A stretch of DNA of 64,000 nt from a virus (Duplodnaviria > Caudoviricetes): positions 160,001-224,000 of the IMG/VR virus record IMGVR_UViG_3300027740_000003, one strand, 5' to 3'. How positions within the stretch are numbered: the stretch's first letter is position 1; each line of letters opens with the position of its first letter. The notes beneath the pieces are model-generated. The model was not told where the DNA came from, searched no databases, and saw only the letters and a list, made by a program, of their open reading frames with translations. This document shows, piece after piece, positions 1 through 64,000 of this stretch. Made by a program: the position numbers and the translations under genes.

Positions 1-307
1 CTCCATAAGAGAATACAGAACCGGCCATTCCTGGTTCCAGGATGCCCGCAGAGCCTGCTTCGTTCTCAGGACCACCCGCAGCTCCTGGATCAGTTCCTGC
101 TGTCTCAGAGCCACCTGAACCAATTATAATATCTCCTCCTGTTTCATTAGGAGCAGAGCCGGTAGCAATTCCACCGCCACCGGTAGTAATAGCAGATGTA
201 GAGCCAGCAATTCCATCTGGACTTGTACCGACATTTATACTATTTGGTGTAGAACAAGACAGTAGAATTGTTGCAATTATAGATGTTAGGAACTTATTTG
301 TTTTCAT
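1..307 (-). CDS. Putative lipoprotein with Gly/Ser/Thr-rich linker (partial, runs off window start)
   Basis: Manual translation from ATG at 307: MKTNKFLTSIIATILLSCSTPNSINVGTSPDGIAGSTSAITTGGGG...; basic N-terminus, hydrophobic stretch, lipobox-like LLSC; open to position 1. The track ORF 42..338(+) is its antisense shadow. Confidence 0.75.
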   Translation of the reverse strand, partial: MKTNKFLTSIIATILLSCSTPNSINVGTSPDGIAGSTSAITTGGGGIATGSAPNETGGDIIIGSGGSETAGTDPGAAGGPENEAGSAGILEPGMAGSVFSYG

Positions 308-375
308 TTTATCTTCTCATTTCTTTTATAGTTTGTAGGCTTGTTAACCATTAATATATGGATTTATTAGTTTAG

Positions 376-451
376 TAGACCCTCCCACAATTGCAGTGGG
401 GCAATCTCCCGGGTAAGAGCCGGGTGCTGTTCTCTGTCTAGCTTAGGGTCC
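376..451 (-). tRNA. tRNA-Lys(CUU)-like, non-canonical T-arm
   Basis: GGACCCT/AGGGTCT acceptor, GCT/AGC D-stem, CCCGG-CTCTTAC-CCGGG anticodon arm, 7-nt variable region, CCCAC-TGCAATT-GTGGG T-arm, A73, no encoded CCA. Confidence 0.65.
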
Positions 452-454
452 AAA

Positions 455-624
455 ATATTTTGTATAAAACGTGTAGCGCACACTTAAACATTCACACTGT
501 TTTAATGGAGTTAAACCATATATCCTTCCGCTGGAACGATATGTCTTCCGCTGGAACGATATGTTTCCGAACTTAACAGTGGATTATTTCCAGGCTCCTA
601 ACTGGGACTTTTTATACAAAATAT
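455..624 (-). ncRNA. Candidate structured RNA closed by a 15-bp perfect inverted repeat
   Basis: atattttgtataaaa (455-469) and ttttatacaaaatat (610-624) are exact reverse complements; several nested internal helices; ends 3 nt before the tRNA at 451. Confidence 0.4.
525..564. repeat. 20-bp tandem direct repeat, 2 copies
   Basis: cttccgctggaacgatatgt at 525-544 and 545-564, followed by partial ttccg. Confidence 0.95.
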
Positions 625-670
625 CCAATACAACATAGAGTTCTAGACCTCTTATTTGTTGTAATAGTTT

Positions 671-973
671 TTATTCTACAGATTTGTGTACATGATAATA
701 TGTTCTTTGCCAATCACTTTCGTTTTGATCATGATCATATTTGTCTCCCTTTTTACGATTCCTTTTTAAATGATTAATTTTCGCATATGGGGTTGAATTG
801 CTTGGCGTAAAACTCCATCCCGGGAGTTTGGAAATATTCATAATTGTTTTATGCACCATATTTTTTGATGCATTGAATTTCTTTGCTAATTCTTCCAAAG
901 TTATATAGGAATCATTTTGTAATGATGATATTAAAGACAGTTGTAGATCTTCTAATTGTTTTTGTTTGTTCAT
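671..973 (-). CDS. Small winged helix-turn-helix protein
   Basis: YITLEELAKKFNASKNMVHKTIMNI matches an HTH pattern; basic C-terminus; TTG start. Confidence 0.6.
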   Translation of the reverse strand: MNKQKQLEDLQLSLISSLQNDSYITLEELAKKFNASKNMVHKTIMNISKLPGWSFTPSNSTPYAKINHLKRNRKKGDKYDHDQNESDWQRTYYHVHKSVE

Positions 974-988
974 TATAGCTTCCTTTTG

Positions 989-1061
989 TCAGCATATTCT
1001 GATTTGAACAGAAACTATATGGTCCCAGGCCATAGGTACTACCAGGTTATACTATATGCTG
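989..1061 (-). tRNA. tRNA-Pro(UGG), C at position 33
   Basis: CAGCATA/TATGCTG acceptor (C1-G72, A73 typical of Pro), GTAT/GTAC D-stem, TATGG-CCTGGGA-CCATA anticodon arm, TTCTG-TTCAAAT-CAGAA T-arm; followed by CAA. Confidence 0.85.
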
Positions 1062-1064
1062 ATA

Positions 1065-1156
1065 AAGAATATGTTCCGATTCGAACGGAATTTAACCAAT
1101 ATAGGACTCGAACCTATTTAACCTCGTCAGGTTGGGAAACCCATCCCCATATTCTT
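1065..1156 (-). ncRNA. tRNA-like RNA with 9-bp acceptor-like stem and two T-arms
   Basis: AAGAATATG/CATATTCTT closes GGGA-TGGGTT-TCCC, AACCT-GACG-AGGTT, ATAGG-TTCGAGT-CCTAT and TTCCG-TTCGAAT-CGGAA; fills the gap between tRNA-Asp and tRNA-Pro. Confidence 0.6.
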
Positions 1157-1158
1157 AG

Positions 1159-1230
1159 CGCCTCCAAGGGAACTCGAATCCCTGTATCTGCTTCGACAGA
1201 GCAGTGTCCTTGCCGCTGAACGATGAAGGC
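1159..1230 (-). tRNA. tRNA-Asp(GUC)
   Basis: GCCTTCA/TGGAGGC acceptor, CTGCT-CTGTCGA-AGCAG anticodon arm, AGGGA-TTCGAGT-TCCCT T-arm, G73. Confidence 0.92.
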
Positions 1231-1237
1231 AATTACT

Positions 1238-1471
1238 TTATGCACACAATATAAACCTTATAGGTTCTTTAACAATTTCCCAACTAAATATACATTTTAA
1301 ACTTTTATAGTCGTATTCTGTTTTATATGGGACAACAACCGCACCAATAAGAGAACCATATTGGTTTACATATTTACATTTTAAATTATTCATGGCATTA
1401 GTGATTTTGTTAAATTTTCTTTCTCTAATTTCACCTGGTGTCAAAGAAACTGTTTCGATTATTCTTTCCAT
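1238..1471 (-). CDS. Hypothetical protein (77 aa)
   Basis: Likely start MERIIETV at 1471; the longer track ORF (to 1630) runs through the tRNA-His gene. Confidence 0.55.
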   Translation of the reverse strand: MERIIETVSLTPGEIRERKFNKITNAMNNLKCKYVNQYGSLIGAVVVPYKTEYDYKSLKCIFSWEIVKEPIRFILCA

Positions 1472-1483
1472 ATTATTCCTAAG

Positions 1484-1605
1484 AGGCCTGGGAGAGATTT
1501 GAACTCTCGACCCGGAACTTATCTTTGGATCTTCCAGACTTGAACTGGAAAGAGACGTGTATCTAGATCCCACAGGTTCCCGCTCTTCCTCTGAGCTACC
1601 AGGCC
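1484..1605 (-). tRNA. tRNA-His(GUG) with 50-nt anticodon-loop insertion (putative intron about 1569-1520)
   Basis: GGCCTGG/CCAGGCC acceptor with possible A-1:U73 pair, GCTC/GAGC D-stem, GGAAC...GTTCC anticodon stem enclosing CTGTGG[50 nt]A, GAGAG-TTCAAAT-CTCTC T-arm. Splice register, and so anticodon identity, is ambiguous. Confidence 0.75.
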
Positions 1606-1633
1606 TTGTATTAAAAAAAATATCACTCAATTA

Positions 1634-1824
1634 CTAAAGCTTGGGGTGCTCTGCCATTGAGCTAGTTATTCTGATTATTCATTTCTTCGAGCCGGCACAA
1701 AGACGGCAGTTAGCTACCTGCCTAGCATTGCTTTTGTCCTAAGACATAACGGCTGAGAGGAAATTGCCTTTGCAGGGCTGATTTCTTCAGAATAGCAAGG
1801 ATTCGAACCTCTTCTCCCCATTAG
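1634..1824 (-). ncRNA. Circularly permuted tRNA-like RNA (3' half precedes 5' half)
   Basis: TGGGG-AGAA-GAGG-TTCGAAT-CCTT-GCTATTCTG (1820-1788), then 114 nt, then CAGAATAAC-TA-GCTC-AATGGCA-GAGC-A-CCCCA (1673-1642); the acceptor-like and anticodon-like stems pair across the halves. Confidence 0.7.
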
Positions 1825-1898
1825 TGGCCTGAATCGGATTTGCGCCGATGACACCAAACTTTTCAGACTTGTGCTCTACGTAGCTGAGCTATCAGGCC
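1825..1898 (-). tRNA. tRNA-Phe(GAA), atypical T-loop
   Basis: GGCCTGA/TCAGGCC acceptor, CAAGT-CTGAAAA-GTTTG anticodon arm, ATCGG-CGCAAAT-CCGAT T-arm, A73. Confidence 0.85.
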
Positions 1899-1907
1899 AT
1901 ATATAAG

Positions 1908-1991
1908 TGGTGATGGTTGGATTTGCACCAACACAGGATAACCGGGAGTTTTACAGACTCTTGCCTTCGCTAAAAATAGGCGAGCACCACC
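1908..1991 (-). tRNA. tRNA-Tyr(GUA), long variable arm, atypical T-loop
   Basis: GGTGGTG/CATCACC acceptor, CTGTAAA anticodon loop, 12-nt variable region, GTTGG-TGCAAAT-CCAAC T-arm, A73. Confidence 0.85.
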
Positions 1992-2037
1992 AAAACAACT
2001 ATTTAATTTTCATAGAACAATAGAATTTCTTCTATTA

Positions 2038-2113
2038 TGGTGAACCCAATCGGATTTGAACCGACGTTCTTCCGGGTGAGAGCCGGATGATTTTTCCGCT
2101 AATCTATGGGTCC
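2038..2113 (-). tRNA. tRNA-Glu(CUC)
   Basis: GGACCCA/TGGGTTC acceptor, TCCGG-CTCTCAC-CCGGA anticodon arm, GTCGG-TTCAAAT-CCGAT T-arm, encoded CCA. Confidence 0.95.
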
Positions 2114-2148
2114 AAAACAAAAACCCGGCAACTTCTTCAAGTTCCGGG
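2114..2148 (-). terminator. Rho-independent terminator-like hairpin
   Basis: Minus strand: CCCGG-AACTT-GAAG-AAGTT-G-CCGGG followed by TTTTTGTTTT. Confidence 0.6.
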
Positions 2149-2353
2149 CCGTGCATCCTTTTTCTTTCTGAGGTTTATTTCCTTTCCTCCATTGCACAAC
2201 CCGAAACATTACTAGGCTTATTAATAAAGCTATCCGGCTCCATATTATTATATGGAGAATGTTCCTGGAATTGTGTGGTTAATTTTATCATGTCCAAACC
2301 TATATCTTGTTATGCCTAGCCGTTCTCGACTTTTTCTTCGATTTTCTTTTATT

Positions 2354-2605
2354 CTACTCTATTATGTTTTTGATTATATACTCGGCACAGGACAATTTGT
2401 CCAATTCATAGTTCTTATTAATTATGAATAATGAATGGTAAAATCCACAGGAACCGTCTCTAAAAATGTGAAAATAAGTTCTACATATTGAACATTTATA
2501 TTTCGAGCAATAAGTATCTGACAATTTACTATAATTGTTTTCTATAAAATGAAACTCATGATCTTTTTTATATTTAGTTGGTATTGAATACCAAGGAGCT
2601 TCCAT
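2354..2605 (-). CDS. IKDIIE-tail family, His/CxxC/Cys zinc-finger class
   Basis: Start MEAPW at 2605 (TAATG overlap); KDHEF...CSIC...LSCAEYIIKNIIE-stop. Confidence 0.8.
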   Translation of the reverse strand: MEAPWYSIPTKYKKDHEFHFIENNYSKLSDTYCSKYKCSICRTYFHIFRDGSCGFYHSLFIINKNYELDKLSCAEYIIKNIIE

Positions 2606-2727
2606 TATTCTATTATGCTTTTTAAACATTTAAAATTATATCCATTAACAGTAGGAATAAAATCATGATCTTTTTTAATATCAGGTGGTATTTTCGCAAT
2701 TAGCGCTGGCCATGTATTTTTTAACAT
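2605..2727 (-). CDS. IKDIIE-tail family, 40-aa internally deleted member (not in ORF track)
   Basis: MLKNTWPALIAKIPPDIKKDHDFIPTVNGYNFKCLKSIIE-stop; coupled upstream by TGATG and downstream by TAATG. Confidence 0.7.
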   Translation of the reverse strand: MLKNTWPALIAKIPPDIKKDHDFIPTVNGYNFKCLKSIIE

Positions 2728-2978
2728 CACTCTATTATGTTTTTTATTATTATTTCATCGCAAGAAAGTGTTTTACCATTTATTATTGAATAATAAATAT
2801 AATTATGCTGCGGATATATATGGCATATTAATCCACATTTTAAACATCTATATTTCGACAGAAACCCTTGTTTGTTTTGTCCTTTATATCCAAAATATAT
2901 ATCAACATTCTTTTCAAATACATAATTATGATCTTTAATTTGATCATCTGGAATTTTGTGAAACGCTTCCTCTTTCAT
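2727..2978 (-). CDS. IKDIIE-tail family, zinc-finger class
   Basis: KIPDDQIKDHNY...CLKC...LSCDEIIIKNIIE-stop. Confidence 0.8.
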   Translation of the reverse strand: MKEEAFHKIPDDQIKDHNYVFEKNVDIYFGYKGQNKQGFLSKYRCLKCGLICHIYPQHNYIYYSIINGKTLSCDEIIIKNIIE

Positions 2979-3262
2979 TCTATTATATCTTTTATTATTA
3001 TTTCACTACAAGTAAGCGTTTGTAATTCTTCTGATAAATATAGTCCATTTTTTTGACTAAAATCTAATCCATCAGAAAATTGATGATGAAATTTTCCAAA
3101 TATAATTTTGCATTCATCGGAATAAATTCTTAATATAATTTTACATTTAGAGCAAATATACCTCGAATAAAATAATTTATTTGTAGTTAGGTATACGTTC
3201 GAAACAAATGTATAATCATGATCTTTTTTAATTTCTTCCGGAATTTTAAATGCGGGGGTCAT
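2975..3262 (-). CDS. IKDIIE-tail family, zinc-finger class
   Basis: Likely start MTPAF at 3262; KIPEEIKKDHDY...CSKC...LTCSEIIIKDIIE-stop. Confidence 0.8.
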   Translation of the reverse strand: MTPAFKIPEEIKKDHDYTFVSNVYLTTNKLFYSRYICSKCKIILRIYSDECKIIFGKFHHQFSDGLDFSQKNGLYLSEELQTLTCSEIIIKDIIE

Positions 3263-3593
3263 ATATACCAAGCTTCCCCCAATATAACTCAGCCACACGA
3301 TATGTCAACCCCGGCGGTCCAAATTTGTTGTTCTCAATCGCTGCCATTCCATTGTTAACATAAATAACTACATCCGCAAATATTCTGTTATTTAATTCCG
3401 TAAAAGGTCGCATCACCATCACTCTTTCACTATGGTTCCTTACCCATGTAGGATATCCAGGATTACTTGCTACATATCCATCAAATGCATACCCGTCCAT
3501 TAGTTGGGTTATAAATAATTGTTTTCTCAACGTATCCCGAACCTGGTCAGGCACATTGTTGTTCATAAACACAATGGCACCAGGTAATGTCAT
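3246..3593 (-). CDS. Hypothetical protein
   Basis: 115-aa ORF, start coupled to the upstream stop (TAATG), normal composition. Confidence 0.7.
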   Translation of the reverse strand: MTLPGAIVFMNNNVPDQVRDTLRKQLFITQLMDGYAFDGYVASNPGYPTWVRNHSERVMVMRPFTELNNRIFADVVIYVNNGMAAIENNKFGPPGLTYRVAELYWGKLGIYDPRI

Positions 3594-4051
3594 TAAGAGC
3601 TCCCAATGTTTACATCGAATCCTTCAGAAAGATCATTTACATCCTCTACTTCTTCTTTCTTTGTTTTCTTTTCATATCGGCAAAGGTCATTAGTATCAGC
3701 ATTATAAGAATATCTTTTCCCATCCTTGATATAAGCAACATCGTCTTCGTCTGTTCCAATATTAACTTCGTCAGCTCCAGAGAAATCCATGTTCCTAAGA
3801 ATTTCATGGGCTTTCTTCATCTCTGCTCTGGTTAATGCTTCCCCTTCCTTATGCTCTTCAATAAAAGTTTGAAGTTTGTCTAATTGGCTCTGAGCATCTT
3901 TAAGCGATGTGGATAAAGAAGAATACTGTTTCTTGAGTTTATCAAGAAATTTCTCCACAGACTTTCTATTGTTTTTTCCCTTGAGCTTTTCAGTCTTTTC
4001 TGTTTTTGCAGCAAGCTTCTCTAAAAATCTTCTTCTAACCAATTTATTCAT
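3593..4051 (-). CDS. Hypothetical coiled-coil/acidic protein
   Basis: 152-aa charged ORF with helical heptad character. Confidence 0.7.
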   Translation of the reverse strand: MNKLVRRRFLEKLAAKTEKTEKLKGKNNRKSVEKFLDKLKKQYSSLSTSLKDAQSQLDKLQTFIEEHKEGEALTRAEMKKAHEILRNMDFSGADEVNIGTDEDDVAYIKDGKRYSYNADTNDLCRYEKKTKKEEVEDVNDLSEGFDVNIGSS

Positions 4052-4084
4052 CGATGCATCCTTTGGATAAGATATTCCAATATT

Positions 4085-4537
4085 ATGTCAGAATATAACC
4101 TGCCTGATTATGGCACAAACATACATGAATATATAAGAGATAAAATCCAAACTGCTATGCAAAAAATCATCGGCGAACCAATGAACAACCAGGCCTTGTC
4201 AGTATTAGAATATAATTGCAAAGAAATAATCAAAAGTTTACCTTTTACAGTTATTGATAGTGAGATAATAGTTAAACAAGACGAATTCGATACGACCAAA
4301 ATAAACTTTACATTTCCATTTATTTCAGAAATACTTGGATATATTTTATTTGATCCGAAAAATGACAATCATTATTGGGATTATTTGTCTGATACTAATG
4401 TTTATTTAAATTCAGGACATTATACTTCTTTCAAATGCAGAAAATGTGGATTAGAAATGATTATAAATAACGGATGGAAGCTTGCCAAACAGAATCTGAC
4501 TTGCGAAGAAATGGTAATAAAAGATATAATTGAATGA
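4085..4537 (+). CDS. IKDIIE-tail family, zinc-finger class with extra N-terminal domain
   Basis: DNHYW...CRKC...LTCEEMVIKDIIE-stop; ATGA overlap with the next gene. Confidence 0.8.
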   Translation: MSEYNLPDYGTNIHEYIRDKIQTAMQKIIGEPMNNQALSVLEYNCKEIIKSLPFTVIDSEIIVKQDEFDTTKINFTFPFISEILGYILFDPKNDNHYWDYLSDTNVYLNSGHYTSFKCRKCGLEMIINNGWKLAKQNLTCEEMVIKDIIE

Positions 4538-5157
4538 CCGCAACATCTTTAAGCAAACTACGAAGCCTTCCTTATCACGAAAGGATAAAATTTATCTTCC
4601 TTCAAAATAATTGGTTTGAAGAAACTTTGTATTTATTAAAAGATTATCCAAATTGGGACCACGATGAACTAGAAAAGAAATTGGCTATCGAAATAACATC
4701 ACATGAATGTGTTAATTTATTTAATGTTTGTGCTTTGTTAAAACACAGGGGTATAAATTTTGACAGAATGTTTTCTTACATTCTACAACACATTCCTATA
4801 TATCATCTTTCAGATTCTCTCTACGAACCCACCGTTATAATAGAGTGTATTGTTAAATCTGAGAAAATAAATTCTCTAAATGCATTTATTCGCTTTCTTT
4901 CTGAAAAAGAAAATGATGAAAGTTATTTTAATAATTTATTTTGTTATAATTCTATAGTAAATAACATCGATCATTTAATACATCAAAATAAAGAAAAATT
5001 TATTGATTTTAATACTATTATAGATGTGTGTTTGAAAAATTTAAATAAAGACCGCCGTGCCGCACACATTTTGTCCACATTATTAAAATTGCTGAAAAAC
5101 AAAGATTTAATTCAGAAAATAAAAGATAATTTGTTGATTTATGATATTATGACGTAA
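4534..5157 (+). CDS. Helical hypothetical protein with divergent tail
   Basis: Ends KIKDNLLIYDIMT-stop, alignable to the D(N/Q)LxIKDIIE tail. Confidence 0.7.
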   Translation: MTATSLSKLRSLPYHERIKFIFLQNNWFEETLYLLKDYPNWDHDELEKKLAIEITSHECVNLFNVCALLKHRGINFDRMFSYILQHIPIYHLSDSLYEPTVIIECIVKSEKINSLNAFIRFLSEKENDESYFNNLFCYNSIVNNIDHLIHQNKEKFIDFNTIIDVCLKNLNKDRRAAHILSTLLKLLKNKDLIQKIKDNLLIYDIMT

Positions 5158-5338
5158 TCTTTTCCAAAGAGGAGAGATAATATCTTAGTACATACGGTTT
5201 GCCACGTTCTGGAACAAAACATACATAGGAATCCAAGTCTCCATTCTCATCTTCCCATATTTTTACCACAATACCTGTTTCTAGATTGCCATTGCAATCA
5301 TAAAAAACCCAATCGCCAACCTTAATATCTTTTTCCAT
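5147..5338 (-). CDS. Small KOW/SH3-like protein
   Basis: MEKDIKVGDWVFY...TGIVVKI pattern; likely start at 5338. Confidence 0.6.
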   Translation of the reverse strand: MEKDIKVGDWVFYDCNGNLETGIVVKIWEDENGDLDSYVCFVPERGKPYVLRYYLSSLEKITS

Positions 5339-5726
5339 TATTTTCCCTGGTATACAAAATTGTTTCTGCAACGTGAAATCCTGCATTAAGCTCTTCTTTA
5401 TGTTTATTTAAATCCGATGCTGTTTCGGGTCCAATTACTTTAAATGCTATAACTTTATCTAAGACATCTTCTGGTAATTGGGCTAATACCTCTGCTACAC
5501 TAGGTTTAAAAAAACCATAATAAGCATATGTATGCAAAGTCGGTAGTGATGCGAATTCTTTTAACCCTTTTGCTTTACAATCTTTTTCAGCCCATGAAAA
5601 AGACTCATTTCTAAGATCACAGGATTTGTAATAAAACAATTCGCCATTTTCTTCTTTTGCCGGCCTGATTCTTTTGCTTAGCTCTTCAAGTTTTTCGTCA
5701 GATATCTTTGGGATCTTTATTTCCAT
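5322..5726 (-). CDS. Hypothetical protein
   Basis: 134-aa ORF in the minus-strand gene run. Confidence 0.7.
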   Translation of the reverse strand: MEIKIPKISDEKLEELSKRIRPAKEENGELFYYKSCDLRNESFSWAEKDCKAKGLKEFASLPTLHTYAYYGFFKPSVAEVLAQLPEDVLDKVIAFKVIGPETASDLNKHKEELNAGFHVAETILYTRENNGKRY

Positions 5727-6006
5727 TTTCGCTCCTATTATTAAACGGATTACACAAGTCAGCTATCTCGCCTAAAGCATAATATACATCAAATATATAA
5801 TCAGAAAGATCTAATAATTTACTGGCTAGCATTTTTCTTCCAGCCATTCTGTCTTTATTTGAATCAGACAATACTTTATCATGCAACTGAAACATGAATT
5901 CACACAGAGTCTCGTAATTCAGGTTCCCGAAGTTTTCTGCCCAAGCTTTCATATCTAATACATTTGAAGGAATTTTGGGACTTTTGGGGTGTTTTTCTGC
6001 CGACAT
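5698..6006 (-). CDS. Hypothetical protein
   Basis: 102-aa ORF overlapping its neighbours. Confidence 0.55.
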   Translation of the reverse strand: MSAEKHPKSPKIPSNVLDMKAWAENFGNLNYETLCEFMFQLHDKVLSDSNKDRMAGRKMLASKLLDLSDYIFDVYYALGEIADLCNPFNNRSENGNKDPKDI

Positions 6007-6370
6007 CTTTTACTCTCTGGTTAACAAATGCTACAATTGTTTTACACCTAGTCATTGAAAATTGTTTTATATCAAAATCTATTTTGTTTACTTTAATCTT
6101 CCTACACAAATCATCAAATATTTTCTTTCTTGTTTTTTCAGGAAGCAAATTATTTCTCCATAAACCTTCCATAGCCACTTCAGCTTTAACTCTTAATATA
6201 TGGCTTTTCTCATCCTCTTTAACAGGATTGCCTAAATTGTCAGCGTCTATCTTGCCTAGACAGCCATCAAATAACCATTTAGAACAAGAGTAGAATACTC
6301 CAATCCGGCCCTTCTGAAGAACCATATTAGAACTGCATTTAGGACAGGTTAGGTTTTTGTAGACTCTCAT
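5900..6370 (-). CDS. Topoisomerase-type C4 zinc-ribbon protein
   Basis: CPKCSSNMVLQKGRIGVFYSCSKW..GC matches the zf-C4 topoisomerase ribbon pattern. Confidence 0.65.
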   Translation of the reverse strand: MRVYKNLTCPKCSSNMVLQKGRIGVFYSCSKWLFDGCLGKIDADNLGNPVKEDEKSHILRVKAEVAMEGLWRNNLLPEKTRKKIFDDLCRKIKVNKIDFDIKQFSMTRCKTIVAFVNQRVKDVGRKTPQKSQNSFKCIRYESLGRKLREPELRDSV

Positions 6371-7599
6371 ACAACATCTTTCACAAAAAATTCATGCAAC
6401 TCGTGGTATACATATTTTATTAAACCTTTTTCTGGCCACAAAATTTCTAAATCACTTAATCTTTCTCCACCATTTCCACGTTCCTCTTTTATTGCTTTTT
6501 TCAATAAACCAACGTTTCCATTTTTATCACAAATTTTCATGTCCATAACCAATCTCTCCATTGGATAATTTAATAATGGAATAGAGGCATCCCTAACTGC
6601 CCAACCAAAACCAGGTTTTACTGCACCAGATATTTCCTTTGAACCAACGATTCCTCCAATGAATTCCATAGGATACTGTTTATCATAATAATTCCATATA
6701 AATGGAACTGTAGATATTCCTTTGGGGAATTCGTTAATTGTTAAACCTCCGCCGAAAGACTTAACATTATCAAAACATACATATTTATTTTGATAATATT
6801 CGTTATTTGTATCTATCAAATATGGGTAAAATTTAATAACATGACCATTGATAAATGGGCCTCCGCTCCCGCCACCTTCTGAATAAAAATTCATCCAAAA
6901 GTCTGTATCAACATTGCCTTTGGCACTGTCAACAATCTTCTCTAAAACCGGATCTAGTTTTATAGTCCACCAATCAAGATTATATTGTGCCAATTGTTTT
7001 GTTTTATCTCTAATTAGTTCCCAGTCTTCTACTGTTCCTTCCAGCGTGATAGAAGGAATTCCACAGAGGGTAGTACAAGAATAATTAAAATATTTGCTCA
7101 TTGCGTCCATAAAAACAATTTCACTACTTACTCTTTCTAATATTCCAGTTGTGCTGAAATTTCCCACTATTAAATCTTTTTGTGGACCAATTTCTTTGCC
7201 TATTTTTTCTGAGAATTCATCGAAACAACCTTCCCAATGATTATTGCCACCTTTTACAAAACTGTCTCTTCTTACATCTATTGTTTTCTTTCCATCGAAA
7301 TTAACAAATTTGCTTCGTAATTTTTCTGCATTTTCAGTAATATGAGCAGCCATCCCACGTTCTATTGTTAGCCAAATAGAATCAGGATCAAGAATTAAAT
7401 GACGATGCTCTGCAAATGAAAGCTGAACAACAGATACCAAACCTGATCCAGTTCCGGAAACAAATTCTCCTTCTGAGCATTGTTCTAAATCACCCCCAAC
7501 CAATTGTTTTATTTGTATGTTAGTTTTTGATTTTCGGGAAGGATCGGTGTTGGTAGAAAAATTCTTTTTAGTTAGTGCTACGTCAAATGTTGCTGTCAT
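6367..7599 (-). CDS. DUF4419-like protein
   Basis: H..L.L.PD.IW, FSTT, DAMSKYFNY...CGIPSITLEGTVEDW and GGSGG..INGH motifs recalled for this family. Confidence 0.75.
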   Translation of the reverse strand: MTATFDVALTKKNFSTNTDPSRKSKTNIQIKQLVGGDLEQCSEGEFVSGTGSGLVSVVQLSFAEHRHLILDPDSIWLTIERGMAAHITENAEKLRSKFVNFDGKKTIDVRRDSFVKGGNNHWEGCFDEFSEKIGKEIGPQKDLIVGNFSTTGILERVSSEIVFMDAMSKYFNYSCTTLCGIPSITLEGTVEDWELIRDKTKQLAQYNLDWWTIKLDPVLEKIVDSAKGNVDTDFWMNFYSEGGGSGGPFINGHVIKFYPYLIDTNNEYYQNKYVCFDNVKSFGGGLTINEFPKGISTVPFIWNYYDKQYPMEFIGGIVGSKEISGAVKPGFGWAVRDASIPLLNYPMERLVMDMKICDKNGNVGLLKKAIKEERGNGGERLSDLEILWPEKGLIKYVYHELHEFFVKDVV

Positions 7600-7643
7600 T
7601 GTATTATATCCCTAATAGTTAGTTAATTTTTTCTTGATTGGAA

Positions 7644-7832
7644 TCAACCATTTTTATACCCATCCTTCGCCCAACCACTTCCTTTTAAATGAAATGGTGG
7701 GGCTCCTGATATTAATCTTTTAGCAGATTCTTTTCCACATTTTGGGCATATTTTAATGACAGGATCTGTAATCTTTTGATCTTCTTTCCATTCGTGTTTG
7801 CAATATTCACAGATGTAATCGTATTCTATCAT
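7644..7832 (-). CDS. FmdB-family zinc-ribbon protein
   Basis: YDYICEYCKHEW...CPKCG...RLIS...F.LKGSGWAKDGY. Confidence 0.85.
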   Translation of the reverse strand: MIEYDYICEYCKHEWKEDQKITDPVIKICPKCGKESAKRLISGAPPFHLKGSGWAKDGYKNG

Positions 7833-8752
7833 TTGAAAAACTCCATAGCATCAGCATATTTGAATCCACATCTAGAAGCAAAGGTTTTATCAGACGTCAT
7901 GTCTCCAACCATAATGCATTCTTTAGGATTTAGTTTATATTTCTCTACAAACTCTATCCCTATTCCAGGCATAGGTTTCCTCTTCCATGATATAATCGGA
8001 GGAACTTTAGATGTATCAAATTGATACTCTATATCTAACCCAATCAATTTATTAGTATGTTCAAAACAAGCAGTGGCAGCTTCTATTGTTAAATCTCCTT
8101 TTGCTACACCGCTTTGATTAGATGCTCCTAATAATTTGTATCCTTTTTCCAGGTATGATTTTAAAACCTCTGTTCTTCTTGGCAATAATTTTATTTGATC
8201 TGTGCTTGTTGGGAACATACCGTTTCCATTAACAATTTCTCTTAATGTTCCGTCATAGTCCAATATTAATGCTTTATTAACATATTCTGATTCCCATTTC
8301 CTAGTAAAGTTATTCTTAATTATTTCTGAAAATCCCTCGTTTATATTTGGTTTTTCAAATTCTTTGTTGGCTTTGAATAATACTGCCGGTGGAAATGTGT
8401 TTGGATCTTTTTCCTTTTTTAACTCTTCGGGAGTTAATACTTTGCCAAATTTAGAACACATTCTCCTACATGCATTAACTTGACAATCTTCTATACTGGT
8501 AGTTTGCCAGATACATTTAATTTCAACATTATATTTCTCAGCCAGATCAATAAAAGGTTTTCTATCTGAAACTTTAGTAAACAAATTATCTATAATAACA
8601 TCTTTTGATGAAGATATTAGAACTTCTAGTTTAGGCAGAAGATCAACAACTTTTCCGCCTACAAGATCTCTGTTAAGTCTTTCGTAGGTTGGATATTGGT
8701 TAGTTATTGTTGTTTTTCCTGAAGCTGGCAAACCACAAACAAGTAAAATCAT
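7829..8752 (-). CDS. Bifunctional polynucleotide kinase (AAA_33) / HAD phosphatase, Pnkp-like
   Basis: N-terminal GLPASGKT P-loop; C-terminal DYDGT, RKP and MVGD..SD HAD motifs. Confidence 0.85.
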   Translation of the reverse strand: MILLVCGLPASGKTTITNQYPTYERLNRDLVGGKVVDLLPKLEVLISSSKDVIIDNLFTKVSDRKPFIDLAEKYNVEIKCIWQTTSIEDCQVNACRRMCSKFGKVLTPEELKKEKDPNTFPPAVLFKANKEFEKPNINEGFSEIIKNNFTRKWESEYVNKALILDYDGTLREIVNGNGMFPTSTDQIKLLPRRTEVLKSYLEKGYKLLGASNQSGVAKGDLTIEAATACFEHTNKLIGLDIEYQFDTSKVPPIISWKRKPMPGIGIEFVEKYKLNPKECIMVGDMTSDKTFASRCGFKYADAMEFFK

Positions 8753-9039
8753 AGTATTAAATCCTTAATCATTACTTCATCACAACTTAGTAGATCGGTT
8801 GGTAAAATTGACTTTTTATCAAATATTAGCGAAGTTCCTGTCATAAAACATTTTTTGCATTTCCAGGACGCTTTATCGTAGCTATATTTTCCTCCAAAAT
8901 ATCTTTCCCATTCATGATCTAATATTTTAAATGGTTTTAACATTTTATTCCCATAACAATCACCAAATGTATAAGCTATTATTTCAGGATAAACAGCGCT
9001 TCGATAAATATATCTTTTTATTTTAACAATATTAACCAA
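8749..9039 (-). CDS. IKDIIE-tail family, zinc-finger class
   Basis: LDHEW...CKKC...LSCDEVMIKDLIL-stop. Confidence 0.75.
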   Translation of the reverse strand: MVNIVKIKRYIYRSAVYPEIIAYTFGDCYGNKMLKPFKILDHEWERYFGGKYSYDKASWKCKKCFMTGTSLIFDKKSILPTDLLSCDEVMIKDLIL

Positions 9040-9103
9040 TTTATATCCGGTTCTTTTTAGACCAAAATTAGTAATATATGAAAACTTCTTCTTCCTAACT
9101 GTT

Positions 9104-9412
9104 TTACCAGGTTTGATTAAATGAATTTGATTGTTCCATTTTTTTTATATTTTCTGGCAATAAATTCCATTCATATTTTTCATTATCAGTTAATTCTGAT
9201 TCTTTTATATGTTCTTTAAAATTGGTTAAAATCCTGTCATAAATTCCATCAATTTTATATTCTATAATTCTTTGGGCAAATTTTACTTTACTTAGGATAT
9301 AAATTAAATCATTGTAAAACTGATCAATTGTAGAGAATTCATCATTATACACGGGCAAATATTCTGGATCCACATATTCGTACTTATCATCAAAATAAAA
9401 AGATGAACTCAT
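9104..9412 (-). CDS. Hypothetical acidic protein
   Basis: 102-aa ORF coupled by ATGA to the upstream tail gene. Confidence 0.65.
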   Translation of the reverse strand: MSSSFYFDDKYEYVDPEYLPVYNDEFSTIDQFYNDLIYILSKVKFAQRIIEYKIDGIYDRILTNFKEHIKESELTDNEKYEWNLLPENIKKMEQSNSFNQTW

Positions 9413-9750
9413 TGGATAATATCCTTAATCATTACTTCATCAGCGGTCAATAATAACAACTCCGTTGATCCTTTAGAATTACCCCTGTATTTTGTTTTTA
9501 AATTTTTCTTATCTACATTTATATACATTACCGGGCTGTTCTCTGACATTTTTTGAGCTTCTAAACCGGTTTTGTTGCATCTAAATGTTCTGGGCCATGT
9601 CAATTGTTTTTGAGATCCGTCTTCTTCAAACTCTATCATTGTAATATCGAACCAGTCAAATGTTTTTGCACACTCTATAGCTTTTTCATAATCTTTATTT
9701 CTAATTGTTGGTTCAAATTTTTGTGATTTTGTTATTTGGAAAAATGCCAT
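9409..9750 (-). CDS. IKDIIE-tail family, degenerate zinc-finger class
   Basis: TFRCNKTG...LTADEVMIKDIIQ-stop; SD-like AAGGA upstream. Confidence 0.75.
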   Translation of the reverse strand: MAFFQITKSQKFEPTIRNKDYEKAIECAKTFDWFDITMIEFEEDGSQKQLTWPRTFRCNKTGLEAQKMSENSPVMYINVDKKNLKTKYRGNSKGSTELLLLTADEVMIKDIIQ

Positions 9751-9866
9751 ATCTAATCCTTTTTAAAAAATTGACGCAAATGATACTTCGTATCATTTGA
9801 TTATATATTGCATTTGATCCTTAGGATCTACTATTTGTATAGATCATAGTAGAGGATCAATAAGGA

Positions 9867-10037
9867 CTACTTTGCAATAGTCGTGCCAACATTTGGACGG
9901 CGAATATAAATTTCTAGGCCTAAAATTTTAATAAATGAATAATTCCCCATAATTTTTGTAAATTGGTTTCTTCTGAAGCAGAATAACCAATCTGTTGTGG
10001 GAAGCCAATTAAACCAAACGTTTCCTAGTTTTCTCAT
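9867..10037 (-). CDS. Small hypothetical protein (56 aa, not in track)
   Basis: MRKLGNVWFNWLPTTDWLFCFRRNQF...; ATGA overlap with the Thg1 stop. Confidence 0.5.
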   Translation of the reverse strand: MRKLGNVWFNWLPTTDWLFCFRRNQFTKIMGNYSFIKILGLEIYIRRPNVGTTIAK

Positions 10038-10786
10038 TTTTCATCTTGCTCCAAAGCTTTTTCAATTATTAAACTGTCCTCCGAGAAAATTGGAGTTTCC
10101 GAGCTGGCATAGATTTTACTTCTTATAGATCCAGAATCAGATGTTTCTTTTGCCCTACATAAACATATTCCAAGTTTTTCCCAATCTGATAATTTGTCCC
10201 AATCTATTCCTTTGTTTTTTAACATTAATTTCATCTCTTTACATGTTTTGTTCATTAGCTGCTTATGAGAGAAATTTGCTTGTGCTAGACTTGATACGCT
10301 ATTTCTTATCGTGTCAAGTTGCCTCCAATAATAATAATTCACCACATCTTCTCTTGGAACTACGAAGGCCCGGCAATCAAAGAGAGCGGGGTTCTTGGGA
10401 ACGCTTTTCCCACTGGCGAGGATGAATTCTAAAACAGCTTTGTTGAAGGCTGCTGTAGCGATACTGGCAGAGACTGAAACGACCTTAGACAGCTTACTGC
10501 CAAACCAGGGCTGGGTATTGAATTTCCGGTATGGATTTATTAAAATAGAGATCTCGTCAGATTGAGTATAAGCAAACTCAGCTCCGGATATTTGTTTAAT
10601 GAGAGCCGATGAGGTTTCAATCATTCCGTGTCGGATCGCAGGATCCCATGGTTTATCAAACTTTTTGGTATACGAAGAAAAATGGCAACCATCAACACGA
10701 ATAATAATTGGAGACCGGGGAACTAAAAATATTTCACTAGACAATTCATATTGTTTCATCCTTTTTCCCAAATTATTAAATTTCAT
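10034..10786 (-). CDS. thg1: tRNA-His guanylyltransferase Thg1-like 3'-5' polymerase
   Basis: RMKQYE, IIIRVDG..F, YTQSDEISIL, FDCRAF and YYWRQ.D motifs. Confidence 0.92.
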   Translation of the reverse strand: MKFNNLGKRMKQYELSSEIFLVPRSPIIIRVDGCHFSSYTKKFDKPWDPAIRHGMIETSSALIKQISGAEFAYTQSDEISILINPYRKFNTQPWFGSKLSKVVSVSASIATAAFNKAVLEFILASGKSVPKNPALFDCRAFVVPREDVVNYYYWRQLDTIRNSVSSLAQANFSHKQLMNKTCKEMKLMLKNKGIDWDKLSDWEKLGICLCRAKETSDSGSIRSKIYASSETPIFSEDSLIIEKALEQDEK

Positions 10787-10790
10787 ATAT

Positions 10791-11588
10791 TTAATTTATT
10801 TTTTTGTGGAAGGCTCTGTTGCAGATATAGCATTTGTATGCCTGTCTTGTTGCAACTTTATTATTGTAAGTTTTACCATTTTTAAAAGTTTTATTTAAAC
10901 AAAATTTGCACGGAACATTTTCTTTATCATTTAATAATTGATAATTTTTTCTCCAAATATCTGATTTTCTATCCATAAAATCAAATACAGGATCTATTAA
11001 ATCAACAAATTTTTTAACATTTTTTTTATTAGTAATATACAATATCGGTTGAAACTTGTTTTTACGATCTGTATACCCTAAAGATGTTTTTATATCAAAT
11101 TTTGACAGTTCTTTTTGCAGAATTTTTATATCATTTTCTGAAAATGAATGCGTAGATAGTTTTATTGAATAACGTCCTTTTTTGATAACAATTGATCCGT
11201 CATCTGCAAACCAAGTTGCTATTATTTCTGCATTTAAACACAAATCTTCAGGAATTGTCTTTTTGCCATTTTTATACCATTTTTTATGTAATGATGTAAA
11301 AAATCTATTACATTTTGTTCTTAACCTGATGTTATAATAAATTTTATTAGTTCTTTTGTCGAAAATAGCCCCTTCTGATACGGACTTTTCTGTAAGAAAA
11401 TTTATTAATTTATTTTTGCTAAAAAGAAGGTAATTTTTATCTTTTATTGCTCGGGTTAATTTTAAACAAGCATTTTTGCCAAATTTGTGTAGTTCAAGAT
11501 GTCCGTCTCCTAAAATTAACCCCAAAACATGATTCATTATATTCATAATTAAATGAAAAATTATTACCAGACATGTAATTATTTTCAT
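10791..11588 (-). mobile_element. Double-motif LAGLIDADG homing endonuclease with C-terminal zinc ribbon
   Basis: VLGLILGDGHL and IIATWFADDGSI motifs; CKFC...CYIC tail. Confidence 0.88.
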
Positions 11589-11604
11589 TGTGATGAAAAA
11601 TAGT

Positions 11605-11688
11605 TATAATTGGCATACGTGGAGTAAGACAAAATTGATAAGTTCCTTCGTAAGATTTCATCCTATTGCCAAGATCACTGTTTTCCAT
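11605..11688 (-). pseudogene. Orphan 5' fragment of a second thg1 allele
   Basis: MENSDLGNRMKSYEGTYQFCLTPRMPII is 14/28 identical to the N-terminus of 10034..10786, then similarity ends. Confidence 0.8.
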
Positions 11689-11978
11689 TATTCTATTATA
11701 TCCTTTATCATTAGTTCATCTTTGGTTATCAACACAGAGTTTTCTTTTATTTTATCTAAAACTTCGGGAAATTTATTATTGGACACACTAGCTATTATTT
11801 TGCTTGAACTGGTTGTTATTTTTCGTTTTGTTCTCTTGTTTTTTGGATATAAAATTTTAATTATATCATTTTTAACAAAAATAAACCCCCATATACAATC
11901 TTTGTATTGCAAATTACCAATTGTAAATGACCGTTTGGCTAAATAAAATTCTTCTCTCTCAATTTTGACAATATTCAT
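11688..11978 (-). CDS. IKDIIE-tail family, Cys-less member
   Basis: Likely start MNIVK at 11978 (ATGA overlap); ends LITKDELMIKDIIE-stop. Confidence 0.75.
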   Translation of the reverse strand: MNIVKIEREEFYLAKRSFTIGNLQYKDCIWGFIFVKNDIIKILYPKNKRTKRKITTSSSKIIASVSNNKFPEVLDKIKENSVLITKDELMIKDIIE

Positions 11979-12730
11979 TCTATTATATCTTTTATCATTA
12001 AATTGTCTATTATTTCTTCGGCAAATTCTTTCCAATCTGGACATAATAATATTATGTTTATATTATATCCAGATTGTTCTATTGCAGTTTTTTGAACTTC
12101 TTTAGGAGGGTTCTTTATAAATTGAATAGAATATGCATCTTGTTTAACTGCTTCTAATTTTATTTCTTTAGAAGGATTTTTTATAAATTGAATAGAATAT
12201 GCATTTTGTTTAATCGCTACTAATTGTACTTCTTTAGAAGGATTCTTTATAAATTGAATAGAATATGCATTTTCTTTAACAGCTGCTAGTTTTATTTCTT
12301 TAGAAGGGTTATTTATATATTGAATAGAATTTCCATTTTGTTTAACTGCTTCTAATTGTACTTCTTTAGAAGGGTTCTTTATAAACCTAATACGAAATCC
12401 GTCTTGTTTAACAGTCTCTAATTTTGTATTTTTTGTGGGTTTATTTATAAATTGAATATAACTTCCGTCTCTTTTAACCACTACCAGTTGTACTTTTTCT
12501 GTAGGATTTTCTATATACTTAATTGAAATTGGGTCTAGTTTAACAGCTTTTAATTGTATTTCTTCTGAAGGATTTTTTATATACCTAATTGAATATGAAT
12601 CTTGGTTAATAGTTTCTAACTGTACTTCCCTAGAAGGATTTTTTATATATTTAATGTAATCACTGTCAAAATCAATAAGTTTTCCTAAATGAGATGATAA
12701 TAAATCCTCAACTTTTTTAGCATGCGACAT
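11975..12730 (-). CDS. 22-aa repeat (DUF4116-like) solenoid protein with IKDIIE tail
   Basis: About 9 NPSxExQLxAVKQxxxSIxxIK units; ends IIDNLMIKDIIE-stop. Confidence 0.85.
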   Translation of the reverse strand: MSHAKKVEDLLSSHLGKLIDFDSDYIKYIKNPSREVQLETINQDSYSIRYIKNPSEEIQLKAVKLDPISIKYIENPTEKVQLVVVKRDGSYIQFINKPTKNTKLETVKQDGFRIRFIKNPSKEVQLEAVKQNGNSIQYINNPSKEIKLAAVKENAYSIQFIKNPSKEVQLVAIKQNAYSIQFIKNPSKEIKLEAVKQDAYSIQFIKNPPKEVQKTAIEQSGYNINIILLCPDWKEFAEEIIDNLMIKDIIE

Positions 12731-14767
12731 TTATACATCCTCCACAGATTCATCATATCCAAGCAATTTGTCTTTAGACTTGGCGCCAAATTTATCTACA
12801 ATTATCTTTTGCCATTTTGTCTGTTCAATAATCGCCGAAGCTTCACCTTTTGTTATATTTGTTATATCTAAATCAAATTTTATTTTCCCAGCAAACATTA
12901 GATTCTCAATAAACTTCTTTTGAGAATCACTTGCTAATGTCTTCTTCCATTTAGCGTCTCCCCTAACCAAAGGCAATACTCCAGCTTTCCTAGCCGATTC
13001 TACAATATAACTTTTAGCATCTTGCTTTGTTAACCTGTCATCTTTCAATACAACAAGATCATTCTTAACCTTGGTCATTTCTACAATACGACCTTTGTCG
13101 GTAGTAGTTGGAAAACACAAATAGAATATCCTGTCCACTTTCTTTTTATCTTTTTGTTCAGATATCTCTTGGAACTCATGTTTTACTTTAAGATCAGATA
13201 TTGATACAAATTCCTTCCTTCCAGACATCCATCCGTCAGAATTAAATTCTACTTTTACTTCTAATCCCAGTCCAATATCAACAATTTTCCCTTCGCCAAA
13301 CGTATCATGCATAACATTAATAGGATATTGTTTTACAGCACTTATTGTTGGTTTAATTGTTAGCGGTTTCCACGTTGATTTGTCAATTATTTTATCCAAC
13401 AACTGTTCTTCGGTCCACGTAATAAGCCTTTGATCATTTGCAACAACCCATGAGGTTATCTGCATAAAATCGTCATCTGTAGTCCATCGGTCTTGGTCTT
13501 GATGAATCATAAATACGGGGAAATTGATAAGCTTTTCTGCAATATGGTCATTGGTTGGGTTTTTGCCAGTACCAGATCCTTGCAGCTCTTTCCAAGTTGG
13601 AAGATTTGCTGTTAAGATATTATTGGCTCGTTTCTTTTCTCCATACATATCACCATGTTGAGCCATATCCTCAAATGTGATACGAGATTGTTTTACTTTA
13701 AGCTTATCGTATACATCAACTATAATAGCATCAGTTTTGCCTGGATATTTTCGCAATGGCCGTCCAGCCATTTGAAGATAAAGCCCAAGGCTTCTTGTTG
13801 GTCTAGCAATAGTTGCAAAGCTTAAATGTGGAACATTCCAACCTTCCGTGCAAACCAAATTATTAACGAAGCAATCTATTTCACCGCCTCTAACTTTTTC
13901 CATAAAATATCTTCTTTGTTCTTTTGGCGTATCTCCATAAACCTCAGCCGCTCTAATGTCATTTTTTAATAATTCATACATATCATGAGAATGAGCAACA
14001 TCAACACCAAATAATATCCCCTGTCTTTTTTGGTCTTTAACTAGCTCTATAATGCGCTTTGCAATTAATTTATTTCTTTCTTCGGTATTTACTGTTTGAG
14101 ACAGTTCTTTTGTGGCAAAATCTCCCATTTGTGTTTTAACATTGGCTAAAGATACATTAGATTTTAATATTTCTGGAACTGCTGCAATTAGATATCCATG
14201 TGATATAGCTGTTCCTATATCCATTTCTAATAAAACTTCTCCTAGAGGCAGTTCATCACCAGAAAACCTCCAAGGGGTAGCTGTAAGTCCAAGAATTTTT
14301 GTTCTGGGAAACCAATCTTTTAAATTTTGATATGTTTTATTTTTCTCAGAAAAATGATGATATTCATCTATAATTATTAGATCTGGTTTGAATCCTTTTA
14401 AATGAGATCTTCTTCCGGCTAATGTCTGAACAGACCCAACAATAATATCGCTATTATTATCGGCTTTAAATTCTGCCATTTCTTTTGATAATTTTTGTGT
14501 CCATGATACTGTTTCTGACAAACAATCATTAGCCTGATCAATAAGCTCCTCCCTATGGGCAACCCAAAGAATTTTTAAACCACTAATTTTATCAATGCAC
14601 AATGATGCGGATTTGGTTTTTCCAGTGCCACAAGGAAGAATGATTGTGGCCAATTTCCCATCAGTATTAATCCATTTCTCAAAATTTTCAACAATCCTTT
14701 CTTGATATCTTCTTTTCTCAAATTGAATCATTAATTCACCATTTGAACCTTGGTATACCAGGAACAA
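12731..14767 (-). CDS. SF2 (ResIII/DEAD-like) helicase
   Basis: LPCGTGKT, DEYHH, GLTATP, TEGWNVP and QMAGRPLR motifs. Confidence 0.9.
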   Translation of the reverse strand: MFLVYQGSNGELMIQFEKRRYQERIVENFEKWINTDGKLATIILPCGTGKTKSASLCIDKISGLKILWVAHREELIDQANDCLSETVSWTQKLSKEMAEFKADNNSDIIVGSVQTLAGRRSHLKGFKPDLIIIDEYHHFSEKNKTYQNLKDWFPRTKILGLTATPWRFSGDELPLGEVLLEMDIGTAISHGYLIAAVPEILKSNVSLANVKTQMGDFATKELSQTVNTEERNKLIAKRIIELVKDQKRQGILFGVDVAHSHDMYELLKNDIRAAEVYGDTPKEQRRYFMEKVRGGEIDCFVNNLVCTEGWNVPHLSFATIARPTRSLGLYLQMAGRPLRKYPGKTDAIIVDVYDKLKVKQSRITFEDMAQHGDMYGEKKRANNILTANLPTWKELQGSGTGKNPTNDHIAEKLINFPVFMIHQDQDRWTTDDDFMQITSWVVANDQRLITWTEEQLLDKIIDKSTWKPLTIKPTISAVKQYPINVMHDTFGEGKIVDIGLGLEVKVEFNSDGWMSGRKEFVSISDLKVKHEFQEISEQKDKKKVDRIFYLCFPTTTDKGRIVEMTKVKNDLVVLKDDRLTKQDAKSYIVESARKAGVLPLVRGDAKWKKTLASDSQKKFIENLMFAGKIKFDLDITNITKGEASAIIEQTKWQKIIVDKFGAKSKDKLLGYDESVEDV

Positions 14768-15293
14768 CCTTTATATTAGTTGCTTTAATATGCTGGTGAT
14801 ATTTAGCAACAATTTTTTTCTGATCCATTGTTAAAGCATACCAAAATGGATGCTTGGCAGGATCTTCTGGATTGGTCAATATGCCTTTATATTTTTCCTG
14901 ATGTGTAGTAAGATTATATGCCCACTCTTGTTCTCTTTGTTCATCAAGCATATTTACATTAGATAGTTTATGTTCATGTCCGCTGATTTCTGAATATATT
15001 TCATTCACTCGCCCATTAAACATATTTCCAAATGGCAAAATATCAGCATAAAGTTGAAACCTTAACCAAGGTCTAGTTATTTCCAGATCAATTAAATTTT
15101 GACTGCCAACAACAAGCAGGTTTTTATCCTCTATTTCAATTATATCATCTTCATCATCTTCAAAATAATAAACTTCAGCGGTTAATCCGGTTTTATCACA
15201 TAATAGTTTCAAACCATCGCATGTGGCCGCGAATCCATTTGTTCCAAATGCTTTATTCTGTTCTATAAGCCATTCAACAAGTTTATTCATCAT
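14736..15293 (-). CDS. Hypothetical protein
   Basis: 185-aa ORF, ATGA-coupled. Confidence 0.7.
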   Translation of the reverse strand: MMNKLVEWLIEQNKAFGTNGFAATCDGLKLLCDKTGLTAEVYYFEDDEDDIIEIEDKNLLVVGSQNLIDLEITRPWLRFQLYADILPFGNMFNGRVNEIYSEISGHEHKLSNVNMLDEQREQEWAYNLTTHQEKYKGILTNPEDPAKHPFWYALTMDQKKIVAKYHQHIKATNIKVVPGIPRFKW

Positions 15294-16140
15294 TCTATTA
15301 TGTCCCTTATTATTACATTATTATATATTGTTTCTAACGTTTTTGTATCTAACCTGGATAGATTTATAGTCCCAATAACATTTAAATTATATTTACTTGC
15401 AACAACGGCTTGTTGTTGTACTTCTTTTGAAGGGTTTTTTATAAATTTAATAGAAGACGGGTTTTGTTTTACAGCTGCTAGTTGAATTTCTTTTGAAGGG
15501 CTCTTTATACTTACAATAGATAGACCGAATTGTTTAACAGCTGCTAATTGGACTTCTTTAGATGGATTTTTTATATATTGAAGTGCATATCCATTTTGTT
15601 TAACAGCTAGTAATTTCATTTTTTCTGAAGGATTACGTATGTCTTCAATACAAAGTGAACATTGTTTAATAGCTGCTAGTTTTATTTTTTCGGAAGGTTT
15701 TTTTATATATTGAATAGAAAAACCGTTTTGTTTAACAGCCTCCAATTGAAGTTCTTTAGAAGGATTATGTATAAATTGAATAGAATGCCCGTTTTCTTCA
15801 ATCGCTGCTAATTTAACTTCTTTTGAGGGATTTTTTATATATTTAATAGAACATCCGTTTTGTTTAACAGCTACTAGTTTTATTTTTTCGGAAGGATTTT
15901 TATATAACATATAGATCCTCCGTTTTGTTTAACTGCTTCTAATTTTAATTCTTCTGAGGGGTTCTTTATAAACTTAATAGAATATCCGTTTTGTTTAACA
16001 GCTGCTAATTGCATTTCTTCAGTAGGATTATTAATATTTCGAATATTATGTAAATCTTGTTTAACAAGATTTAATCTTTTAGAATATAAAAAATTATCTA
16101 ATTTAGAGATAATGTCCGATTTAACAAGTTCATTTGTCAT
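15290..16140 (-). pseudogene. Frameshifted 22-aa repeat protein with IRDIIE tail (track ORFs 15880..16140 plus 15290..15910)
   Basis: The repeat register continues across a 5-T run at 15897-15901 where sister repeats have 6 T; adding one base fuses the two ORFs. Confidence 0.75.
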
Positions 16141-16658
16141 TCTATTATGTCTTTTATTATTACGTTATTATATATTGTTTCTAGATTTTCTTTGCTCAAT
16201 TTTGACAAATCGACAAATACAATAACTTTTGGATCAAATTTACTAGCAATAATAGCTTCCATAACAATTTCTTCGGTTGCCCATCCTTTTTCATAATACA
16301 TATCCAAATTAAATGGATGAAGTTTAATTGCCTCCAATTTCATTTCTTCACTAGGACCAACCGGATCTTTAATCCAATATATTGCATTATAGGCCCTTTT
16401 AATTGCTTCTAATTGAAGCCATTTTGGAGGATTCATTACACTATGAATAGAACAAGGCTCTTGTTTAACTGCTTCTAACATAACCTCGTTTGAAGGATTT
16501 TGTATCCACTGTAGGGAATTGCCCCAAACTTTAACAGCTTCCAATTTCATTTCCTCAGATGGATTTTTTATTTTTGAGAAATAAAGGCCAGGATTATTTT
16601 TAATTAGCTCCAATTTTGCATTGTACAACATTTCGTCTATTTTATCTGCAATGTCCAT
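16137..16658 (-). CDS. 22-aa repeat (DUF4116-like) protein with IKDIIE tail
   Basis: NPSEEMKLEAVK repeats; ends ETIYNNVIIKDIIE-stop. Confidence 0.85.
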   Translation of the reverse strand: MDIADKIDEMLYNAKLELIKNNPGLYFSKIKNPSEEMKLEAVKVWGNSLQWIQNPSNEVMLEAVKQEPCSIHSVMNPPKWLQLEAIKRAYNAIYWIKDPVGPSEEMKLEAIKLHPFNLDMYYEKGWATEEIVMEAIIASKFDPKVIVFVDLSKLSKENLETIYNNVIIKDIIE

Positions 16659-17683
16659 TATGCCACCAAAACCTTGAATTGTTTAACAATTGTTTCTTCA
16701 ACAGAGTTAAATAAATCATCAGACAGTCTGGTTAATTCTCTTCTCTTCTCCAGATCTCTTTTTAGTAGTTTTGGAAATGCAGCTGCTCCCCATCTGGCCC
16801 CAACCAATGCCGCATACATTGCCCCTATAGTATCTGTGTCCCCTCCCTGTTGTATTAGTTCACATAAATTAGGAAAAGCTTGCCGGCGATTCTTTGTGTT
16901 CAAAAACACAGCGGTCGCCGTTATCCATGATTCCGTTGCTTTGCCATTGGTTCCAATTTGCTCTGCAATAATTTCTATTGTTGGCAACTTAACCGCTATT
17001 TTCAATTTATCAGCAAACCTAGTTTCCCCAAATAAACTTTCTTCAATTCTAGCAAGCTCTTCAATTAATATTTTTTTATTACGAATGCCGTTTATGGACA
17101 TTGCTATCAAAACAGATTGAAGCACTCCGGCCGTAATACCTATTTCATGATGTGTAATCTTTCCAACAGATACAATAGAGTTAATTGTGTTATAAAAAGT
17201 TTTATGATCCTTCATAGAACTTAAATAACACCCCAAGGGAGCTGCCTTCATTGCAACACCATTTCCGTAGCCCAAACTAGTGTCAGCGGCCCGGGTCCAA
17301 GGAACACCCTCGCTAAGCCGCTTTACAGCCTCTCTGGTGGACTTTCCCCATCCCCTAAGCTCCTCCTCCTGGTACACCTTCAAACTGAATCTAGCAATGT
17401 CCTGAGGGCATATATAACCAAGGTTTGTTATGGACAGCAATATTGGCTTCATTAGTTGTGTATCATCTGTCCATTGTCCTGAGCCACGAACATTCTGATG
17501 AATACTTTGTGGACGATTAACCTTGCCAGGATCAACATATTGATATATTACAGGATATTGTTTAATAATATCTTTTTTAGACATACATTCAAAAGGGGCT
17601 CCAAGAGCATCACCAATTGCTGTTCCTAAAATAGCGCCACGATATCGAGATTTTACTGTGATTGGATTTCTAGTAGAGGTCAT
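16658..17683 (-). CDS. ADP-ribosylglycohydrolase (DraG/ARH family)
   Basis: GAILGTAIGDALGAPFE, WTDDTQL, GNGVAMK and GGDTDTIGAM motifs. Confidence 0.92.
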   Translation of the reverse strand: MTSTRNPITVKSRYRGAILGTAIGDALGAPFECMSKKDIIKQYPVIYQYVDPGKVNRPQSIHQNVRGSGQWTDDTQLMKPILLSITNLGYICPQDIARFSLKVYQEEELRGWGKSTREAVKRLSEGVPWTRAADTSLGYGNGVAMKAAPLGCYLSSMKDHKTFYNTINSIVSVGKITHHEIGITAGVLQSVLIAMSINGIRNKKILIEELARIEESLFGETRFADKLKIAVKLPTIEIIAEQIGTNGKATESWITATAVFLNTKNRRQAFPNLCELIQQGGDTDTIGAMYAALVGARWGAAAFPKLLKRDLEKRRELTRLSDDLFNSVEETIVKQFKVLVA

Positions 17684-17689
17684 GGGGGT

Positions 17690-17718
17690 AGCATAAGGCT
17701 TCCATCGGTCTTTGTCAA
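17690..17718 (-). promoter_or_regulatory. Sigma70-type promoter, probably giving a leaderless mRNA
   Basis: TTGACA (17718-17713), 17-nt spacer, TATGCT (17695-17690), 6 nt, ATG (17683); no SD. Confidence 0.75.
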
Positions 17719-17725
17719 CGACGAA

Positions 17726-17753
17726 GGCCTCGACATCTTACGATGTCAAGGCC
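17726..17753. promoter_or_regulatory. Inverted repeat (operator or hairpin) upstream of the promoter
   Basis: GGCCT-C-GACATC-TTAC-GATGTC-A-AGGCC; no U-tract. Confidence 0.5.
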
Positions 17754-17903
17754 CTCTGAATAATAGTTCCAATTTTAATTTAAGTAATGACTAACCGTTT
17801 TTTCTCATTGACTTCCTGTATTTTGGAGATCTGAGGTTGCTAAATAACGGCTTACTTTCAAAGCTCGTTTGTTTGGAAATAATAACGGCTTATTCACCCA
17901 ATC

Positions 17904-17984
17904 GGCTCCGGGACCTGGAATTGAACCAAATATTACCTACACCTGTTTATGGCCGCAGATAGTCTTACGTTTAAACAACCCGGT
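17904..17984 (-). pseudogene. Degenerate tRNA-like sequence
   Basis: TTTGG-TTCAATT-CCAGG T-arm, CCGGG/CCCGG partial acceptor, GTTT/AGAC D-stem, but a 10-nt anticodon loop. Confidence 0.35.
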
Positions 17985-18039
17985 ATATTTCACTTAATCT
18001 TTCAAAGAAATTATATTCTCGACAACAAACCTTAATTAT

Positions 18040-18441
18040 TTAAAATGGCCAATTATTAGCTAGAGCAGTAATTAATACTCCAGCCAGTGCTAGAATCCCA
18101 GAAACCATAGCGGTTTTTGTTTGCCAGATTCCTTGGCTAGCTTCTTTTTTTATTGTTTTGTTTTCTTGTATATAAGATTGTGTTGCTTTTTGTTCATTTT
18201 CTAAAGCGCTAACTCTATCTAATAGACTTGCTTTTCCATTTCCGTCTCTAATTATTTTTATTAAATGATCTACGCTTTTTTTCATTTCATCATGAGAAAG
18301 ACATTGCAGAGCTAATGTTTTATCGATTACAGAAAGCTGTTTTTGAAATTCAGATATGGCATCTTTTGACGATTCCAAACCGTCTATTATATTTTTTATT
18401 ACTAGTCTGTTTATATCTGGAGGATCTGAATTAGCTACCAT
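18040..18441 (-). CDS. Coiled-coil protein with C-terminal transmembrane helix
   Basis: Heptad region then hydrophobic TAMVSGILALAGVLITAL. Confidence 0.7.
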   Translation of the reverse strand: MVANSDPPDINRLVIKNIIDGLESSKDAISEFQKQLSVIDKTLALQCLSHDEMKKSVDHLIKIIRDGNGKASLLDRVSALENEQKATQSYIQENKTIKKEASQGIWQTKTAMVSGILALAGVLITALANNWPF

Positions 18442-18983
18442 AAATCTCCCGTGTCTGTTAATTCTCTTAATTCTTTTATAACATCATCTAATTTAGATAA
18501 CGATTGGGAAACCTCTTGTTTTTCAATTGACTGTAATATAATTATTTGTTGTTCAAGTCTTTTTGCCTTTGCTTCTGATGCTGCACTTCTAGATAATATT
18601 TTTAATTCTAATGTTTCATTTAATCTTTCCAACTCTTCGTCTCTTGACCTTTGATAAAGTAAAATTCCGCCAACAAATGTTAAAATAACTATAGAAAAAA
18701 ACCTAAACAATCCTTCATAATCTAACTCTGCTTGAATTATTCCAATATCTACAAATGATTTAACAAATCTGGTTTGGTATAGCCAACCAATTATAGTTAA
18801 AGATACAGAAATAACAACAGACCCGGCCATGTTAAATTTTCTTTTTGCAAACCAAAAAGTGATTAGCATTAAAAAAATATAACATAAAGAAATGGCGCCA
18901 AGGCTAAAAGTAATATCTGCTATAAATATTAAACTAGATACAATTAACCAAAGCAGCAAGAGACGAAGATCGAAAAGATGCAT
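18435..18983 (-). CDS. Multi-pass membrane protein with C-terminal coiled coil
   Basis: About four hydrophobic segments followed by a charged helix. Confidence 0.7.
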   Translation of the reverse strand: MHLFDLRLLLLWLIVSSLIFIADITFSLGAISLCYIFLMLITFWFAKRKFNMAGSVVISVSLTIIGWLYQTRFVKSFVDIGIIQAELDYEGLFRFFSIVILTFVGGILLYQRSRDEELERLNETLELKILSRSAASEAKAKRLEQQIIILQSIEKQEVSQSLSKLDDVIKELRELTDTGDLW

Positions 18984-19006
18984 ACAGTTATGCTAAACTA
19001 TTGATA

Positions 19007-19228
19007 TTACTTACGCAAAGCTCTTCTTTTTGCTTTATTCTTATTTCTTTGTTTTCTTTTTTGTTCAGCAATATTGTTTAATTCCGCTGAAGCAACAGTC
19101 TCTAAGTCAAAATGTCTTGGGATTGTATTAATCGGCTTTTCTTGTTCAGAAAAAGCTTTTTCCACAGCTTTTAGTGCTCTTTCAAACTTAGCGGTTCTTT
19201 TTTGAATTTTTCGTACCAAAGTGCCCAT
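19007..19228 (-). CDS. Small basic protein
   Basis: 73 aa, K/R-rich. Confidence 0.6.
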   Translation of the reverse strand: MGTLVRKIQKRTAKFERALKAVEKAFSEQEKPINTIPRHFDLETVASAELNNIAEQKRKQRNKNKAKRRALRK

Positions 19229-19745
19229 TTCTAAAAACTCCTTTTCTTATCCATCCAAAATCATGAACAATTTCCTCAATCTCGACAACTGACCCATCAT
19301 TTTGTCCAATTATCTTTCTAGGACATTTCTCAAATGCTTTTAACATCCTAACACAGGTTTCTAAAGGAACATTGTGTACATTTGATTTAAAACTATCCTC
19401 GGCAGTCATTCCTGTTATTGAATGACAAATTACTTTATATCCAGCTTCTTGCCCTAATAAAGCATATACTTTAAGGTCTTTTAATTTAATATTCGTATTA
19501 TCTATTATGATTAATTCTTTTTCTACTTCAATTGCTTTAATACAATTATATTTACAAGATCCGTGAGCTTTGCTTAACAAAGCAATATCGAATTTATAAT
19601 TCTCTGGAATTTGTTCTTTACCAAAGTACCAATAATGATCTGCACTACATACTGTAGCTTCTTGACCATATTGTTTTTCTAACTCTTTTATTATTGTGGT
19701 TTTTCCTGCTCCTGGAAGACCACGTAGTATTATTAGTGTTTTCAT
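19188..19745 (-). CDS. AAA_33/NEDD4-BP2-like P-loop kinase
   Basis: LIILRGLPGAGKTT, CSADHY, IIDNTN and NVHNVP motifs. Confidence 0.85.
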   Translation of the reverse strand: MKTLIILRGLPGAGKTTIIKELEKQYGQEATVCSADHYWYFGKEQIPENYKFDIALLSKAHGSCKYNCIKAIEVEKELIIIDNTNIKLKDLKVYALLGQEAGYKVICHSITGMTAEDSFKSNVHNVPLETCVRMLKAFEKCPRKIIGQNDGSVVEIEEIVHDFGWIRKGVFRNGHFGTKNSKKNR

Positions 19746-20194
19746 TCGATTATGTCTTTAATCATCAATTGATCTTTTATATATGGCCAAATGTCTTTAG
19801 GATATTGCGTTTCTAAATAACACGTTGATGTTCCGGAAATTCTTCTTAAGAATTTTGCAGATATGAGCGTCTTTCTATATTCTAGAGGAAGATTTTTGTT
19901 TTGTATTAATATTGAATCTGATACTATATATTCTGATACTATATATGTGGACATCGCGGCATTTACTAATAAATTTTCAGTTGCTTGTTTAGATTTTACT
20001 TTTCTAAGCAACCTGAGGGCTGTTGATTTATTCATTTTTTTTAAACATAGTTTTTCTAATTGAGATTCGGACAAATCATTTCTATGAGAAAGCCATTGAA
20101 TGGCTATTGTATCACCAAGATCAATTACTACATCAAAAGCTTTAGATATATCTTCTAGTGTGAAATTTGTTGATTGTTGTTTCTTTTTAATCAT
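19742..20194 (-). CDS. Helical hypothetical protein with IKDIIE tail
   Basis: Ends YIKDQLMIKDIIE-stop. Confidence 0.75.
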   Translation of the reverse strand: MIKKKQQSTNFTLEDISKAFDVVIDLGDTIAIQWLSHRNDLSESQLEKLCLKKMNKSTALRLLRKVKSKQATENLLVNAAMSTYIVSEYIVSDSILIQNKNLPLEYRKTLISAKFLRRISGTSTCYLETQYPKDIWPYIKDQLMIKDIIE

Positions 20195-20391
20195 TCGATT
20201 ATATCCTTAATCATCATTTCATCACATGATAATATTTCAACATAGAGATTGTAAAATAATGTCGGTTTTTTCATATGAATAAATAAGTCGCCAAAAGCTT
20301 CGAATCCACATTTTTTGCATTTAAATCTATAGGTAGAAATTTTCTCAAAATCATGGGAGTTTAATTTTTCACCAAGATTATTTATACTCAT
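20191..20391 (-). CDS. IKDIIE-tail family, zinc-finger class
   Basis: Likely start MSINN at 20391; NSHDF...CKKC...LSCDEMMIKDIIE-stop. Confidence 0.8.
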   Translation of the reverse strand: MSINNLGEKLNSHDFEKISTYRFKCKKCGFEAFGDLFIHMKKPTLFYNLYVEILSCDEMMIKDIIE

Positions 20392-20624
20392 TCTATTATA
20401 TTCTTTATAATAAATTCGTCGCAAGAAAGAATATTATAAATGTCTCTTAAATAAGATAATCCGTAGCTGTCTAATCTATTAAACTTCATTCGAATTTTAT
20501 ATCCACATTTTTTACACTTATAAACAACGCCATTATATCCAAAATTATCTAAAGGAAAAAACTCATGTGTTTTAAGTTTTTCATCGGCAATTTTAAACAG
20601 ATCTGGAAAGCTATTTATGTCCAT
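20388..20624 (-). CDS. IKDIIE-tail family, zinc-finger class
   Basis: KTHEF...CKKC...LSCDEFIIKNIIE-stop. Confidence 0.8.
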   Translation of the reverse strand: MDINSFPDLFKIADEKLKTHEFFPLDNFGYNGVVYKCKKCGYKIRMKFNRLDSYGLSYLRDIYNILSCDEFIIKNIIE

Positions 20625-21304
20625 AATGTCATGCGAATATCAATTAGTTCTTTCAACTTTTCATTAATTGTTTCATCAATCTTTTGTTGAAGATCCCACG
20701 TTTGATCCAATTTGTCTTTATCATAATCTCCAAAACCCCTTCCGCCAACAGCTTCATGGCAAAGCTTGTCATGCTCTTTATACATCTTGGGAAGCTCATA
20801 TTTCCACCATCTATAAAGTTCTAATTCCTTCTCCATACTTTTTATCTGATCAGAAGGAACATCTTCCAGCGTTTTTAATTCAGCAATATGTTTCTCTGCT
20901 GCTTTACATCCGCCCCGCTCTTTTTCTACAAATTCAACCAACAGATTAAAATTAGCAAAAATCATCTTATTAACAACATCACACCATCCCCAACGATAAT
21001 CATAATATCCACCTTTAGGTTGACGCAAATCAAGCAGATGATATTTGTTATATGTATTGCACCTAATGTAGTAAAATACATTATCAATTTTATCGGCTAA
21101 CCGATAAAGTCTGCTAGGAACCTCTTCCATCAAATAATGCCTAATTGGATATTTGTTTTTCATCATCTTGTGCCAAGATTCCCAAGTCATTTCTCCATCC
21201 TTCTTGTGTTTAAACATTTCCATAGGAAGAGCATAAGGAACTTGCCATTTAAACACCTTATGAACTAACTTTTCCAAATCTAGAATTTTTTCTTTAAGTT
21301 CCAT
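20615..21304 (-). CDS. Hypothetical protein
   Basis: 229-aa ORF. Confidence 0.75.
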   Translation of the reverse strand: MELKEKILDLEKLVHKVFKWQVPYALPMEMFKHKKDGEMTWESWHKMMKNKYPIRHYLMEEVPSRLYRLADKIDNVFYYIRCNTYNKYHLLDLRQPKGGYYDYRWGWCDVVNKMIFANFNLLVEFVEKERGGCKAAEKHIAELKTLEDVPSDQIKSMEKELELYRWWKYELPKMYKEHDKLCHEAVGGRGFGDYDKDKLDQTWDLQQKIDETINEKLKELIDIRMTLWT

Positions 21305-21328
21305 TGTGTCGGATCCATCCTAACCATT

Positions 21329-21907
21329 CTAGCTACCGTTGTCAATGAGCTTTATACGAAAATCTTCGTCAAAGTTTATTTTTCCTTGTTCCCATAATTC
21401 TGTTATTATTTCTTTAACTATACTTCGATCAAATCCCTCTTTAGAAAGAAGATCTTGAATTTCTTGCGAACTATAAGAACCAGAAGTAATTGTTCTTATT
21501 ACCGCATCTGTTGTTTTGAAAAATTCCATGGCTGTTTTCCCCCAACGTATTGTTGTAGAATATGTAATTGGTGTATTTTCATATGATACATCGATTAGTT
21601 GACAATAATTTTTAGGAACAGGGTTGGGAACTTCCCCATGAATATCCAAAGCGCCACCACTGTTCACATAATCTTCTTTTTGTTTTCTTAACTTTTCTTT
21701 TTGATCATTAATCTCTTTTTCACGCTTTTGATTATTTTCATATATAATTTTTTCTCTTTCTTCTGGCATTAAAAAAGAATAATTTGAGTATTCTTTTCTA
21801 GTAACACCAACCTCATCATAATCAACAATATCTATACATCTATTGTGTTCTTTACAAAGAAGTTTATATTTCTGCAAAAACTCTATGTCCTTTTCTTCTT
21901 CAGTCAT
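21329..21907 (-). CDS. Hypothetical protein
   Basis: 192-aa ORF; possible C-terminal wHTH. Confidence 0.7.
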   Translation of the reverse strand: MTEEEKDIEFLQKYKLLCKEHNRCIDIVDYDEVGVTRKEYSNYSFLMPEEREKIIYENNQKREKEINDQKEKLRKQKEDYVNSGGALDIHGEVPNPVPKNYCQLIDVSYENTPITYSTTIRWGKTAMEFFKTTDAVIRTITSGSYSSQEIQDLLSKEGFDRSIVKEIITELWEQGKINFDEDFRIKLIDNGS

Positions 21908-22506
21908 TCTTCACCAACTTTATGAGCAAATCTTTTTATGTGAGAAACGGCAGGAATTCCTTCCTTCTTCAATTTGTCCCATAACATATAGTTGTTCTGT
22001 GTATCAATAACGGCATTATGAGATCCTTCTTTAGGCTTACCACCAACAAGAATTAATGAACTCTCTAAATCTAATTTTTGTTTGCCAAGACCGTTTTTCT
22101 TAACAAAATCTTTTACATAAGTATGAGTATCAAGCCACAGGTTTGCAGGAAAAATATATCCTAAACTTTCCCAAAGCGAATGGAGAAAACGTTTATCAAA
22201 AGCAATTATTTTATGTCCAACAATACATCTTTCCTCTGGAGTCTTTCCGTCGGCTTCAAAGAAAGCATTGCAAAAATCTACAACGTCTTTTTTAGGATCC
22301 CCTTTATCAAGGTCCTCCATTGTCCTATCAGTATAAGTCAGAGCATCAATAGATGTTCTTTCTGGATGTTCTATACGAATATATTTATTTAACTGAACTC
22401 TATCTGAACAACGGATTATAGAGATTTGTGTAATCTCATGCCAATATCCAGCAGACTTAGATCCGTTCGTTTCTGTATCCAACATATAGTATTGTATATC
22501 TGCCAT
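21904..22506 (-). CDS. DEDDh 3'-5' exonuclease (DnaQ-like)
   Basis: LDTETNG, VGH..IAFD and HNAVIDT motifs. Confidence 0.88.
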   Translation of the reverse strand: MADIQYYMLDTETNGSKSAGYWHEITQISIIRCSDRVQLNKYIRIEHPERTSIDALTYTDRTMEDLDKGDPKKDVVDFCNAFFEADGKTPEERCIVGHKIIAFDKRFLHSLWESLGYIFPANLWLDTHTYVKDFVKKNGLGKQKLDLESSLILVGGKPKEGSHNAVIDTQNNYMLWDKLKKEGIPAVSHIKRFAHKVGEE

Positions 22507-22540
22507 ACAAAACGAACAAGTTAATATCCGTCAGCTCGAC

Positions 22541-22792
22541 TCAAAATTTGCGAATATGTTTTATTACGTTCGTGCCGTACTCATAAACCTTTGCAGACAG
22601 CCTTTTCATCTTTGCTAGTTGTAGCTTCGGAGGAGCTGCCGGAACAGCTTTTACACTCTCCAGTGCCGCCTTGTCATATTCTCCCTCATCTACCATTATT
22701 CGATATTTAACTATGGCTGGAATAAGACACTCTACCTCAACTGTATAAAATTTCTTGTCTATTGACTTTTCCTGTTTTTCTTTTTTTTGCAT
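22541..22792 (-). CDS. Hypothetical protein
   Basis: Likely start MQKKE at 22792, which avoids overlap with the divergent M23 gene. Confidence 0.6.
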   Translation of the reverse strand: MQKKEKQEKSIDKKFYTVEVECLIPAIVKYRIMVDEGEYDKAALESVKAVPAAPPKLQLAKMKRLSAKVYEYGTNVIKHIRKF

Positions 22793-22809
22793 AATCTGAT
22801 ATATAACTG

Positions 22810-23391
22810 ATGGCAATTGAGAATGTAAAAAATGAATTAGAAGAATTAGCCAGGTCCCTAGGGATAACATTGCCAGGCCAGCGGGCCGAATCTAATACAC
22901 AGACTTATAGAATGCCAACTGAAGGACAAATAATCAGCCAACATCATCCTATATCCCAAGGAGGATTTGCCACGCCAACCCATCCACAAGGGCATTTCGG
23001 ATTAGATATATTAGGACAGGTTGGCACACCAATATATGCTATTGGCCCCGGGGTTGTCTCACAAATATACAACGAAAGCAATAATCCCAAAGGCGGGAAT
23101 GCTGTAAAAATATACCACGAAGACGGAGCTGTAGTTTCATACTATGCTCATTTAGATAAAGTTGATGTGTCTGCGGGAGACGAGGTAAATCAGAACACAC
23201 AAATTGGAACAATGGGTACTAGCGGAATGATTTATAATGGGAAAAAACGACACACAGCTCCACATTTGCATTATCAAGTAAAAATTAACGGGACCGATGT
23301 TAATCCATCAATGATTGCCAGCAAACCAATCGGATCCTTTTCTAGAGTTGCCAGGCTAGCCGAAGAATTTAGAAAAAAGCTAGGATTTTAA
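22810..23391 (+). CDS. M23 family metallopeptidase (peptidoglycan hydrolase)
   Basis: H.G.DI, GGNAV.I.H, YYAHL, G..GTSG and PHLHYQ motifs. Confidence 0.92.
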   Translation: MAIENVKNELEELARSLGITLPGQRAESNTQTYRMPTEGQIISQHHPISQGGFATPTHPQGHFGLDILGQVGTPIYAIGPGVVSQIYNESNNPKGGNAVKIYHEDGAVVSYYAHLDKVDVSAGDEVNQNTQIGTMGTSGMIYNGKKRHTAPHLHYQVKINGTDVNPSMIASKPIGSFSRVARLAEEFRKKLGF

Positions 23392-24387
23392 TTCATCAAT
23401 TTTTGGCACAAATTTTTCCGCTTCTTCCTTAAAGAAAGAAGGTGGTTTTACCGATGACAAATCAAGATCAAAATCCGGCTTATCTATTGGATCAGAAACT
23501 TTTGCAAAGAATTCATTTTCTTCTCTTTTGGTCATTCCCAAATTATCGCAAGGATGAGATTTTATTACAAAATCTTCGCTAAGAAGATTTCTTAAAGCTA
23601 GTAAATCTTGGTAAGAAAAACTCTTTGCACAATAGTTATAATCTAACCATGCTTCAAAAGAAATTGGCACAACCCGTTTTACCATAGCCGCTATTATATT
23701 TGCATATTCCCTAGTTTCAAATTGAGCATGTTCGTCGCATCTTAATTTTAGAAAATGAAATAAGTTATGCAAATCCATCTTCCAATACCATTCGGTATAT
23801 GTAGACAACGGAAGATCTATCCTGGCAATTTCTCTGGCAGTTTCGTTCTTCAGGTCTTTAACATAAAGATTACCACAATATTCTCTTAAACTAATATGAT
23901 CCTCGATCCAGTTGCCGTAAAGATTTTCGTCAACAATACCAGAACGTCCTTGTTTGTTATCTGTCGATTGATATTGAAAATCTTTGTGTTTAGGAGTATA
24001 GAATTGTAATGGCATAATTGAATATCTGCCGCTGAGCTCGTTCAAATTAGCAACTCTGTGCCGTACTATTTGTCTAGCAACAAATATAGGCAGCTTCATA
24101 TGGAATTTTAATTCTACCATCTCTAGCGGCGAAGTGTGTTTGTGATTAATCAAATATCTAATTAGACCTTTGTTATTAGATATAGATTTGGTTCCAGCTC
24201 CATATGAACATCTTGCTGCTTGTGCTATACAAGCATCATTACCCATATAATCAATCAAGGAACAGAATCCATTATCTAAAACTGGGAAATATAATCCTAG
24301 TAATTCTTCTGCTCCCCGATTTGATCTAAAATTTTTCGCCTCAATATTTGCTTCCGACAATCCCATTATTTCGCCCTCTGGTACCAA
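23380..24387 (-). CDS. thyX: Flavin-dependent thymidylate synthase
   Basis: RHRVANLNELSGRY (RHRx7SxR), HTSPLE, and NLFHFLKLR...HAQFE.R motifs. Confidence 0.95.
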   Translation of the reverse strand: MVPEGEIMGLSEANIEAKNFRSNRGAEELLGLYFPVLDNGFCSLIDYMGNDACIAQAARCSYGAGTKSISNNKGLIRYLINHKHTSPLEMVELKFHMKLPIFVARQIVRHRVANLNELSGRYSIMPLQFYTPKHKDFQYQSTDNKQGRSGIVDENLYGNWIEDHISLREYCGNLYVKDLKNETAREIARIDLPLSTYTEWYWKMDLHNLFHFLKLRCDEHAQFETREYANIIAAMVKRVVPISFEAWLDYNYCAKSFSYQDLLALRNLLSEDFVIKSHPCDNLGMTKREENEFFAKVSDPIDKPDFDLDLSSVKPPSFFKEEAEKFVPKIDELKS

Positions 24388-24953
24388 TTAATAACAACAG
24401 CATGAAAATCTCCAATGTTCTTAATAGTTTCGTGTTCGACGTCTATTGTATAAAAATCTTTAATATTAACATTTTTTACATAATCAATTAAATAAAGATC
24501 TGTTGGAATGCTATAAATATATCTGTTCCCAACAACAAATAATAATTTATATGTATTTGTTTCTTTGGTTTCGACAATATCAACCAACGTTGCTGGATGT
24601 TCTGTGTTATTGATTATATTTGTTCCCCTATATCCAGCAACATAGGTTTTCCCAGAAATTATTTTTGTTGGCAATGACATGTCTTGTAAAGCTCCACTGA
24701 TATTATATAGAGTGGCTTCTGGCCCAAAAATCAAAGCAAGATCCTTAACGACTTTACTTAAGGAAACCTCTTCCTCTTTTAATGAATCAACAAGTGCTTC
24801 CAATGCCTGTTCTTTTGTTGCCCACCCTACAATGTTAGGTCTTCTATCTTCTAGTATCATTCCGTATTTGTATCCTTGATCAAGCATGTTATTCTCCATT
24901 TGTTCTTCTATTGCTGTTAGTAAATCCATTGGACAAGCATATGCCACAGTCAT
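24366..24953 (-). CDS. Hypothetical protein
   Basis: 195-aa ORF. Confidence 0.7.
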   Translation of the reverse strand: MTVAYACPMDLLTAIEEQMENNMLDQGYKYGMILEDRRPNIVGWATKEQALEALVDSLKEEEVSLSKVVKDLALIFGPEATLYNISGALQDMSLPTKIISGKTYVAGYRGTNIINNTEHPATLVDIVETKETNTYKLLFVVGNRYIYSIPTDLYLIDYVKNVNIKDFYTIDVEHETIKNIGDFHAVVINWYQRAK

Positions 24954-24954
24954 A

Positions 24955-25359
24955 TTAGGTTCCTTTATACTTCTTTCTCATTTTTACACCAAAAACACTA
25001 ACTGTATCGGTTTCTTCTTTTTCGGTGCCCCAACAATCTGATTTATATATTTTTAAATTGATTCCCTGATCAAATCCTTTCATAAATTTCCAAATCCAAT
25101 AAGTGTCTTCTCCAAGAATTTCACAGCAATCTTTTAACCATCCTGAATAAGGAAATGAATTCGAAATATCTTTAATAGATTCTGCTGTTTTTATTTCAGG
25201 TTTGGCAAATCCTTTTCTAAGCATAACAGAGCCAATTGCACTAACTCCAATTAGTTTACCATTAACATAATCATATGCACAACTGGTTGCTATTATTCTA
25301 TATCCGTTTTCTTTTGCCCAAGAAAGAGATTCGTCAATGATAGTCTCTGCCTTCGACAT
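24955..25359 (-). CDS. Hypothetical protein
   Basis: 134-aa ORF. Confidence 0.7.
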   Translation of the reverse strand: MSKAETIIDESLSWAKENGYRIIATSCAYDYVNGKLIGVSAIGSVMLRKGFAKPEIKTAESIKDISNSFPYSGWLKDCCEILGEDTYWIWKFMKGFDQGINLKIYKSDCWGTEKEETDTVSVFGVKMRKKYKGT

Positions 25360-26239
25360 TATCTAGCCTTTCAGATAAAGAAAAAACTATATCTTCTAAT
25401 TTTTGAATTCTACTATTAAGTTCTTCAATTGAATTTTCTATAATAATTTCACTAACAGTAATTTTCTTTTGTAATTTTCCGACTTTCTTCAGTTTCTTTA
25501 ACCTATTTTCTACATCTAGTAGAGATTTCTGATTAAATATTTCCGCTTTTGTATAATATATATCAAATAAATTATTTAGAATTGCTTGGAATCTATGGTG
25601 CCCATCAATAAGTTTAAGTTTTTTATTGTTATCTTTAATAACAATTAGGTTGTTTAATTTTTTATCCACCATCAGCTCAGAGATTTTGTTTATATCTGGA
25701 TTGTGATTAGTAATAACTAATTTGTTTATTAAATCTTTTAAAGTTATAGAATATATTTTTACATCACAAATATTTTCATGATCTTTTAATAATTGTCCAT
25801 GTTCTAAAGTAGATGCTAGTTTTAATATTTCAGTATTTCTTTTTCCAACCAACTGTTTGGCAAAATTAATAAACTCATTTGCTTTTGAACAGTTTAATTT
25901 TATGCTATCAATCTCTTCTCCATAATATCCTTCGATAATATTTATGTCAAAACTATCACTGCTAATAGTATTTTTAATATATTTTTCAACAGCATATAAA
26001 ATATTTTCAGCCGTTTTTGAAGTAGAATCAATTTCGATAAAAAGCGATACGTCTTTTGCTATTTCTCTGTAATCTATATTTTCCACTCTAGCATTTAGAA
26101 TTTTTTTACATCGACAACAACCATCGCTGTTAATACATTCTGAAGTGCAACCGGTTGTATCATATTCACAATCACCATAATAATATTTACAATTATCAAA
26201 AAGATGAATTTTTGGAACGTTATTTTTTAACTTTTTCAT
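25334..26239 (-). CDS. ParB/sulfiredoxin-like domain protein with Cys-rich N-terminus
   Basis: LKLIDGHHRFQA motif; CxxxxxxCxxCxxxxGCCxC N-terminal cluster. Confidence 0.65.
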   Translation of the reverse strand: MKKLKNNVPKIHLFDNCKYYYGDCEYDTTGCTSECINSDGCCRCKKILNARVENIDYREIAKDVSLFIEIDSTSKTAENILYAVEKYIKNTISSDSFDINIIEGYYGEEIDSIKLNCSKANEFINFAKQLVGKRNTEILKLASTLEHGQLLKDHENICDVKIYSITLKDLINKLVITNHNPDINKISELMVDKKLNNLIVIKDNNKKLKLIDGHHRFQAILNNLFDIYYTKAEIFNQKSLLDVENRLKKLKKVGKLQKKITVSEIIIENSIEELNSRIQKLEDIVFSLSERLDNVEGRDYH

Positions 26240-27270
26240 AGTATTATATCATGTGGTTTAGATTCGACAATACCAGCATTACTTATCTCAACAAATTCTG
26301 GATTGCGCTTTAGATCTTCTAGATTACTTACTCCTTGATAAGAACATCCGGATCTAATTCCGTCCATCAACCTTGCAATAACTATTTTAACATCTCCTCG
26401 ATAAGGAACATAACCAGAAACACCTTCTATATTGGCAGATTTATGTGTAGACGATCCTGCATACTGTTTGTATATTTGTCCATTTATTATAATCTTATCT
26501 CCGGGGGCTTGGTCTGTTCCAGCCAAAAGATTTCCTAACATAACTGCATCTGCAATAGATAATGCTTTAACACAGTCTCCTGCGTTTTTTATACCACCAT
26601 CTGCTATAATTTTAACATGTGAAAAATAATTTTGTTCCAAAGCCTCTCTACAATCATCCAAAGAAGTAAGTGATCCGCAACCATTACCCGTTTCTATTCT
26701 GGTAGAACAGCACGACCCCCCTCCGACGCCAACTTTTATTACATCCGCCCCGGCAATAGCTAAAAATAAAGCACCTTCACCTGTTGCAACATTACCGGCA
26801 ATAATTAAAACGTCAGGCATATGTTTCCTAACAAAATTAATCATGTCCGATGTATTTTTATGATGCCCATGAGCAACATCAATACAAACAATTTTTACCC
26901 ATTCTTTTAGTGGCAAATATTTTTCAACAAGATATTGTTTTTCTTGATCGGTTGTTCCAACTGACACACCAACGTAATTTACATATTGATCATGTTTTAT
27001 ACTGGCAGATAACCATTTAATAGCTGCAAGATAATCTTGATCCCTGTTATTATTAAACCTATGTAAAATAGCTAATCCGCCAAGTTCTGCCATTGACCGA
27101 GCAAGCTCAGGTCCCGTCACAAACTTCATGTTGGCAGATACAATAGGAATATCTAAAACAATTCCCCGTCCCAGATCTGCCTTTGTTGATACCTCTGATC
27201 TGTGCTGAATTTCTGAATATTTCGGCACAAGTAATAAGTCGTCATACGAATAGCTTTTTCTAATATTCAT
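26236..27270 (-). CDS. IMP dehydrogenase / GMP reductase family (no CBS domain)
   Basis: YDDLLLVP, IVSANM, IDVAHGH, AGNVAT, GVGGGSCCSTR and ADGGI motifs; likely start 27270; IMPDH versus GMPR not resolvable by eye. Confidence 0.92.
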   Translation of the reverse strand: MNIRKSYSYDDLLLVPKYSEIQHRSEVSTKADLGRGIVLDIPIVSANMKFVTGPELARSMAELGGLAILHRFNNNRDQDYLAAIKWLSASIKHDQYVNYVGVSVGTTDQEKQYLVEKYLPLKEWVKIVCIDVAHGHHKNTSDMINFVRKHMPDVLIIAGNVATGEGALFLAIAGADVIKVGVGGGSCCSTRIETGNGCGSLTSLDDCREALEQNYFSHVKIIADGGIKNAGDCVKALSIADAVMLGNLLAGTDQAPGDKIIINGQIYKQYAGSSTHKSANIEGVSGYVPYRGDVKIVIARLMDGIRSGCSYQGVSNLEDLKRNPEFVEISNAGIVESKPHDIIL

Positions 27271-27330
27271 TCCCAACTCCAACAAGTTGTTGTTGGTACA
27301 GTGTGCGTGTCTCGACAGAAACACCAGATT

Positions 27331-27663
27331 CTAATAATAAACCTCGCCATCACAATTGTGTTTTGGTGCTTCAATATCATCTCTAGGAATTATAGTCTTC
27401 AAAACCAAAGATACAGCTTTTTCTAAAGTAGGAACGTTCACTACTTTCTTATCTTTATAATAAATAGAATTACTGCCATTGTCTTTTTCGAAGAAAACTT
27501 CATACCCAAAATCATTTTGCTCAATAATAAAGCCGTCTTTTATAAAATTAATTGAAGAGTATTTGTCTCTATATCCGCCACCATATATTAATTCACTCAA
27601 ATCACAATACCTACAAATTAATTTGGCATCCTGTAATGTTTTTACCGCCTCTTGTGGTGTCAT
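27331..27663 (-). CDS. Hypothetical protein
   Basis: 110-aa ORF, ATGA-coupled. Confidence 0.65.
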   Translation of the reverse strand: MTPQEAVKTLQDAKLICRYCDLSELIYGGGYRDKYSSINFIKDGFIIEQNDFGYEVFFEKDNGSNSIYYKDKKVVNVPTLEKAVSLVLKTIIPRDDIEAPKHNCDGEVYY

Positions 27664-28508
27664 TCTATGATATCCTTTATTATTAAATTATCTACTATTT
27701 CATCTGCAAATTCATTTCTATCAGAACATAAACATATTATGTCCATATCATATTTTGATTGTTCTATTGCAATTTTTTGTAATTCTTTAGAAGGATTCTT
27801 TATATAAGATATAGAATATGCATCTTGTTTAACTGCTGCTAATTGTACTTCTTCGGAAGGATTTTTTATATAAGATATAGAAACCCCTATATTTTTAACT
27901 GCTGCTAATTTAACTTCTTTTGAGGGATTCTTTATAAATTGAATAGAAAGCCCGTTTTCTTTAACGGCTGCTAATTTCATTTCTTTAGAAGGATTCTTTA
28001 TATATTGAATAGAGTTTCCGTTTTGTTTAACGGCTGCTAATTTCATTTCTTTAGAAGAATTCTTTATATATCGAATAGAAGTTCCAATTTGTTTAACCGC
28101 TGCTAACTGCATTTCTTTAGAAGAATTCTTTATATATCGAATAGAAGTTCCAATTTGTTTAACCGCTGCTAATTGTGCTTCTTCGGAAGGATTCTTTATA
28201 TATTGAATAGAAGTTCCAATTTGTTTAACCGCTGCTAATTGTGCTTCTTCGGAAGGATTTTTTATATAACAAATAGAATAGCTATTTTGTTTAACAGCTG
28301 CTAATTGCATTTCTTTAGTGGGGTTTTTTATATAACAAATAGAGGTTCCGTCTTGTTTAATAGCTACTAACTGCATTTCTTTAGTGGGTTTTTTTATATA
28401 TTTAAGATTGCTTCCAGCTAGTTTAACTGCCTTTAAAGCAAATTCCTCATCGTCATAATCAAATTTAAGATGTTTAATGCATAATTTATTTAATTTATCT
28501 ATTGACAT
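27660..28508 (-). CDS. 22-aa repeat (DUF4116-like) solenoid protein with IKDIIE tail
   Basis: About 10 repeat units; likely start MSIDK at 28508; ends IVDNLIIKDIIE-stop. Confidence 0.88.
   Translation of the reverse strand: MSIDKLNKLCIKHLKFDYDDEEFALKAVKLAGSNLKYIKKPTKEMQLVAIKQDGTSICYIKNPTKEMQLAAVKQNSYSICYIKNPSEEAQLAAVKQIGTSIQYIKNPSEEAQLAAVKQIGTSIRYIKNSSKEMQLAAVKQIGTSIRYIKNSSKEMKLAAVKQNGNSIQYIKNPSKEMKLAAVKENGLSIQFIKNPSKEVKLAAVKNIGVSISYIKNPSEEVQLAAVKQDAYSISYIKNPSKELQKIAIEQSKYDMDIICLCSDRNEFADEIVDNLIIKDIIE
28044..28259. repeat. Near-perfect 66-bp tandem repeat units
   Basis: 63 bp identical at 28044-28106 and 28110-28172; 55 bp identical at 28139-28193 and 28205-28259. Confidence 0.9.
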
Positions 28509-28518
28509 TTTTTTTCTT

Positions 28519-28863
28519 TTAATAGCAGTAGTTAGCCCGACACCGCTTGCCAAGATTAATTTCTTTTGTATTAGTTATACAAACAGTTTTTGCATTGCTA
28601 CATTCTAAAACTTTATTCGGATAACAAGCAAGTTCACAATTGGTTTGTTTATAAGACAAAGCCAATACCAAGAACACAAAAATAACTACAATCATAATAC
28701 CAATTATTCCAAACATATTTTCTTTTGATTGTCTGGCGTCTATTTCGTCAATGAGCCGATCGATTTCAGTATTAGAATTTTCTAATTTTAAAATTGATGC
28801 ACCAAAATTTACTATTACCTTTTCTAATTCTACAACTGTTTTCTCTAATTTTTCATCGGACAT
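28519..28863 (-). CDS. Single-pass membrane protein
   Basis: Coiled coil, hydrophobic MFGIIGIMIVVIFVFLVLAL, then a small Cys-rich domain. Confidence 0.7.
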   Translation of the reverse strand: MSDEKLEKTVVELEKVIVNFGASILKLENSNTEIDRLIDEIDARQSKENMFGIIGIMIVVIFVFLVLALSYKQTNCELACYPNKVLECSNAKTVCITNTKEINLGKRCRANYCY

Positions 28864-28906
28864 ATTATTTTTTCAACCAAAGCAATAGAGTTTTGTAAAA
28901 TTTTTG

Positions 28907-29344
28907 TCAGTTGGTTGGATATTTTGAATCTCTTTTTAGTCTCTTTTGGTTTATTTCTAAACTTTTTCTTAAATTCCCATCATAATGTCTTTGACATGAA
29001 GAGGCCCAATCACAAAACATCTCAATAATATCAATCAAATTCATATCATCAATTCCTTCAGCAAAATGCTCCGGATGATGTGAGTTTTTCGCATAATGAT
29101 GTATTAAAGCAGGTTTTAAACCATCCAAAGATTTTTGATATTCATCAGAACCATATGTTAAATCCTTCAACTTTTTCGTGTATTCAGAAAATAATGGAGA
29201 TTCAACTTCGCCTAATTTAGACAAATCATGTTGTTCTCCTCGGTTTAGTAATTCTATAATTATTGAATTTAGTAGATTCCTTACCAACAGTATATGTGCT
29301 CTAGTTTCTGATTCTGATGAATATTTATCTTCCTTTGTCGTCAT
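28907..29344 (-). CDS. HD-like (DUF5662-like) protein
   Basis: H...V, HDLSK, HHY..N.HHPEH and DIIEMFCDW motifs. Confidence 0.7.
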   Translation of the reverse strand: MTTKEDKYSSESETRAHILLVRNLLNSIIIELLNRGEQHDLSKLGEVESPLFSEYTKKLKDLTYGSDEYQKSLDGLKPALIHHYAKNSHHPEHFAEGIDDMNLIDIIEMFCDWASSCQRHYDGNLRKSLEINQKRLKRDSKYPTN

Positions 29345-29347
29345 ATA

Positions 29348-30142
29348 TTATCTTCTTGTACATGTAAACTCAAGCAGGTACTTCATTATATGTTGGTCTG
29401 TTTTATATAAAATCATTTCATCGTTGATCACTCCAGAATTTTTACCTCCGAGGGCCCACACAGAATGATTTGGTTGAACATTATTCCATGAATACATATG
29501 AGATCCATTAGCTAATTTCTGATTGCCTAATATACAATCATTAATAAACAAATACGCAACATTATCATTTCCTTTCGCCCAAATACTTGAATTTATTGAA
29601 GAATACCCGCAGGCCTTGCTCGACAGTCCGTGATAGATCCCGTTCCCGTACATTGACCCACATAAAACTACACCAGAAGGTCTTATCAACAAACCTTTCT
29701 TCAATATACCAGTAAGGTTCTCAGTCCTAGTTCCATGGAACAAAGGAATTACATTAGCTTTCTGATACAACTCAGGGTTCCCGTCAGGCCTAGTTTTTAC
29801 TAGCTTTTCCATCTTGTCTGGAAATACTTGCTTTCCACAAACTTGAGCAATAGTCTCCGCTGTATTTTTAAATCTAGCAACCTCTCCTTTTCTTTCAATT
29901 GACCAAGCGTTTAGTAAAGAAATCTTTCCTAGGTAATGATGATTTGAAGCACGTGTCTCCTGAATCATCTTATCTAACCATTTGAACCTATCATCTGTAT
30001 GATCTATAAATGAAAATTCTGTTTCCAAACTTCTATACTGGTCATCAACACCATTACCAGTTAATTCTATATTAAGATCTTTGGCATCTAATAATGTATC
30101 TAAATCATACTCTTTCTGAATAATTTTATCTTGACTATCTAA
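29348..30142 (-). CDS. PARP-like ADP-ribosyltransferase catalytic domain, apparently 5'-truncated
   Basis: LFHGT, YGNGIY, GYS and NDEMILY (H-Y-E triad); frame stays open upstream of the track TTG at 30028 with regulatory-domain-like residues but has no ATG. Confidence 0.8.
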   Translation of the reverse strand, partial: LDSQDKIIQKEYDLDTLLDAKDLNIELTGNGVDDQYRSLETEFSFIDHTDDRFKWLDKMIQETRASNHHYLGKISLLNAWSIERKGEVARFKNTAETIAQVCGKQVFPDKMEKLVKTRPDGNPELYQKANVIPLFHGTRTENLTGILKKGLLIRPSGVVLCGSMYGNGIYHGLSSKACGYSSINSSIWAKGNDNVAYLFINDCILGNQKLANGSHMYSWNNVQPNHSVWALGGKNSGVINDEMILYKTDQHIMKYLLEFTCTRR

Positions 30143-30162
30143 TTGGTGTTGCAGAAAGATAT

Positions 30163-31293
30163 ATGGAAAGGGCGTCTGTAATTATTGCAGATGAAATGTC
30201 TTGGTCTAGAGAATCGAATGCTCGAAAAAGAATAGAAAACGCAATAAAATCAAAAAACTATTTATCCGCGGCAAAAATTGCATTTCATGAGTTTAATATA
30301 GACCAAAATTGGGATACAGGATATGGAGGAAAAAAATGGGCCGAATTCTGTAAATATCTTGTTGCTCTTGGAACGGCTATAGAATTATTTAAAAAATCAA
30401 AAACAGAAGAAGAAAAATTAAAATCATCAAATGACATTTCTATTTATATGAATGTTCTTAATGGGCTTACCCATAATACAGGTTCTTTTTCGGAAAAGAT
30501 GATTTACAACGAATCTAATACTAATGTTTTTAATAATTCTTTTGGTAATTCTTTTGGTAATGAATATGAAAATAAAATGAGGGAATTTCTTAAAATTATG
30601 AACGCAAAACAACTAACTCATAAAGAGGACGTTTTACCATTCATAAAACAATACATGTATAACAATCCCGACTCTTTTTTATATCGAGAGCATTTTTCTA
30701 AATTGTTAGCACGGGATAAGCCAGATCTAAATAGGGCAGAAATTGAATTACAAGAAATTAGTAAAAGAAAAAAACTAATAAATTATGTTATTAATTTTAT
30801 TGATTTTAATATCGAAAGAATACAAAATGATTTAACTGAACATAACGTTGTAAATTACAACAATTATATAACGACTATATTAAGTTTGGTAAATAATGTT
30901 ATTTGGAAAAATATAAAAAACAAATTGCTAAATATTGCTAACGAATACAATTTGATTTCAGAAAGTCATAATGTCGAAAATGATATTGAAAATTTATATA
31001 AATATTTTAAAGAAAATGAATTTGGTCTATTTCCAGGAAACTATATAATTATTCTTGATTGGAAATCGAAATATGAAATGAGTTATAATAATGGAAAAAT
31101 TATCATAAAAGCAATAGACAATTATTATCAAACATTATCTAATGATTTTCTTAATTATGAACAAATAGATTTGAATCGCAGTATAATTGATCTTCCGTTG
31201 TTAGAAAAATTAGAAAACGCACTAAATGCATTAAAAAAAATGCGTTCCATAATTAATCAGGAATATAATCTTGGTCTGCCAGAACTAAATTAA
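30163..31293 (+). CDS. Hypothetical protein (possibly 5'-truncated)
   Basis: 376-aa ORF with W..GYGGKKW and HNTG motifs. Confidence 0.7.
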   Translation: MERASVIIADEMSWSRESNARKRIENAIKSKNYLSAAKIAFHEFNIDQNWDTGYGGKKWAEFCKYLVALGTAIELFKKSKTEEEKLKSSNDISIYMNVLNGLTHNTGSFSEKMIYNESNTNVFNNSFGNSFGNEYENKMREFLKIMNAKQLTHKEDVLPFIKQYMYNNPDSFLYREHFSKLLARDKPDLNRAEIELQEISKRKKLINYVINFIDFNIERIQNDLTEHNVVNYNNYITTILSLVNNVIWKNIKNKLLNIANEYNLISESHNVENDIENLYKYFKENEFGLFPGNYIIILDWKSKYEMSYNNGKIIIKAIDNYYQTLSNDFLNYEQIDLNRSIIDLPLLEKLENALNALKKMRSIINQEYNLGLPELN

Positions 31294-31741
31294 TAGAAAA
31301 TTCAATTTGTGATTGTGTTTCTGGACCAAACACAATACTTTTAACTATATCTAGTGATTCTTTTGGATCTTTATGCAACATAATCATTAAAGATAATATG
31401 GCCATTCCAGTTCTGCCATGCCCGCCGAAACAATGAATATATATGTTTTCCCCACTATTCAATAAATTAATAATTTTCAAAACATCTTTAATAAAATCTT
31501 TTTTATTTTCTGGAACGGAATAATCTGCAATTGGTGAATGAAAAACTGAGAAATGTTTTTTCTCTATTTGTGCTATGGTGTTATCTTCCAACAATGTCCA
31601 AATAACAGATACATTATTTTTTTTCAAATAATCGAATGTTTTATTCATTTTGTCTATTGTTTCATAAGACGACCCAAACCAAATTTTACCTTTGGTTCCT
31701 ATATCAACAAATCCACTAATTGATGTTTCTTTGATGTCCAC
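31253..31741 (-). CDS. Cys-based protein tyrosine/dual-specificity phosphatase
   Basis: IHCFGGHGRTG (HCx5R) and PIAD acid loop. Confidence 0.9.
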   Translation of the reverse strand: MDIKETSISGFVDIGTKGKIWFGSSYETIDKMNKTFDYLKKNNVSVIWTLLEDNTIAQIEKKHFSVFHSPIADYSVPENKKDFIKDVLKIINLLNSGENIYIHCFGGHGRTGMAILSLMIMLHKDPKESLDIVKSIVFGPETQSQIEFSINLVLADQDYIPD

Positions 31742-31799
31742 GACTGGAACCTAATCACCATTGTTTGACTTGTCAAGCTGCATATTATTGTATATCTGC

Positions 31800-32705
31800 A
31801 TGAGTAGAATTGCCAGATTAAAGGTAATCAAAAGCATATTTAAAAATGCAGGATACATTACTACACTAGTAGATCAGATTATTTCTCAAAAACAATCTGG
31901 AGAAACGACAGAAACCAAACCTGCTTTAGAATATAAACAAGTTCCAATTAGTCTTGGCCCAGCCGCTACTGTAATGATGCCGTCTAATGTTGTCAACCCC
32001 GATGGAGCAGTAGACATCATAGTGAATTTCAAAGGTGGAAACTCCCCAGCCGTCGCCGCTACAACAGGTAGAAAAGCCGTTGTCGTATCTATCTATGAAC
32101 CAGAAGGTGGAAAATATAAATTCGGTAATTATTCACAATATGATCATAACTTTATAAATAAAGCAGTAGATACAATCATATCTTCTTTGCAAAAATCTAA
32201 TCCAGGCAAAATAATTAAAAGAGGAAAATTAACCATAACCGGCTGGTCGGCCGGAGGCAGTGCATTAAAGCAAGTATTGGCGAATGAGGATAAGGTGAAA
32301 GGAGGAGTAGATGAAGTCTTCTTCTCTGATGCCCTCCATTCGGGCCTAGGAGAGGGTTTAGACCCTGGCCTAGCACCAGTGCTAGCCTATGCTCAAAAAG
32401 CCGCCACAGACCCTTCTAAACGAATTGTATTGCTATCTACTGGAGTTGTGCCAGGTAATTCAAAAGGACAGCAATATGCATCCACTTATGATACAGGAAA
32501 AAGAATAGCGGATCAAGTTGGAGCAAAAGAAGTACAAGATAACAATATATATGCTGGAGGGCACCCTGCGGCCATTAGCCAAACAGGTGGCTTCAAATGG
32601 ATTCAATTATTCCCCCCAGGAACAAAAGACGTAAACCAAATGAAGCAGCAACATGGAATTGCTCATAATTGGGGTTTCAATAATCTTTCTGAGCTTTTAG
32701 GATAA
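31800..32705 (+). CDS. Alpha/beta-hydrolase-fold protein
   Basis: GWSAGG nucleophile elbow, FSDALH, C-terminal QHG; likely start 31800. Confidence 0.7.
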   Translation: MSRIARLKVIKSIFKNAGYITTLVDQIISQKQSGETTETKPALEYKQVPISLGPAATVMMPSNVVNPDGAVDIIVNFKGGNSPAVAATTGRKAVVVSIYEPEGGKYKFGNYSQYDHNFINKAVDTIISSLQKSNPGKIIKRGKLTITGWSAGGSALKQVLANEDKVKGGVDEVFFSDALHSGLGEGLDPGLAPVLAYAQKAATDPSKRIVLLSTGVVPGNSKGQQYASTYDTGKRIADQVGAKEVQDNNIYAGGHPAAISQTGGFKWIQLFPPGTKDVNQMKQQHGIAHNWGFNNLSELLG

Positions 32706-32864
32706 CATCTGGTTTTCTTCTTTTATGAAGTAAACCTCAACAGACCCGTCTTTAAGAAACTTGGCTGTTAGAATTCCTTTTGAATCTTTTGGCAAATTGC
32801 TTCCAGCATGTTCGGCTATAACCACAAGAACTTCTTTTTTATTATAACTTTTTATTAGATTCAT
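32697..32864 (-). CDS. Small hypothetical protein (55 aa, not in track)
   Basis: MNLIKSYNKKEVLVVIAEHAGSNLPKD...; fills the gap in the minus-strand run. Confidence 0.5.
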   Translation of the reverse strand: MNLIKSYNKKEVLVVIAEHAGSNLPKDSKGILTAKFLKDGSVEVYFIKEENQMLS

Positions 32865-33489
32865 AATAATCTTCGCCCCCTATAAAATATCTACTATAGA
32901 TGGCCTTTTTAATATTTGTTAAATCAGGTTTAGTTCCAAAAAATTTAGACAAATCAAATTTAATTGATTTGAGTCCACATTTTGTACCAGTTAATATATT
33001 TTCTTCCCTATCATCAACATAGATACAATCAGAATATCGTGGATTTTGAAGATAAAAACTTTGATAATAAAGCAAGCTAGGCTTTGCAGTACCTACTTCA
33101 CATGATATATGTTGAACATCTGCTAGCTCAAATATATGCTTGAATTTAGTTCTGGCATAATCTATTTCACCAATTCCCATATTAGAAATAAAAGCAATGT
33201 TAAAATTTTTATTCTTTAAATCAATTAAGAATTCTGTCATATATTTATTTTCTTTAATAACATCATTCCAGGAACGAGAAAGCATTTCTGCTTCTTCTGG
33301 AGAAAAGGCGTCTTCCAAATAATCACGCATTGTTGCAGATCCACAGAACTCTTGTCTTTCAATTAGACGAAGATAATGTTCAACATCTTCAACATTAGCA
33401 TCAAGCTCTGAAATTATTTGCCAGAACTCTTTGAAATCCAAATCAAAAATAACATTTCCTAGGTCAAAAGCTATGTATTTTGATGACAT
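32842..33489 (-). CDS. HAD-superfamily phosphatase (YihX-like)
   Basis: FDLGNVIF, ISN, KP and YVDD motifs. Confidence 0.85.
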   Translation of the reverse strand: MSSKYIAFDLGNVIFDLDFKEFWQIISELDANVEDVEHYLRLIERQEFCGSATMRDYLEDAFSPEEAEMLSRSWNDVIKENKYMTEFLIDLKNKNFNIAFISNMGIGEIDYARTKFKHIFELADVQHISCEVGTAKPSLLYYQSFYLQNPRYSDCIYVDDREENILTGTKCGLKSIKFDLSKFFGTKPDLTNIKKAIYSRYFIGGEDYYESNKKL

Positions 33490-34427
33490 ATTACCTCATG
33501 CAGGAACGGTGTGTTTTGTTTGCTTAGAAAATCTCTGCTGCATTCTCTCGACAAAGCTTTTTCAATTGTTTCTAATGCATAATAGTCCATCAATTCTACT
33601 TGTGCCAAGTCTTTTCCAATAGAATATTCTTCCAACAACACCGAATTCAACAACGCCTCCACATCATCTAAAGAAGGAAAAGAACATATATTTTTTCCAT
33701 TATAAATAGCATCTGATATTGAACCTGTATCTCCTTCGGATAATACCTTATTGCATCCATACAGTTCTTTAGCATAATCTTTATTAACAACCTCTACGTT
33801 GTCTATATATTTAATAATATTGGATAATGTTGGTTTTCTAACAGGATCGTTTAAAATTGCAATGTTTTTATCATGATTGCTTTGTTGTTGTTTGATATAG
33901 TATGGAGAAATCCAGTTGTATCCATATTTTATATGTGGACGAAAATTAACATCACCAAAAGGAGAATAAATAAACACTTTATCTGCCTCAGGAAATGAAT
34001 ATAAATGTTTATATAAATAAAACAGTTTAGAACGATAGTTTAATTTAAAATCTTTTTCTATTCCAAGAAATAATAATATAGGAGAGCAGTACCATAATTT
34101 TATATTTAATTTCTTAGCAATATTAGATAAAGTTATTTCGTCATCAATAATTATTAAATCTGGTTCAAATCTTTCTATGTCAGAAATCAAAGACAACAAT
34201 ATTTTATAATTAACACCTAATGTATTTGGTCCTAATATTTCTCTAGACTTATTATATTTGACATTATAATGTAGGGCATCTAAGGTCCAATCTATAACAG
34301 GCAGGTCATAACTAGATTTAATATAAGCCGCTACTTTTATTTCATGTTCTTTTGGCAAAGCATTCAAGAATCTAGATAGTTGAATGCCTGCCCCAACTCT
34401 ATTTCCGGCAACATATATTATTCGCAT
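33471..34427 (-). CDS. GT-B fold glycosyltransferase-like protein
   Basis: N-terminal RIIYV.G..G.G, FEPDLII.D and G..GSISDAIY.GK motifs. Confidence 0.55.
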   Translation of the reverse strand: MRIIYVAGNRVGAGIQLSRFLNALPKEHEIKVAAYIKSSYDLPVIDWTLDALHYNVKYNKSREILGPNTLGVNYKILLSLISDIERFEPDLIIIDDEITLSNIAKKLNIKLWYCSPILLFLGIEKDFKLNYRSKLFYLYKHLYSFPEADKVFIYSPFGDVNFRPHIKYGYNWISPYYIKQQQSNHDKNIAILNDPVRKPTLSNIIKYIDNVEVVNKDYAKELYGCNKVLSEGDTGSISDAIYNGKNICSFPSLDDVEALLNSVLLEEYSIGKDLAQVELMDYYALETIEKALSRECSRDFLSKQNTPFLHEVICHQNT

Positions 34428-35056
34428 TTAGCTAATTTTTCTCTAACAATAGGTGAACATGTTTCTATGAATTTTATTAAAAGATCCGCTGCCATCCTTG
34501 TATCTGCATCTGCTTTATGTGCTTTTTCTTTTTTTATACCAAAATCTTTTATTAACGATCCTAGGTTGTACTTTTCTCTTTTTCTTCCAATACATATATC
34601 GAAAAACAAAGCTAATTGAATAGTATCAACGATTAGTTTTTTATAATTTGTTAAAAACGGGAACGTATCTAAAGAATTGCAATCTTTCCATAGTGCGGTC
34701 ATATGTTCAAAATCGAATATTGGATTCTGTCCAGCAAAAACCCGATCATGGGCAGACATTTTGTCTTCTGCAATCCAGTCCTCAATTTCAATTACAGCAT
34801 CGGCGGGTTTTTTATAATTATCTCTACCATATTTGGTTTGCCATAGGATATCTTCTTTTTTGTGTCCATTTACAGCTAAAGCATCATCTTGGATAAATTC
34901 TGGTTTGGTGGCTCTTATAAGCCAAGTCCTTTGATCAGATTCAAAACCAGATTCTGTTGATGTCAGCCTCAATAGAGATAATTCTATTATCTCATTAACA
35001 CCAGGTTGTAATCCTGTTGTTTCTGTATCTTGAACGTAAATTATGTAATTCTGCAT
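34418..35056 (-). CDS. DEDDh 3'-5' exonuclease (second paralogue)
   Basis: QDTETTGL, AGQN..FD and AHKADADT motifs. Confidence 0.88.
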   Translation of the reverse strand: MQNYIIYVQDTETTGLQPGVNEIIELSLLRLTSTESGFESDQRTWLIRATKPEFIQDDALAVNGHKKEDILWQTKYGRDNYKKPADAVIEIEDWIAEDKMSAHDRVFAGQNPIFDFEHMTALWKDCNSLDTFPFLTNYKKLIVDTIQLALFFDICIGRKREKYNLGSLIKDFGIKKEKAHKADADTRMAADLLIKFIETCSPIVREKLAKCE

Positions 35057-35057
35057 A

Positions 35058-35249
35058 TCAATCGGATATCTCTTCCTGAGATCTCTCGACTGATTTCGGA
35101 GGCTCTGAAGAAAGTAGTCTCAGGTAAGCAGATATTAAATCTCCCAGAGCTCTTGGAATAGGTACTGATACCACTTTTCCGTACTCATTAGAAAATACCA
35201 ATAAAGAAGTTTTTTTATTACATGTTTCAATAGAGTTTAGCGTAATCAT
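35058..35249 (-). CDS. Hypothetical protein
   Basis: 63-aa ORF, ATGA-coupled. Confidence 0.55.
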   Translation of the reverse strand: MITLNSIETCNKKTSLLVFSNEYGKVVSVPIPRALGDLISAYLRLLSSEPPKSVERSQEEISD

Positions 35250-35575
35250 TTTAATCCTAATTTAAATTTGTTAACAGATCTCCATCCTTGTTTATACCCA
35301 TCAATTAAAAATTGAAATCCGGATAATGTTCTCAGGTATTCTTTCTCTTTATTAGTAAGCCTATTTGATGGAATCAATACGGAAATCTTACCATCCTCTA
35401 ATATTTTCCAAATCTCTCCGTCTTTTTTAGTCTGCCTTTTTACTTGAACTAATGGTTGAACTATATAATCTTCATCTTTAAATAGTTCATTGTCGTTCCT
35501 TAAAGGCATTAGTGGATTATTTTCATCCATTGAATACTCTTCTTCCTCTGTTGGCGTATTTTTATAATCTTTCAT
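35246..35575 (-). CDS. Hypothetical protein
   Basis: 109-aa ORF. Confidence 0.65.
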   Translation of the reverse strand: MKDYKNTPTEEEEYSMDENNPLMPLRNDNELFKDEDYIVQPLVQVKRQTKKDGEIWKILEDGKISVLIPSNRLTNKEKEYLRTLSGFQFLIDGYKQGWRSVNKFKLGLK

Positions 35576-35578
35576 GTT

Positions 35579-36796
35579 TCACCTTAAACAACTATCTATT
35601 GCAATTACTCCCGTTATTGCTGCGTTATTAATGCCAAATAGCCCGGCGCTTTCTCCTGCCACAAACATACCATCAACTTCTGTTTCTAAATTAGAATTAA
35701 TTACAATAGGTGCTGTTTGTGGTTTTATTGTTGGCGCATGAAAATATCCTCTATTTATTAAATTGGGAAGTATATTATTTACTTCTTCAACCGAATCAAT
35801 TAAAAAATTATATTCTGGAATCTGAGACAATATGCTTTCTTTTTTAACTATTGATTTTATTTTTTCCCTGCCAATCCTATCATTAAATAAAAGAAACGCA
35901 AGTTTGGCTAATCTTTCCATTTCTTTTATTCCATTTTCTGGGAAACATTGCTTGCTAATTATATCAAAAACAACTTTATTTTTCCCCATTTTTTTCCATC
36001 TTTCCTCATTAGATCTGAATGCTGATAAAACAACATCAGCGTGATCCTCTGGAATAACAGCTCCGTCCCAACAAAACGGACCAATCTCTAAATTGTCTTT
36101 TATCATAGAACAATGAGTGTGATTAAGCTCTTTCATATATTGTGCAGAACATTCGGCCTTTATTCCCAGATAAGCATAATTGTCTTCTGTTATTAAATCA
36201 AATGATTTATATATGTCATGTGCCCACCGCCAACCACTTCTACCTACCGCAATAATAATCTTTTCGCATTTAAAATCACCAAGCTGTGTTGTTAATTCGA
36301 ATACTCCATCTTTTTTAAGAATCTGTAATACTTCATTGTCAAAAGAAAATGTTATGTTTTCCGAATCTAATGTAATTTCTGAAATTATTTTTGATAATTT
36401 ATGAATGTATTCCGGTTTCCATTGAATATAATCATTTGTCTGTAATTCGAAACCTAAATCATTTGATTTTTTTTGAATTAAAGAATTGGGCAATTTATCT
36501 TTTATTACTTTAATTGGCCCGGCTTCTGATAATACACTTTTTACCCATTTGTCTACGGGTTTTACTTTTCTTCCATCAATTATTTCTAATATTTTTGATA
36601 TATCTGTGTGTATTTTCCCATCACTAAAAGGAAGACAACCAAGCCAAGCCTCTAACTGGCGGCGTCTTTTTAGCATTGGCCGCCCTAATTCTAATACTAA
36701 TACGCTTTCTTTTTTATAGTTTTCAGCAGCCCTAAGAGATGCAAAAACTCCTGCAACACCAGCTCCAATTATTCCAACATCATATATCTTGCTCAT
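35579..36796 (-). CDS. FAD-dependent oxidoreductase
   Basis: YDVGIIGAGVAG, SDGK, IAVGRSG and FVAGESAG motifs; likely start 36796. Confidence 0.85.
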   Translation of the reverse strand: MSKIYDVGIIGAGVAGVFASLRAAENYKKESVLVLELGRPMLKRRRQLEAWLGCLPFSDGKIHTDISKILEIIDGRKVKPVDKWVKSVLSEAGPIKVIKDKLPNSLIQKKSNDLGFELQTNDYIQWKPEYIHKLSKIISEITLDSENITFSFDNEVLQILKKDGVFELTTQLGDFKCEKIIIAVGRSGWRWAHDIYKSFDLITEDNYAYLGIKAECSAQYMKELNHTHCSMIKDNLEIGPFCWDGAVIPEDHADVVLSAFRSNEERWKKMGKNKVVFDIISKQCFPENGIKEMERLAKLAFLLFNDRIGREKIKSIVKKESILSQIPEYNFLIDSVEEVNNILPNLINRGYFHAPTIKPQTAPIVINSNLETEVDGMFVAGESAGLFGINNAAITGVIAIDSCLR

Positions 36797-36836
36797 GCTG
36801 GCATATATAACCAGCAAATGCTTTCGTAAACATTTT

Positions 36837-38051
36837 TTAAGCAGTCAAATGCCATTTTGTTTTCATTGTATTTTTTATTGATTGTTCATGGGCTAATGTT
36901 ATGTTTTTATTTGCAAATATTGCAAATTCTCTTAGTCTCATTGTTGGATAATATGGGGAAGGATACCCTAAATATAAATTAGTAAATGTTAAATTATCAG
37001 CACAATTAGTAGTGGCTAAATATGTGCTACCTATAGATCCTCTATGTGCCGCTTCGTCATATATGTGAGAAAATGTAGCATTCCAATTATTTGCAATAGA
37101 GGTAATAGAATGCTCATAATTTGGTGGGGGATTTTCCCGGTCAAATCTAGCTGATGTAGAGGCAATAACTACTAATTGCATAGCTGTACTTGTACTAGAC
37201 AACGCATACAAAACCTTTGTATTATTTGACACATCAGTTGCTGCCCCAATTACTCCACATTTAGCACCATTATTAAACACACTAACATAATTAGACGCCT
37301 GCATATATTGTGTGCCAAGAAATACTAAACATGGACCAAATCCATCCACCCAATAAATTGGCTGATTTGCAGCTGTAGCTTGTTCCCACCTATGTCCATT
37401 TCTTAAATCTGCCCAATATAATACACGTTTTTGTTCTGTAGTAATATTTTTAATAAGTATCCTGCCATCAACTCCAGTCCCGTCCCAGATCAAATTAGTA
37501 CCGGTTGAGTCATACATATATATTCCTGGCGTATTATATCCTGCTGTCATTATTTTTGATCTCAAAATAACTCTATACCAGCCATCTCCTAAATCAGACA
37601 AATAACCATCACCAACTGGATAGGATGTTTCTAAATTAGTTTGTTGTAAAAATGAACTAGCCCCTGTTGTTAGATTTAACTTTAATTGTACTCCTTGATA
37701 TAACTCAATTTGAATTGTATCTATTGCTGAGCCAGTGTCTTTTTTAAAATCAGCTTGAAATAAATATGGACCATTTACTCTTGATGGTTGTGATGTTAAT
37801 TTTAAATAAACAACATGATAATTATTTGCCGACGTATTAGCCATCACATAACCGTCTCCAGATGCCCCAATTGTGATATTAGATTGGGTCCAAGATGTCA
37901 AAACAATTTGTTCAGCTTGTGCTCCATAAGTAATCCCTCCATAACCATCTGTATAAATTATAGGATCAAAATTAAGAATTAAATCTCTACCAACATCGGA
38001 ATATAAATTAATTCCAGATGAAATATTTACATTTTGAAGAATATTTGTCAT
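36837..38051 (-). CDS. Putative virion fibre/carbohydrate-binding protein
   Basis: Beta-rich, CBM-like and lectin-like segments (GDGWYRV, WEQATAANQP). Confidence 0.6.
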   Translation of the reverse strand: MTNILQNVNISSGINLYSDVGRDLILNFDPIIYTDGYGGITYGAQAEQIVLTSWTQSNITIGASGDGYVMANTSANNYHVVYLKLTSQPSRVNGPYLFQADFKKDTGSAIDTIQIELYQGVQLKLNLTTGASSFLQQTNLETSYPVGDGYLSDLGDGWYRVILRSKIMTAGYNTPGIYMYDSTGTNLIWDGTGVDGRILIKNITTEQKRVLYWADLRNGHRWEQATAANQPIYWVDGFGPCLVFLGTQYMQASNYVSVFNNGAKCGVIGAATDVSNNTKVLYALSSTSTAMQLVVIASTSARFDRENPPPNYEHSITSIANNWNATFSHIYDEAAHRGSIGSTYLATTNCADNLTFTNLYLGYPSPYYPTMRLREFAIFANKNITLAHEQSIKNTMKTKWHLTA

Positions 38052-38800
38052 TTGGTTCCTGTTATTTCACTTATCATTCTATCAAAATCTTCTGAATAAA
38101 GTTGTTTTTGAATTAGTTTCATCTCCGTTGGTCTGTCTTCTTCTGGAGTTCCTTTAATTGATTCATAAAGCCGACCACTATAGATGTCTTTAAAAGAATC
38201 ATCACTAAATGGATAAGCATGATTAGCTTTTTTATATCTACAATATATGAAAGAATGCGATGGACCAATCCATTGTTTGTATTGTCGAGTTAAATCCCAC
38301 CACAATTCATCTTCTCCAAATTTGGCCACAACAGGAAAATTGGGAGAAATATCTATTCTTCCAGCTAATGTGGGCCCATGACAAAACTGTCCGTTGCACC
38401 AACATTCTGATACACCTTCTACAAACCATAATTTATCATCACAATTTTTAATCCAACACGAGTTTCTTCCTACTATCTGTGCCCCTTTTTCTATTGTGTC
38501 CTCTATTGTATTAAGATATCTCGACAAATAACGATCATCACAATCAAATTTTGTAAACCAATCATTTTTATTACTATTCTGTCTTGCCCAGTCTAATCCA
38601 ACATTCATTGGTTGACTTACGCCATCATTTGATTCTAAAATAATCTCATCTTCTTTTTTACACCATTTTGCTCCACAGTTTTGCACTACAATAAGTTTTT
38701 TATTTTTATATAGTTGCTGGTTAAAATTATTCCATGCATTTTGTTCAAATGCTTGTTTTGAAAATGGAACAATGCAATAAATGGTCGTATTAACCTCCAT
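38048..38800 (-). CDS. GT-A (family 2-like) glycosyltransferase
   Basis: YCIVPFS, N.GLDWA, FTKFDCDD.Y...YL and GED motifs. Confidence 0.75.
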   Translation of the reverse strand: MEVNTTIYCIVPFSKQAFEQNAWNNFNQQLYKNKKLIVVQNCGAKWCKKEDEIILESNDGVSQPMNVGLDWARQNSNKNDWFTKFDCDDRYLSRYLNTIEDTIEKGAQIVGRNSCWIKNCDDKLWFVEGVSECWCNGQFCHGPTLAGRIDISPNFPVVAKFGEDELWWDLTRQYKQWIGPSHSFIYCRYKKANHAYPFSDDSFKDIYSGRLYESIKGTPEEDRPTEMKLIQKQLYSEDFDRMISEITGTK

Positions 38801-41621
38801 ATGTGCCTGTCATTAATAATCTGCAACGTATCATAAATCTATAATTTCGTGATGCAGGATCTAATATTAACCTAATTGTAGCAGCATCAGCAGCAGAGGT
38901 TGCCAATGTCCAATGAGTAACTAAACTATTTATTTCTACATCAAGATAATTGGTTCCAAATGTGTGCAATGTATTGTTGCTATCTTTAACGAATGTGGCG
39001 TAATAACGTTGGTACACGCAACCGGATCCCGCATAACCAAGAGGATTGGTAGCAAGTATATCATATATTGCAACATATGTTCTATAACCATCATGTGGAG
39101 CGTCTAAGTTAGAAATGTCTATGTCAAATTCTTGAGCGGTTCCATCTGTCACTTCAGCGGACCACATATATTCTCTTGTATTAATTGGAACGGTTAGAGA
39201 GCCAGGAACAGACATTACAAATGGTGTCAGGTTTTCCTTTGCATAAGCGTTAGAACAAATTATTGATGAGTGTCCTCCAAAATCAGTGCCTGATCCATCG
39301 TCTTGGTTCAAAACAAAAGCCCCTGTAGTGCTGGTAATGTTGTCAGCACCTATAGTTATATTACCATCACCCGCAGTTATATCAATATTACCATTAACAG
39401 GTCCTGAACCAGTGGATATTGATAAGCTGCCTCCATAATCAGATCCGGAACCACATTGTAGTGTAATGGAGCCGCCAATTCTGTGGGGAGCCTCAGAATC
39501 ATTTCCAGTAATTGTAATTATCCCTGGAGAACCCCAAGTAGCTCCACCTCCAGAAATAACCACTTGTCCACCAGTATGTCCAGCAGATCCGTCTCCAGCG
39601 GTAATGGAAATGTCTCCACCATAACCGTCTAAACCTTCTCCTGCGGCAAAAACAAGATCACCACCATCGTTGGCAATTCCAGTCCCACCAGTAATACTTA
39701 CGCTGGCACCAACTGCTACGCTTGAAGTTCCTCCAGTAATTGAAATAGGACCTCCGGTATCAGCCCCACCTCCTGAAATAGATAATGTTCCTCCAGTACC
39801 ATTAGTGGTAGAGGAGCCGGACCTAATAGCTATATTGCCACCAGTAAATCCGTCTCCAGAAGCTGCCCCACCATAAATATATGTGTGCCCAGCATTACCA
39901 ATCGAGCTATTCCCTCCTCTTATTGTAGCGTCGCCAGAAGCAATTAACGCCGTTTGGTTTCCACCATATATATTAATTTCATTTACGCCAAACAACACTT
40001 TGCTCCAAGTATCTATGTACATAGAAACAGTTGAATCAACATGCTGAATTTCTATTCTTCCATCTGTAGAGCTGCCATCTCCAGGTCTTAGAATTACATT
40101 TCCTCCAATGGCTCCATTTCCGCCGGCAACATAGGCAGATCCGCCAGTGCCTAGTGTAGTAGACCCCCCAGTAATTGATGCTGTCCCTCCCAGATAACCA
40201 TCTCCTTCTGCACTTCCTCCCAGAATAGTAATAGTACCTCCATTTCCCAGAACTGTGGAAGATCCTCCCTGGACAACTACTCCACCAGGAGATCCTGGAG
40301 ACGCAGAGTCTGATTCTCCAGTTAAATGTAATGTGCTGTTGCCAACTAAAGAATTGCCTTGGAAATAAGCAATAGTAGTGCCATCTCTATATTGGAAATT
40401 AATTTTACCATCAGTGCTGGATTCCGCCACACCGCCCATCCTCAGGGTAATATCTCCTCCAACCTGACCGGGACCGCCAGTAATATATACAGGACCACCA
40501 GTCCCGCCACCATTAACTCCATCACCACCAATAATATTTATTTCTCCCCCGGTGAAACCATTATGTGCAACACCAGCGGTTATATTTACATTACCGGCAT
40601 TAACCCCTCCTCCAAACTGTAGGGTAGACGCAGCGGTCAGATTGATACTACCAGGTTTAGTATTACTTTCTGGAAGAGTAATATTTAAATTTTCCCCGGC
40701 AGTTGCCGTAATGGAATATCCATCACTTAAAATAACCAAATTATTATGTATATTTACGGCAGTACCAGATGTGCTTAATAGCGTATCTCCGGCATTACCA
40801 ATATTTACACCGTATCCATCTTGTGGATCTATAGTGATATTTTGATTAATTGAGGAGAATATAGAATTTCCAGTAAGATTAACCGTGTATCCGTCAGATG
40901 TATTAGATGTACCCAGGGTAGCCCCCCACCCTACATTTGCATCAGGTAATGTGGTCCAACCACAAGCTCCTGAACCGTTAGTATTTAATACTTGACCGTC
41001 TAAACCTTGTGTGTCAGGTAAAATAAATGAAATGTTACTAGATACATTAGATCCCTTAAATGTTGTATAATTAGTATCTGCTGCATTATATAATCTAATA
41101 TCTTTTTGTTTATAAATGCCAGCAAACAGATCATCAAATACATAGTGTTGGACAGCTGGTGCTCCTGGATTAAATACTATTCTTTCACCATATAGATAAG
41201 TAATGTATCCATCATTTCCATACCTTACAGTATCATTTGAATTAGCTTGAATTAAAATTAAATTAGCCGTATTTTCTACATTTCTAAAATAAATACTCCC
41301 AGCAGAGGGAAGTCTAATATATCCAGATGTAGATGGGTTAGATCCCACTTCTAATCTACCACTAGCAGATAGATTTAAAATACCTGCATCGGATAATGTA
41401 GCTACAGAGTCTTGAATTAATTTACCTGTAGCTAAATTATATCTAGCCACGGCATTGTCTGTTGCAGATGTTGGCCCAACAACATAACCGTTTATCATTA
41501 TAACAACGGCTGTCCCGGCCTGTATTGTCTCTGGAGCATAGGTTCCAGAAAAATCAACAGCACTACTTATCCAAGTAATATAATAACCAGGAACAGATTT
41601 TGCTCTCATTACATACGACAT
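38790..41621 (-). CDS. Gly/Ser/Thr-rich tail-fibre-like protein
   Basis: GPTSATDNAVARY fibre motif; many GG.I.I.GG beta-repeat units; SD AAGGTG. Confidence 0.75.
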   Translation of the reverse strand: MSYVMRAKSVPGYYITWISSAVDFSGTYAPETIQAGTAVVIMINGYVVGPTSATDNAVARYNLATGKLIQDSVATLSDAGILNLSASGRLEVGSNPSTSGYIRLPSAGSIYFRNVENTANLILIQANSNDTVRYGNDGYITYLYGERIVFNPGAPAVQHYVFDDLFAGIYKQKDIRLYNAADTNYTTFKGSNVSSNISFILPDTQGLDGQVLNTNGSGACGWTTLPDANVGWGATLGTSNTSDGYTVNLTGNSIFSSINQNITIDPQDGYGVNIGNAGDTLLSTSGTAVNIHNNLVILSDGYSITATAGENLNITLPESNTKPGSINLTAASTLQFGGGVNAGNVNITAGVAHNGFTGGEINIIGGDGVNGGGTGGPVYITGGPGQVGGDITLRMGGVAESSTDGKINFQYRDGTTIAYFQGNSLVGNSTLHLTGESDSASPGSPGGVVVQGGSSTVLGNGGTITILGGSAEGDGYLGGTASITGGSTTLGTGGSAYVAGGNGAIGGNVILRPGDGSSTDGRIEIQHVDSTVSMYIDTWSKVLFGVNEINIYGGNQTALIASGDATIRGGNSSIGNAGHTYIYGGAASGDGFTGGNIAIRSGSSTTNGTGGTLSISGGGADTGGPISITGGTSSVAVGASVSITGGTGIANDGGDLVFAAGEGLDGYGGDISITAGDGSAGHTGGQVVISGGGATWGSPGIITITGNDSEAPHRIGGSITLQCGSGSDYGGSLSISTGSGPVNGNIDITAGDGNITIGADNITSTTGAFVLNQDDGSGTDFGGHSSIICSNAYAKENLTPFVMSVPGSLTVPINTREYMWSAEVTDGTAQEFDIDISNLDAPHDGYRTYVAIYDILATNPLGYAGSGCVYQRYYATFVKDSNNTLHTFGTNYLDVEINSLVTHWTLATSAADAATIRLILDPASRNYRFMIRCRLLMTGTYGG

Positions 41622-41640
41622 AGTTCACCTTGCTATAATG

Positions 41641-42333
41641 TCAAATTATTATATTGCCAATAGACCTCATATATTCTTCCATAATCTGATCGTCTGTTAG
41701 CTGGGAATTTATTAGTTTAAAAGACAACATTGTTGTACCAATTGTTAATGGGGTAGCTGCATTTTCTCTTGCACCAATAATAAATGGACCAGTTGTTCCT
41801 CCAGTAGGAGCCGTTAATGTTGTTGAGGTATTTTTTAATATACCATTTATATAAAATTTCAATACTGTGCCAGCAATATTCCTTGTTATAGCAATATAAC
41901 ACAAGCTTGATTTTGGTGGCCTTGCAGAAGAACTATATGTAATATTAACTCCCGTGATATGTTCTGCAAAATAAGAAATTCCCACACCAGAAGATATAAA
42001 AAAACTAAATGCTACATTGCCTGTCTCAAGTTCGTCATTATTTCCATTATCACAAATATATTGACTAGCAGTTGTTGTTGTTGTAAAATTAATCAAAGTT
42101 TCTACTGTTATTTCTCCAAGTGAACACAATGCATCTTCGTGAGTTTTAGTTAGATAAGTTGCCCCATCAAAATAAAAACCAGCAAGATTATTAATCTTGG
42201 CATACATTTCTGTTCCAGATACAGTTAAATTATATCCGTTGCCAGATGAATCATTTAGAGTATTATTAAAATTATATAAAGCAACTGGAGAATATTTGTT
42301 ATCTAAATATGTTATATTTCTGAAAAGGGTCAT
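41641..42333 (-). CDS. LamG/concanavalin-A-like lectin protein (paralogue 3)
   Basis: SPVALYNFN..L.DSSGNG, KFYING and L.D.QI.EEY motifs. Confidence 0.82.
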   Translation of the reverse strand: MTLFRNITYLDNKYSPVALYNFNNTLNDSSGNGYNLTVSGTEMYAKINNLAGFYFDGATYLTKTHEDALCSLGEITVETLINFTTTTTASQYICDNGNNDELETGNVAFSFFISSGVGISYFAEHITGVNITYSSSARPPKSSLCYIAITRNIAGTVLKFYINGILKNTSTTLTAPTGGTTGPFIIGARENAATPLTIGTTMLSFKLINSQLTDDQIMEEYMRSIGNIII

Positions 42334-43058
42334 ATAACTCCATATACTGATCCTAATGTTTTATTATATTCGCTGGCAACCTGACTATCAGTTAATTGAG
42401 AATTTATCACTTTAACAGAAAAAAGTATTGTCCCATTTAATAATTGATTACCTCCATTAACATCAGCTCCAACTATTAAATTGCCCAATGTTGTGCTATC
42501 TGCCTCTATTAATATACTTGATGTATCAAATAATTTACCATTCACATAAAATTTTAATATTGTTCCTGCCGAATTTCTGGATAAAGCCGCATGACAAATT
42601 TGACCAACAGGAAAACATGCAGTAGATGTATATGATATATTTACTCCAGCACCATGTTCAACGAAATAATGAAGTCTATTTCCAGAAGAAGCTCCAGTCG
42701 GATTTGCACTAATTAAACTCCACGCTTGGTTTCCTGTTGCTAATTCAGAGTTATTTCCAAATATAACAATAACATTTCCTGTAGGTAGAGCAGTTCCAGT
42801 GGTCCCTGGCAATATAATAATAGTTTCTATTGTTATGGCTCCAAAATTAATAAATGCACTTTCTAGAGTTTTTGTTAAATATTCCGTTCCACTAAAATAA
42901 AATCCAGTAAGACCATTAATGGTTATATATTTTTCAGTACCATCACCCAATGTCAAGTTGTATCCATTTCCAGACGAATCATTTATAGTATTATTAAAAT
43001 TATATAATACCATTGGTGAAAAAGCTGTATCTAAATAATTAAATTTTCTAAGCTTCAT
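42330..43058 (-). CDS. LamG/concanavalin-A-like lectin protein (paralogue 2)
   Basis: Same motifs as its neighbours. Confidence 0.82.
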   Translation of the reverse strand: MKLRKFNYLDTAFSPMVLYNFNNTINDSSGNGYNLTLGDGTEKYITINGLTGFYFSGTEYLTKTLESAFINFGAITIETIIILPGTTGTALPTGNVIVIFGNNSELATGNQAWSLISANPTGASSGNRLHYFVEHGAGVNISYTSTACFPVGQICHAALSRNSAGTILKFYVNGKLFDTSSILIEADSTTLGNLIVGADVNGGNQLLNGTILFSVKVINSQLTDSQVASEYNKTLGSVYGVI

Positions 43059-43777
43059 ACTTCTCCAAAAGAATTTCCAATTGTTTTATAATATTCTAAT
43101 TTTATTTGGTTATCATCTAGTTCCTTATTTAAAATTTTCAAAGATGGCAAAAATCCTCCATTAGGAGTAGAAGTAGTAGCGGCTTTATTAGTTCCAATTC
43201 TAAGAAAACTATTGGTTCCACCAGTAGGAGCATTTAATGTTCCTGAAGTAGCTTTTAGTTCTCCATTTATGTAAAATTTCACAACTGTTCCGGCCGAATT
43301 TCTAGTCATAGCAAGATATGTTAACTGATATGTAGCAAGAGATATATTTGATGTATAAACAACATCTGTTCCGCTGGCTCCCGTATCTGCAAAATAACCT
43401 ATATTACCAGTAGATATCATTCTAATAGAGAAAGAATTGTTGCCGGCAGGAGCGCTAGTGTTAGATCCCATTTGAACTATCCAAAATTCAGAAGATATTA
43501 TTGGAATCATTATTAACATTTCAACAGTTAATGCCCCCAATATTGTTAAAACAGGATCGTTTGATGGTCTGGACCAATATTGTACTCCACCTTTTAGTTT
43601 TAGACCAGTTATGCCATTTTGTTTAGTAAATAATGTGGCTCCGGTTGTTAATGCTAAATCTAAACCATTACCAGATGAGTCAGTTAGAACATCATTAAAA
43701 TTATATAAAGCTACTGGAGAATGTGTTAGATCAAAATAATTTATATTTTTTTTTATGAAGGTCATACAACCCTCCAC
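43055..43777 (-). CDS. LamG/concanavalin-A-like lectin protein (paralogue 1)
   Basis: Same motifs as its neighbours. Confidence 0.82.
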   Translation of the reverse strand: MEGCMTFIKKNINYFDLTHSPVALYNFNDVLTDSSGNGLDLALTTGATLFTKQNGITGLKLKGGVQYWSRPSNDPVLTILGALTVEMLIMIPIISSEFWIVQMGSNTSAPAGNNSFSIRMISTGNIGYFADTGASGTDVVYTSNISLATYQLTYLAMTRNSAGTVVKFYINGELKATSGTLNAPTGGTNSFLRIGTNKAATTSTPNGGFLPSLKILNKELDDNQIKLEYYKTIGNSFGEV

Positions 43778-46700
43778 CTAAAAGAAAATGGATCGTATAA
43801 AATCGTCACCGAATCATTTTCGTTAAGATACAACCCCCCTATTTGTGAAATTATTCTATTATTATCACTACTTGATACATCTTGATGTGAAAGAACAATA
43901 GATTTTGTACCTATATTAATAACTTCTTTTCTTATAATTGCAGCGGCTGCATCAAATCCAGATATAATATATCCATCATCTAAAGCATTTAATCTAAGAG
44001 CAGTAGCTGTGCTAAATCCAGTAGGATTATAATCATTAACATTTGTCGAAAGATCTGTAGGGGTTATAAATGTATCAGCCGTTTCAACAGCAGAAATGTT
44101 AACACGAACATTTATCCTTGACATTGTACAAATAGCATAGTTTATAATGTCGCTTTCGCTTAATCTTATTTGTGCCTCATAAATATTTGAGCCTGATGAT
44201 ATAGTTATAGACTCAGACATGAATGTTGGCATGTATCCATCTACAGTTAATGTACTTCCTATTTGTAAACCTGTAGTTATATTCATCAATCTGACTTCGG
44301 CCTGCAAATAACCGTCAAAAACCCCACTTGTACTGTACAACACTGCTTCAAAATATCCATCCGCAGATGAATAATTTACAGAATTTATTTCAGTTGATCC
44401 AATTGTTTTCCAACCGTCTAGATTATTAAAACCACCACCAATAGAAAATGATATGTATGTTGTTGTGTTGTCAAGAACATTAGCAATATATCCATCAACA
44501 TAATTTCTTGTTGCTGCATCTTGGGTAGCTATTGGATCTGCAAGATTAGTTATATTCAAGCTGCCTGCGCTGTTGCCAGCCACTAATACTTGTGATAATG
44601 TTTGTGTGCCAGACGTTCCTGTTGGCGCTCTTGATTCCCAAATTCTTTCAACAGCATCCCATGTTAAGACATAACCGTCTGTTATCCCACCAATATATGT
44701 CAAGTCTCCACTATTTGTTATTGCAACATATCCATCATTTACAGGATGCGTTAACAAGTCTAAGCTGGCAATATATCCGTCAACATAATTTCTTGTTGCA
44801 GCATCCTGTTGACTAATCGGATTTGATAAATTTGTTATTATAAAACTACCAGCACTGTTTCCTACTGTTAATACTTGTGATAATGTTGGTGTTAATGATG
44901 TTCCTGTTGGGGCCCGTGATTCCCAGATTCCTTCAGCAGCGTCCCAAGTTAAAACATAACCATCTGTTGCTCCACCAATATATATTAAATCTCCATTATC
45001 AGATATAGCAACATAGCCATCATTAACGGGATGAGTTAATAAATCTAAACCAGCAATATATCCATCAACATAATTTCTTGTTGCAGCATCCTGTTGACTA
45101 ATCGGATTTGATAAATTAGTTATTCTTAAACTGCCGGCGCTATTTCCTTCGGTTAGAATTTCAAATAAATTTGAAATAGTTGCTGAACCAGTTCCATTTA
45201 AAACAATATTGTTTCCTGAAGAATCTGTTAAAACAGCATATCCATCTGATTGTCTTATCCAGAATGTAGAATGGCCAGAAGCTGGATTCCCTCCAGGAAC
45301 AGATGATTGCAAATCTAAAACTAATCCAGTAGGATCTATCAGTCCACTTACTGTTAGTTTCCCATCTATGCTAACGTCTCCGTCAAATTCACTATCTCCA
45401 GAAACAAATAATATTGTATATCCGTCATCAGTAAGATTTCCGGGGAAATTTTTAATTATATGGACATACCCATCAAGACCAGGGCCTCCAGCGCCTGGTT
45501 GTAAAAATATACAACCAGATCTAGATATATTACTTACACTTCCTTTTAAGAAAATATTTCCAGCAGATATACTGGTTCCACTTCCAGATTGTAAAACAAT
45601 ATCTCCACCAACACTATTCGCTCCATTTTTAGAACCTGAAGTGATAGTAATATTTCCGGCAGAAGCATTTGATGCACCGGCGTTCCCAGCAGACACAGAT
45701 ATGTTTCCAGATACGGAAGACCCGCCAGAAGCAGTTATAGTAATGTTTCCAGCATTTGCAACTGGATTAGTTTTGATTAATATATCTCCACTATAAGAAC
45801 CAACGCCACCGGTTCCGGTTTCAATTGATATGTCTCCACCAGTAGACGTATTTGATCCGTAAGTTTTTAAAGTAAGAGATCCTGAATTTCCGGCATTTGA
45901 TTGGCCAGCATATACAAGTATACTTCCAGTATTTGACCCTGCCGGACTAGTATAAATATTTATATCCCCCGAGTATCCCGCATTTGCAGGATCTGGAGGG
46001 CCAGTATAAATTGCAATAGTTCCAGTATTTGAGCTACAAGAAGTACCGCTACCTGTAAATATAGATATTTGGCCTGTTGGAGCACTGTTAGTAGCAGTAG
46101 AACCTGTAGATATATAAACAGAACCGCTTGATGTAGCTGTAGAACTAGCCGCTCCAGTAGTTATAGAAACCCCACCACCATCTCCAGAGCTTGTATCTCC
46201 GGTAGCTACTGTTATTACTCCCTGTGCTGGCGATGTAATTAAACTAGAATTAGTAATAACAATATTATAACCGTCTGTAGTATTACCAAGATTTAAAATT
46301 TCAGCTAAAGTTCCTCCACCAGTACCAGTTCCAACAATATGAGTTCTCCAACGGCCTGTTGTTTGGTCATAAATTATAAGAACCAAACCGTTAGGTTCTA
46401 ATATTAAATCAGAACCATCAGATGTAAGAATACGATCCGGAGCACTACTTCCCAGATTTTCATTCATTAATGTTATAGCATAAGAGCCAATATTAACAAC
46501 AATTTTCAACAACATGTCATCGTTTTGCAAAACAGCTAAAAAGCCAGTAATTGTTGCTATTCCCGGACTGTCCAAACGAAGGATTTGTAAACTTGACCAA
46601 TTTGGTGGAGACACATCATTGTTTGCTCCAGCAAACAAAGAATGATTGATAACTTGTTGATAAGCTCCCACTCTAAGAGAAAGGTTGCCTCCGCCAAGAT

Positions 46701-47388
46701 CCAAAATGCCAGCTGTAAGACCATATCCAATCGAAAGTTTACTAGAAAGATATCCGTCAGTTGTATCAATTGCCGACACTTTTACAAATGAATCAGATCC
46801 ACTAACCGTAATTGTTGCAAGATATCCATCACTAACTACTGATTGAACACTATCCCCAACAAAATTTAATGTAGTTATGTCTGTGGAAATAACAGAGCCC
46901 TCATCCATAACTGTAATATATCCATCTCCACCACTAACAGAAATTGTAGCAACATGTCCACCACTAGACACTGCTTGCACATTATCTCCAACAAATTTTA
47001 GTGTTGTTATGTCTGTTGCTACCGTTGTGTTTTCGTCAATAACTGTAGTGTATCCGCCGGAAACAGTTGCGCTTCCAGTACCAGAATCTACTGCCGACAA
47101 AGCACCGGCAAAATGAAGTGTGGTCACTTGATATATTATGGCCGATGTATTATCATCAACAACAGTAATATATCCGTCCCCTCCGCCGCCGTCCCCAAGC
47201 TCCATAGCATCAAGACGCTGCCTTACTGTAAGATAATCGCGGCTGGGATCTATCCCTAGTTCCGTTTCTATGGCAATAATAGCGTCTCGTAATTGATTTA
47301 CTACTTCGGCCTGAACTGGAGTAATTAAATCAATTGCTCTAGGCAGCTCAGTATTCGAATCTATACCGTATGGATATCGTGTGGTCAA
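43762..47388 (-). CDS. Large tail-fibre-like structural protein
   Basis: 1208 aa; P...QDAATRNYVD neck motifs x3; Gly/Ser beta repeats; TTG start. Confidence 0.8.
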   Translation of the reverse strand: MTTRYPYGIDSNTELPRAIDLITPVQAEVVNQLRDAIIAIETELGIDPSRDYLTVRQRLDAMELGDGGGGDGYITVVDDNTSAIIYQVTTLHFAGALSAVDSGTGSATVSGGYTTVIDENTTVATDITTLKFVGDNVQAVSSGGHVATISVSGGDGYITVMDEGSVISTDITTLNFVGDSVQSVVSDGYLATITVSGSDSFVKVSAIDTTDGYLSSKLSIGYGLTAGILDLGGGNLSLRVGAYQQVINHSLFAGANNDVSPPNWSSLQILRLDSPGIATITGFLAVLQNDDMLLKIVVNIGSYAITLMNENLGSSAPDRILTSDGSDLILEPNGLVLIIYDQTTGRWRTHIVGTGTGGGTLAEILNLGNTTDGYNIVITNSSLITSPAQGVITVATGDTSSGDGGGVSITTGAASSTATSSGSVYISTGSTATNSAPTGQISIFTGSGTSCSSNTGTIAIYTGPPDPANAGYSGDINIYTSPAGSNTGSILVYAGQSNAGNSGSLTLKTYGSNTSTGGDISIETGTGGVGSYSGDILIKTNPVANAGNITITASGGSSVSGNISVSAGNAGASNASAGNITITSGSKNGANSVGGDIVLQSGSGTSISAGNIFLKGSVSNISRSGCIFLQPGAGGPGLDGYVHIIKNFPGNLTDDGYTILFVSGDSEFDGDVSIDGKLTVSGLIDPTGLVLDLQSSVPGGNPASGHSTFWIRQSDGYAVLTDSSGNNIVLNGTGSATISNLFEILTEGNSAGSLRITNLSNPISQQDAATRNYVDGYIAGLDLLTHPVNDGYVAISDNGDLIYIGGATDGYVLTWDAAEGIWESRAPTGTSLTPTLSQVLTVGNSAGSFIITNLSNPISQQDAATRNYVDGYIASLDLLTHPVNDGYVAITNSGDLTYIGGITDGYVLTWDAVERIWESRAPTGTSGTQTLSQVLVAGNSAGSLNITNLADPIATQDAATRNYVDGYIANVLDNTTTYISFSIGGGFNNLDGWKTIGSTEINSVNYSSADGYFEAVLYSTSGVFDGYLQAEVRLMNITTGLQIGSTLTVDGYMPTFMSESITISSGSNIYEAQIRLSESDIINYAICTMSRINVRVNISAVETADTFITPTDLSTNVNDYNPTGFSTATALRLNALDDGYIISGFDAAAAIIRKEVINIGTKSIVLSHQDVSSSDNNRIISQIGGLYLNENDSVTILYDPFSFRWRVV
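44480..45150. repeat. 285-bp (95-aa) intragenic tandem repeat, about 2.4 copies
   Basis: acataatttcttgttgc at 44498, 44783 and 45068. Confidence 0.9.
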
Positions 47389-47438
47389 GATAAACCCCTA
47401 TAAAAATAATCAATCACTAAAATACCAAAATATGCAAT

Positions 47439-47471
47439 AAAAAAGCCCGGCCATTTCTGGCCGGGCTTTTT
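47439..47471. terminator. Bidirectional Rho-independent terminator
   Basis: AAAAAA-GCCCGGCCA-TTTC-TGGCCGGGC-TTTTT. Confidence 0.92.
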
Positions 47472-47489
47472 ATAACAGTATATAATCTA

Positions 47490-47780
47490 TTAACTATCTC
47501 TAAAGACTGTACGAAGTTTCGTCACAGTCAACTCCCTTAATGTAAGTCGATAACTTGTTTGACCGTTCTCTCTACGACAATGTACTCTAAATGCACCATA
47601 CTCTGGCTTGCGAAGGTCTCGAATACGTGAATCTGCTGAACTAACCCTAATGTTTCGCGTCCTAACCCATCCCTCTCCATCATCAGCATCTACCAATAGT
47701 TGGAACAGTACCTTTTGTACATTATTTGTAAATCTACGTGTATTTACTCTGCTTACATATCTCTTTAACGATTCTCTCAT
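47490..47780 (-). CDS. Small winged-helix DNA-binding protein
   Basis: SADSRIRDLRK..YG.F.V.CRR pattern; SD AGGAGA. Confidence 0.7.
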   Translation of the reverse strand: MRESLKRYVSRVNTRRFTNNVQKVLFQLLVDADDGEGWVRTRNIRVSSADSRIRDLRKPEYGAFRVHCRRENGQTSYRLTLRELTVTKLRTVFRDS

Positions 47781-47835
47781 GGTCTTTCTCCTTTGTGGAT
47801 ATCTTGTTATCCACTTATTATTAGCCGTTCTCGAA

Positions 47836-48039
47836 CTATTGTTTCTGCTTTATTATTTTTGGCAACTCTATCCCTAAGTCATTTACAAGTTGCGCAAACT
47901 GATTTATTGTTATCTCACAAGCATTTATTTCAAATTTTAAACCATCATTTCTATTTTTAGCCCCAAGAATTACTGCTACGTTTCCAGGAGAACCAATCTT
48001 TATTTCTATAAAACTTCTATCTTCAAAATCTATTTTCAT
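47836..48039 (-). CDS. Hypothetical protein
   Basis: 67-aa ORF, ATGA-coupled. Confidence 0.6.
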   Translation of the reverse strand: MKIDFEDRSFIEIKIGSPGNVAVILGAKNRNDGLKFEINACEITINQFAQLVNDLGIELPKIIKQKQ

Positions 48040-48800
48040 AAATTTTCTCCAGTAATTTCTGTTATAATATGGACAACATCATCCATTAATGTTATTGAAT
48101 TTTCAAAATGACATCCAATATCTGGGGTTAATACTCCCCAACCATCAGAAGCAGTTTTTGTGGTTGGATATCCAATAACAATCATAGGCTCAATAGCTAT
48201 AGATAATCCGTTTGTTATTCTTACACCTTCATTTATAGAAGATTTATTTGCTATAAACGGATTTTCGTGCAAATTTGGTCCTATGCCGTGTCCACCATAT
48301 TCTGTAATTAAACCGAATGAAGATTTGGAAACAATTTTATTTATAGCATTTCCTATAGATCCTATTCTGTTTCCTATTTTTACAGCCTCCTGGCCTGCAC
48401 GTAAAGCTTTTTTACATACATCAAGCATTTCTACATGCTGTTTATTTTTCGGCTCTCCACATATCCAAGTTCTAGCCGCATCAGCAATTGAACCTTTATA
48501 AGTGGCACCTACATCTATTGATACTACGTCCCCCGACTGTAGTATATAATCAGAAACAATTCCGTGAACTAAAACTTTATTTATAGAAACGCATATTGCG
48601 CTTGGAAAACCATCATAGTTCAAAAACGTTGGTATACAATTATATTCTTTAAAAGAAGAAAAAGCTATATTTTCTAATTCTTTTAAAGAGAGATTAGGAA
48701 CAATTGCTTCGCCACAACTTTTAAGAATATTAGATACACATTGGCCAGCGTGTTTTTGGTTTGCCAGCCAATCATTATTTTTTAATACAACAAAGTCCAT
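48036..48800 (-). CDS. map: Methionine aminopeptidase type I
   Basis: SIDVG, DAART, GHGIG..LHE.P, IEPM and HFENSI metal-site motifs. Confidence 0.93.
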   Translation of the reverse strand: MDFVVLKNNDWLANQKHAGQCVSNILKSCGEAIVPNLSLKELENIAFSSFKEYNCIPTFLNYDGFPSAICVSINKVLVHGIVSDYILQSGDVVSIDVGATYKGSIADAARTWICGEPKNKQHVEMLDVCKKALRAGQEAVKIGNRIGSIGNAINKIVSKSSFGLITEYGGHGIGPNLHENPFIANKSSINEGVRITNGLSIAIEPMIVIGYPTTKTASDGWGVLTPDIGCHFENSITLMDDVVHIITEITGENL

Positions 48801-49295
48801 TTAGGAACTCTTTTTTCTACCCTTCTTTTTCTGATTCTGAGTTTTCTCTGCTTTAGAGATAAGAGCAGCTACGGCAGCCATATCATCGTCAGCATCAAAA
48901 CTTGAAGATAAAGCCTCTACGGTAGGAACGTCTTCTGTAGTGGCAGCTGCCTCTTCTTCCTCATCTTCTTCTAAAGCTAATTGTGCCGGTGTTTTTTCTG
49001 GTTTTGTAGCAACTGGAACTCCTCCAATAAGTTTAGCCTTTTCTTCTTTTACTCTCTTGGAGATATCTACATAATCATCATTATTTAAGTTTACAGATGA
49101 TGCGGTTTGTCCAGGTATTTGTCCAGAAATTAGGACTCTAACAAAAAGCTGGTCTAAAGAGCCGGCTCTAGCAGATACTTGATGTAAAGTTTTTTGATCA
49201 ATTACACCTCTGCCCATATTAAGAATACTATTTATATGATCTCTAACAGCAGCTAAGTTTGCCAAATAATTAAGTAATTCTTTATCCATTTTCAA
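48801..49295 (-). CDS. Hypothetical acidic protein
   Basis: 164-aa ORF. Confidence 0.7.
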   Translation of the reverse strand: MKMDKELLNYLANLAAVRDHINSILNMGRGVIDQKTLHQVSARAGSLDQLFVRVLISGQIPGQTASSVNLNNDDYVDISKRVKEEKAKLIGGVPVATKPEKTPAQLALEEDEEEEAAATTEDVPTVEALSSSFDADDDMAAVAALISKAEKTQNQKKKGRKKSS

Positions 49296-49527
49296 CTACC
49301 TCATCTTTTATAGGATCGGCTCTAACAATAGTGCCGTCTTCTTTAATAACATCTGTTCCAAGCAACAGTCTGTACTTGTTATAAATGCTTATAACAACAT
49401 TAGTTGCTTCCAAATCTGCTACCCTGGCAATAGCAACAAACTTTTCAGCTTCCATCTTTGTTGCCGCTGCCCGAGCCCTGGTAGCACTTACTGCATTTAA
49501 TTCTTCTTGTGTAATTTTGTCAGTCAT
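49282..49527 (-). CDS. Hypothetical protein
   Basis: Likely start MTDKI at 49527 with SD AGAGG. Confidence 0.6.
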   Translation of the reverse strand: MTDKITQEELNAVSATRARAAATKMEAEKFVAIARVADLEATNVVISIYNKYRLLLGTDVIKEDGTIVRADPIKDEVVENG

Positions 49528-50017
49528 TTTTAACCTCTTCATCAAAGACAGAGCCGAAAAGAACCTCGACATCCATGTAATACTTTTCTTTTTTATTAAT
49601 TTTAGATCGGTCAATACATAATTTATAGTGTGGCTTGTTCCATTTTCCAATCAACTCATTTTCTACATATATCCCAGCCTCACCGTCTTTGTTATCTGAA
49701 ATGAATATTTTATTCGTTTCCAGCGTTTTTCTCATTTTAGCCCGCTGAATAGCAGAAAGTGATTCAGGGTCTCCATCGTCCGGTATACAATCCTCAAAAT
49801 CTACACCCATTTGAGACAATACGCTATATATCCACTGATACATTAATATACGAGCACGATCTTTAGCGTCTTGTCTAGATGCTAAGAAAGACATTGATAT
49901 CATTGTAAAATCAGCCACACCCTTTGCTCCATCCACAAGTACAAGACACGCATCCGTCAAAATATATAAGCTCTTGTTTTCCACAAGTTGGGCACTTGCC
50001 TCCAGCCTTTTCCCCAT
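49520..50017 (-). CDS. Hypothetical protein
   Basis: Real start probably near 49904, after the RNR stop. Confidence 0.6.
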   Translation of the reverse strand: MGKRLEASAQLVENKSLYILTDACLVLVDGAKGVADFTMISMSFLASRQDAKDRARILMYQWIYSVLSQMGVDFEDCIPDDGDPESLSAIQRAKMRKTLETNKIFISDNKDGEAGIYVENELIGKWNKPHYKLCIDRSKINKKEKYYMDVEVLFGSVFDEEVKND

Positions 50018-52460
50018 TCACAATGTATTTTTTAAGCACCCTGGACGTTGCAGAGGCAATATCAACCACGTCTTCAGCAGCTTTACTTAACTGATCTACA
50101 AGGAATTTAATAGGAATACCATGTCTCAGTGATGTTGACACCATTCTGAATAATATCTGTTCTTCACCTGTAAATAATGATCCGAAATTTTCTATTACAC
50201 CATTGGTTCCCAATTCAAGTTTATAATGACCATTCTTAACTTTGATCATCTTGCCTTTTTGAGGAATCTTTATAGAAATAGTATCTGGAATAACCCCTCC
50301 AAACATTTCATACGGGGAGCCTTCTTGAAGACCTACTGCCATCAAGTATTTCTTTCCCCTTACCTTTACCTGATACAAATCTGCGTCTAATTCCTTTTTT
50401 CTCTTTGGAGCACTAGTGCTTGTTTTATTTTCAACGATAAGGTTTAATTCTTTTAATTCGTCTTCAGAGAAATTATTAGTATAAATCTCTACTCCGGCGG
50501 ATTTAAGATTAAACGCTAATGTTTTAAAAGGAATATCAGAAACTATTCCGTACATTTTTTTATCTGGGAAAGCGGCAATGCTTTTAACTCCTTTTTTATT
50601 AGCTTCCAAAATTAGATCATATGTATCATGCCACGAGGCGTCTTCTGGCAAAGCATACGTGACGGATATCGACGAATCAACATTTTTCATCAATTTAGAC
50701 ATTAGATCAAGCTTATCTAACGCTTCGATTTGTGTGGCTTTTTTGAATTTAACACCAACCTCTTCTGCGGCCACATCGATAAAAGCGGCAACAGGCAAAC
50801 CTGTTGCTCCGTCCCATGTGTCTTTTACACAATCAGAATCTATAGGAATATCATAGCCTTTCTCTTTGAAGAAAGACCTGACGGCGCCAGGAATACAGAA
50901 GTAGTATTCGTATTTACCAGAAACTCTGGTTCGTTTCCAAAAATACATTCCAAAAGCAGGCTCAACGCCATATGACATAATAAAATCTCTGAACATCAAA
51001 GACAAAGAACCCGTTGGTGCTGTACTTGAACATGTACAATTTCTCATTGCCTCAAATACAAGCCCTTGTTCCATCATATTTTTTATGAAAGGAGATTGCT
51101 CATATTTTTCTCTAACAAATAATCCAAATGATCCCTTTTCTTTTCCTAATAAAATTGATGATTCATACAAAAAATAATTATATGTTTTGTTAAAATCAAA
51201 CATAGCATTATTAGCTTGTTCTGAACCATATTCTAAATTCTGTTTAAACAACCATGCGGCAACATTGGTAATGCCCGCCCCTGTTCTTCTTAACTTCTCT
51301 ATTGCAATTTTTTGATGAGGAGTAGCATAAGTATTACCAACAATTTCCATTGTATTTACATTATCAAGAAATCTGTTAATAGAATAGGATATTGTATTTA
51401 ATTCTTTTGTATATGTCTCATTGTCTGTAGAAAACTTTCCCACATTAATACTAGCCAATACACAAAGGCTTTCTCTAGACAGATATTGTTCAGAACAAGC
51501 GTTGGTTCCAATAATAGGCGCCCCCACGTAATCACTGTTCGACCAATATCTAGCAAGATCAATTTGTTGAATTCCTGGCTCGCCATTTGATGTTGCGTTC
51601 TTTGCAATAAGTTCCAATAAATATCTTGCCTTAACCGTTTTTACAATATTTTCTTCTGGCCGTGTCTTTTTAGCTATTTTATAATAGCCTATTTTATCTT
51701 TCTGACAATCCATATCAACAGAATGTACATCTACATAAACTTTTCCTCCAGCTTTAACGCCAGGAATTGTAAAAGAAAGTTTCCAATCGCCATCTTCTTC
51801 TACTGCTTCATAGAAAGCGTTATTTGTTTGGACAGATATATTAGCGTTCTGTATTTTTGTATAATCACTCTTTACTTTAATAAATTCTTCAATATCCGGA
51901 TGATCAACAGATAATGAAAATAACATAGCTGGTATTCTACCTTTTTGCCCAATATAATTTCCAAGCGAATCCATCAACTTCATCCAATGAACAACTCCTT
52001 GGCTTTCATTAGATGAATTTTTTACTTGTAATCCGCGGGGTCTTAGTTTAGAAAAATCTATTCCTAGCCCTTGTCTATAAGCAGCGGTTTTAGCTACTGT
52101 GTAAGCTGTGTTCTTTATTATGGATTCTAGATTGTCCCAATCAGTATCTTCTTGACATCCTAATGACAAACAAGTACAATTAGCCATTGACACATTTCTG
52201 CCACAATCAGCACCTTGCATTATTGATCCGGCAGGGTGCCACCAATCATTATAAACTTCGTCAAACCATCTTTCCGACCAATATTTTTTTAGTTCTTCTG
52301 TTTCTTCACAGGAAGCTATATAATCACAAACTCTTTTTAAAGCTCTGGAATAATTTTCTCCATCCTGTGAATATTTTTTATTGAAAATATCTATACTAAA
52401 CTGGTTGTTGTTAAAATATTCTTCTACACTGACGTCTTTAACATCTTCAAACTTTATCAT
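49911..52460 (-). CDS. nrdJ: Class II (adenosylcobalamin-dependent) ribonucleotide reductase
   Basis: PAGSI, ANC, TNACSEQ, APTGSLS and SSISVT motifs; C-terminal zinc ribbon; no beta subunit nearby. Confidence 0.88.
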   Translation of the reverse strand: MIKFEDVKDVSVEEYFNNNQFSIDIFNKKYSQDGENYSRALKRVCDYIASCEETEELKKYWSERWFDEVYNDWWHPAGSIMQGADCGRNVSMANCTCLSLGCQEDTDWDNLESIIKNTAYTVAKTAAYRQGLGIDFSKLRPRGLQVKNSSNESQGVVHWMKLMDSLGNYIGQKGRIPAMLFSLSVDHPDIEEFIKVKSDYTKIQNANISVQTNNAFYEAVEEDGDWKLSFTIPGVKAGGKVYVDVHSVDMDCQKDKIGYYKIAKKTRPEENIVKTVKARYLLELIAKNATSNGEPGIQQIDLARYWSNSDYVGAPIIGTNACSEQYLSRESLCVLASINVGKFSTDNETYTKELNTISYSINRFLDNVNTMEIVGNTYATPHQKIAIEKLRRTGAGITNVAAWLFKQNLEYGSEQANNAMFDFNKTYNYFLYESSILLGKEKGSFGLFVREKYEQSPFIKNMMEQGLVFEAMRNCTCSSTAPTGSLSLMFRDFIMSYGVEPAFGMYFWKRTRVSGKYEYYFCIPGAVRSFFKEKGYDIPIDSDCVKDTWDGATGLPVAAFIDVAAEEVGVKFKKATQIEALDKLDLMSKLMKNVDSSISVTYALPEDASWHDTYDLILEANKKGVKSIAAFPDKKMYGIVSDIPFKTLAFNLKSAGVEIYTNNFSEDELKELNLIVENKTSTSAPKRKKELDADLYQVKVRGKKYLMAVGLQEGSPYEMFGGVIPDTISIKIPQKGKMIKVKNGHYKLELGTNGVIENFGSLFTGEEQILFRMVSTSLRHGIPIKFLVDQLSKAAEDVVDIASATSRVLKKYIVNGEKAGGKCPTCGKQELIYFDGCVSCTCGWSKGCG

Positions 52461-52508
52461 ACAAAACCCTTACTAGATGGCAAAGAAGATTACAGATTAT
52501 TAGTTGGT

Positions 52509-53123
52509 TCAACCAAAGTATCTTTGAAGCTTATTTTTTAGTGATTTTTCAGCTTCTACAAGAAGCTTTAGACAAGCAGGTCTTGATATATTTAATTCTT
52601 TGCTTATCTCGCTTATGGCAGTATTGTGATTGCTAAAACCATAATGCATCATTATAACCTGTCTGTGCTTTTCAGAAAGTTCTCCCATCGCCTGTTTTAT
52701 GACTTCCTTGTCCTGTTCTGACTCGACATGTTCAGAGGGGCTACTTAAATCAATCATCAGTGGCAATGAATTTGCTTTATACGGAGGAAGCTCTTTGGCC
52801 TTTTTTATTGGTATTCTTATTGTAGAATGTGCATTGGCCGCTCTAGAAATTCTAGTCTCAATATATTTTGTTGCCCACCAAACGAAACATCCCTTGTCAG
52901 GATTATATGTTTCGAAGGCTAGCATTAAAGCTTCAAATCCGTCCTGCTGCAAATCTATGTAATTAGAAAACTTCCTGTACTTACCAATTTTGCTGTTTAC
53001 CAAAAAACTTAACTTCTTTATACAATATTTTTGATATTCTAAATATTCTTTTTTATTTTCGCCATCTCTTAAATCTAAATATTTTTTTGCTATACTATTA
53101 ATCTCTTCTAAAGTTAAACTCAT
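52509..53123 (-). CDS. Sigma-70-family RNA polymerase sigma factor
   Basis: DLQQDGFEALM.AFE.YNP.KG.F..WA region 2; L.E..R.VI..HYG region 4. Confidence 0.88.
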   Translation of the reverse strand: MSLTLEEINSIAKKYLDLRDGENKKEYLEYQKYCIKKLSFLVNSKIGKYRKFSNYIDLQQDGFEALMLAFETYNPDKGCFVWWATKYIETRISRAANAHSTIRIPIKKAKELPPYKANSLPLMIDLSSPSEHVESEQDKEVIKQAMGELSEKHRQVIMMHYGFSNHNTAISEISKELNISRPACLKLLVEAEKSLKNKLQRYFG

Positions 53124-53135
53124 ATTGCTCCATAA

Positions 53136-53450
53136 TTATACTATTTGTTTTAGTTCTTCACCAATTTTATTACAGTTATCCTGGGTCGTATTATAACTAT
53201 CTTCCCCAGTGATATTTGCCCTGAAATTTTCATCAGTAGCAATTTGTTTACGAATCTTCTTTCTCTCTTCTTTAATGTAATTTTTAAGATCTCTGCCTGT
53301 TAGAGATACTCTAATAGCAGGAACCCCAAGTATTACTCTCCTTGCTTTGCCCCCGCATTCCGGGCAAATTGTCGGAGGATCTTGCTTAATAGAATAGGTA
53401 TCCTGCCAAGCGTATTTACATTCATAACACTCATGATCATATTCGGGCAT
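53136..53450 (-). CDS. FmdB-family zinc-ribbon protein (second paralogue)
   Basis: MPEYDHECYEC...CPECGG..RRVI; start 53450. Confidence 0.8.
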   Translation of the reverse strand: MPEYDHECYECKYAWQDTYSIKQDPPTICPECGGKARRVILGVPAIRVSLTGRDLKNYIKEERKKIRKQIATDENFRANITGEDSYNTTQDNCNKIGEELKQIV

Positions 53451-53626
53451 TATTTTTCCTTCAGATGTTTTCCAATAAGATGTAATGGAACATCTCTCAT
53501 CCAATTATCCTTAATCTTCTTTTTAAATTGCTCGTCAACTACTTCGAATACAATAAATAATTCATCAGTAGTTTCATTTAGTTCTATTCTAACAGCTTTA
53601 GCCACGGTTTTTTCTAAATCCTTCAC
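53450..53626 (-). CDS. Small hypothetical protein (58 aa, GTG start, not in track)
   Basis: VKDLEKTVAKAVRIELNETTDELFIVFEVVDEQFKKKIKDNW...; TAATG-coupled to the next gene. Confidence 0.55.
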   Translation of the reverse strand: MKDLEKTVAKAVRIELNETTDELFIVFEVVDEQFKKKIKDNWMRDVPLHLIGKHLKEK

Positions 53627-53627
53627 T

Positions 53628-55070
53628 CTAATCGCCCCCTAAAATATCTGATATCTCACCTGAGAGATCTTCATTTGAGGCCCACGAAGTTGCAGCATCG
53701 ACATCATACGGCTTATCTATTATTGAACACTTGTTTAAATTCTTATAAATACTATGACTCTTGTTGGACTGACCATATCTGTTCTTGATTATATGATAGA
53801 TAAAATCATCATGTGTATCCTCATCCTCTCTTGTTTCAATTTGCATAATTAAAGTGGCATGAGTTGCAATTAAAGCTGACCGACCTATCCTATGTAAACC
53901 TATCGATTTTAAACTGGACTTCCTAAAAGTTGGATCGATTCGGTTAAGCTGTACCGCTGTCACTACAGGAATCGCATGTACTCTAGCAAATTCATGTATC
54001 TTGCCCGCCAGCTGGCCTATTGCCAACCAATCATCATTATCATTATCTATATCTTCCATTAATCCCAAATAATCAATAAATACAACATCTGGAATATATT
54101 CTGATTTAATCTCCTCAAACATAATTTCAAGATTCTCAACAGAAAAACCACGAGGAACATCTATAATATCAAACTGATAAGGATATTTCTTCATGAATTT
54201 ACATGCTTGGCTCAAACCTTTCGCTTCGGATTGTCCCAGCTTAGCATCACGAATTCCATATTCTTGAACATCGGCCATCCTAGCCAATGTCCTTCGGAAG
54301 CAATCATCATATGGCATCTCTAATGAAAAATATGATACATTACATCCAGGCCCAAAATTATCAACCATATCAATGCGATTCTGCTGCATATACATCTGAA
54401 TCGCCATATTATTCATCCAAATACTTTTTCCCGCACCTGATTCTCCAGCAATTATAACCAAATCTGCCGGCCTTAATCCGTTTTTAAGATAATCTAACAT
54501 GGAATACCCAGTAAGTATGCCTCTTCCAACATCTGGGTTTTTAACTTTTTCTTTGTAGTTCTTTACAAAAGTATTTACATAATCTTTAACAGGTTTCCTA
54601 TCATAGGTCTTTTGTTTGTTTGCTGTTTTTATTGCGCCTATTTCTCTCTCAATATCTCTAACAGTGCTGGTTATATCAACCAGATTTCCGTCCATTCTAG
54701 TTTTAATTTTATTTAAACACCTTTCACTATAAGCCTGTTTTAATTTTGCTAAATCATATGCATATTCGGACTCTTCATATGAGGCGTTTTTAATCTCATC
54801 ATAAAAAGCATTTATATAAGTGCACAAATCTTTATTATCAGAACGGCTCTCTATTAAAACCCTTCTAGATGGTTTGTTTTTAAATGTTTTTATATAATCA
54901 AGAAAAGTTTTAGCAATAATTCTTCCTTCTGATGTAAGGAAGATCTTTTCATCAACCGAGAATGCAAAATCAAGAGCGATGCTTTTATACTTGGTTATAG
55001 CATTTAATATAGACAGTTCTAAATCATGCATTTCCATTCTTTTTCTCCTCAATCCTGTAATCGGAGCCAA
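53628..55070 (-). CDS. dnaB: Replicative DnaB-like helicase
   Basis: GESGAGKS, FSLEM, FIDYLGLM, QLNR and KNRYG motifs. Confidence 0.92.
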   Translation of the reverse strand: MAPITGLRRKRMEMHDLELSILNAITKYKSIALDFAFSVDEKIFLTSEGRIIAKTFLDYIKTFKNKPSRRVLIESRSDNKDLCTYINAFYDEIKNASYEESEYAYDLAKLKQAYSERCLNKIKTRMDGNLVDITSTVRDIEREIGAIKTANKQKTYDRKPVKDYVNTFVKNYKEKVKNPDVGRGILTGYSMLDYLKNGLRPADLVIIAGESGAGKSIWMNNMAIQMYMQQNRIDMVDNFGPGCNVSYFSLEMPYDDCFRRTLARMADVQEYGIRDAKLGQSEAKGLSQACKFMKKYPYQFDIIDVPRGFSVENLEIMFEEIKSEYIPDVVFIDYLGLMEDIDNDNDDWLAIGQLAGKIHEFARVHAIPVVTAVQLNRIDPTFRKSSLKSIGLHRIGRSALIATHATLIMQIETREDEDTHDDFIYHIIKNRYGQSNKSHSIYKNLNKCSIIDKPYDVDAATSWASNEDLSGEISDILGGD

Positions 55071-55707
55071 ACAACGGAATTACATCTACGTAGTTTTTCA
55101 AGCTATTTACGCTTTCTTGGATTGCCCCATTGAACGATTCAAAAGGCTTAGACGAATTAGAACATAATATCAAAGGCAATTTGTTCTGGCTTCTATTCCT
55201 AAGAATATCCTCCAAAGTTCTTCCGTAGAAATCAGAAGCATTCTCGGTAGCTATATATCTAGGATCAAACTCATCTACTACAAGGAAATCTACAGTCAAT
55301 ATCTCTTTCCTTGCCTCGTGAGCTTCTTTGCTTTTTATTGCTGACATTATGTCGTTCAAATTAACATATAGACCAGAATAACCTTTTTCTAATGCTCTCT
55401 TCAAGATGTTGGTGACTAAAAACGTCTTACCTCTACCATAAGCTCCTACGAAACAAACAGATTTTCCGCTTTTATAAGCATAAACAACATCTTTGAACAT
55501 TTTATATTGTTCTATAACAGACTCATCCCCAGTAAAATGTTTGTCCATTTCTAAAGACCAATATTTTACAGGGATGTTTGCTTCGAAATATCTGTGATAT
55601 ACTTTTTTAAAGATATTTCTTTTTGTTGGGTCTTCTATTTTTTCAATATCTTCTAGAGCAATATCTAATTTATTTCTTGGAACTGTTCTTAAAGCTTGGC
55701 AAGGCAT
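55024..55707 (-). CDS. DnaC/IstB-like helicase loader ATPase
   Basis: GAYGRGKT, FLVVDE and RSQNKLP.I..SN motifs. Confidence 0.85.
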   Translation of the reverse strand: MPCQALRTVPRNKLDIALEDIEKIEDPTKRNIFKKVYHRYFEANIPVKYWSLEMDKHFTGDESVIEQYKMFKDVVYAYKSGKSVCFVGAYGRGKTFLVTNILKRALEKGYSGLYVNLNDIMSAIKSKEAHEARKEILTVDFLVVDEFDPRYIATENASDFYGRTLEDILRNRSQNKLPLILCSNSSKPFESFNGAIQESVNSLKNYVDVIPLFGSDYRIEEKKNGNA

Positions 55708-56233
55708 AATTGTCCTTTAGTTTAATCAGGTCTTTTCTGTTCATATGTTCTTGAACTGCCTGACGTGTTGATTGGCTCAATTTCTGATATTGTTCGGCTT
55801 GTTGTCTAGCCCTCTCGACAGGATCTAGAGATAACTTCATATCATCACTAGGAGCTTCATCAACAAAAGCTTTTCCTTGTTTAACAATTCTTCTCGTTAT
55901 TGATACGGGCTGAGCTACCTTTTCTATTTCTCCATCATCATTTACGCTTTGTTTGATTATATTATATCCAACAACGTTTCCTTTTTGAGCTTCAACTAAT
56001 CTGTATTGCCCTTTGTCTTCTTTATTTTCTATTAAATATCCATTAGGTTCACTTTTAAGAACATAAAAAACAGATATATCATTCATGTTAATTGTAAAGG
56101 TTTTAGTTTCATCTTTTACAACAGCCCAAAGCATTTCCCACTGAGGAACTCCCCATTCGACAACCTCACCTTCTATTTCTGTTTTGTCTTTCGTAATAAT
56201 ATTAACTACTTCTCCTGCTTTTGGAATAATCAT
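55670..56233 (-). CDS. Hypothetical protein
   Basis: 187-aa ORF in the replication operon. Confidence 0.7.
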   Translation of the reverse strand: MIIPKAGEVVNIITKDKTEIEGEVVEWGVPQWEMLWAVVKDETKTFTINMNDISVFYVLKSEPNGYLIENKEDKGQYRLVEAQKGNVVGYNIIKQSVNDDGEIEKVAQPVSITRRIVKQGKAFVDEAPSDDMKLSLDPVERARQQAEQYQKLSQSTRQAVQEHMNRKDLIKLKDNYALPSFKNSSKK

Positions 56234-56823
56234 TGCATTTCCTTTATTGCTTTTAAATCTAATCCTAGCAATTCTAAATTACCTAATAATATATATCTTG
56301 GATTTTGAGTGTCTTCAGGTTTTCTTTCTACATCTAATTGAATAAATGCCAAATCACCATATGTATTTACTTCTATTCCAAGATCTTTTGCTATATCTTT
56401 ATAAGATTCTGGCAACGGAGTAGATCTTGTTATTGTTTTTTTCTTCATTCTATTATGCAGGAACTCATTAGCAAATCCCTCAGTTAGAAAGAACCCCACT
56501 TTCCTAAAATGAACTCTTTTAGGTATGATTTTGTTGTCATATACCCAATCAATATATTCCTTAATAGTCCTAGTGTTGGTTGTATTCAACGATGCTATTA
56601 TTCGTTTTACTATATAAATATCAGGAGACTTCCCCGGAGCCCCTTTAATAGCAACCGAAAACTTGTTTTTAAATAACGCTTCATATCTTTTACAAATATA
56701 AGCTAGAAGATGAACCTCTTTCCACTCCAAAGGTTTTAAAGTTTCTATCTCGTTGAATTTATTAAAGAATTTTCTCCAGGCGGCATTTAGTCCAGCATAT
56801 GGATCATTATCTAGGTCGGCCAT
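56230..56823 (-). CDS. Hypothetical protein
   Basis: 197-aa ORF in the replication operon. Confidence 0.7.
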   Translation of the reverse strand: MADLDNDPYAGLNAAWRKFFNKFNEIETLKPLEWKEVHLLAYICKRYEALFKNKFSVAIKGAPGKSPDIYIVKRIIASLNTTNTRTIKEYIDWVYDNKIIPKRVHFRKVGFFLTEGFANEFLHNRMKKKTITRSTPLPESYKDIAKDLGIEVNTYGDLAFIQLDVERKPEDTQNPRYILLGNLELLGLDLKAIKEMQ

Positions 56824-58295
56824 TTGACTATGAATCCTTCTTCGGTTTCGTATATCTTTTTTCTTGCCTGTGAGTGGCTCTTAAGATATGGAGCATTGTC
56901 CACAAAATCAGCTACTGCGGCAAACTTCTTGGAGCCCCAAGGCCGCAGCACTCGGCCGATTCGTTGCAATGCTCTAACACTGCTCTTGCCAGATGAAGCA
57001 ATAACTAGACCAGATAAACAAGGAATATCAACGCCTAAATCCATAATCTTACTAGCTATTATTGCTTTTATTTTTCCCGTTTCAATATCTTCTTTGGCTT
57101 GATTTCTAATTTTCATTTTATCTTTTCCACTTAATAATGTGCATGGAAAAGATTTGGATAATTTTTCATAAAGAATATCTCCGTGTTTTATTGAATTAAA
57201 TAAAACTAATGGTTTATATCCTTTCTCCAATATCTTATTGACTTCTTCTAATATGAGATTATTTCTAACATCATTTTCTACGATATAGTTTTTATAAATT
57301 GTTTGATATTGTTTATTTAGTTTAGTAGGATATTTGGGAACTTTAATAAATTTTATAATTGGTTTAACCAGATAACCTTGTTCAATAAGAATAGAAGCAG
57401 AAACATCTATAATTTTACGCCCTAGGAAAGCTTCGATAAGCAGATCTTTTCCATCATCTCTCCAAGGAGAAGCAGACATTCCATAAAGATGTTCCGGATT
57501 TATGTTTTTGGATATTTCTACCAGAGTATCTGCTGCCGAATAATGGCATTCATCTAAAATCTGTAGCTTTGCCTCTTTCAATAAACTCTTGATATCATTA
57601 TATTTTTCGGGGGGAAGTTTTTGTTCATCTTTGTCATTTTCGATAAGTATTTTAGATTCATCCAAACCGAGAGCCTGTCCAGCGGTCCAAACAGAAACTA
57701 TATTAATATACCCAATATCACATTGGCCATCTCCAACAATTCCTACACTAATATCTTGAAATATAGATTTAAATAAATAATAAAACTGATATAATAAATC
57801 TTTACCAACAACATATATAATTGTTTTCTTTCCTATATCAGCGGTAATTAAAGCTGCTAAAATTGATTTCCCAGCCCCAGTACCAAGTCTAATAATACCT
57901 AAATCATTATCTCTAACTGCTTGCAAAGAATTAATTTGATATGGACGGGGAACTTTTTCTAATTCTCGAAGCCTAGGAAGGATATCTATAGCCGTTCCTA
58001 GGCTCTTTGGAGGCCTTTGGTCAACTACCTCAAGCTCGGCTCCATTGTTGCTGTAGAAGTCAATTACACGCTTTACAAGGCCGTTCTGGAAACTTAGGTC
58101 TTTACATTCTAGAAGCTTCTCTTTCCCATCCCAGGCTACAAACTTTCCTTCAACAGGATCCATGTAGCCTTTATAGGCCCTAGTAAAATGAGCCCCTTGA
58201 ACATTAAAGGACAAATGTTTATCCAGAGCCCACAATAATCCAACATCACTTTCCTCAATCCTGGATCTTTGAGGTCCAATAATTAATTTAACCAT
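56811..58295 (-). CDS. SF2 DNA helicase (UvsW/Rad25-like)
   Basis: PRPYQ, GTGAGKS, DECH, SASP and QRIGRVLR motifs. Confidence 0.9.
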   Translation of the reverse strand: MVKLIIGPQRSRIEESDVGLLWALDKHLSFNVQGAHFTRAYKGYMDPVEGKFVAWDGKEKLLECKDLSFQNGLVKRVIDFYSNNGAELEVVDQRPPKSLGTAIDILPRLRELEKVPRPYQINSLQAVRDNDLGIIRLGTGAGKSILAALITADIGKKTIIYVVGKDLLYQFYYLFKSIFQDISVGIVGDGQCDIGYINIVSVWTAGQALGLDESKILIENDKDEQKLPPEKYNDIKSLLKEAKLQILDECHYSAADTLVEISKNINPEHLYGMSASPWRDDGKDLLIEAFLGRKIIDVSASILIEQGYLVKPIIKFIKVPKYPTKLNKQYQTIYKNYIVENDVRNNLILEEVNKILEKGYKPLVLFNSIKHGDILYEKLSKSFPCTLLSGKDKMKIRNQAKEDIETGKIKAIIASKIMDLGVDIPCLSGLVIASSGKSSVRALQRIGRVLRPWGSKKFAAVADFVDNAPYLKSHSQARKKIYETEEGFIVKWPT

Positions 58296-58298
58296 AAT

Positions 58299-59666
58299 TT
58301 ACTTGCGGAAGTCTAATTTGCCACCCTGTCCAAAATTCTGAGAAAATTTGCTTTGGTTCTTCTTAATCTTCTCCCTAACTTCATCAGCTTTAGAAACAAC
58401 TTTGTCTTTACCAGTGTCCAGTGTTAGATTCATACTTCTAGCCTGTACTCTTTCTTTGGTCTTTACCTGATCAGATTCTACATCCTTTCTAAGCTGTACC
58501 ACTCGGCCATCGGGAAGACCCAACCCAGAGAACATTGAATAAATCTTAACAATATCCTCATCAATCTCATCATCTACATATGTGCCATAAAAAACAGCCT
58601 CGTGTCCGGGACAATTCTCTTTGATTAATTCTCTAGCATATTCTACAGCGCCTCTTGGAATCTGCTCCCATGCTTTTGAATTAGCAACTATTATTAAACC
58701 AGCGTATTTAGTCTGGGCCAGATTGAAACCAGAAGCTAATAGGCCATTCTCATGGTTCTCAATAACTGCCTGAGCAATTAGAGTATTATCATTTGCATAA
58801 TTGGTAATTGTCATTTCTCCATATACACAAAGCCCTTCCCCATCGGTAAGAATCTTTGCCCACTCCATAGAGTCTAATGGTTTATCTAAAGATGACATTA
58901 CAGAATATGAGTTAAACGCATCAATGGTTTTTACTATAGCTTGGTTGCCTACAGTAAAAAATGACATAACTCCCACATCTGTATAAATCGCCTCTAATTT
59001 CGCATTGTCTACAACAATCAAATTAGAGATAGCTTTGTCTTGCACTAGTTTGGCCAGGCTTGATAATGTCTGCAATGCGTTATTTTTTGTTTTAACATCT
59101 TCCGTGCTCATTGGAAGCACAGACACAACCACAATAGGCTTTCCTGTTGATCCCAAGATATCTATAAAAACATCATGAGAGCCTGCTCCGGAACCACCAC
59201 CAAGAGAGAAACATAATAGGAATACGTCTGTATCAGATAGTTTGTCTGAGATAAGGTTAACAATACCATCCCTATGAGCTTCTGCTGCCTGATGGCCTAT
59301 ATCAAGGTCTTTTGCAGCGCCACCAATTCCGTATTCTAATAGATACTTGTTAGCTTCTGGCAACTGAATTTGTTCTAGGTCTTGTGGGGCGGTATTAAAA
59401 GCAATTGCCGAATATCCTAATTGGGCCCATTGTGAGGCTATTTTTGCTCCGGCATGTCCTGAACCAACTATTCCTAGATTTAAACTTCGCTTTCTTTTTT
59501 CTACAATTCTTGCAGGCATATTATCTTTCTCCTCCTCCTGCTTATTATGCTTAGATAATGCTAGTTTTGCCTTTAATTCTGCCAATTTATTATCAACAAC
59601 TTCTGCTGAAATATCATCTTCTATTTGTTCTTTTTCTGTTTCTACTGTATTGTTTATTACCGACAT
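58299..59666 (-). CDS. Tubulin/FtsZ-family GTPase (PhuZ/TubZ-like)
   Basis: G.G.AG..IA, FNT, GGAAKD, SLGGGSGAGS signature, VVDN and LD..E motifs; SD GGAG. Confidence 0.88.
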   Translation of the reverse strand: MSVINNTVETEKEQIEDDISAEVVDNKLAELKAKLALSKHNKQEEEKDNMPARIVEKRKRSLNLGIVGSGHAGAKIASQWAQLGYSAIAFNTAPQDLEQIQLPEANKYLLEYGIGGAAKDLDIGHQAAEAHRDGIVNLISDKLSDTDVFLLCFSLGGGSGAGSHDVFIDILGSTGKPIVVVSVLPMSTEDVKTKNNALQTLSSLAKLVQDKAISNLIVVDNAKLEAIYTDVGVMSFFTVGNQAIVKTIDAFNSYSVMSSLDKPLDSMEWAKILTDGEGLCVYGEMTITNYANDNTLIAQAVIENHENGLLASGFNLAQTKYAGLIIVANSKAWEQIPRGAVEYARELIKENCPGHEAVFYGTYVDDEIDEDIVKIYSMFSGLGLPDGRVVQLRKDVESDQVKTKERVQARSMNLTLDTGKDKVVSKADEVREKIKKNQSKFSQNFGQGGKLDFRK

Positions 59667-59684
59667 AGTTCTCCAAAAATAGTT

Positions 59685-59945
59685 CTATTTTATTGCATCA
59701 ATTATTACATCCAGAGCTTTAAAAAACCTTTCATCTTCTTCATATATAATATCTTTCTGCATAATTTCGTTAAGAGAATAAGGGCTTTCTAGTCCTTTAG
59801 CGTATCCGCCTAAAACTTCAATAATTTCACCATCTTCCATTTCTAATACTAGAATATTATAATTTTGTCTATAAGCTTTACATTTGCTTCCGGCAGGATA
59901 ATTATAATGTTTCTTTTTTGTTATGTATTCTCCAAGAAATATCAT
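59685..59945 (-). CDS. Hypothetical protein
   Basis: 86-aa ORF, ATGA-coupled. Confidence 0.6.
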   Translation of the reverse strand: MIFLGEYITKKKHYNYPAGSKCKAYRQNYNILVLEMEDGEIIEVLGGYAKGLESPYSLNEIMQKDIIYEEDERFFKALDVIIDAIK

Positions 59946-60352
59946 TGAATTATATCCTTGATTATTGCTTCGTCTTTGGTTAACAAATTTACTTTTGATA
60001 TTAATTTGCTAGGATCTTTTGGTATCCAGAACTGGTTTTCTAAAACACACAGGCCATAAATAACATTCTCAGGAACTAGTTCAGAAAAAACTAATTCTGA
60101 ACCAAAAACATACCAATTTGTAGAGCCTAAATTATTTCTTATCTTTTCCAAGTGTTTGAGATTTTTTCCTACAAACATCCTCCACCTACTATTAAATAAT
60201 ATTACTTTCATTATAATATTCCATTGCTCAATTGCAAATTTTAAATCGATTATAGTTTTAAACAAAGAATCTTCCGAATTAATATAACGATCTTCTATAA
60301 TGTTATCTATATGTGGTTTCAAACTATCAACAAATTCTTTTGTTATTTTCAT
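59942..60352 (-). CDS. IKDIIE-tail family, Cys-less member
   Basis: Ends NLLTKDEAIIKDIIQ-stop. Confidence 0.75.
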   Translation of the reverse strand: MKITKEFVDSLKPHIDNIIEDRYINSEDSLFKTIIDLKFAIEQWNIIMKVILFNSRWRMFVGKNLKHLEKIRNNLGSTNWYVFGSELVFSELVPENVIYGLCVLENQFWIPKDPSKLISKVNLLTKDEAIIKDIIQ

Positions 60353-60942
60353 TTTCCAAGATTTCCGCCATGTTCTTCTAAATGATCTAGAATAACTTTA
60401 AGCCATAATTCTTTTGGACCAACTCCATTTAATACATCTATTAACAATATACTATATGCATTTCTCCTTTTCCATTCTTTCAATAACTCATCTGATATTG
60501 TTGATACCGTAGATAATAAATCTTTTGCACAATCATCCAATAATACAAATATCTTTTCTTTAGGAAAGTCATCGTCAATAATATTCCCATCTGGTTTAGA
60601 AACATCTTTGACAACCTCTTCATATTTATCTTCTTTGCCTTCATTAACAAATTTACAAAAATTCTTTTTACCCTCTTCTGATTTTAATGCAGTAGTAAAT
60701 AAAGCAATTTTACGATTGTTTGGGGCATAGTCTTTAACTGACTTTTGAAAATCTTGCAAAGTAATAGCTAGTCTAACCCCATCAGAAGCAAGAAACCCTA
60801 ATGTTGGAGGGTCTTCTTCTATATCATCTTTATAGATAACCGTACAAGGATACGCTTTAACGGCATCCACAAACTCTAACACATCAGAATATAGTTTGTC
60901 TTTCATTTGTCCTTTAAAAACCATTGGTTGTTTTGGTACCAA
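60349..60942 (-). CDS. Hypothetical protein
   Basis: 197-aa ORF. Confidence 0.65.
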   Translation of the reverse strand: MVPKQPMVFKGQMKDKLYSDVLEFVDAVKAYPCTVIYKDDIEEDPPTLGFLASDGVRLAITLQDFQKSVKDYAPNNRKIALFTTALKSEEGKKNFCKFVNEGKEDKYEEVVKDVSKPDGNIIDDDFPKEKIFVLLDDCAKDLLSTVSTISDELLKEWKRRNAYSILLIDVLNGVGPKELWLKVILDHLEEHGGNLGK

Positions 60943-61682
60943 TTGATTGTATGAATCAAACCCGATTTGAATTTAAATAGTGGGTCCCAGCCAAGTTCTT
61001 TTATATTCTTGTCGTTCAGATTCAGTTTTGGCCACCTATATACTGGTTCTTTGCTCTGTATAAGTTCATGTCCTCGACCAAAGACATTGCATATTTCTTG
61101 AAACATCTCCAGGTCTGTAATTTCATTATTCGTCGTTATGTCATAAACATCATTATCTTTTCCAGCCTTGAGAATTTTTATAAATGCCGCACACACATCC
61201 TGAACATGCAACCAGTCTCTAATTCGCATTCCTTCAATTGGGATTGGTTTATTATTTAACACACCATCTATGATTTGAGGAACAAGATTATGCTTCTGTT
61301 GTTTTGGTCCAAAATATTCTGGAACACGGATTAGCACAGAGTTTTCTGGAACAAACAATCCTTCATATTGTTGAACAATTAACAGTCGTGTCTTATGTTT
61401 TAAAGACACTTTGTGTATTTCTGGCAGGCCCGTTTTCAACAGATGAATAACAACATCTGGTTTTTCAATTTGGAAAACAACATCTAACAGATGTTCATCG
61501 GACACATTGCCAACATGGAAACTGTGTCCTTTGTTGGAATAAATGGTATTGGCAACATTCGGGTAGGTACAATAGTCTATGCTAGCAACCTTATAATCAG
61601 AATAATTTTTAAGAATATATCTGATTAAGTTGGATCCAAAGCACCCACCTGAACCGGTTATTAATAATTTAGTCTGTGCCAT
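60903..61682 (-). CDS. Degenerate dTDP-glucose 4,6-dehydratase (RmlB-like)
   Basis: LITGSGGCFGSN, RDWLHVQDVC and LGW.P..F..GL..TI.WY motifs; catalytic segment missing. Confidence 0.75.
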   Translation of the reverse strand: MAQTKLLITGSGGCFGSNLIRYILKNYSDYKVASIDYCTYPNVANTIYSNKGHSFHVGNVSDEHLLDVVFQIEKPDVVIHLLKTGLPEIHKVSLKHKTRLLIVQQYEGLFVPENSVLIRVPEYFGPKQQKHNLVPQIIDGVLNNKPIPIEGMRIRDWLHVQDVCAAFIKILKAGKDNDVYDITTNNEITDLEMFQEICNVFGRGHELIQSKEPVYRWPKLNLNDKNIKELGWDPLFKFKSGLIHTINWYQNNQWFLKDK

Positions 61683-63537
61683 ATGTTATATTGTCTTCTT
61701 CTGTCTTTGAAGGCTCGACAGAAGATGTTTTTTCATTTAAATGATCTTCCAAAGCTTTCAACATTACATTCCCGAGGTCTGTCTCTTGAAGATTTGACAA
61801 TGCGTTTTTTAACCGATCAATATTGTCAATATCTCTAATCTTTGCTTGATCTAGAGACGGAATAGGCACAAGTCTATTCATTTCTTTATTTGCTATAATT
61901 GCTTTTCCAATATATTTTTCTGGACAGACTTGCCAATTATCAGAGGCTGCATATATTTCATTTTCTGGAACCCTAGAATCAAAAATTAAATTGGCTCCCC
62001 AAATCGTCAAACGACCAGTATCTTGACATTTACTTATCTGAAATGGGCCTTTGATATTTGTGCTATCTTCTAATAATAATTTTTGTTTATTGTTTGGGTT
62101 CAATAAAAACCAAATAGAAACAGAATCATTACGGTCAACAAGCATTTTAGCTTCAACCATAGTTCTTAATAAACTTTCTTTATTACTGACTTCTACAATT
62201 TGTGTTATTTTTTCATTAAGAATTTGTGTTGCCACATCTTTTGTAGAATCAACATCAGAACATAATGTATTATTTAGTTTGTTTTCTAATTCTGTTGAAG
62301 ATTCATTTGTTAAATTTAAAACATTAATAGACTTTAATATATTAAATATTTTAACCAAATCATTATTGTCTAATTTGATTTCATATTTTTCTAAACCTTT
62401 TTTAAACAGCCTTTTAATTTCATCTTCTTGACAATATTTATGGAACCTGTCTCGTTTTTCTTCTTCGCTGAATATATTAGATTTTTTTACTACCACGACA
62501 TTACTAAGTTTGGACAAATTATCTTTATGTTCTTCTAAATCACAAAGCTCAGGTTTTGATTTTTTTGAAGAAGATAAGGGTTCGTGAAGACCTATGCCGT
62601 CTACAGCTATTCCTAATTCTTTATCTAATTCTTTTTTAAATTGACTATCATATTTTTTAGCTTCTTGACTGACAATTTCTTCAAAAGGTATCTGGTCAAG
62701 TTTTTCCATTGCAGAAACTAAAGCTTTTCGTGCAAATAAAAGTTTTCTATCTAATACAAATTGCTTAGTTGTAAGATCTCCAATAAGTTTTTCTAAACTC
62801 TCCACTGTAGATAATGGAGAAACGGGAGCTTGTAATTCCCAAAAATCTTTTATAATATTCCTCTTATCATCATCTGACACTCTTTCCTCTGGTCTAGAAT
62901 TCATTTGGTTTAGCTCCATATTTTTATGATAAACTTTAGTATTATTTCCGTCTTTTATTATGCCTCCAATAACCGGCTTATTTCTTTTTACATTAAGAAA
63001 CTGCGCTAGTTTATCTTCACCAATAAGATGAGCAATTTCATCAATGCCCTGTGGAGCTTCTGGAACCCTTTTTACTTTTTGACCTTTGAAGGCTTGTCTC
63101 CAAGCTCTTTCATTTTCAGTCTTATGTCTTGCGTTTAGTACATCTACAATGAGCTGTCTTTGTTTTAGATCGGTAAAACTATTAAAATCCTCAAATTGTT
63201 CTTTTAACCAAGATACAACATCTTCAACTTCATCTATTGGAACATCTTCTAGATTTTTTAACTTTGTTGTGTAATCACTTGATCCTTCAGAAACTTTAAC
63301 ATCTTTGCTGTGCTCCAAATAATATTTTACCAGAAGTTTTCTGGTTTTTTCTGATAAAATATCGTAGTTAGTAAATTGTTTCCTTAATGCACAGATTGCC
63401 TCGTCTATTTCATCTTTATAGGACTCATTTACAAATCTCTCTGGTTCCCTAAACTCATTACCGGCCGGTTGGTCAAAATTAAAAGACAGCTGTTCGTTCA
63501 TATATATTCTCCTCTTTCTTATTGTAATATATCTCAA
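61669..63537 (-). CDS. Hypothetical protein
   Basis: 622-aa charged ORF; no recognised motif. Confidence 0.75.
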   Translation of the reverse strand: MRYITIRKRRIYMNEQLSFNFDQPAGNEFREPERFVNESYKDEIDEAICALRKQFTNYDILSEKTRKLLVKYYLEHSKDVKVSEGSSDYTTKLKNLEDVPIDEVEDVVSWLKEQFEDFNSFTDLKQRQLIVDVLNARHKTENERAWRQAFKGQKVKRVPEAPQGIDEIAHLIGEDKLAQFLNVKRNKPVIGGIIKDGNNTKVYHKNMELNQMNSRPEERVSDDDKRNIIKDFWELQAPVSPLSTVESLEKLIGDLTTKQFVLDRKLLFARKALVSAMEKLDQIPFEEIVSQEAKKYDSQFKKELDKELGIAVDGIGLHEPLSSSKKSKPELCDLEEHKDNLSKLSNVVVVKKSNIFSEEEKRDRFHKYCQEDEIKRLFKKGLEKYEIKLDNNDLVKIFNILKSINVLNLTNESSTELENKLNNTLCSDVDSTKDVATQILNEKITQIVEVSNKESLLRTMVEAKMLVDRNDSVSIWFLLNPNNKQKLLLEDSTNIKGPFQISKCQDTGRLTIWGANLIFDSRVPENEIYAASDNWQVCPEKYIGKAIIANKEMNRLVPIPSLDQAKIRDIDNIDRLKNALSNLQETDLGNVMLKALEDHLNEKTSSVEPSKTEEDNITYGTD

Positions 63538-64000
63538 ATGGCCAGAATTTGTTCTTTTATTTCTGGTATGCCTAACTTTTCACACAAATCTTTATTTGTT
63601 TCCAAACTTCTGTCGCATTTAGAAGCCTCATATGCAATTATATTTAAATTAAGATCAAACCTCTCATTAAAATATTGCATCATTTCATACTTATTTACAG
63701 CTGTAGGGGAAAATACATGATATAAACCTTGTTTCCACCAATCATTTTCTATAATCTTTTCGCATACTTTGGCAAACTGTGCAGTGGTTATTCCGTTCCA
63801 CAGATGTGTTGTAAACCCGCGAACCTCTTTTCCTTTTTGGGATTTGGCCCACTCTACCAAGCTGGCGTTTTTATGAATCTCCTCTCCGATAATAGAGGTC
63901 CTAATAACCAAAGCATTTGTTGGTTCTCCTAGGGATTTGCTTTTTCCATAATCATCTAAAGCATCATGAGTATCTGTTTCAATATATTTGCCTTTGTTCC
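63534..64000 (-). CDS. dTDP-4-dehydrorhamnose reductase RmlD-like (partial)
   Basis: Frame open to the window end: ...DYGKSKSLGE..(YxxxK), IRTSIIG, WNGITT and GLYHV motifs. Confidence 0.85.
   Translation of the reverse strand, partial: NKGKYIETDTHDALDDYGKSKSLGEPTNALVIRTSIIGEEIHKNASLVEWAKSQKGKEVRGFTTHLWNGITTAQFAKVCEKIIENDWWKQGLYHVFSPTAVNKYEMMQYFNERFDLNLNIIAYEASKCDRSLETNKDLCEKLGIPEIKEQILAI

Follow-up and report, generated by a model that had tools for sequence, protein, structure and literature searches.

YrlA-type Y RNAs (RF02553) are non-decoding tRNA mimics that contain modules resembling the T- and D-arms, and some of them are encoded by phages (Chen et al. 2014, PMC4201824). Allo-tRNAs are irregular tRNA-shaped genes found in soil metagenomes (Mukai et al. 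2017, reviewed in PMC7609411), and some allo-tRNA-like RNAs, with possible five-stem junctions, lack translation activity (PMC7609411). In RNase P, T-box stem I, and the L1 stalk, two T-loops interdigitate, and such platforms are a universal device for docking tRNA elbows (PMC3664808, PMC4810234). In T4, the tRNA cluster ends with small stable RNAs, species 1 and 2 (rnaC and rnaD), and rnaC itself finishes in a T-arm-like hairpin. Annotation usually treats a phage tRNA array as a series of decoders, and the misfits are ignored or miscalled.

Here, we analyzed a stretch of 64,000 nucleotides (from here on, the window) of the IMG/VR virus record IMGVR_UViG_3300027740_000003, in which an original prediction had pointed to a five-armed tRNA-like RNA with two T-arms lying between two tRNA genes. 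We are close to certain that this element is a conserved, functional member of a large family of phage RNAs that have a double T-arm and no anticodon.

A five-helix RNA within a phage tRNA array

The record belongs to a giant soil phage of 435,004 bp, with 35% GC, 23 tRNAs (according to ARAGORN), and a tmRNA. The five-armed RNA lies on the minus strand, which is the orientation of the tRNA array that carries it, and folds into a stem-closed tRNA-like structure of 92 nt (1065-1156). The 9-bp terminal stem, the D-like arm, the short arm, and the two perfectly paired T-arms that had been predicted were all present on this strand. The 5' strand of the acceptor-like terminal stem, AAGAAUAUG (1148-1156), forms nine perfect pairs with its 3' strand, CAUAUUCUU (1065-1073). 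With no linker to this stem comes a D-like arm, GGGA-UGGGUU-UCCC (1134-1147), followed by a substitute for the anticodon arm, AACCU-GACG-AGGUU (1120-1133), with a 5-bp stem and a GACG tetraloop. T-arm 1, AUAGG-UUCGAGU-CCUAU (1101-1117), occupies the position of the variable arm and has a perfect T-loop consensus. A single-stranded spacer of 10 nt, AUUGGUUAAA (1091-1100), that contains a UGGnnAA motif conserved in the family separates it from T-arm 2, UUCCG-UUCGAAU-CGGAA (1074-1090), which joins the terminal stem directly, as in tRNA. The short arm had originally been drawn with a TGACGA loop. The arm itself stood, but the loop at the anticodon position, which has 4 nt (GACG), or 6 nt with the closing pair open, is better described as a GACG tetraloop, since the closing U-A pair covaries in relatives.

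The minimum free energy (MFE) and centroid folds coincided in the same five helices (−28.2 kcal/mol, z = −2.2, with 4 of 200 shuffled sequences folding as well). Since this z-score is modest, the reality of the element rests on its homologues and not on its fold energy. Its placement between tRNAs was as tight as predicted, with spacers of only 2 to 3 nt when the tRNA coordinates of ARAGORN and Rfam were used. Upstream, tRNA-Asp(GUC) (1159-1230, minus strand) has its discriminator at 1159 and is separated by 2 nt (CU), while downstream, tRNA-Pro(UGG) (989-1061, minus strand) starts at 1061 after a spacer of 3 nt (UAU, 1064-1062). The 9-bp terminal stem and the T-stem add up to 14 bp, instead of the 12 bp of tRNA, and for this reason the RNase P cleavage site and the mature ends are uncertain.

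ARAGORN did not call the element as a tRNA, and Rfam 15 gave no match over 1062-1157 even at E values of up to 10, including RF00005 (gathering threshold, 29 bits). No second copy was found in the 435-kb genome, where the best other score with the family model R3 (see below) was 24.5 bits. Two other annotations of the region were discarded: an open reading frame on the plus strand (956-1219) is spurious, as it runs antisense across two tRNAs, and in a terminator-like call placed on T-arm 2, the supposed T-run is the 3' strand of the terminal stem and hence paired.

The same array holds other irregular features. Between tRNA-Glu and tRNA-Phe, there is a sub-threshold tRNA (1909-1990, minus strand; Rfam score of 24.8 for a cutoff of 29 bits, silent in ARAGORN) whose anticodon loop reads GUA (Tyr), whose variable region has 12 nt, and whose T-loop, UGCAAAU, is aberrant. 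A tRNA-His(GUG) (1484-1605, minus strand; Rfam, 50.3 bits) has an insertion of 50 to 53 nt in its anticodon loop, which ARAGORN calls an intron. Just downstream of the tRNA array, in a region without a credible open reading frame (523-562), the 20-bp sequence CCTTCCGCTGGAACGATATG appears in two copies, the second of which (543-562) differs only at its first base.

A family of phage RNAs with two T-arms

A scan of IMG/VR for two T-arms located 6 to 16 nt apart retrieved at least 114 loci. Among the viral matches listed, 50 of 94 had both T-stems paired at 9 or 10 of the 10 positions (ca. 5 expected by chance), and the same scan run on 185,579 prokaryotic genomes gave paired T-stems in 3 of the 78 matches listed. 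A covariance model constructed only from the sequence of the window copy (R1) matched, over the full length of the model, 18 viral loci at E < 1e-3, and these 18 sequences, folded independently (MFE), showed the identical five-helix design. A second pattern, in which T-loop 1 and the GG..AA of the spacer were fixed and T-loop 2 was relaxed, provided 59 further matches in 100 new viral loci, and a scan of metagenomes with the loop and spacer sequences of the window copy itself provided one further, distant member. With a family model (R2), members scored 41 to 102 bits and ordinary tRNAs ca. 39 bits at most; there were 19 matches of at least 41 bits in the 100 viral loci listed, while nothing exceeded the tRNA-level score in 100 cellular (prokaryotic) loci (best, 35 bits). 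The search for homologues with covariance models that had been proposed as a check thus located the family in phage contigs, and judging by the loci covered, it would apparently be restricted to phages. For the final model (R3), we used 54 sequences from other phages and excluded that of the window; this model recovered the window copy (1062-1157, minus strand) with 80.8 bits and an E value of 2e-21; the next best score in the window, 19.7 bits, was that of tRNA-Glu. A BLAST comparison of the region and the element with 50,697 GenBank phage records returned no relatives of the window copy, nor was a close IMG/VR relative found of a 943-amino-acid protein of the window.

Because the retrieval patterns fixed the T-loop sequence, part of the T-loop conservation is a product of the search, and as the alignments had been made to fit the model, the numbers that follow lean towards structure. 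Slid and shuffled controls, free stems, and the leave-one-out model limit this bias but do not remove it. In alignment A3 (22 sequences), 94.8% of the cells were paired and 25 of the 28 pairs had double changes, with a covariation score of 0.835 compared to 0.20 in shuffled and ≤0.14 in slid controls. In alignment A5 (54 sequences), the values were 92.3%, 26 of 28 pairs, and 0.887, compared to 0.196 and ≤0.14, respectively. Double compensatory changes affected all nine model pairs of the terminal stem, the four of the D-like stem, and the five of the tetraloop stem. In T-arm 1, the three outer stem pairs covaried in both alignments, and T-arm 2 (helix 5) was paired in 98.5% of the cells, with double changes in four of its five pairs (A5). 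The only fixed pairs were the G-C pairs adjoining the T-loops, which the search patterns had in part prescribed. The covariation analysis suggested with the original prediction hence came out in favor of selection on structure: the compensatory changes, seen in 26 of 28 pairs, span 32 lineages of the element, and the five helices keep pairing in this way across dozens of unrelated phage contigs. Furthermore, G-U pairs were frequent (e.g., 12 at one pair in A5), and as these would be A-C mismatches on the opposite strand, the selected molecule is this RNA strand.

The window copy has the features of the family, namely, two 5-bp hairpins with UUCGAnU loops, a single strand of 8 to 12 nt with UGGnnAA, a D-like arm (4-bp stem, loop of 5 to 6 nt with UGG) followed by a tetraloop-capped stem, a gapless junction between the terminal stem and T-arm 2, and one copy per genome. 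The commonest length of the terminal stem was 7 bp (19 of 53 members), and 11 of the 53 had 9 bp, as in the window. In 42 of 53 members, this stem meets T-arm 2 directly, as in tRNA, and in 39 of 53 it adjoins the D-like stem without the linker of positions 8 and 9, unlike tRNA; base 26, between the D-like stem and the next one, is absent as well. The tetraloops are mostly GACG, with GAUA, GAAA, GGCA, and UACG also found, and a few members have an irregular loop of 9 to 20 nt. A 7-nt anticodon loop was not found in any member, which excludes decoding. The suggestion of a noncanonical tRNA consequently fails in the decoding sense.

Most conserved sequence outside the helices was concentrated in the loops and the spacer. 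Among 39 lineage representatives, a G of the D-loop, not forced by the patterns, was conserved in 87%. Position 6 of T-loop 1, free in the pattern, was U in 85% of the lineages, and T-loop 2 is unconstrained at that position. In the spacer, G was conserved in 92% and AA in 90 to 92%, and UGGnnAA had already been seen in members retrieved with the pattern that left the spacer unspecified. The acceptor stem, on the other hand, is unconstrained, and the discriminator was C in 44%, U in 28%, A in 23%, and G in 5%. In seven loci of phages in which nearly all tRNA genes encode CCA, three members have G-CCA after a 7-bp stem, and the remaining ones have CCG, CCU, or nothing. The encoded G-CCA of some members would fit a tRNA-like maturation of the end, and the pattern suggests that a charged CCA end is not strictly needed. 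The gapless arrangement of a 7-bp stem and T-arm 2 suggests the geometry by which RNase P and the CCA enzyme gauge tRNA.

The GGTTAAA that precedes each T-arm in the window copy had been taken as the mark of a duplication. This did not survive the comparison, as the other members do not have the heptamer repeat and an exact scan for GGTTAAA-plus-T-arm repeats gave no matches. Across the family, the first GGUU corresponds to the 3' strand of the tetraloop stem and a short linker, while the second belongs to the single-stranded UGGnnAA spacer. Judged from the sequences of the members, the two-T-arm design is old and family-wide and not a local duplication.

Two other arrangements with repeated T-arms came up in the searches. 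Three consecutive T-arm hairpins, enclosed by a 6-bp terminal stem without a D-like arm and joined by G-rich linkers (GGGUUAA and CUGGCG), appeared at L005:1762-1861, L016:5809-5908, L031:3957-4056, and L145:3655-3754 (the last one a Streptococcus pneumoniae contig) and scored ca. 34 bits with the family model. A second recurrent class of the two-T-arm scan (L040:3883-3925, L052, L058, L017, L035, and L047, viral contigs of which two are of ca. 410 kb) consists of a normal tRNA followed, 4 nt past the discriminator (…CCACGAA/CGAG), by a lone T-arm, UGCGG-UUCGAGU-CCGCU, with a conserved …CCGAGAU…GGUA tail. It resembles the start of a permuted, YrlA-like tRNA look-alike located in the window right after tRNA-Phe (1634-1824).

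Distribution and genomic context

We found a single copy per record in 24 records of 4 to 178 kb. The only multicopy case seen was a viral contig with two diverged copies in tandem (L309:565-660 and 689-780; 75 and 49 bits), 28 nt apart. The tight array spacing recurs in the relatives as had been anticipated: among 62 unique members, 30 were within 15 nt of a tRNA on the same strand, 21 of them on both sides, while the fetched loci of another 18 contained no tRNA. Some members are taken by ARAGORN for tRNA-Leu or tRNA-Ser, at the cost of breaking T-arm 1. A cultured phage, Synechococcus phage S-CREM1 (OP535465.1), which infects Synechococcus sp. CB0101, carries an unannotated member (44481-44570) between tRNA-Phe and tRNA-Ile, which the Rfam tRNA model scores at only 20 bits, and this was the only record found when the GenBank phages were searched with cyanophage-type copies.

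The presence of the element is patchy. It is absent from T4 and from S-PM2, which has a similar tRNA array; an S-PM2 relative (contig L025) has it between tRNA-Ile and tRNA-Ser(GCU), where S-PM2 does not. Similarly, carrier G010 has the element and its relative MW202796.1 (61% terminase identity) lacks it. The carriers have unrelated terminases and include a phage with an SU10-type portal. This combination of patchy presence and unrelated terminases indicates an accessory gene, horizontally scattered.

No Pfam family was common to the immediate neighbors in eight loci, and no protein was found that all seven carrier genomes compared had in common, which makes a host-encoded partner likelier than a phage one. 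A systematic comparison of the flanks identified as recurrent genes HNH homing endonucleases, a Dps-like protein, and a calcineurin-like metallophosphoesterase. In three lineages, the gene of this last protein, of 170 to 200 amino acids, was no farther than ca. 2 kb from the element (15 of 84 member loci versus 0 of 134 nonmember loci). Copies were found at L046:11604-12107, L112:3-458, and L019:795-1289 and, in the genome of the window, at G000:C1:125220-125834. It is embedded in the tRNA array of the cyanophage-type contigs L019 and L082 and lies 36 kb away from the element in the phage of the window. We rejected it as an obligate partner because it is absent from three of the seven carriers (S-CREM1 and two others), complete genomes included. 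Enzymes related to this phosphoesterase heal RNA ends with 2',3'-cyclic phosphates, and by analogy, a link to tRNA repair is possible. Two families of HNH homing endonuclease genes were found 0 to 3 kb from the element, in five and three lineages, respectively (L074:6159-6725, L271:8803-9372, and L326:650-1249, among others). Such clustering is expected for phage tRNA clusters and may help to move segments of the array between phages.

A tRNA look-alike and how it compares with known RNAs

The conservation of the loops and the spacer, together with the freedom of the acceptor stem and discriminator, points to a non-decoding tRNA mimic that would act through its elbow or elbows. The RNA would be cotranscribed with the tRNA array and then excised by the tRNA-processing enzymes of the host, with RNase P generating the 5' end and the 3' end being trimmed and perhaps provided with CCA. 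It would adopt an L-shape with a blunt anticodon end and a normal elbow formed by T-loop 2 and the GG of the D-loop, to which a second T-loop/GG module might be added, with T-loop 1 capped by the GG of the spacer. Such a look-alike could occupy or divert a host factor that reads the shape of tRNA and not its anticodon, and candidate targets would be a defence toxin that attacks tRNA or an enzyme that binds the T-arm or the elbow. Anticodon nucleases are the best-known tRNA-directed defences, and a decoy for them is unlikely because the anticodon loop is missing. Among the functions suggested with the original prediction, a decoy is still the best guess, and we propose this decoy-type mechanism tentatively, at somewhat less than even chances. 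For the full explanation, the identity of the element and the decoy mechanism taken jointly, we consider the balance about even, a judgment that is a compromise between its two parts.

Other explanations were weighed against the same evidence. A decaying or chimeric tRNA pseudogene, or a site acting as DNA (for attachment or as the target of a homing endonuclease), would have no function as RNA. The repeated GGTTAAA of the window copy does look like a duplication scar, HNH homing endonuclease genes are common near members, and neither ARAGORN nor Rfam calls the element. However, the heptamer repeat is missing from the other members, each phage keeps one intact copy, the G-U pairs are strand specific, and the compensatory changes extend over most pairs and across 32 lineages. 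This covariation already largely refutes such an explanation, to which we give next to no credence. The tight packing between tRNAs, in the window and in about half of the members, could instead reflect a module acting in cis, a kind of punctuation for processing or stability that recruits RNase P or RNase Z and has no function once released. A T-arm with an acceptor-like stem is indeed the minimal substrate of RNase P and RNase Z. Against this count the members that have no tRNA in the locus fetched and the fact that ordinary tRNAs already punctuate these arrays. Besides, the gene comes and goes among related phages with the same array, as in S-PM2 and contig L025, and the parts that such a module would not need (the second T-arm, the D-like arm with UGG, and the UGGnnAA spacer) are the most conserved. 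We regard this alternative as fairly unlikely.

A tRNA that is charged without decoding, through CCA and aminoacylation by a synthetase of the Ser, Leu, or Ala type, could serve as an aminoacyl donor or as a sponge for EF-Tu. SerRS, LeuRS, and AlaRS ignore the anticodon, the geometry of the acceptor stem and T-arm is tRNA-like, an arm stands at the variable position as in class II tRNAs, some members are called tRNA-Ser or tRNA-Leu by ARAGORN, and a few encode G-CCA. But the discriminator and the acceptor stem are not conserved, whereas identity elements normally are; most members have no CCA even where all of the neighboring tRNAs encode it; G3:U70 is absent from the window copy; and the conserved parts are at the elbow and not at the acceptor end. 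In our opinion, this makes charging unlikely. The RNA might also bind tRNA elbows rather than mimic them, with two T-loops and two GG motifs forming a stacking platform that captures tRNAs of the host or the phage. The presence of two T-loops in one small RNA, each of them near a conserved GG, is in line with this idea. Known platforms, though, combine the bulge and the apical loop of one helix and have different sequences, whereas here there are two separate hairpin loops of 7 nt with the exact T-loop sequence of tRNA, for which one elbow and an extra module is the simpler description. We thus consider a platform of this kind quite improbable. With a conserved elbow, two free ends, and a patchy accessory spread, we infer that a decoy or sponge would fit better than a charged donor, a processing signal, or a pseudogene.

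A bolder version of the look-alike is a double elbow, in which each T-loop would be locked by its own GG, so that one RNA would present two elbow faces or a T-loop platform; we see it as a long shot, albeit one with consequences. If true, it could keep two sites that read elbows occupied at the same time or capture tRNAs, and it would represent a new class of RNA inhibitor of host tRNA handling or tRNA-directed immunity, spread horizontally among unrelated phages. More generally, keeping the shape, discarding the anticodon, and doubling the T-arm is the pattern expected of a molecule that targets the machinery reading tRNA shape, which includes processing and modification enzymes, the elbow contacts of the ribosome, and a growing list of tRNA-directed defence toxins. 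The family is in this sense a concrete candidate, and an abundant one, for RNA-based counter-defence or takeover of the host.

As far as we could determine, the family is apparently undescribed so far: it is absent from Rfam 15, permissive thresholds included, and a full-text literature search did not find any description of a tRNA-like RNA with two T-arms. The family and canonical tRNA (RF00005) share several traits: the acceptor-like stem stacks directly on a T-stem of 5 bp whose loop reads UUCGAnU, the D-stem has 4 bp and a loop containing GG, a stem of 5 bp stands at the position of the anticodon arm, and the genes lie in tRNA arrays with similar spacing. The family differs in having a tetraloop in place of the anticodon loop, in the loss of the 8-9 and 26 linkers, and in a D-loop of only 5 to 6 nt. 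The extra arm at the position of the variable arm is a trait of class II tRNAs, but in the family this arm is a perfect T-arm and the single-stranded UGGnnAA is conserved, in contrast to canonical and class II tRNAs alike. Assignment to class II tRNA, tRNA-Sec, or allo-tRNA was rejected, as the anticodon loop is absent and the discriminator is not conserved in the family.

The T4 RNAs rnaC and rnaD are longer (119 to 139 nt), have one T-arm at most, and fold differently, and R3 gave no matches on the T4 genome. YrlA RNAs have an open anticodon side, a sealed acceptor side, and a Ro60-binding stem, while the family retains the normal topology of tRNA, has two T-arms and no Ro60-type stem, and is not matched by RF02553. 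Allo-tRNAs are bacterial and have real anticodon loops and acceptor/T-stems of 8/4 or 9/3 bp, unlike the 7-9/5 geometry of the family, which lacks the anticodon and was found only in phages. With the interdigitated double T-loop motif, the family shares the presence of two T-loops in one compact, elbow-related RNA domain. Nevertheless, when compared by secondary structure, that motif is made of a bulge and a loop in one helix, and the family has two independent T-hairpins in a tRNA-shaped body, a natural two-T-loop architecture for RNA structural biology of which one carrier, S-CREM1, is in culture together with its host.

Follow-up and report, generated by a model that had tools for sequence, protein, structure and literature searches.

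To our knowledge, the introns so far established in the tRNA genes of bacteria are all of group I, and protein-dependent tRNA splicing is regarded as archaeal and eukaryotic, bacteria and their viruses being known only with the self-splicing group I type. Like the intron described here, group I introns of bacteria, plastids and phages (e.g., in tRNA-Leu(UAA)) sit in the anticodon loop, often after a U; unlike it, they are about 200 nt or longer, contain a P1-P9 catalytic core (P3-P9) and end in a terminal G. Archaeal and eukaryal introns, which are cut at a bulge-helix-bulge (BHB) by EndA or TSEN before ligation by RtcB or Trl1, are likewise short and located in the anticodon loop, and their removal by proteins and need for a ligase resemble what we propose below. 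They differ from the present case in having the BHB, EndA and RtcB and in their site (37/38 as opposed to 35/36), and the tRNA set found here is of the bacterial type.

[quoted passage not shown] 4). Our literature search, which included a 2026 jumbo-phage review, returned the Lak introns as the only published precedent and no mechanism for their removal. In our own reading of the Lak Table S6 (PMC6784885), 4/4 introns open with a hairpin, continue with an A/T-rich spacer and close with a nested acceptor/T-arm module whose 3' end falls 2-3 nt short of the predicted 3' splice site. The intron studied here resembles them in being a short, non-ribozyme insert in the anticodon loop of a huge-phage tRNA, in having no Rfam match except tRNA and in containing a tRNA-like module. 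Lak introns differ in that they are longer, start with a conserved 4-5-bp hairpin and the A/T-rich spacer (both absent here), nest a nearly full tRNA, lie at about 36/37 or 37/38 and interrupt Tyr, Phe, Thr and Gly tRNAs. The present intron holds the top half of a tRNA only, flush with the 5' splice site and followed by a 4-nt tail, and it interrupts a tRNA-Asn inside the anticodon (35/36). On this comparison, the intron family described below is related in principle to the Lak introns and differs from them in design.

The window, that is, the whole stretch of 64,000 nt that was analysed, corresponds to bases 160001-224000 of the 435,004-bp IMG/VR record of a soil phage, with 35% G+C. Nearly all of its genes are on the minus strand; among their products are a tail protein, RNR, helicases and a PhuZ-like tubulin, all of them phage functions. 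The phage tRNA-Tyr is of type II (83 nt), which is the bacterial form, and the bacterial-type tRNA set thus points to a bacterial host. The same tRNA array contains a YrlA-like permuted tRNA (1634-1824) and a five-armed element (1065-1156).

The interrupted gene lies in this array and has the following parts, given with the evidence used for each:

1484..1605, minus strand: intron-containing tRNA-Asn(GUU) gene (RF00005, ARAGORN -i, model R1, exon identity to phage tRNA-Asn).
1572..1605, minus strand: 5' exon, made of the acceptor 5' strand, the D-arm GCUC-AGAGGAA-GAGC, the anticodon-stem 5' strand GGAAC and the loop bases C32 U33 G34 U35 (sequence, phi40:1, L056).
1522..1571, minus strand: 50-nt intron between U35 and U36 (parse, fold, family covariation, intron-less homologues).
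1484..1521, minus strand: 3' exon, made of U36 A37 A38, the anticodon-stem 3' strand GUUCC, the variable loop GGGUC, the T-arm, the acceptor 3' strand and U73 (sequence, phage tRNA-Asn alignment, L056).

With the Rfam tRNA model (RF00005) the gene reaches 50.3 bits, its anticodon loop holding 53 extra nt, and covariance model R1 scores it at 118.4 bits. ARAGORN misses the gene under default settings and calls it, when introns are allowed (-i), a tRNA-His(gtg) with a 50-nt intron. A first-pass annotation of this DNA had described a canonical cloverleaf with 57 nt between GGAAC and GTTCC, and the sequence of the minus strand bears this out. All four stems are perfectly Watson-Crick paired (acceptor 7 bp, D 4 bp, anticodon 5 bp, T 5 bp), and removal of the 50-nt intron restores exactly a 7-nt anticodon loop. 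The body of the precursor is 122 nt long, or 72 nt without the intron, with U73 as discriminator and no encoded CCA. Judged by these features, the interrupted gene is a real and intact, functional-looking tRNA gene.

The identity of the tRNA depends on the splice register, which the first-pass annotation had left open among His, Asn and Ile with Asn as one option and not the stressed one. Re-derivation of its five registers gave the same loops (CTGTGGA or CTGTGAA for His, CTGTTAA for Asn, CTGATAA for Ile). Among 50,697 GenBank phages, the best matches to the 5' exon are annotated tRNA-Asn genes, namely those of Cellulophaga phages phi40:1 and phi38:1, Vibrio phages 2.275.O and V07 and Aeromonas phage TSW001. 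The tRNA-Asn of phi40:1 has an identical D-arm (GCTC-AGAGGAA-GAGC) and has in common with the exons the loop CTGTTAA, a variable loop RGGTC, a similar T-stem and the unusual U73; where its acceptor stem differs from that of the interrupted gene, the differences are compensatory pairs. When joined at 35/36, the exons are 76-79% identical to three tRNA-Asn genes of cultured phages, as opposed to at most 63% to the phage's other own tRNAs (His 60%, Ile 55%). A further intron-less tRNA-Asn, in the 389-kb IMG/VR record L056, contains a 29-nt stretch identical to the joined exon ends, GAGCGGGAACCTGT running directly into TAAGTTCCGGGTCGA; this stretch spans the anticodon arm and reads CTGT-TAA. Comparing loci with and without the insert, as had been suggested, therefore fixes the register at 35/36, since both intron-less genes read CTGTTAA. 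The first base of the intron is G and its last is A, and the exon bases at the junction are both U, so the boundaries are unambiguous. On homology, the gene is a tRNA-Asn(GUU) gene with its intron exactly between anticodon positions U35 and U36.

The features of the gene agree with this assignment, with GUU in the loop CUGUUAA of a tRNA-Asn-homologous body. The discriminator is U73 and not G73, the discriminator of E. coli tRNA-Asn; U73 is common to the intron-less tRNA-Asn of phi40:1 and of L056. The alternative call, a tRNA-His(GUG) with a 50-nt intron at 36/37 or 37/38, starts from the ARAGORN -i result and from A-1 (position 1606, just outside the gene), which is complementary to U73, and would have G-1 supplied by the product of a nearby Thg1-like gene (10034-10786). 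The complementarity that the first-pass annotation had pointed out is there; the His-like argument built on it is not supported, given the U73 of the intron-less tRNA-Asn genes and exons that are only 60% identical to the phage tRNA-His, as against 79% to tRNA-Asn. Nor does the locus have the GUG, the G-1 opposite C73 or A73 and the His-like body of a tRNA-His. Further evidence against this reading is that intron-less homologues with the same flanks read CTGTTAA, that the 3' exon begins with U and not with G or A in all six family members described below, and that the intron geometry fits 35/36. In addition, the phage already has a tRNA-His(GUG), whose A73 suits Thg1, as well as a tRNA-Ile(GAU). 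Given the homology to tRNA-Asn, the ARAGORN His call is not supported; we consider a tRNA-His gene very unlikely. No second tRNA-Asn gene is found in the tRNA set of the genome, which makes the interrupted gene the only tRNA-Asn of a phage that uses Asn codons at 62 per 1000, among its most used, versus 16 per 1000 for His.

The intron itself can be parsed as follows, from 5' to 3' on the minus strand (primes mark positions of the tRNA-like insert):

1571, minus strand: G1'.
1570-1565, minus strand: acceptor-like 5' strand.
1564-1550, minus strand: linker with a 4-bp hairpin.
1549-1545 / 1537-1533, minus strand: T-like stem.
1544-1538, minus strand: T-like loop UUCAAGU.
1532-1527, minus strand: acceptor-like 3' strand.
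1526, minus strand: A72'.
1525-1522, minus strand: 4-nt tail AAGA.

In this fold, GGAUCU/AGAUCC closes a UCCAG-UUCAAGU-CUGGA hairpin. It is both the minimum free energy (MFE) and the centroid structure of the isolated intron, with 40% of the ensemble, and it is also the centroid of the whole precursor. The closed T-arm-like hairpin seen by the first-pass annotation was thus recovered, with stems of 6 and 5 bp in place of the two 6-bp stems given there, one A having been counted twice. The acceptor-like helix may be read as 6 bp or as 7 layers, and the two readings are equivalent; the 7-layer reading with the 4-nt tail alone yields exactly 50 nt and the Asn loop. Counted in this way, the 7-layer acceptor and the 5-layer T stem make 12 layers, followed by N73 and three nt, and the first and last nucleotides of the intron fall at the places of the mature 5' end (1) and 3' end (76) of a tRNA. 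Under this fold model, the intron is a tRNA top half that runs from position 1 to position 76, with the tail standing in for NCCA, a shape that the first-pass annotation had not recognised. That the fold is more than chance is indicated by its conservation with covariation in the six further genes described below and by the 20-nt T-arm of the insert, which matches that of the phage tRNA-Leu(UAA) at every base.

Pattern scans modelled on this tRNA-Asn type yielded six further interrupted genes, all on phage or phage-like/metagenome contigs: L019 (a 318-kb viral contig), L020-L023 (metagenome contigs) and L042 (a 24.5-kb viral contig, with a different D-arm). False positives were removed with model R1 (4/5 matches in one scan and 29/30 in another). 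The six introns measure 44-49 nt, and each one separates U35 from U36 in a tRNA-Asn(GUU) body. All seven parse alike: G1' is opposite A72', forming a G·A first layer; a 6-bp helix, of five different sequences among the seven members, comes next; a linker of 9-15 nt is followed by a 4-5-bp stem with a 7-nt loop U-(U/G)-C-R-A-N-N, in which U54, C56 and A58 are kept; and the 3' strand is 12 nt and continuous. The loop halves CUGU and UAA are constant in 7/7 genes and together make the tRNA-Asn loop, and the 4-nt tail begins with A throughout (AGAG in 5/7, AAGA in the window copy, ACCG in L019); the scan patterns forced CTGTGG and TAA, and one scan also CAAGAG, which inflates the invariance of G1'G2', of TAA and in part of the tail, and a single scan left the intron start free.

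Covariation was assessed on a covariance-model alignment of six members, in which 96% of the cells are paired and 26 of the 32 pairs have changed on both sides; the alignment is fitted to the covariance model and the family counts only seven genes. None of 500 shuffles reaches the observed pairing or covariation, and slid controls are at most 46% paired. Within the intron, 5/6 pairs of the acceptor-like helix and 5/5 pairs of the T-like stem covary. Every variable exon stem also covaries across the alignment, and all four exon stems are preserved by compensatory change. RNAalifold recovers the same family fold independently. It also predicts C32-G76' and U33-A75' pairs in most members, with a 3-nt UAA bulge beside the 3' site; these pairs are absent in the window copy. 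From the covariation of intron and exon helices, the interrupted gene appears to have stayed functional, and the intron is, on present alignments, a member of a conserved family of top-half introns in phage tRNA-Asn genes, defined from seven genes.

The Asn-family pattern has 0 matches in 596 Gb of bacterial and archaeal genomes, the tRNA region has no match among GenBank phages, and searches of viral contigs for direct orthologues found neither the intron core nor the exon-gap-exon pattern. The neighbourhoods of all seven loci have no protein in common, and hence no nuclease gene. Within the same genome, two other long tRNA-like genes (68005-68118 and 157257-157503) were considered as members of the same intron class and rejected, as neither has an inner T-arm.

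Could the insert be the scar of a recombination or insertion event that left a fragment of another tRNA gene in the anticodon loop of a dead gene? The T-arm of the insert does agree with that of the phage tRNA-Leu(UAA) at 20/20 positions and with that of its tRNA-His at 18/20, and LAGLIDADG homing endonuclease genes lie close to the tRNA gene. Against this, all stems are perfect, removal of the insert restores exactly a 7-nt loop, and the same architecture recurs at the same site in seven genes that have diverged from one another, with their exon and intron helices kept by compensatory changes. The exon cloverleaf is kept across these diverged intron-bearing genes, which argues strongly against a pseudogene and for a gene that still has to yield tRNA-Asn. 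Decay of the tRNA body in homologues, named in the first-pass annotation as the sign of a pseudogene, was not seen in any of them. A dead gene therefore carries very little probability in our assessment.

A different possibility is that the unspliced composite, or a released mini-tRNA together with tRNA halves, is itself functional, perhaps by luring host anticodon nucleases or defence proteins that bind tRNAs. The non-decoding tRNA look-alikes in the same array (1634-1824 and 1065-1156) would fit such a role, and conflict with anticodon nucleases is described as shaping phage tRNAs (PMC10264068). A decoy, however, would have no need of an intact, Asn-specific body. All four exon stems are kept by compensatory change, and the CUGU and UAA halves rebuild the tRNA-Asn loop exactly in 7/7 genes, with the scan-dependent inflation noted above for UAA; in this phage, moreover, the gene is the only tRNA-Asn despite heavy use of Asn codons. 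We regard this explanation as quite improbable, and a gene that yields tRNA-Asn after removal of the intron as the better reading.

Known splicing routes were examined for such a removal. Self-splicing, whether as a group I intron or as another ribozyme, was rejected: 50 nt is too short for it, as the first-pass annotation had stated, no Rfam family other than tRNA, Intron_gpI included, matches at E<=1, and the window copy ends in A and not in the G of a group I intron. Archaeal-type splicing was rejected as well. A scripted search for a BHB (two 3-nt bulges and a 4-bp helix) built on the anticodon stem and compatible with the loss of 50 nt found none, in agreement with the earlier reading that a strict BHB is missing. 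That reading had also counted on the lack of EndA in bacteria; in the phage genome we found no EndA-type splicing endonuclease (PF01974), nor any RtcB.

In our judgement, the probable reading as a whole is a tRNA-Asn(GUU) gene with a top-half intron, the precursor of which would be spliced by an RNase P-type cut, a second endonucleolytic cut and an Rnl1-like ligase. Splicing would be protein-dependent, with cuts made by endonucleases of the tRNA-end-processing type. The first cut, of RNase P type, would fall just before G1' and give U35 a 3'-OH; at the 3' site, an RNase Z/BN-like or other endonuclease would cut after the 4-nt tail and leave a 5'-P on U36. The T4 Rnl1-like ligase of the phage would then close the nicked anticodon loop, with Pnkp-like and SAK-HAD enzymes at hand should the ends need healing. 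The predicted product is a 72-nt tRNA-Asn with the loop CUGUUAA, and the expected spliced junction is ...GGAACCUGU-UAAGUUCC..., i.e., ...GAGCGGGAACCUGU/UAAGUUCCGGGUC... with the slash at the joint. More tentatively, this could amount to a third tRNA splicing route in bacteriophages, in which the mature ends of the intron are the splice sites, with excision by RNase P and an RNase Z/BN-like enzyme and rejoining by an Rnl1-type ligase; we put this wider claim forward as a possibility.

What points to tRNA-end-processing enzymes as candidates for the two cuts is a single structural clue: each splice site falls on a mature end of the mini-tRNA. RNase P, RNase Z and CCA-adding enzymes all act on acceptor/T-arm minihelices. 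U(-1) and G(+1) are the bases favoured by bacterial RNase P, and the 5' junction shows precisely these. Both RNase P and RNase Z leave 3'-OH and 5'-P ends, which are fit for an Rnl1-type ligase. A model in which embedded signals set the cleavage sites also has parallels among tRNA-like mimics cut by RNase P and RNase Z, such as mascRNA from MALAT1, mitochondrial tRNA punctuation and minihelix substrates. In mascRNA-type signals, as in our proposal, an acceptor/T-arm mimic embedded in a longer RNA directs the cuts; unlike in our proposal, the RNAs are released, the flanks are not ligated and none lies inside the anticodon of another tRNA. Against the end-processing model, the tail is AAGA, AGAG or ACCG and not CCA, and we know of no documented bacterial endonuclease that cuts behind a 4-nt tail of arbitrary sequence. 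The usual RNase Z cut is the one after N73 and would leave three extra nt on the 3' exon; an RNase Z cut after the intron discriminator was accordingly rejected, as it would give a 10-nt anticodon loop. The G·A first layer, or pairing of U35 with A73', might shift the RNase P cut.

The search for ligases that the first-pass annotation had recommended was productive. It had called for a nuclease plus a ligase, neither of them identified; both would indeed be needed, and the phage encodes candidates for the ligase side. More specifically, the genome has a homologue of T4 RNA ligase 1 (Rnl1; 405 aa, genome positions 424142-425359), two further ORFs with the PF09414 RNA-ligase domain and, 6 kb from the tRNA gene, an end-healing candidate:

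7829..8752, minus strand: Pnkp-like enzyme of 307 aa, with an N-terminal polynucleotide kinase and a C-terminal HAD 3'-phosphatase (Pfam, PDB, NCBIfam).

This ORF matches Pfam AAA_33, PNK3P and HAD, the PDB PNKP catalytic domains (E 1.6e-12) and NCBIfam PNK-3'Pase, and its product may act as an end-healing enzyme during intron removal. Its relatives L006-L008 lack neighbouring tRNAs, and no similar gene occurs in their records. The other large intron-bearing phage, G004, has only about 25 gene families in common with this phage. They include Rnl1, RlaP, a SAK-type HAD phosphatase, a CCA-adding enzyme and a Thg1-like enzyme, with RlaP as the best-conserved protein (56% identity). BLASTP found no Pnkp homologue in the G004 record, which is 85% complete. 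A phage-encoded RNase Z was looked for and rejected, the sole MBL-fold ORF being Apyc1-like (an anti-defence enzyme). Judging from gene content, the phage encodes a sealing toolkit, plus a healing one if needed; huge phages commonly carry RNA-repair kits whether or not they have introns, and the presence of the kit is thus permissive and not diagnostic.

These same genes feature in the main rival, in which a dedicated endonuclease of phage or host would recognise the mini-tRNA and leave a 2',3'-cyclic phosphate and a 5'-OH, after which healing would fall to the Pnkp-like enzyme and sealing to the Rnl1-like ligase, in the yeast/plant-type 'heal and seal' manner. The Pnkp and Rnl1 of the phage are homologous to the domains of yeast Trl1 that heal and seal. 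The proximity of the Pnkp-like gene to the tRNA gene and the encoded Rnl1 homologue agree with this scheme, as do the SAK-HAD and RlaP repair genes held in common with G004. Features of the RNA may also favour it: the conserved non-CCA tail (AGAG in 5/7, in part forced by one scan) and the invariant G·A layer (G1' likewise forced in most scans) resemble a specific recognition signal more than generic tRNA ends, and C32-G76', U33-A75' and the UAA bulge beside the 3' site are predicted in most members. On the other hand, the two pairs are missing from the window copy, the seven neighbourhoods have no nuclease gene in common, no candidate enzyme for the cuts was found, and the Pnkp homologue is missing from the incomplete G004 record. 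We judge the dedicated nuclease rather unlikely, and retain cuts of the tRNA-end-processing type as the preferred reading.

The sealing step of that reading has a counterpart in the T4 system, where an Rnl1-type ligase and Pnkp, homologous to the enzymes found here, reseal an anticodon-loop nick after PrrC cleavage. It differs from our proposal in that a host nuclease damages a host tRNA between positions 33 and 34, and no segment is removed. Should the intron be spliced, the work would be done by some nuclease-ligase pair of bacterial or phage origin, a mode of tRNA splicing not so far demonstrated in bacteria or their viruses, and the tRNA-top-half shape offers a concrete hypothesis on the enzymes involved. 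Phage RNA ligases and Pnkp would then gain a housekeeping role beyond undoing the damage of anticodon nucleases, and under the end-processing route the expression of the phage's only tRNA-Asn would depend on phage-encoded RNA repair enzymes. Splicing would also explain why bacterial-mode tRNA finders under-count or mislabel phage tRNAs, as with ARAGORN, which here misses the gene by default and reports His in intron mode.

Two minor observations concern the surroundings and relatives of the gene. The 80-aa ORF adjoining the tRNA has no relatives outside this record. A 24-nt string of D-arm and stem is common to L001 and the interrupted gene, and the middle of the two differs.

Other long tRNA-like genes are present in the phage genome outside the window, at two sites:

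Genome 157257-157503, minus strand: tRNA scaffold of 247 nt, 2.5 kb before the window.
Genome 68005-68118, minus strand: tRNA-like gene of 113 nt, 37.9 bits.

The 247-nt scaffold has an acceptor stem (GGCCATA/TATGGCC), a D-arm and a T-arm, with its anticodon loop replaced by about 170 nt. Because it lacks an inner T-arm and matched neither group I nor any other Rfam family at E ≤ 0.1, we place it in a class different from that of the intron-bearing tRNA-Asn. The 113-nt gene has a long hairpin resembling a variable arm, and its anticodon arm is surrounded by approximately 30-40 additional nt. ARAGORN calls the gene 'Glu with intron at 30/31', an assignment that seems unreliable. No recognisable tRNA-Ser gene was found in the phage genome.

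The body of the intron-bearing tRNA-Asn was also compared with a gene of another viral record, IMGVR_UViG_3300036668_000183 (L001):

L001 9007-9105, plus strand: tRNA-like gene of 99 nt.

The two share 24 identical nt, corresponding to the D-arm and GGAAC. After GGAAC, the L001 gene continues with CGGTTCA and has an unexplained middle of 44 nt where a normal anticodon loop is expected.

Beside the intron-bearing tRNA-Asn, the following elements were observed:

Window 1634-1824, minus strand: tRNA-like gene with a circular permutation, immediately upstream of the tRNA-Asn.
Window 1065-1156, minus strand: tRNA-like element flanked by tRNA-Asp and tRNA-Pro.
Window 1909-1990, minus strand: sub-threshold tRNA match of 82 nt, 24.8 bits.

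The permuted gene starts with its T-arm and the 3' strand of the acceptor; after about 110 nt follow the acceptor 5' strand, the D-arm and an anticodon stem (CCCCA/UGGGG) that is open. The element at 1065-1156 has a terminal stem of 9 bp (AAGAATATG/CATATTCTT) and contains a pair of T-arm hairpins, one being ATAGG-TTCGAGT-CCTAT and the other TTCCG-TTCGAAT-CGGAA. In the sub-threshold match, which ARAGORN did not call, the acceptor and T-arm are good but the D and anticodon stems are poor; its loop could be read as CUGUAAA, giving a Tyr-like GUA. Downstream of the tRNA array, a non-coding stretch (window ~540-580, minus strand) carries two tandem direct copies of ACATATCGTTCCAGCGGAAG.

Genes linked to tRNA-His, to RNA repair and tRNA maturation, and to other functions were also identified:

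Window 10034-10786, minus strand: Thg1-like 3'-5' nucleotidyltransferase gene (PF04446, 110.6 bits).
Window 10791-11588, minus strand: LAGLIDADG homing-endonuclease gene, directly adjoining the Thg1-like gene.
Genome 157163-157237: the phage's real tRNA-His(GUG), with U at -1.
Genome 397292-398191: RlaP.
Genome 143149-144486: SAK-type HAD domain protein.
Genome 330802-332643: PolyA_pol+HD CCA-adding enzyme.
Genome 26253-27053 (1297-2097 of locus L024), minus strand: MBL-fold protein of 266 aa, matching Apyc1.

The Thg1-like gene lies 8.5 kb from the intron-bearing tRNA-Asn. In eukaryotes, Thg1 serves tRNA-His with A73 and without an encoded G-1, and the tRNA-His(GUG) of this phage likewise has A73 and no encoded G-1. 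A Thg1-like gene is also found in G004, another large intron-bearing phage (318 kb), as are RlaP, the HAD domain protein and the CCA-adding enzyme; RlaP is 56% identical between the two phages, which are otherwise barely related. The DUF4116 protein family is represented by at least 14 ORF copies in this phage. Finally, the MBL-fold protein matches Apyc1 (PDB 7u2r), a cyclic-nucleotide phosphodiesterase that acts against Pycsar, with an E-value of 2.7e-25; its gene probably serves in anti-defence.

What the first reader, a model, noticed from the sequence alone, without database searches (positions are those of the whole stretch)
1634..1824. Circularly permuted tRNA-like gene with a structured 114-nt domain on the acceptor end
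SEEN (minus strand): just after tRNA-Phe comes a tRNA 3' half (TGGGG, variable AGAA, GAGG-TTCGAAT-CCTT, GCTATTCTG), then 114 nt, then the matching 5' half (CAGAATAAC, TA, GCTC-AATGGCA-GAGC, A, CCCCA). The acceptor-like stem is 9 bp with one mismatch. CCCCA/TGGGG continues as CTAA/TTAG past a 4-nt bulge (AGCT). The insert has its own helices (AGCCG/CGGCT, TGTC/GACA, GGCAG/CTGCC) and a GAAGAAAT direct repeat at both ends. KNOWN: permuted tRNA genes occur in Cyanidioschyzon and Thermofilum, and bacterial YrlA-type Y RNAs have this T-arm-before-D-arm topology. INFERENCE: the would-be loop (AG-CTT-TA) is non-canonical and no Ro-binding consensus is evident, so this is more likely a tRNA-mimic ncRNA or decoy than a decoding tRNA.
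Basis: partly seen in the sequence, partly recalled or inferred. Interest (0 to 1): 0.85.

Follow-up and report, generated by a model that had tools for sequence, protein, structure and literature searches.

The report
Back-to-front tRNA look-alike in megaphage
Inside the tRNA gene array of a 435-kb soil phage lies a small gene for a tRNA look-alike that is sealed at the amino-acid end by a 114-base insert and open where the anticodon should be. This is the design of bacterial YrlA "Y RNAs", but the phage carries none of their known protein partners, so it is most likely an orphan tRNA mimic and not a working tRNA.

Summary
On the minus strand, 4 nt after tRNA-Phe, the order is: anticodon-stem strand, 4-nt variable loop, T arm, 9-bp acceptor-like stem closed by 114 nt, U8-A9, D arm, complementary anticodon-stem strand. 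When the two halves are rejoined in silico, ARAGORN draws a cloverleaf. An independent wetland assembly carries the same order.

This connectivity matches the Rfam YrlA consensus. However, the element fails the YrlA model, has no basal stems and no GNCGAA motif. The phage has no Ro60/TROVE gene and no DUF7873 gene. No anticodon loop can be rebuilt, there is no BHB, and the phage has no splicing endonuclease or RtcB, so a decoding permuted tRNA is unlikely.

Related huge phages carry many such modules. Some sit beside Ro60, some beside DUF7873, and some are orphans that start 1-5 nt after a tRNA, as this one does. Their acceptor-closing loops range from 5 to about 118 nt.

The scan has noted this kind often on other DNA. 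Here it is an orphan with an unusually large insert.

Best reading (0.55): a YrlA-type tRNA mimic released by tRNA processing. Expression, partner and role are untested, and only one 95% relative exists. I class it as a new variant of a known kind.

The parts
1821..1824 (-). CUAA, the first 4 nt after the tRNA-Phe discriminator. It can pair with UUAG at 1634-1637. It is probably the generic C-U-A-A/G trailer of this phage's tRNAs.
   Evidence: about 10 of 23 tRNAs are followed by C-T-A-A/G.
1816..1820 (-). Anticodon-stem strand UGGGG (tRNA positions 39-43).
   Evidence: pairs 5 of 5 with 1642-1646.
1812..1815 (-). 4-nt variable loop AGAA.
1797..1811 (-). T arm: 4-bp stem GAGG/CCUU (one G.U) with the canonical loop UUCGAAU.
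   Evidence: Models R1 and R2 hit 1798-1810.
1788..1796 (-). Acceptor-like stem, 3' strand. 1790-1796 correspond to tRNA positions 66-72, U1789 is at the discriminator position, and G1788 follows.
   Evidence: 9 bp with 1665-1673, one A.C mismatch.
1674..1787 (-). 114-nt insert closing the acceptor-like stem. A 92-nt core (1689-1780) lies between GAAGAAAU direct repeats (1781-1788 and 1681-1688). Predicted helices: AGCCG/CGGCU, UGUC/GACA, GGCAG/CUGCC.
   Evidence: z = -1.59. Single copy in the genome. Absent from viral contigs. In the wetland relative, 1681-1757 is unchanged and 5 changes cluster in 1758-1777.
1665..1673 (-). Acceptor-like stem, 5' strand. G1671 corresponds to tRNA position 1, and C1673 and A1672 extend the stem by 2 bp.
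1648..1664 (-). U8-A9 and the D arm GCUC-AAUGGCA-GAGC (A14, G18, G19 and A21 present).
   Evidence: Matches the YrlA consensus D arm. The wetland variant keeps the stem and has a loop 1 nt shorter.
1642..1647 (-). A26 and the anticodon-stem strand CCCCA (positions 27-31).
1634..1641 (-). AGCU bulge and UUAG, the possible 4-bp extension of the open anticodon-side stem.
   Evidence: Not conserved in comparable modules of other phages.
1825..1898 (-). Upstream neighbour tRNA-Phe(GAA). Its 3' processing would create the element's 5' end.
   Evidence: 54.9 bits.
1484..1605 (-). Downstream neighbour, a tRNA with anticodon GUG and a 50-nt insertion in the anticodon loop. Its RNase P cut would free the element's 3' tail.

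Best explanation
The element is a non-decoding tRNA mimic of the YrlA type. It is an L-shaped tRNA body (D arm, T arm, acceptor/T coaxial stack, 5-bp anticodon stem) whose chain runs T arm, closed acceptor-like hairpin, D arm. The RNA ends therefore lie where the anticodon loop would be, and the amino-acid end is capped.

Inferred steps:
1. It is co-transcribed with the minus-strand tRNA array.
2. It is released by the cuts that mature its neighbours: the 3' processing of tRNA-Phe gives its 5' end at about 1824, and RNase P at the next tRNA frees its 3' tail.
3. It then presents a tRNA elbow and acceptor/T helix to tRNA-recognising proteins of the host or phage.

The 114-nt cap is most likely a lineage-specific insertion in what was a loop of about 14 nt.

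Sub-hypothesis (about 0.35 if the main reading holds): as shown for Mycobacterium smegmatis YrlA, the 7-bp-plus acceptor stem lets RNase P cut 5' of G1671. The tail is then trimmed and CCA is added, possibly by the phage's own two CCA-type enzymes. This would discard the insert and leave a two-piece, anticodon-less tRNA-like RNA.

The element has no Ro60-binding module and no known partner gene in this phage, so it is an orphan variant and not a member of the YrlA/Ro60 system.
For: Shown:
- Exact permuted cloverleaf, far above chance.
- No room for the missing halves of ordinary tRNAs: 4 nt upstream and 36 nt downstream.
- The same order in an independent assembly.
- Connectivity and D/T arms match the Rfam YrlA consensus.
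- No ORF of 50 aa or more overlaps the element.

Context in related huge phages:
- The closest long relative (62% Pnkp identity, syntenic) has, beside its tRNA-Phe, a closed-acceptor module with two basal stems. That module and two homologues share a consensus fold in which 13 pairs show compensatory changes.
- Related phages hold such modules next to TROVE/Ro60 (G034) and next to DUF7873 (G034, G035).
- Orphan modules that start 1-5 nt after an upstream tRNA, as here, occur in G024/G042, G037 and G038, with closing loops of 8-103 nt. They include two copies in one genome that differ in every stem yet still pair.

Literature and toolkit:
- The YrlA T and D arms are modified by TruB and DusA. 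M. smegmatis YrlA, which has a 7-bp acceptor stem, is cut by RNase P and receives CCA (PMC4201824).
- The phage encodes two CCA-type nucleotidyltransferases, Thg1, Pnkp and Rnl1/Rnl2-like ligases.
Against: - There is no expression data; no RNA run holds the locus.
- Only one relative of the element itself exists, at about 95% identity. It gives no compensatory change.
- No orthologue turned up in viral contigs or metagenome contigs with four patterns.
- The Rfam YrlA model gives no hit even at E <= 10, and my own models cannot bridge the insert.
- Fold stability is not better than that of shuffled sequence.
- The T stem has 4 bp, the acceptor stem has an A.C mismatch, and A15 with A at the last variable position gives no standard Levitt pair.
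- The 2 bp that extend the acceptor stem past position 1 would hinder or shift RNase P cleavage.
- This tRNA array is full of odd tRNA-derived pieces, so recombination debris is a live alternative.
Confidence: 0.55

Rival explanations
1. The element is non-functional debris of tRNA-array rearrangement. A tandem pair of one tRNA gene lost its outer halves, or some other illegitimate recombination took place, and left a 3' half, the old spacer and a 5' half. These still pair only because they descend from one tRNA.
For: - The same array holds a five-armed tRNA-like element, a tRNA with a 50-nt loop insertion and a weak Tyr-like tRNA.
- There is no covariation for this element.
- Fold stability is ordinary.
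- It is unique to near relatives.
- It has a 4-bp T stem and an A.C mismatch.
Against: - Two independent deletions would have to end exactly at the anticodon loop and leave a perfect 5-bp stem.
- There is no close paralogue among the phage's 23 tRNAs.
- All the tRNA tertiary-contact bases checked (U8, A14, G18, G19, A21 and the T loop) are intact; only the 15:48 Levitt pair is non-standard.
- In the wetland relative the changes avoid the stems of the tRNA-like parts: outside the insert the only differences are in the D loop and at position 26.
- The same compact layout, abutting an upstream tRNA, recurs in other huge phages with fully different but pairing stems.
Confidence: 0.22
2. The element is a cargo-release cassette. 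The tRNA-like fold exists to let RNase Z (after U1789) and RNase P (before G1671) excise the enclosed RNA of about 116 nt, and that RNA is the functional product.
For: - One fold defines both ends of the insert.
- Insert positions 1681-1757 are unchanged in the relative, while 5 changes cluster in 20 nt.
- Other modules also carry loops of 36-103 nt with hairpins of their own.
- RNase P cleavage of a YrlA acceptor hairpin is documented (PMC4201824).
Against: - The inserts of different modules share no sequence.
- The insert is single copy, and no Rfam family reaches even its gathering score on it; the only hit is HTH-XRE at 15.7 bits, E = 6.3.
- Its fold z-score is only -1.59.
- The variable loop length fits a discarded spacer equally well.
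Confidence: 0.1
3. The element is a genuine Y RNA that binds a host-encoded Ro60/Rsr. On this reading it is a divergent member of the YrlA system.
For: - It has YrlA connectivity and the YrlA D arm.
- Ro60 with adjacent YrlA-like RNAs occurs in related phages.
- A near-motif CUCGAAG lies in the insert.
Against: - There are no basal stems and no GNCGAAN0-1G motif.
- The phage has no TROVE domain, no Ro60 vWA domain and no tblastn match to the clade's own TROVE proteins.
- The host is unknown.
Confidence: 0.08
4. The element is a true permuted or split decoding tRNA. The ends are joined at the anticodon loop, for example by the phage's Pnkp and Rnl1, and the insert is then removed by RNase P and RNase Z.
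For: - The 3' half precedes the 5' half.
- The phage encodes Rnl1-like and Pnkp enzymes, which seal anticodon-loop breaks in T4.
- The phage also encodes CCA-adding enzymes.
Against: - The flanks give no 7-nt loop with U33. Joining the processed ends would give a loop of about 40 nt.
- There is no BHB motif.
- There is no splicing endonuclease or RtcB.
- Comparable modules in other phages have flanks of unrelated length.
Confidence: 0.04

Closest known systems
YrlA (Y RNA-like A; Rfam RF02553; Chen et al. 2014, PMC4201824; Wang et al. 2018, bioRxiv 10.1101/312249)
   Same: - Chain order: anticodon-side stem, V region, T arm, loop-closed acceptor-like stem, U-A, D arm GCUC..GAGC, anticodon-side stem.
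- No anticodon loop and no free CCA end.
- Canonical T and D loops.
- Found in phages as well as bacteria, and can be co-transcribed with tRNAs.
   Different: - No two-part basal stem, no GNCGAAN0-1G motif and no rsr gene nearby or anywhere in the phage.
- No hit to the Rfam model.
- The acceptor-like stem is 9 bp and capped by 114 nt instead of a few nt.
- A 5-bp anticodon stem plus a position-26 base, as in a real tRNA.
[quoted passage not shown]
   Same: A 7-bp or longer acceptor-like stem, which that paper names as the determinant of RNase P cleavage. CCA-adding enzymes are at hand.
   Different: Cleavage is untested here. Two extra base pairs beyond position 1 could hinder or shift the cut.
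Circularly permuted tRNA genes of Cyanidioschyzon merolae and Thermofilum pendens
   Same: The 3' half lies upstream of the 5' half, the two are joined by an intervening sequence, and the acceptor strands are complementary.
   Different: Those genes have a BHB at the leader-trailer junction, a splicing endonuclease and ligase, and yield a complete anticodon loop. None of these is found here.
Two-piece (permuted) tmRNA
   Same: T arm and acceptor 3' strand come first, then an intervening segment, then the acceptor 5' strand. The anticodon stem is replaced by an open helix.
   Different: There is no tag reading frame or pseudoknots, and only 36 nt lie downstream. ARAGORN, which finds permuted tmRNA, reports only the phage's standard tmRNA elsewhere. 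A full D stem is present here.
DUF7873-associated tRNA-mimic RNAs
   Same: Back-to-front, anticodon-less tRNA module, often inside phage tRNA clusters, without Ro60. I confirmed the gene-RNA adjacency in two related phages.
   Different: This phage has no DUF7873 gene. The element has one head and about 190 nt, and is not a 360-400-nt RNA following that gene.

Membership tests
YrlA / Ro60 Y RNA (RF02553) | T arm, then a loop-closed acceptor-like (AS) hairpin, then the D arm, enclosed by an anticodon-side stem. | tested here: met
   compared with the Rfam consensus structure line.
YrlA / Ro60 Y RNA (RF02553) | Nearly invariant D and T stem-loops. | tested here: met
   The D arm (UA-GCUC, 7-nt loop, GAGC) differs from the consensus only in loop length. 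The T loop is UUCGAAU. The T-stem sequence differs.
YrlA / Ro60 Y RNA (RF02553) | Score at or above the Rfam gathering threshold (69 bits). | tested here: not met
   No hit at E <= 10 on 1300-2300. The best hit in the genome is 13 bits, elsewhere. The 114-nt insert and the missing basal stems probably preclude a score.
YrlA / Ro60 Y RNA (RF02553) | Ro60/Rsr (TROVE) gene within about 4 kb on the same strand. | tested here: not met
   No TROVE at E <= 1, no Ro60 vWA domain, and tblastn with four TROVE proteins of related phages gives a best E of 0.35. A host rsr gene could not be tested.
YrlA / Ro60 Y RNA (RF02553) | GNCGAAN0-1G motif near the 5' end, and a long basal stem formed by the RNA ends. 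| tested here: not met
   Only 4 nt separate tRNA-Phe from the anticodon-side strand. The motif is absent; the nearest string is CUCGAAG, inside the insert.
Circularly permuted tRNA genes | 3' half upstream of the 5' half with complementary acceptor strands. | tested here: met
Circularly permuted tRNA genes | Bulge-helix-bulge motif at the junction, and a complete 7-nt anticodon loop that can be rebuilt. | tested here: not met
   There is one 4-nt bulge on one strand only. The candidate loops lack U33 or are about 40 nt long.
Circularly permuted tRNA genes | tRNA splicing endonuclease and RtcB-type ligase available. | tested here: not met
   PF01974 and PF01139 are absent from the phage. The host is unknown. 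Rnl1-like and Pnkp enzymes are present.
Two-piece tmRNA | Tag-peptide reading frame and pseudoknots downstream of the acceptor 5' strand. | tested here: not met
   Only 36 nt lie before the next tRNA. ARAGORN reports only a standard tmRNA at genome position 97812-98149.
DUF7873-associated tRNA-mimic RNA | Encoded just downstream of a DUF7873 (PF25283) gene. | tested here: not met
   No PF25283 match at E <= 1 in the phage. The family is present in 4 of 45 relatives and lies 300 nt upstream of the module in L153.
Orphan T-AS-D modules of huge-phage tRNA arrays (class defined here) | - Starts 1-5 nt after an upstream tRNA.
- 5-bp open anticodon stem.
- T arm, then a 6-9-bp closed acceptor stem with a loop of variable size, then the D arm.
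- No Ro60 or DUF7873 gene beside it. | tested here: met
   The window element, compared with L098:975-1089, L098:1403-1569, L142:1499-1598 and L101:1184-1254. Partner searches.

The most novel reading that the evidence does not exclude
Huge phages carry an unrecognised class of partner-less, anticodon-less tRNA bodies that ride on tRNA processing. The flanking tRNA cuts free the module. Its own acceptor/T helix then recruits RNase P and a 3' processing enzyme to excise whatever sits in the acceptor-closing loop. On this reading the element is a natural tRNA-scaffolded cassette that delivers a 114-116-nt small RNA with exact ends and leaves a two-piece CCA-tailed tRNA mimic behind.
Probability: 0.12. 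Interest if true: 0.8.

Novelty: new variant of a known kind. Interest (0 to 1): 0.5.

Why it matters
YrlA-type tRNA mimics are known as partners of Ro60, and their tRNA-like half has no assigned role. Here the tRNA-like half stands alone. It is packed between real tRNAs in a phage that has a full tRNA maturation and repair kit (24 tRNA genes by ARAGORN, one with an unreadable anticodon; a tmRNA; two CCA-type enzymes; Thg1; Pnkp; RNA ligases) but has neither Ro60 nor DUF7873.

If the element is expressed, the tRNA-shaped module would have a function of its own. Candidates are titrating or recruiting tRNA-binding enzymes or defence nucleases, or serving as a processing handle. Huge phages would then be a place to find out what that function is. 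The element also warns annotators that phage tRNA arrays hide tRNA-derived RNAs that ARAGORN and Rfam miss.

Tried and rejected
- **Rfam.** The window at gathering threshold and 1300-2300 at E <= 10 gave no family for the element.
- **ARAGORN.** The element is not called.
- **Phage GenBank collection.** blastn of 900-2400 gave no match.
- **Close relatives through neighbouring proteins.** The HTH protein, ORF77 and the DUF4419 protein gave none in viral contigs. ORF77 has no homologue in 5.8 billion proteins.
- **DNA patterns.** Four patterns found no orthologue: a 24-mer, a T-loop/D-arm gapped pattern that returned only tandem tRNAs, and two stem-constrained patterns, for long and short loops, in metagenome contigs. 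A 20-mer from the insert also found nothing.
- **Covariance models.** R1 was built from one relative and R2 from six modules. Most hits in 45 related phages were junctions of tandem isoacceptor tRNAs, which are false positives, as Chen et al. also warned. Neither model can span the 118-nt loop, so the window element is found only as two fragments.
- **MITE idea.** The 8-nt direct repeats flanking a 92-nt core suggest an insertion, but there is no second copy in the genome or in IMG/VR.
- **Ligation at the anticodon side by Rnl1.** The flank lengths in comparable modules do not give 7-nt loops.
- **RNA evidence.** No RNA run holds the locus.
Pfam on five ORFs there, a PDB sequence search of the 693-aa ORF and three whole-genome searches showed nothing Ro60-like. 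I did not try folds.

Full report
**Setting.** The window is bases 160001-224000 of a 435,004-bp IMG/VR virus record judged complete. It has 35% G+C and comes from a soil metagenome. ARAGORN finds 24 tRNA genes (one with an unreadable anticodon) and one tmRNA in the genome. The finding lies in a minus-strand tRNA array at the start of the window. In transcription order the array reads:
- tRNA-Glu, 2041-2113
- a weak Tyr-like tRNA, 1909-1990
- tRNA-Phe, 1825-1898
- the element, 1824-1634
- a tRNA (GUG) with a 50-nt anticodon-loop insertion, 1484-1605
- a 77-aa ORF
- tRNA-Asp
- a five-armed tRNA-like element
- tRNA-Pro

.

**Observation.**
- Rejoining the halves through an artificial 7-nt loop yields a sequence that ARAGORN draws as a 72-nt cloverleaf with a 4-bp T stem, a 4-nt variable loop and one A.C mismatch in the acceptor stem.
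- I wrote a strict scanner for this topology. It requires G53, a T loop, C61, at least 6 of 7 acceptor pairs, U8, a D arm whose loop starts with A, and 5 of 5 anticodon-stem pairs.
- The element scores 44, the top hit outside tandem tRNA pairs in the 2.0 Mb of phage DNA scanned. In the 2.36 Mb, 28 real hits score 36 or more, none does in reversed sequence (maximum 26) and none in locally shuffled sequence (maximum 32).
- tRNA-Phe ends 4 nt upstream and the next tRNA starts 36 nt downstream. The element therefore cannot be the junction of two ordinary tRNA genes.
- Contigs of a wetland metagenome from a different study carry a relative at about 95% identity. One 161-nt contig runs from the T loop through the whole insert into the D arm, which excludes an assembly artefact.

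**What it is like.** Rfam finds no family here even at E <= 10. The alignment of a sub-threshold YrlA match in a related phage nevertheless displays the Rfam YrlA consensus. That consensus runs: two basal stems, a short anticodon-side stem, a V region, the T arm, a loop-closed acceptor-like hairpin, U-A, the D arm GCUC..GAGC, and the closing strand. This is the element's own connectivity, and the D arm is nearly the same sequence.

Chen et al. (PMC4201824) define YrlA by four features:
- a Ro60/Rsr gene within about 4 kb;
- a GNCGAAN0-1G motif near the 5' end;
- nearly invariant T and D arms;
- the acceptor-like hairpin between them.

They also show that M. smegmatis YrlA, which has a 7-bp acceptor-like stem, is cut there by RNase P and receives CCA.

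**Membership.** The element meets the connectivity and D/T-arm criteria and fails the rest.
- There are no basal stems; only 4 nt separate it from tRNA-Phe.
- The motif is absent.
- The phage has no TROVE domain at E <= 1 and no Ro60 vWA domain.
- tblastn with four TROVE proteins of related phages finds nothing.

It also fails the tests for a true permuted tRNA gene: there is no bulge-helix-bulge, no rebuildable 7-nt loop with U33, and no splicing endonuclease or RtcB. It fails the test for a two-piece tmRNA. This scan's earlier notes describe back-to-front tRNA mimics that follow a DUF7873 gene. I confirmed that pairing in two related phages, but this phage has no DUF7873.

**Relatives.** The phage's Pnkp (7829-8752) has over a thousand homologues, many on 400-570-kb contigs.
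- The closest long relative is a 117-kb JGI contig, L008, with 62% identity and the same Thg1..Pnkp..Zn-ribbon..tRNA synteny. Directly before its tRNA-Phe it has a closed-acceptor module with an 18-nt loop and two basal stems.
- Two homologues in other phages (L090, L091) share its fold. RNAalifold finds 32 pairs, 13 of them with compensatory changes. In both homologues the acceptor 3' strand is followed by A-CCA inside the loop.
- A scan of 45 related records found TROVE in 13 and many sub-threshold YrlA-like hits. Many of those hits are tandem tRNA junctions.
- In G034, three YrlA-like RNAs lie within 1.6 kb of the TROVE gene.
- After removing tandem tRNAs, the scanner leaves a set of stand-alone modules built like the window's. 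Each has a 5-bp open anticodon stem and starts 1-5 nt after an upstream tRNA. Their closing loops are 8, 36, 50 and 103 nt, in G038, G037 and G024/G042. None has Ro60 or DUF7873 beside it. G024 and G038 have neither gene anywhere, whereas G037 has a TROVE gene about 55 kb away.
- The two G024 copies sit in repeated Glu-module-Pro units and differ in every stem while still pairing.

The window element thus belongs to a recurrent orphan class, with the largest loop seen.

**The insert.**
- The 114 nt contain a 92-nt core between 8-nt direct repeats (GAAGAAAU). Removing the core and one repeat would leave a closing loop of about 14 nt, typical of the class. This suggests an insertion.
- The core is single copy in the genome and absent from IMG/VR.
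- Its fold is not significantly stable (z = -1.59).
- In the wetland relative, five of the seven differences cluster in 1758-1777. One is wobble-compatible, two lie in a loop and two break weak predicted pairs. Positions 1681-1757 are unchanged. In the tRNA-like parts the only differences are a D loop 1 nt shorter and a G at position 26.
- This pattern hints at constraint but is not covariation.

**Mechanism.**
- Shown: the anatomy and its family resemblance.
- Inferred: co-transcription with the array, release by neighbouring tRNA processing, and an L-shaped fold that engages tRNA-binding proteins.
- Possible: RNase P cleavage before G1671, trimming and CCA addition, as in M. smegmatis YrlA. 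The phage encodes two CCA-type nucleotidyltransferases, and most of its tRNA genes lack an encoded CCA. Against this, two extra base pairs extend the stem beyond position 1.
- A decoy or sponge role is speculation.

**Verdict.** The best reading is an orphan YrlA-type tRNA mimic (0.55). Rival readings:
- recombination debris (0.22)
- cargo-release cassette (0.10)
- host-Ro60 Y RNA (0.08)
- true permuted tRNA (0.04)

It is a new variant of a known kind. The scan has noted the general design on much other phage DNA before.

Noticed in passing
window 1065-1156 (-): Five-armed tRNA-like element between tRNA-Asp and tRNA-Pro. It has a 9-bp terminal stem, a D-like hairpin, a short hairpin and two T arms. 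Model R2 hits 1067-1127 at 18.7 bits (E = 4e-4). The wetland relative also carries it, with 4 changes and 1 insertion.
   Followed up: partly
window 1484-1605 (-): tRNA cloverleaf (anticodon GUG) with a 50-nt insertion in the anticodon loop that contains a T-arm-like hairpin. It is too short for a group I intron, and the phage has no splicing endonuclease but does have Rnl1-like and Pnkp enzymes. How the insertion is removed, if it is removed at all, is unexplained.
   Followed up: partly
window 1909-1990 (-); L008:17919-18055: Sub-threshold tRNA (24.8 bits) with a GUA anticodon loop and a long variable region, missed by ARAGORN. Its counterpart in the closest relative carries a large internal insertion.
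   Followed up: no
whole genome G000: About 10 of 23 tRNA genes are followed, right after the discriminator, by C-U-A-A or C-U-A-G. This may be a shared 3'-processing signal. Only about 4-5 of the genes encode CCA.
   Followed up: no
window 7829-8752, 10034-10786, 10791-11588; G000 424547-425212, 21360-21851, 414234-414680, 332101-333329: A dense tRNA maturation and repair kit: Pnkp-like kinase/phosphatase, Thg1-like guanylyltransferase, a LAGLIDADG endonuclease, an Rnl1-like ligase, two Rnl2-family ligases and two tandem CCA-type nucleotidyltransferases.
   Followed up: partly
L008:18056-18200, L090:1455-1612, L091:1473-1625(-), L091:1797-1932(-), L136 (G002 53240-53322): A family of YrlA-like RNAs with two basal stems and a shared GAUC-N-UUCAUC stretch after the second stem, lying between tRNAs in phages that have no clear Ro60. 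G002 has none, and G022 has only sub-threshold TROVE hits. Two members encode A-CCA inside the acceptor-closing loop.
   Followed up: partly
G034 311318-313581 and 251982-253058; L153:377-1624: One related phage has both a TROVE/Ro60 gene followed by three YrlA-like RNAs and a DUF7873 gene followed by a YrlA-like hit. Another has DUF7873 followed 300 nt later by a module with a 67-nt closing loop.
   Followed up: partly
L098:975-1089(-) and 1403-1569(-) (G024; identical in G042): Two orphan back-to-front modules in repeated tRNA-Glu / module / tRNA-Pro units. All their stems differ yet still pair, and their closing loops are 50 and 103 nt.
   Followed up: partly
L095:1380-1560: Interleaved tRNA-like halves: a 5' half, then a back-to-front module, then an anticodon arm and a T arm. 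This could be a two-bodied tRNA-like RNA.
   Followed up: no
G000 148687-148760: A tRNA with anticodon CUA (amber suppressor type). TAG ends only 32 of 350 long ORFs.
   Followed up: no
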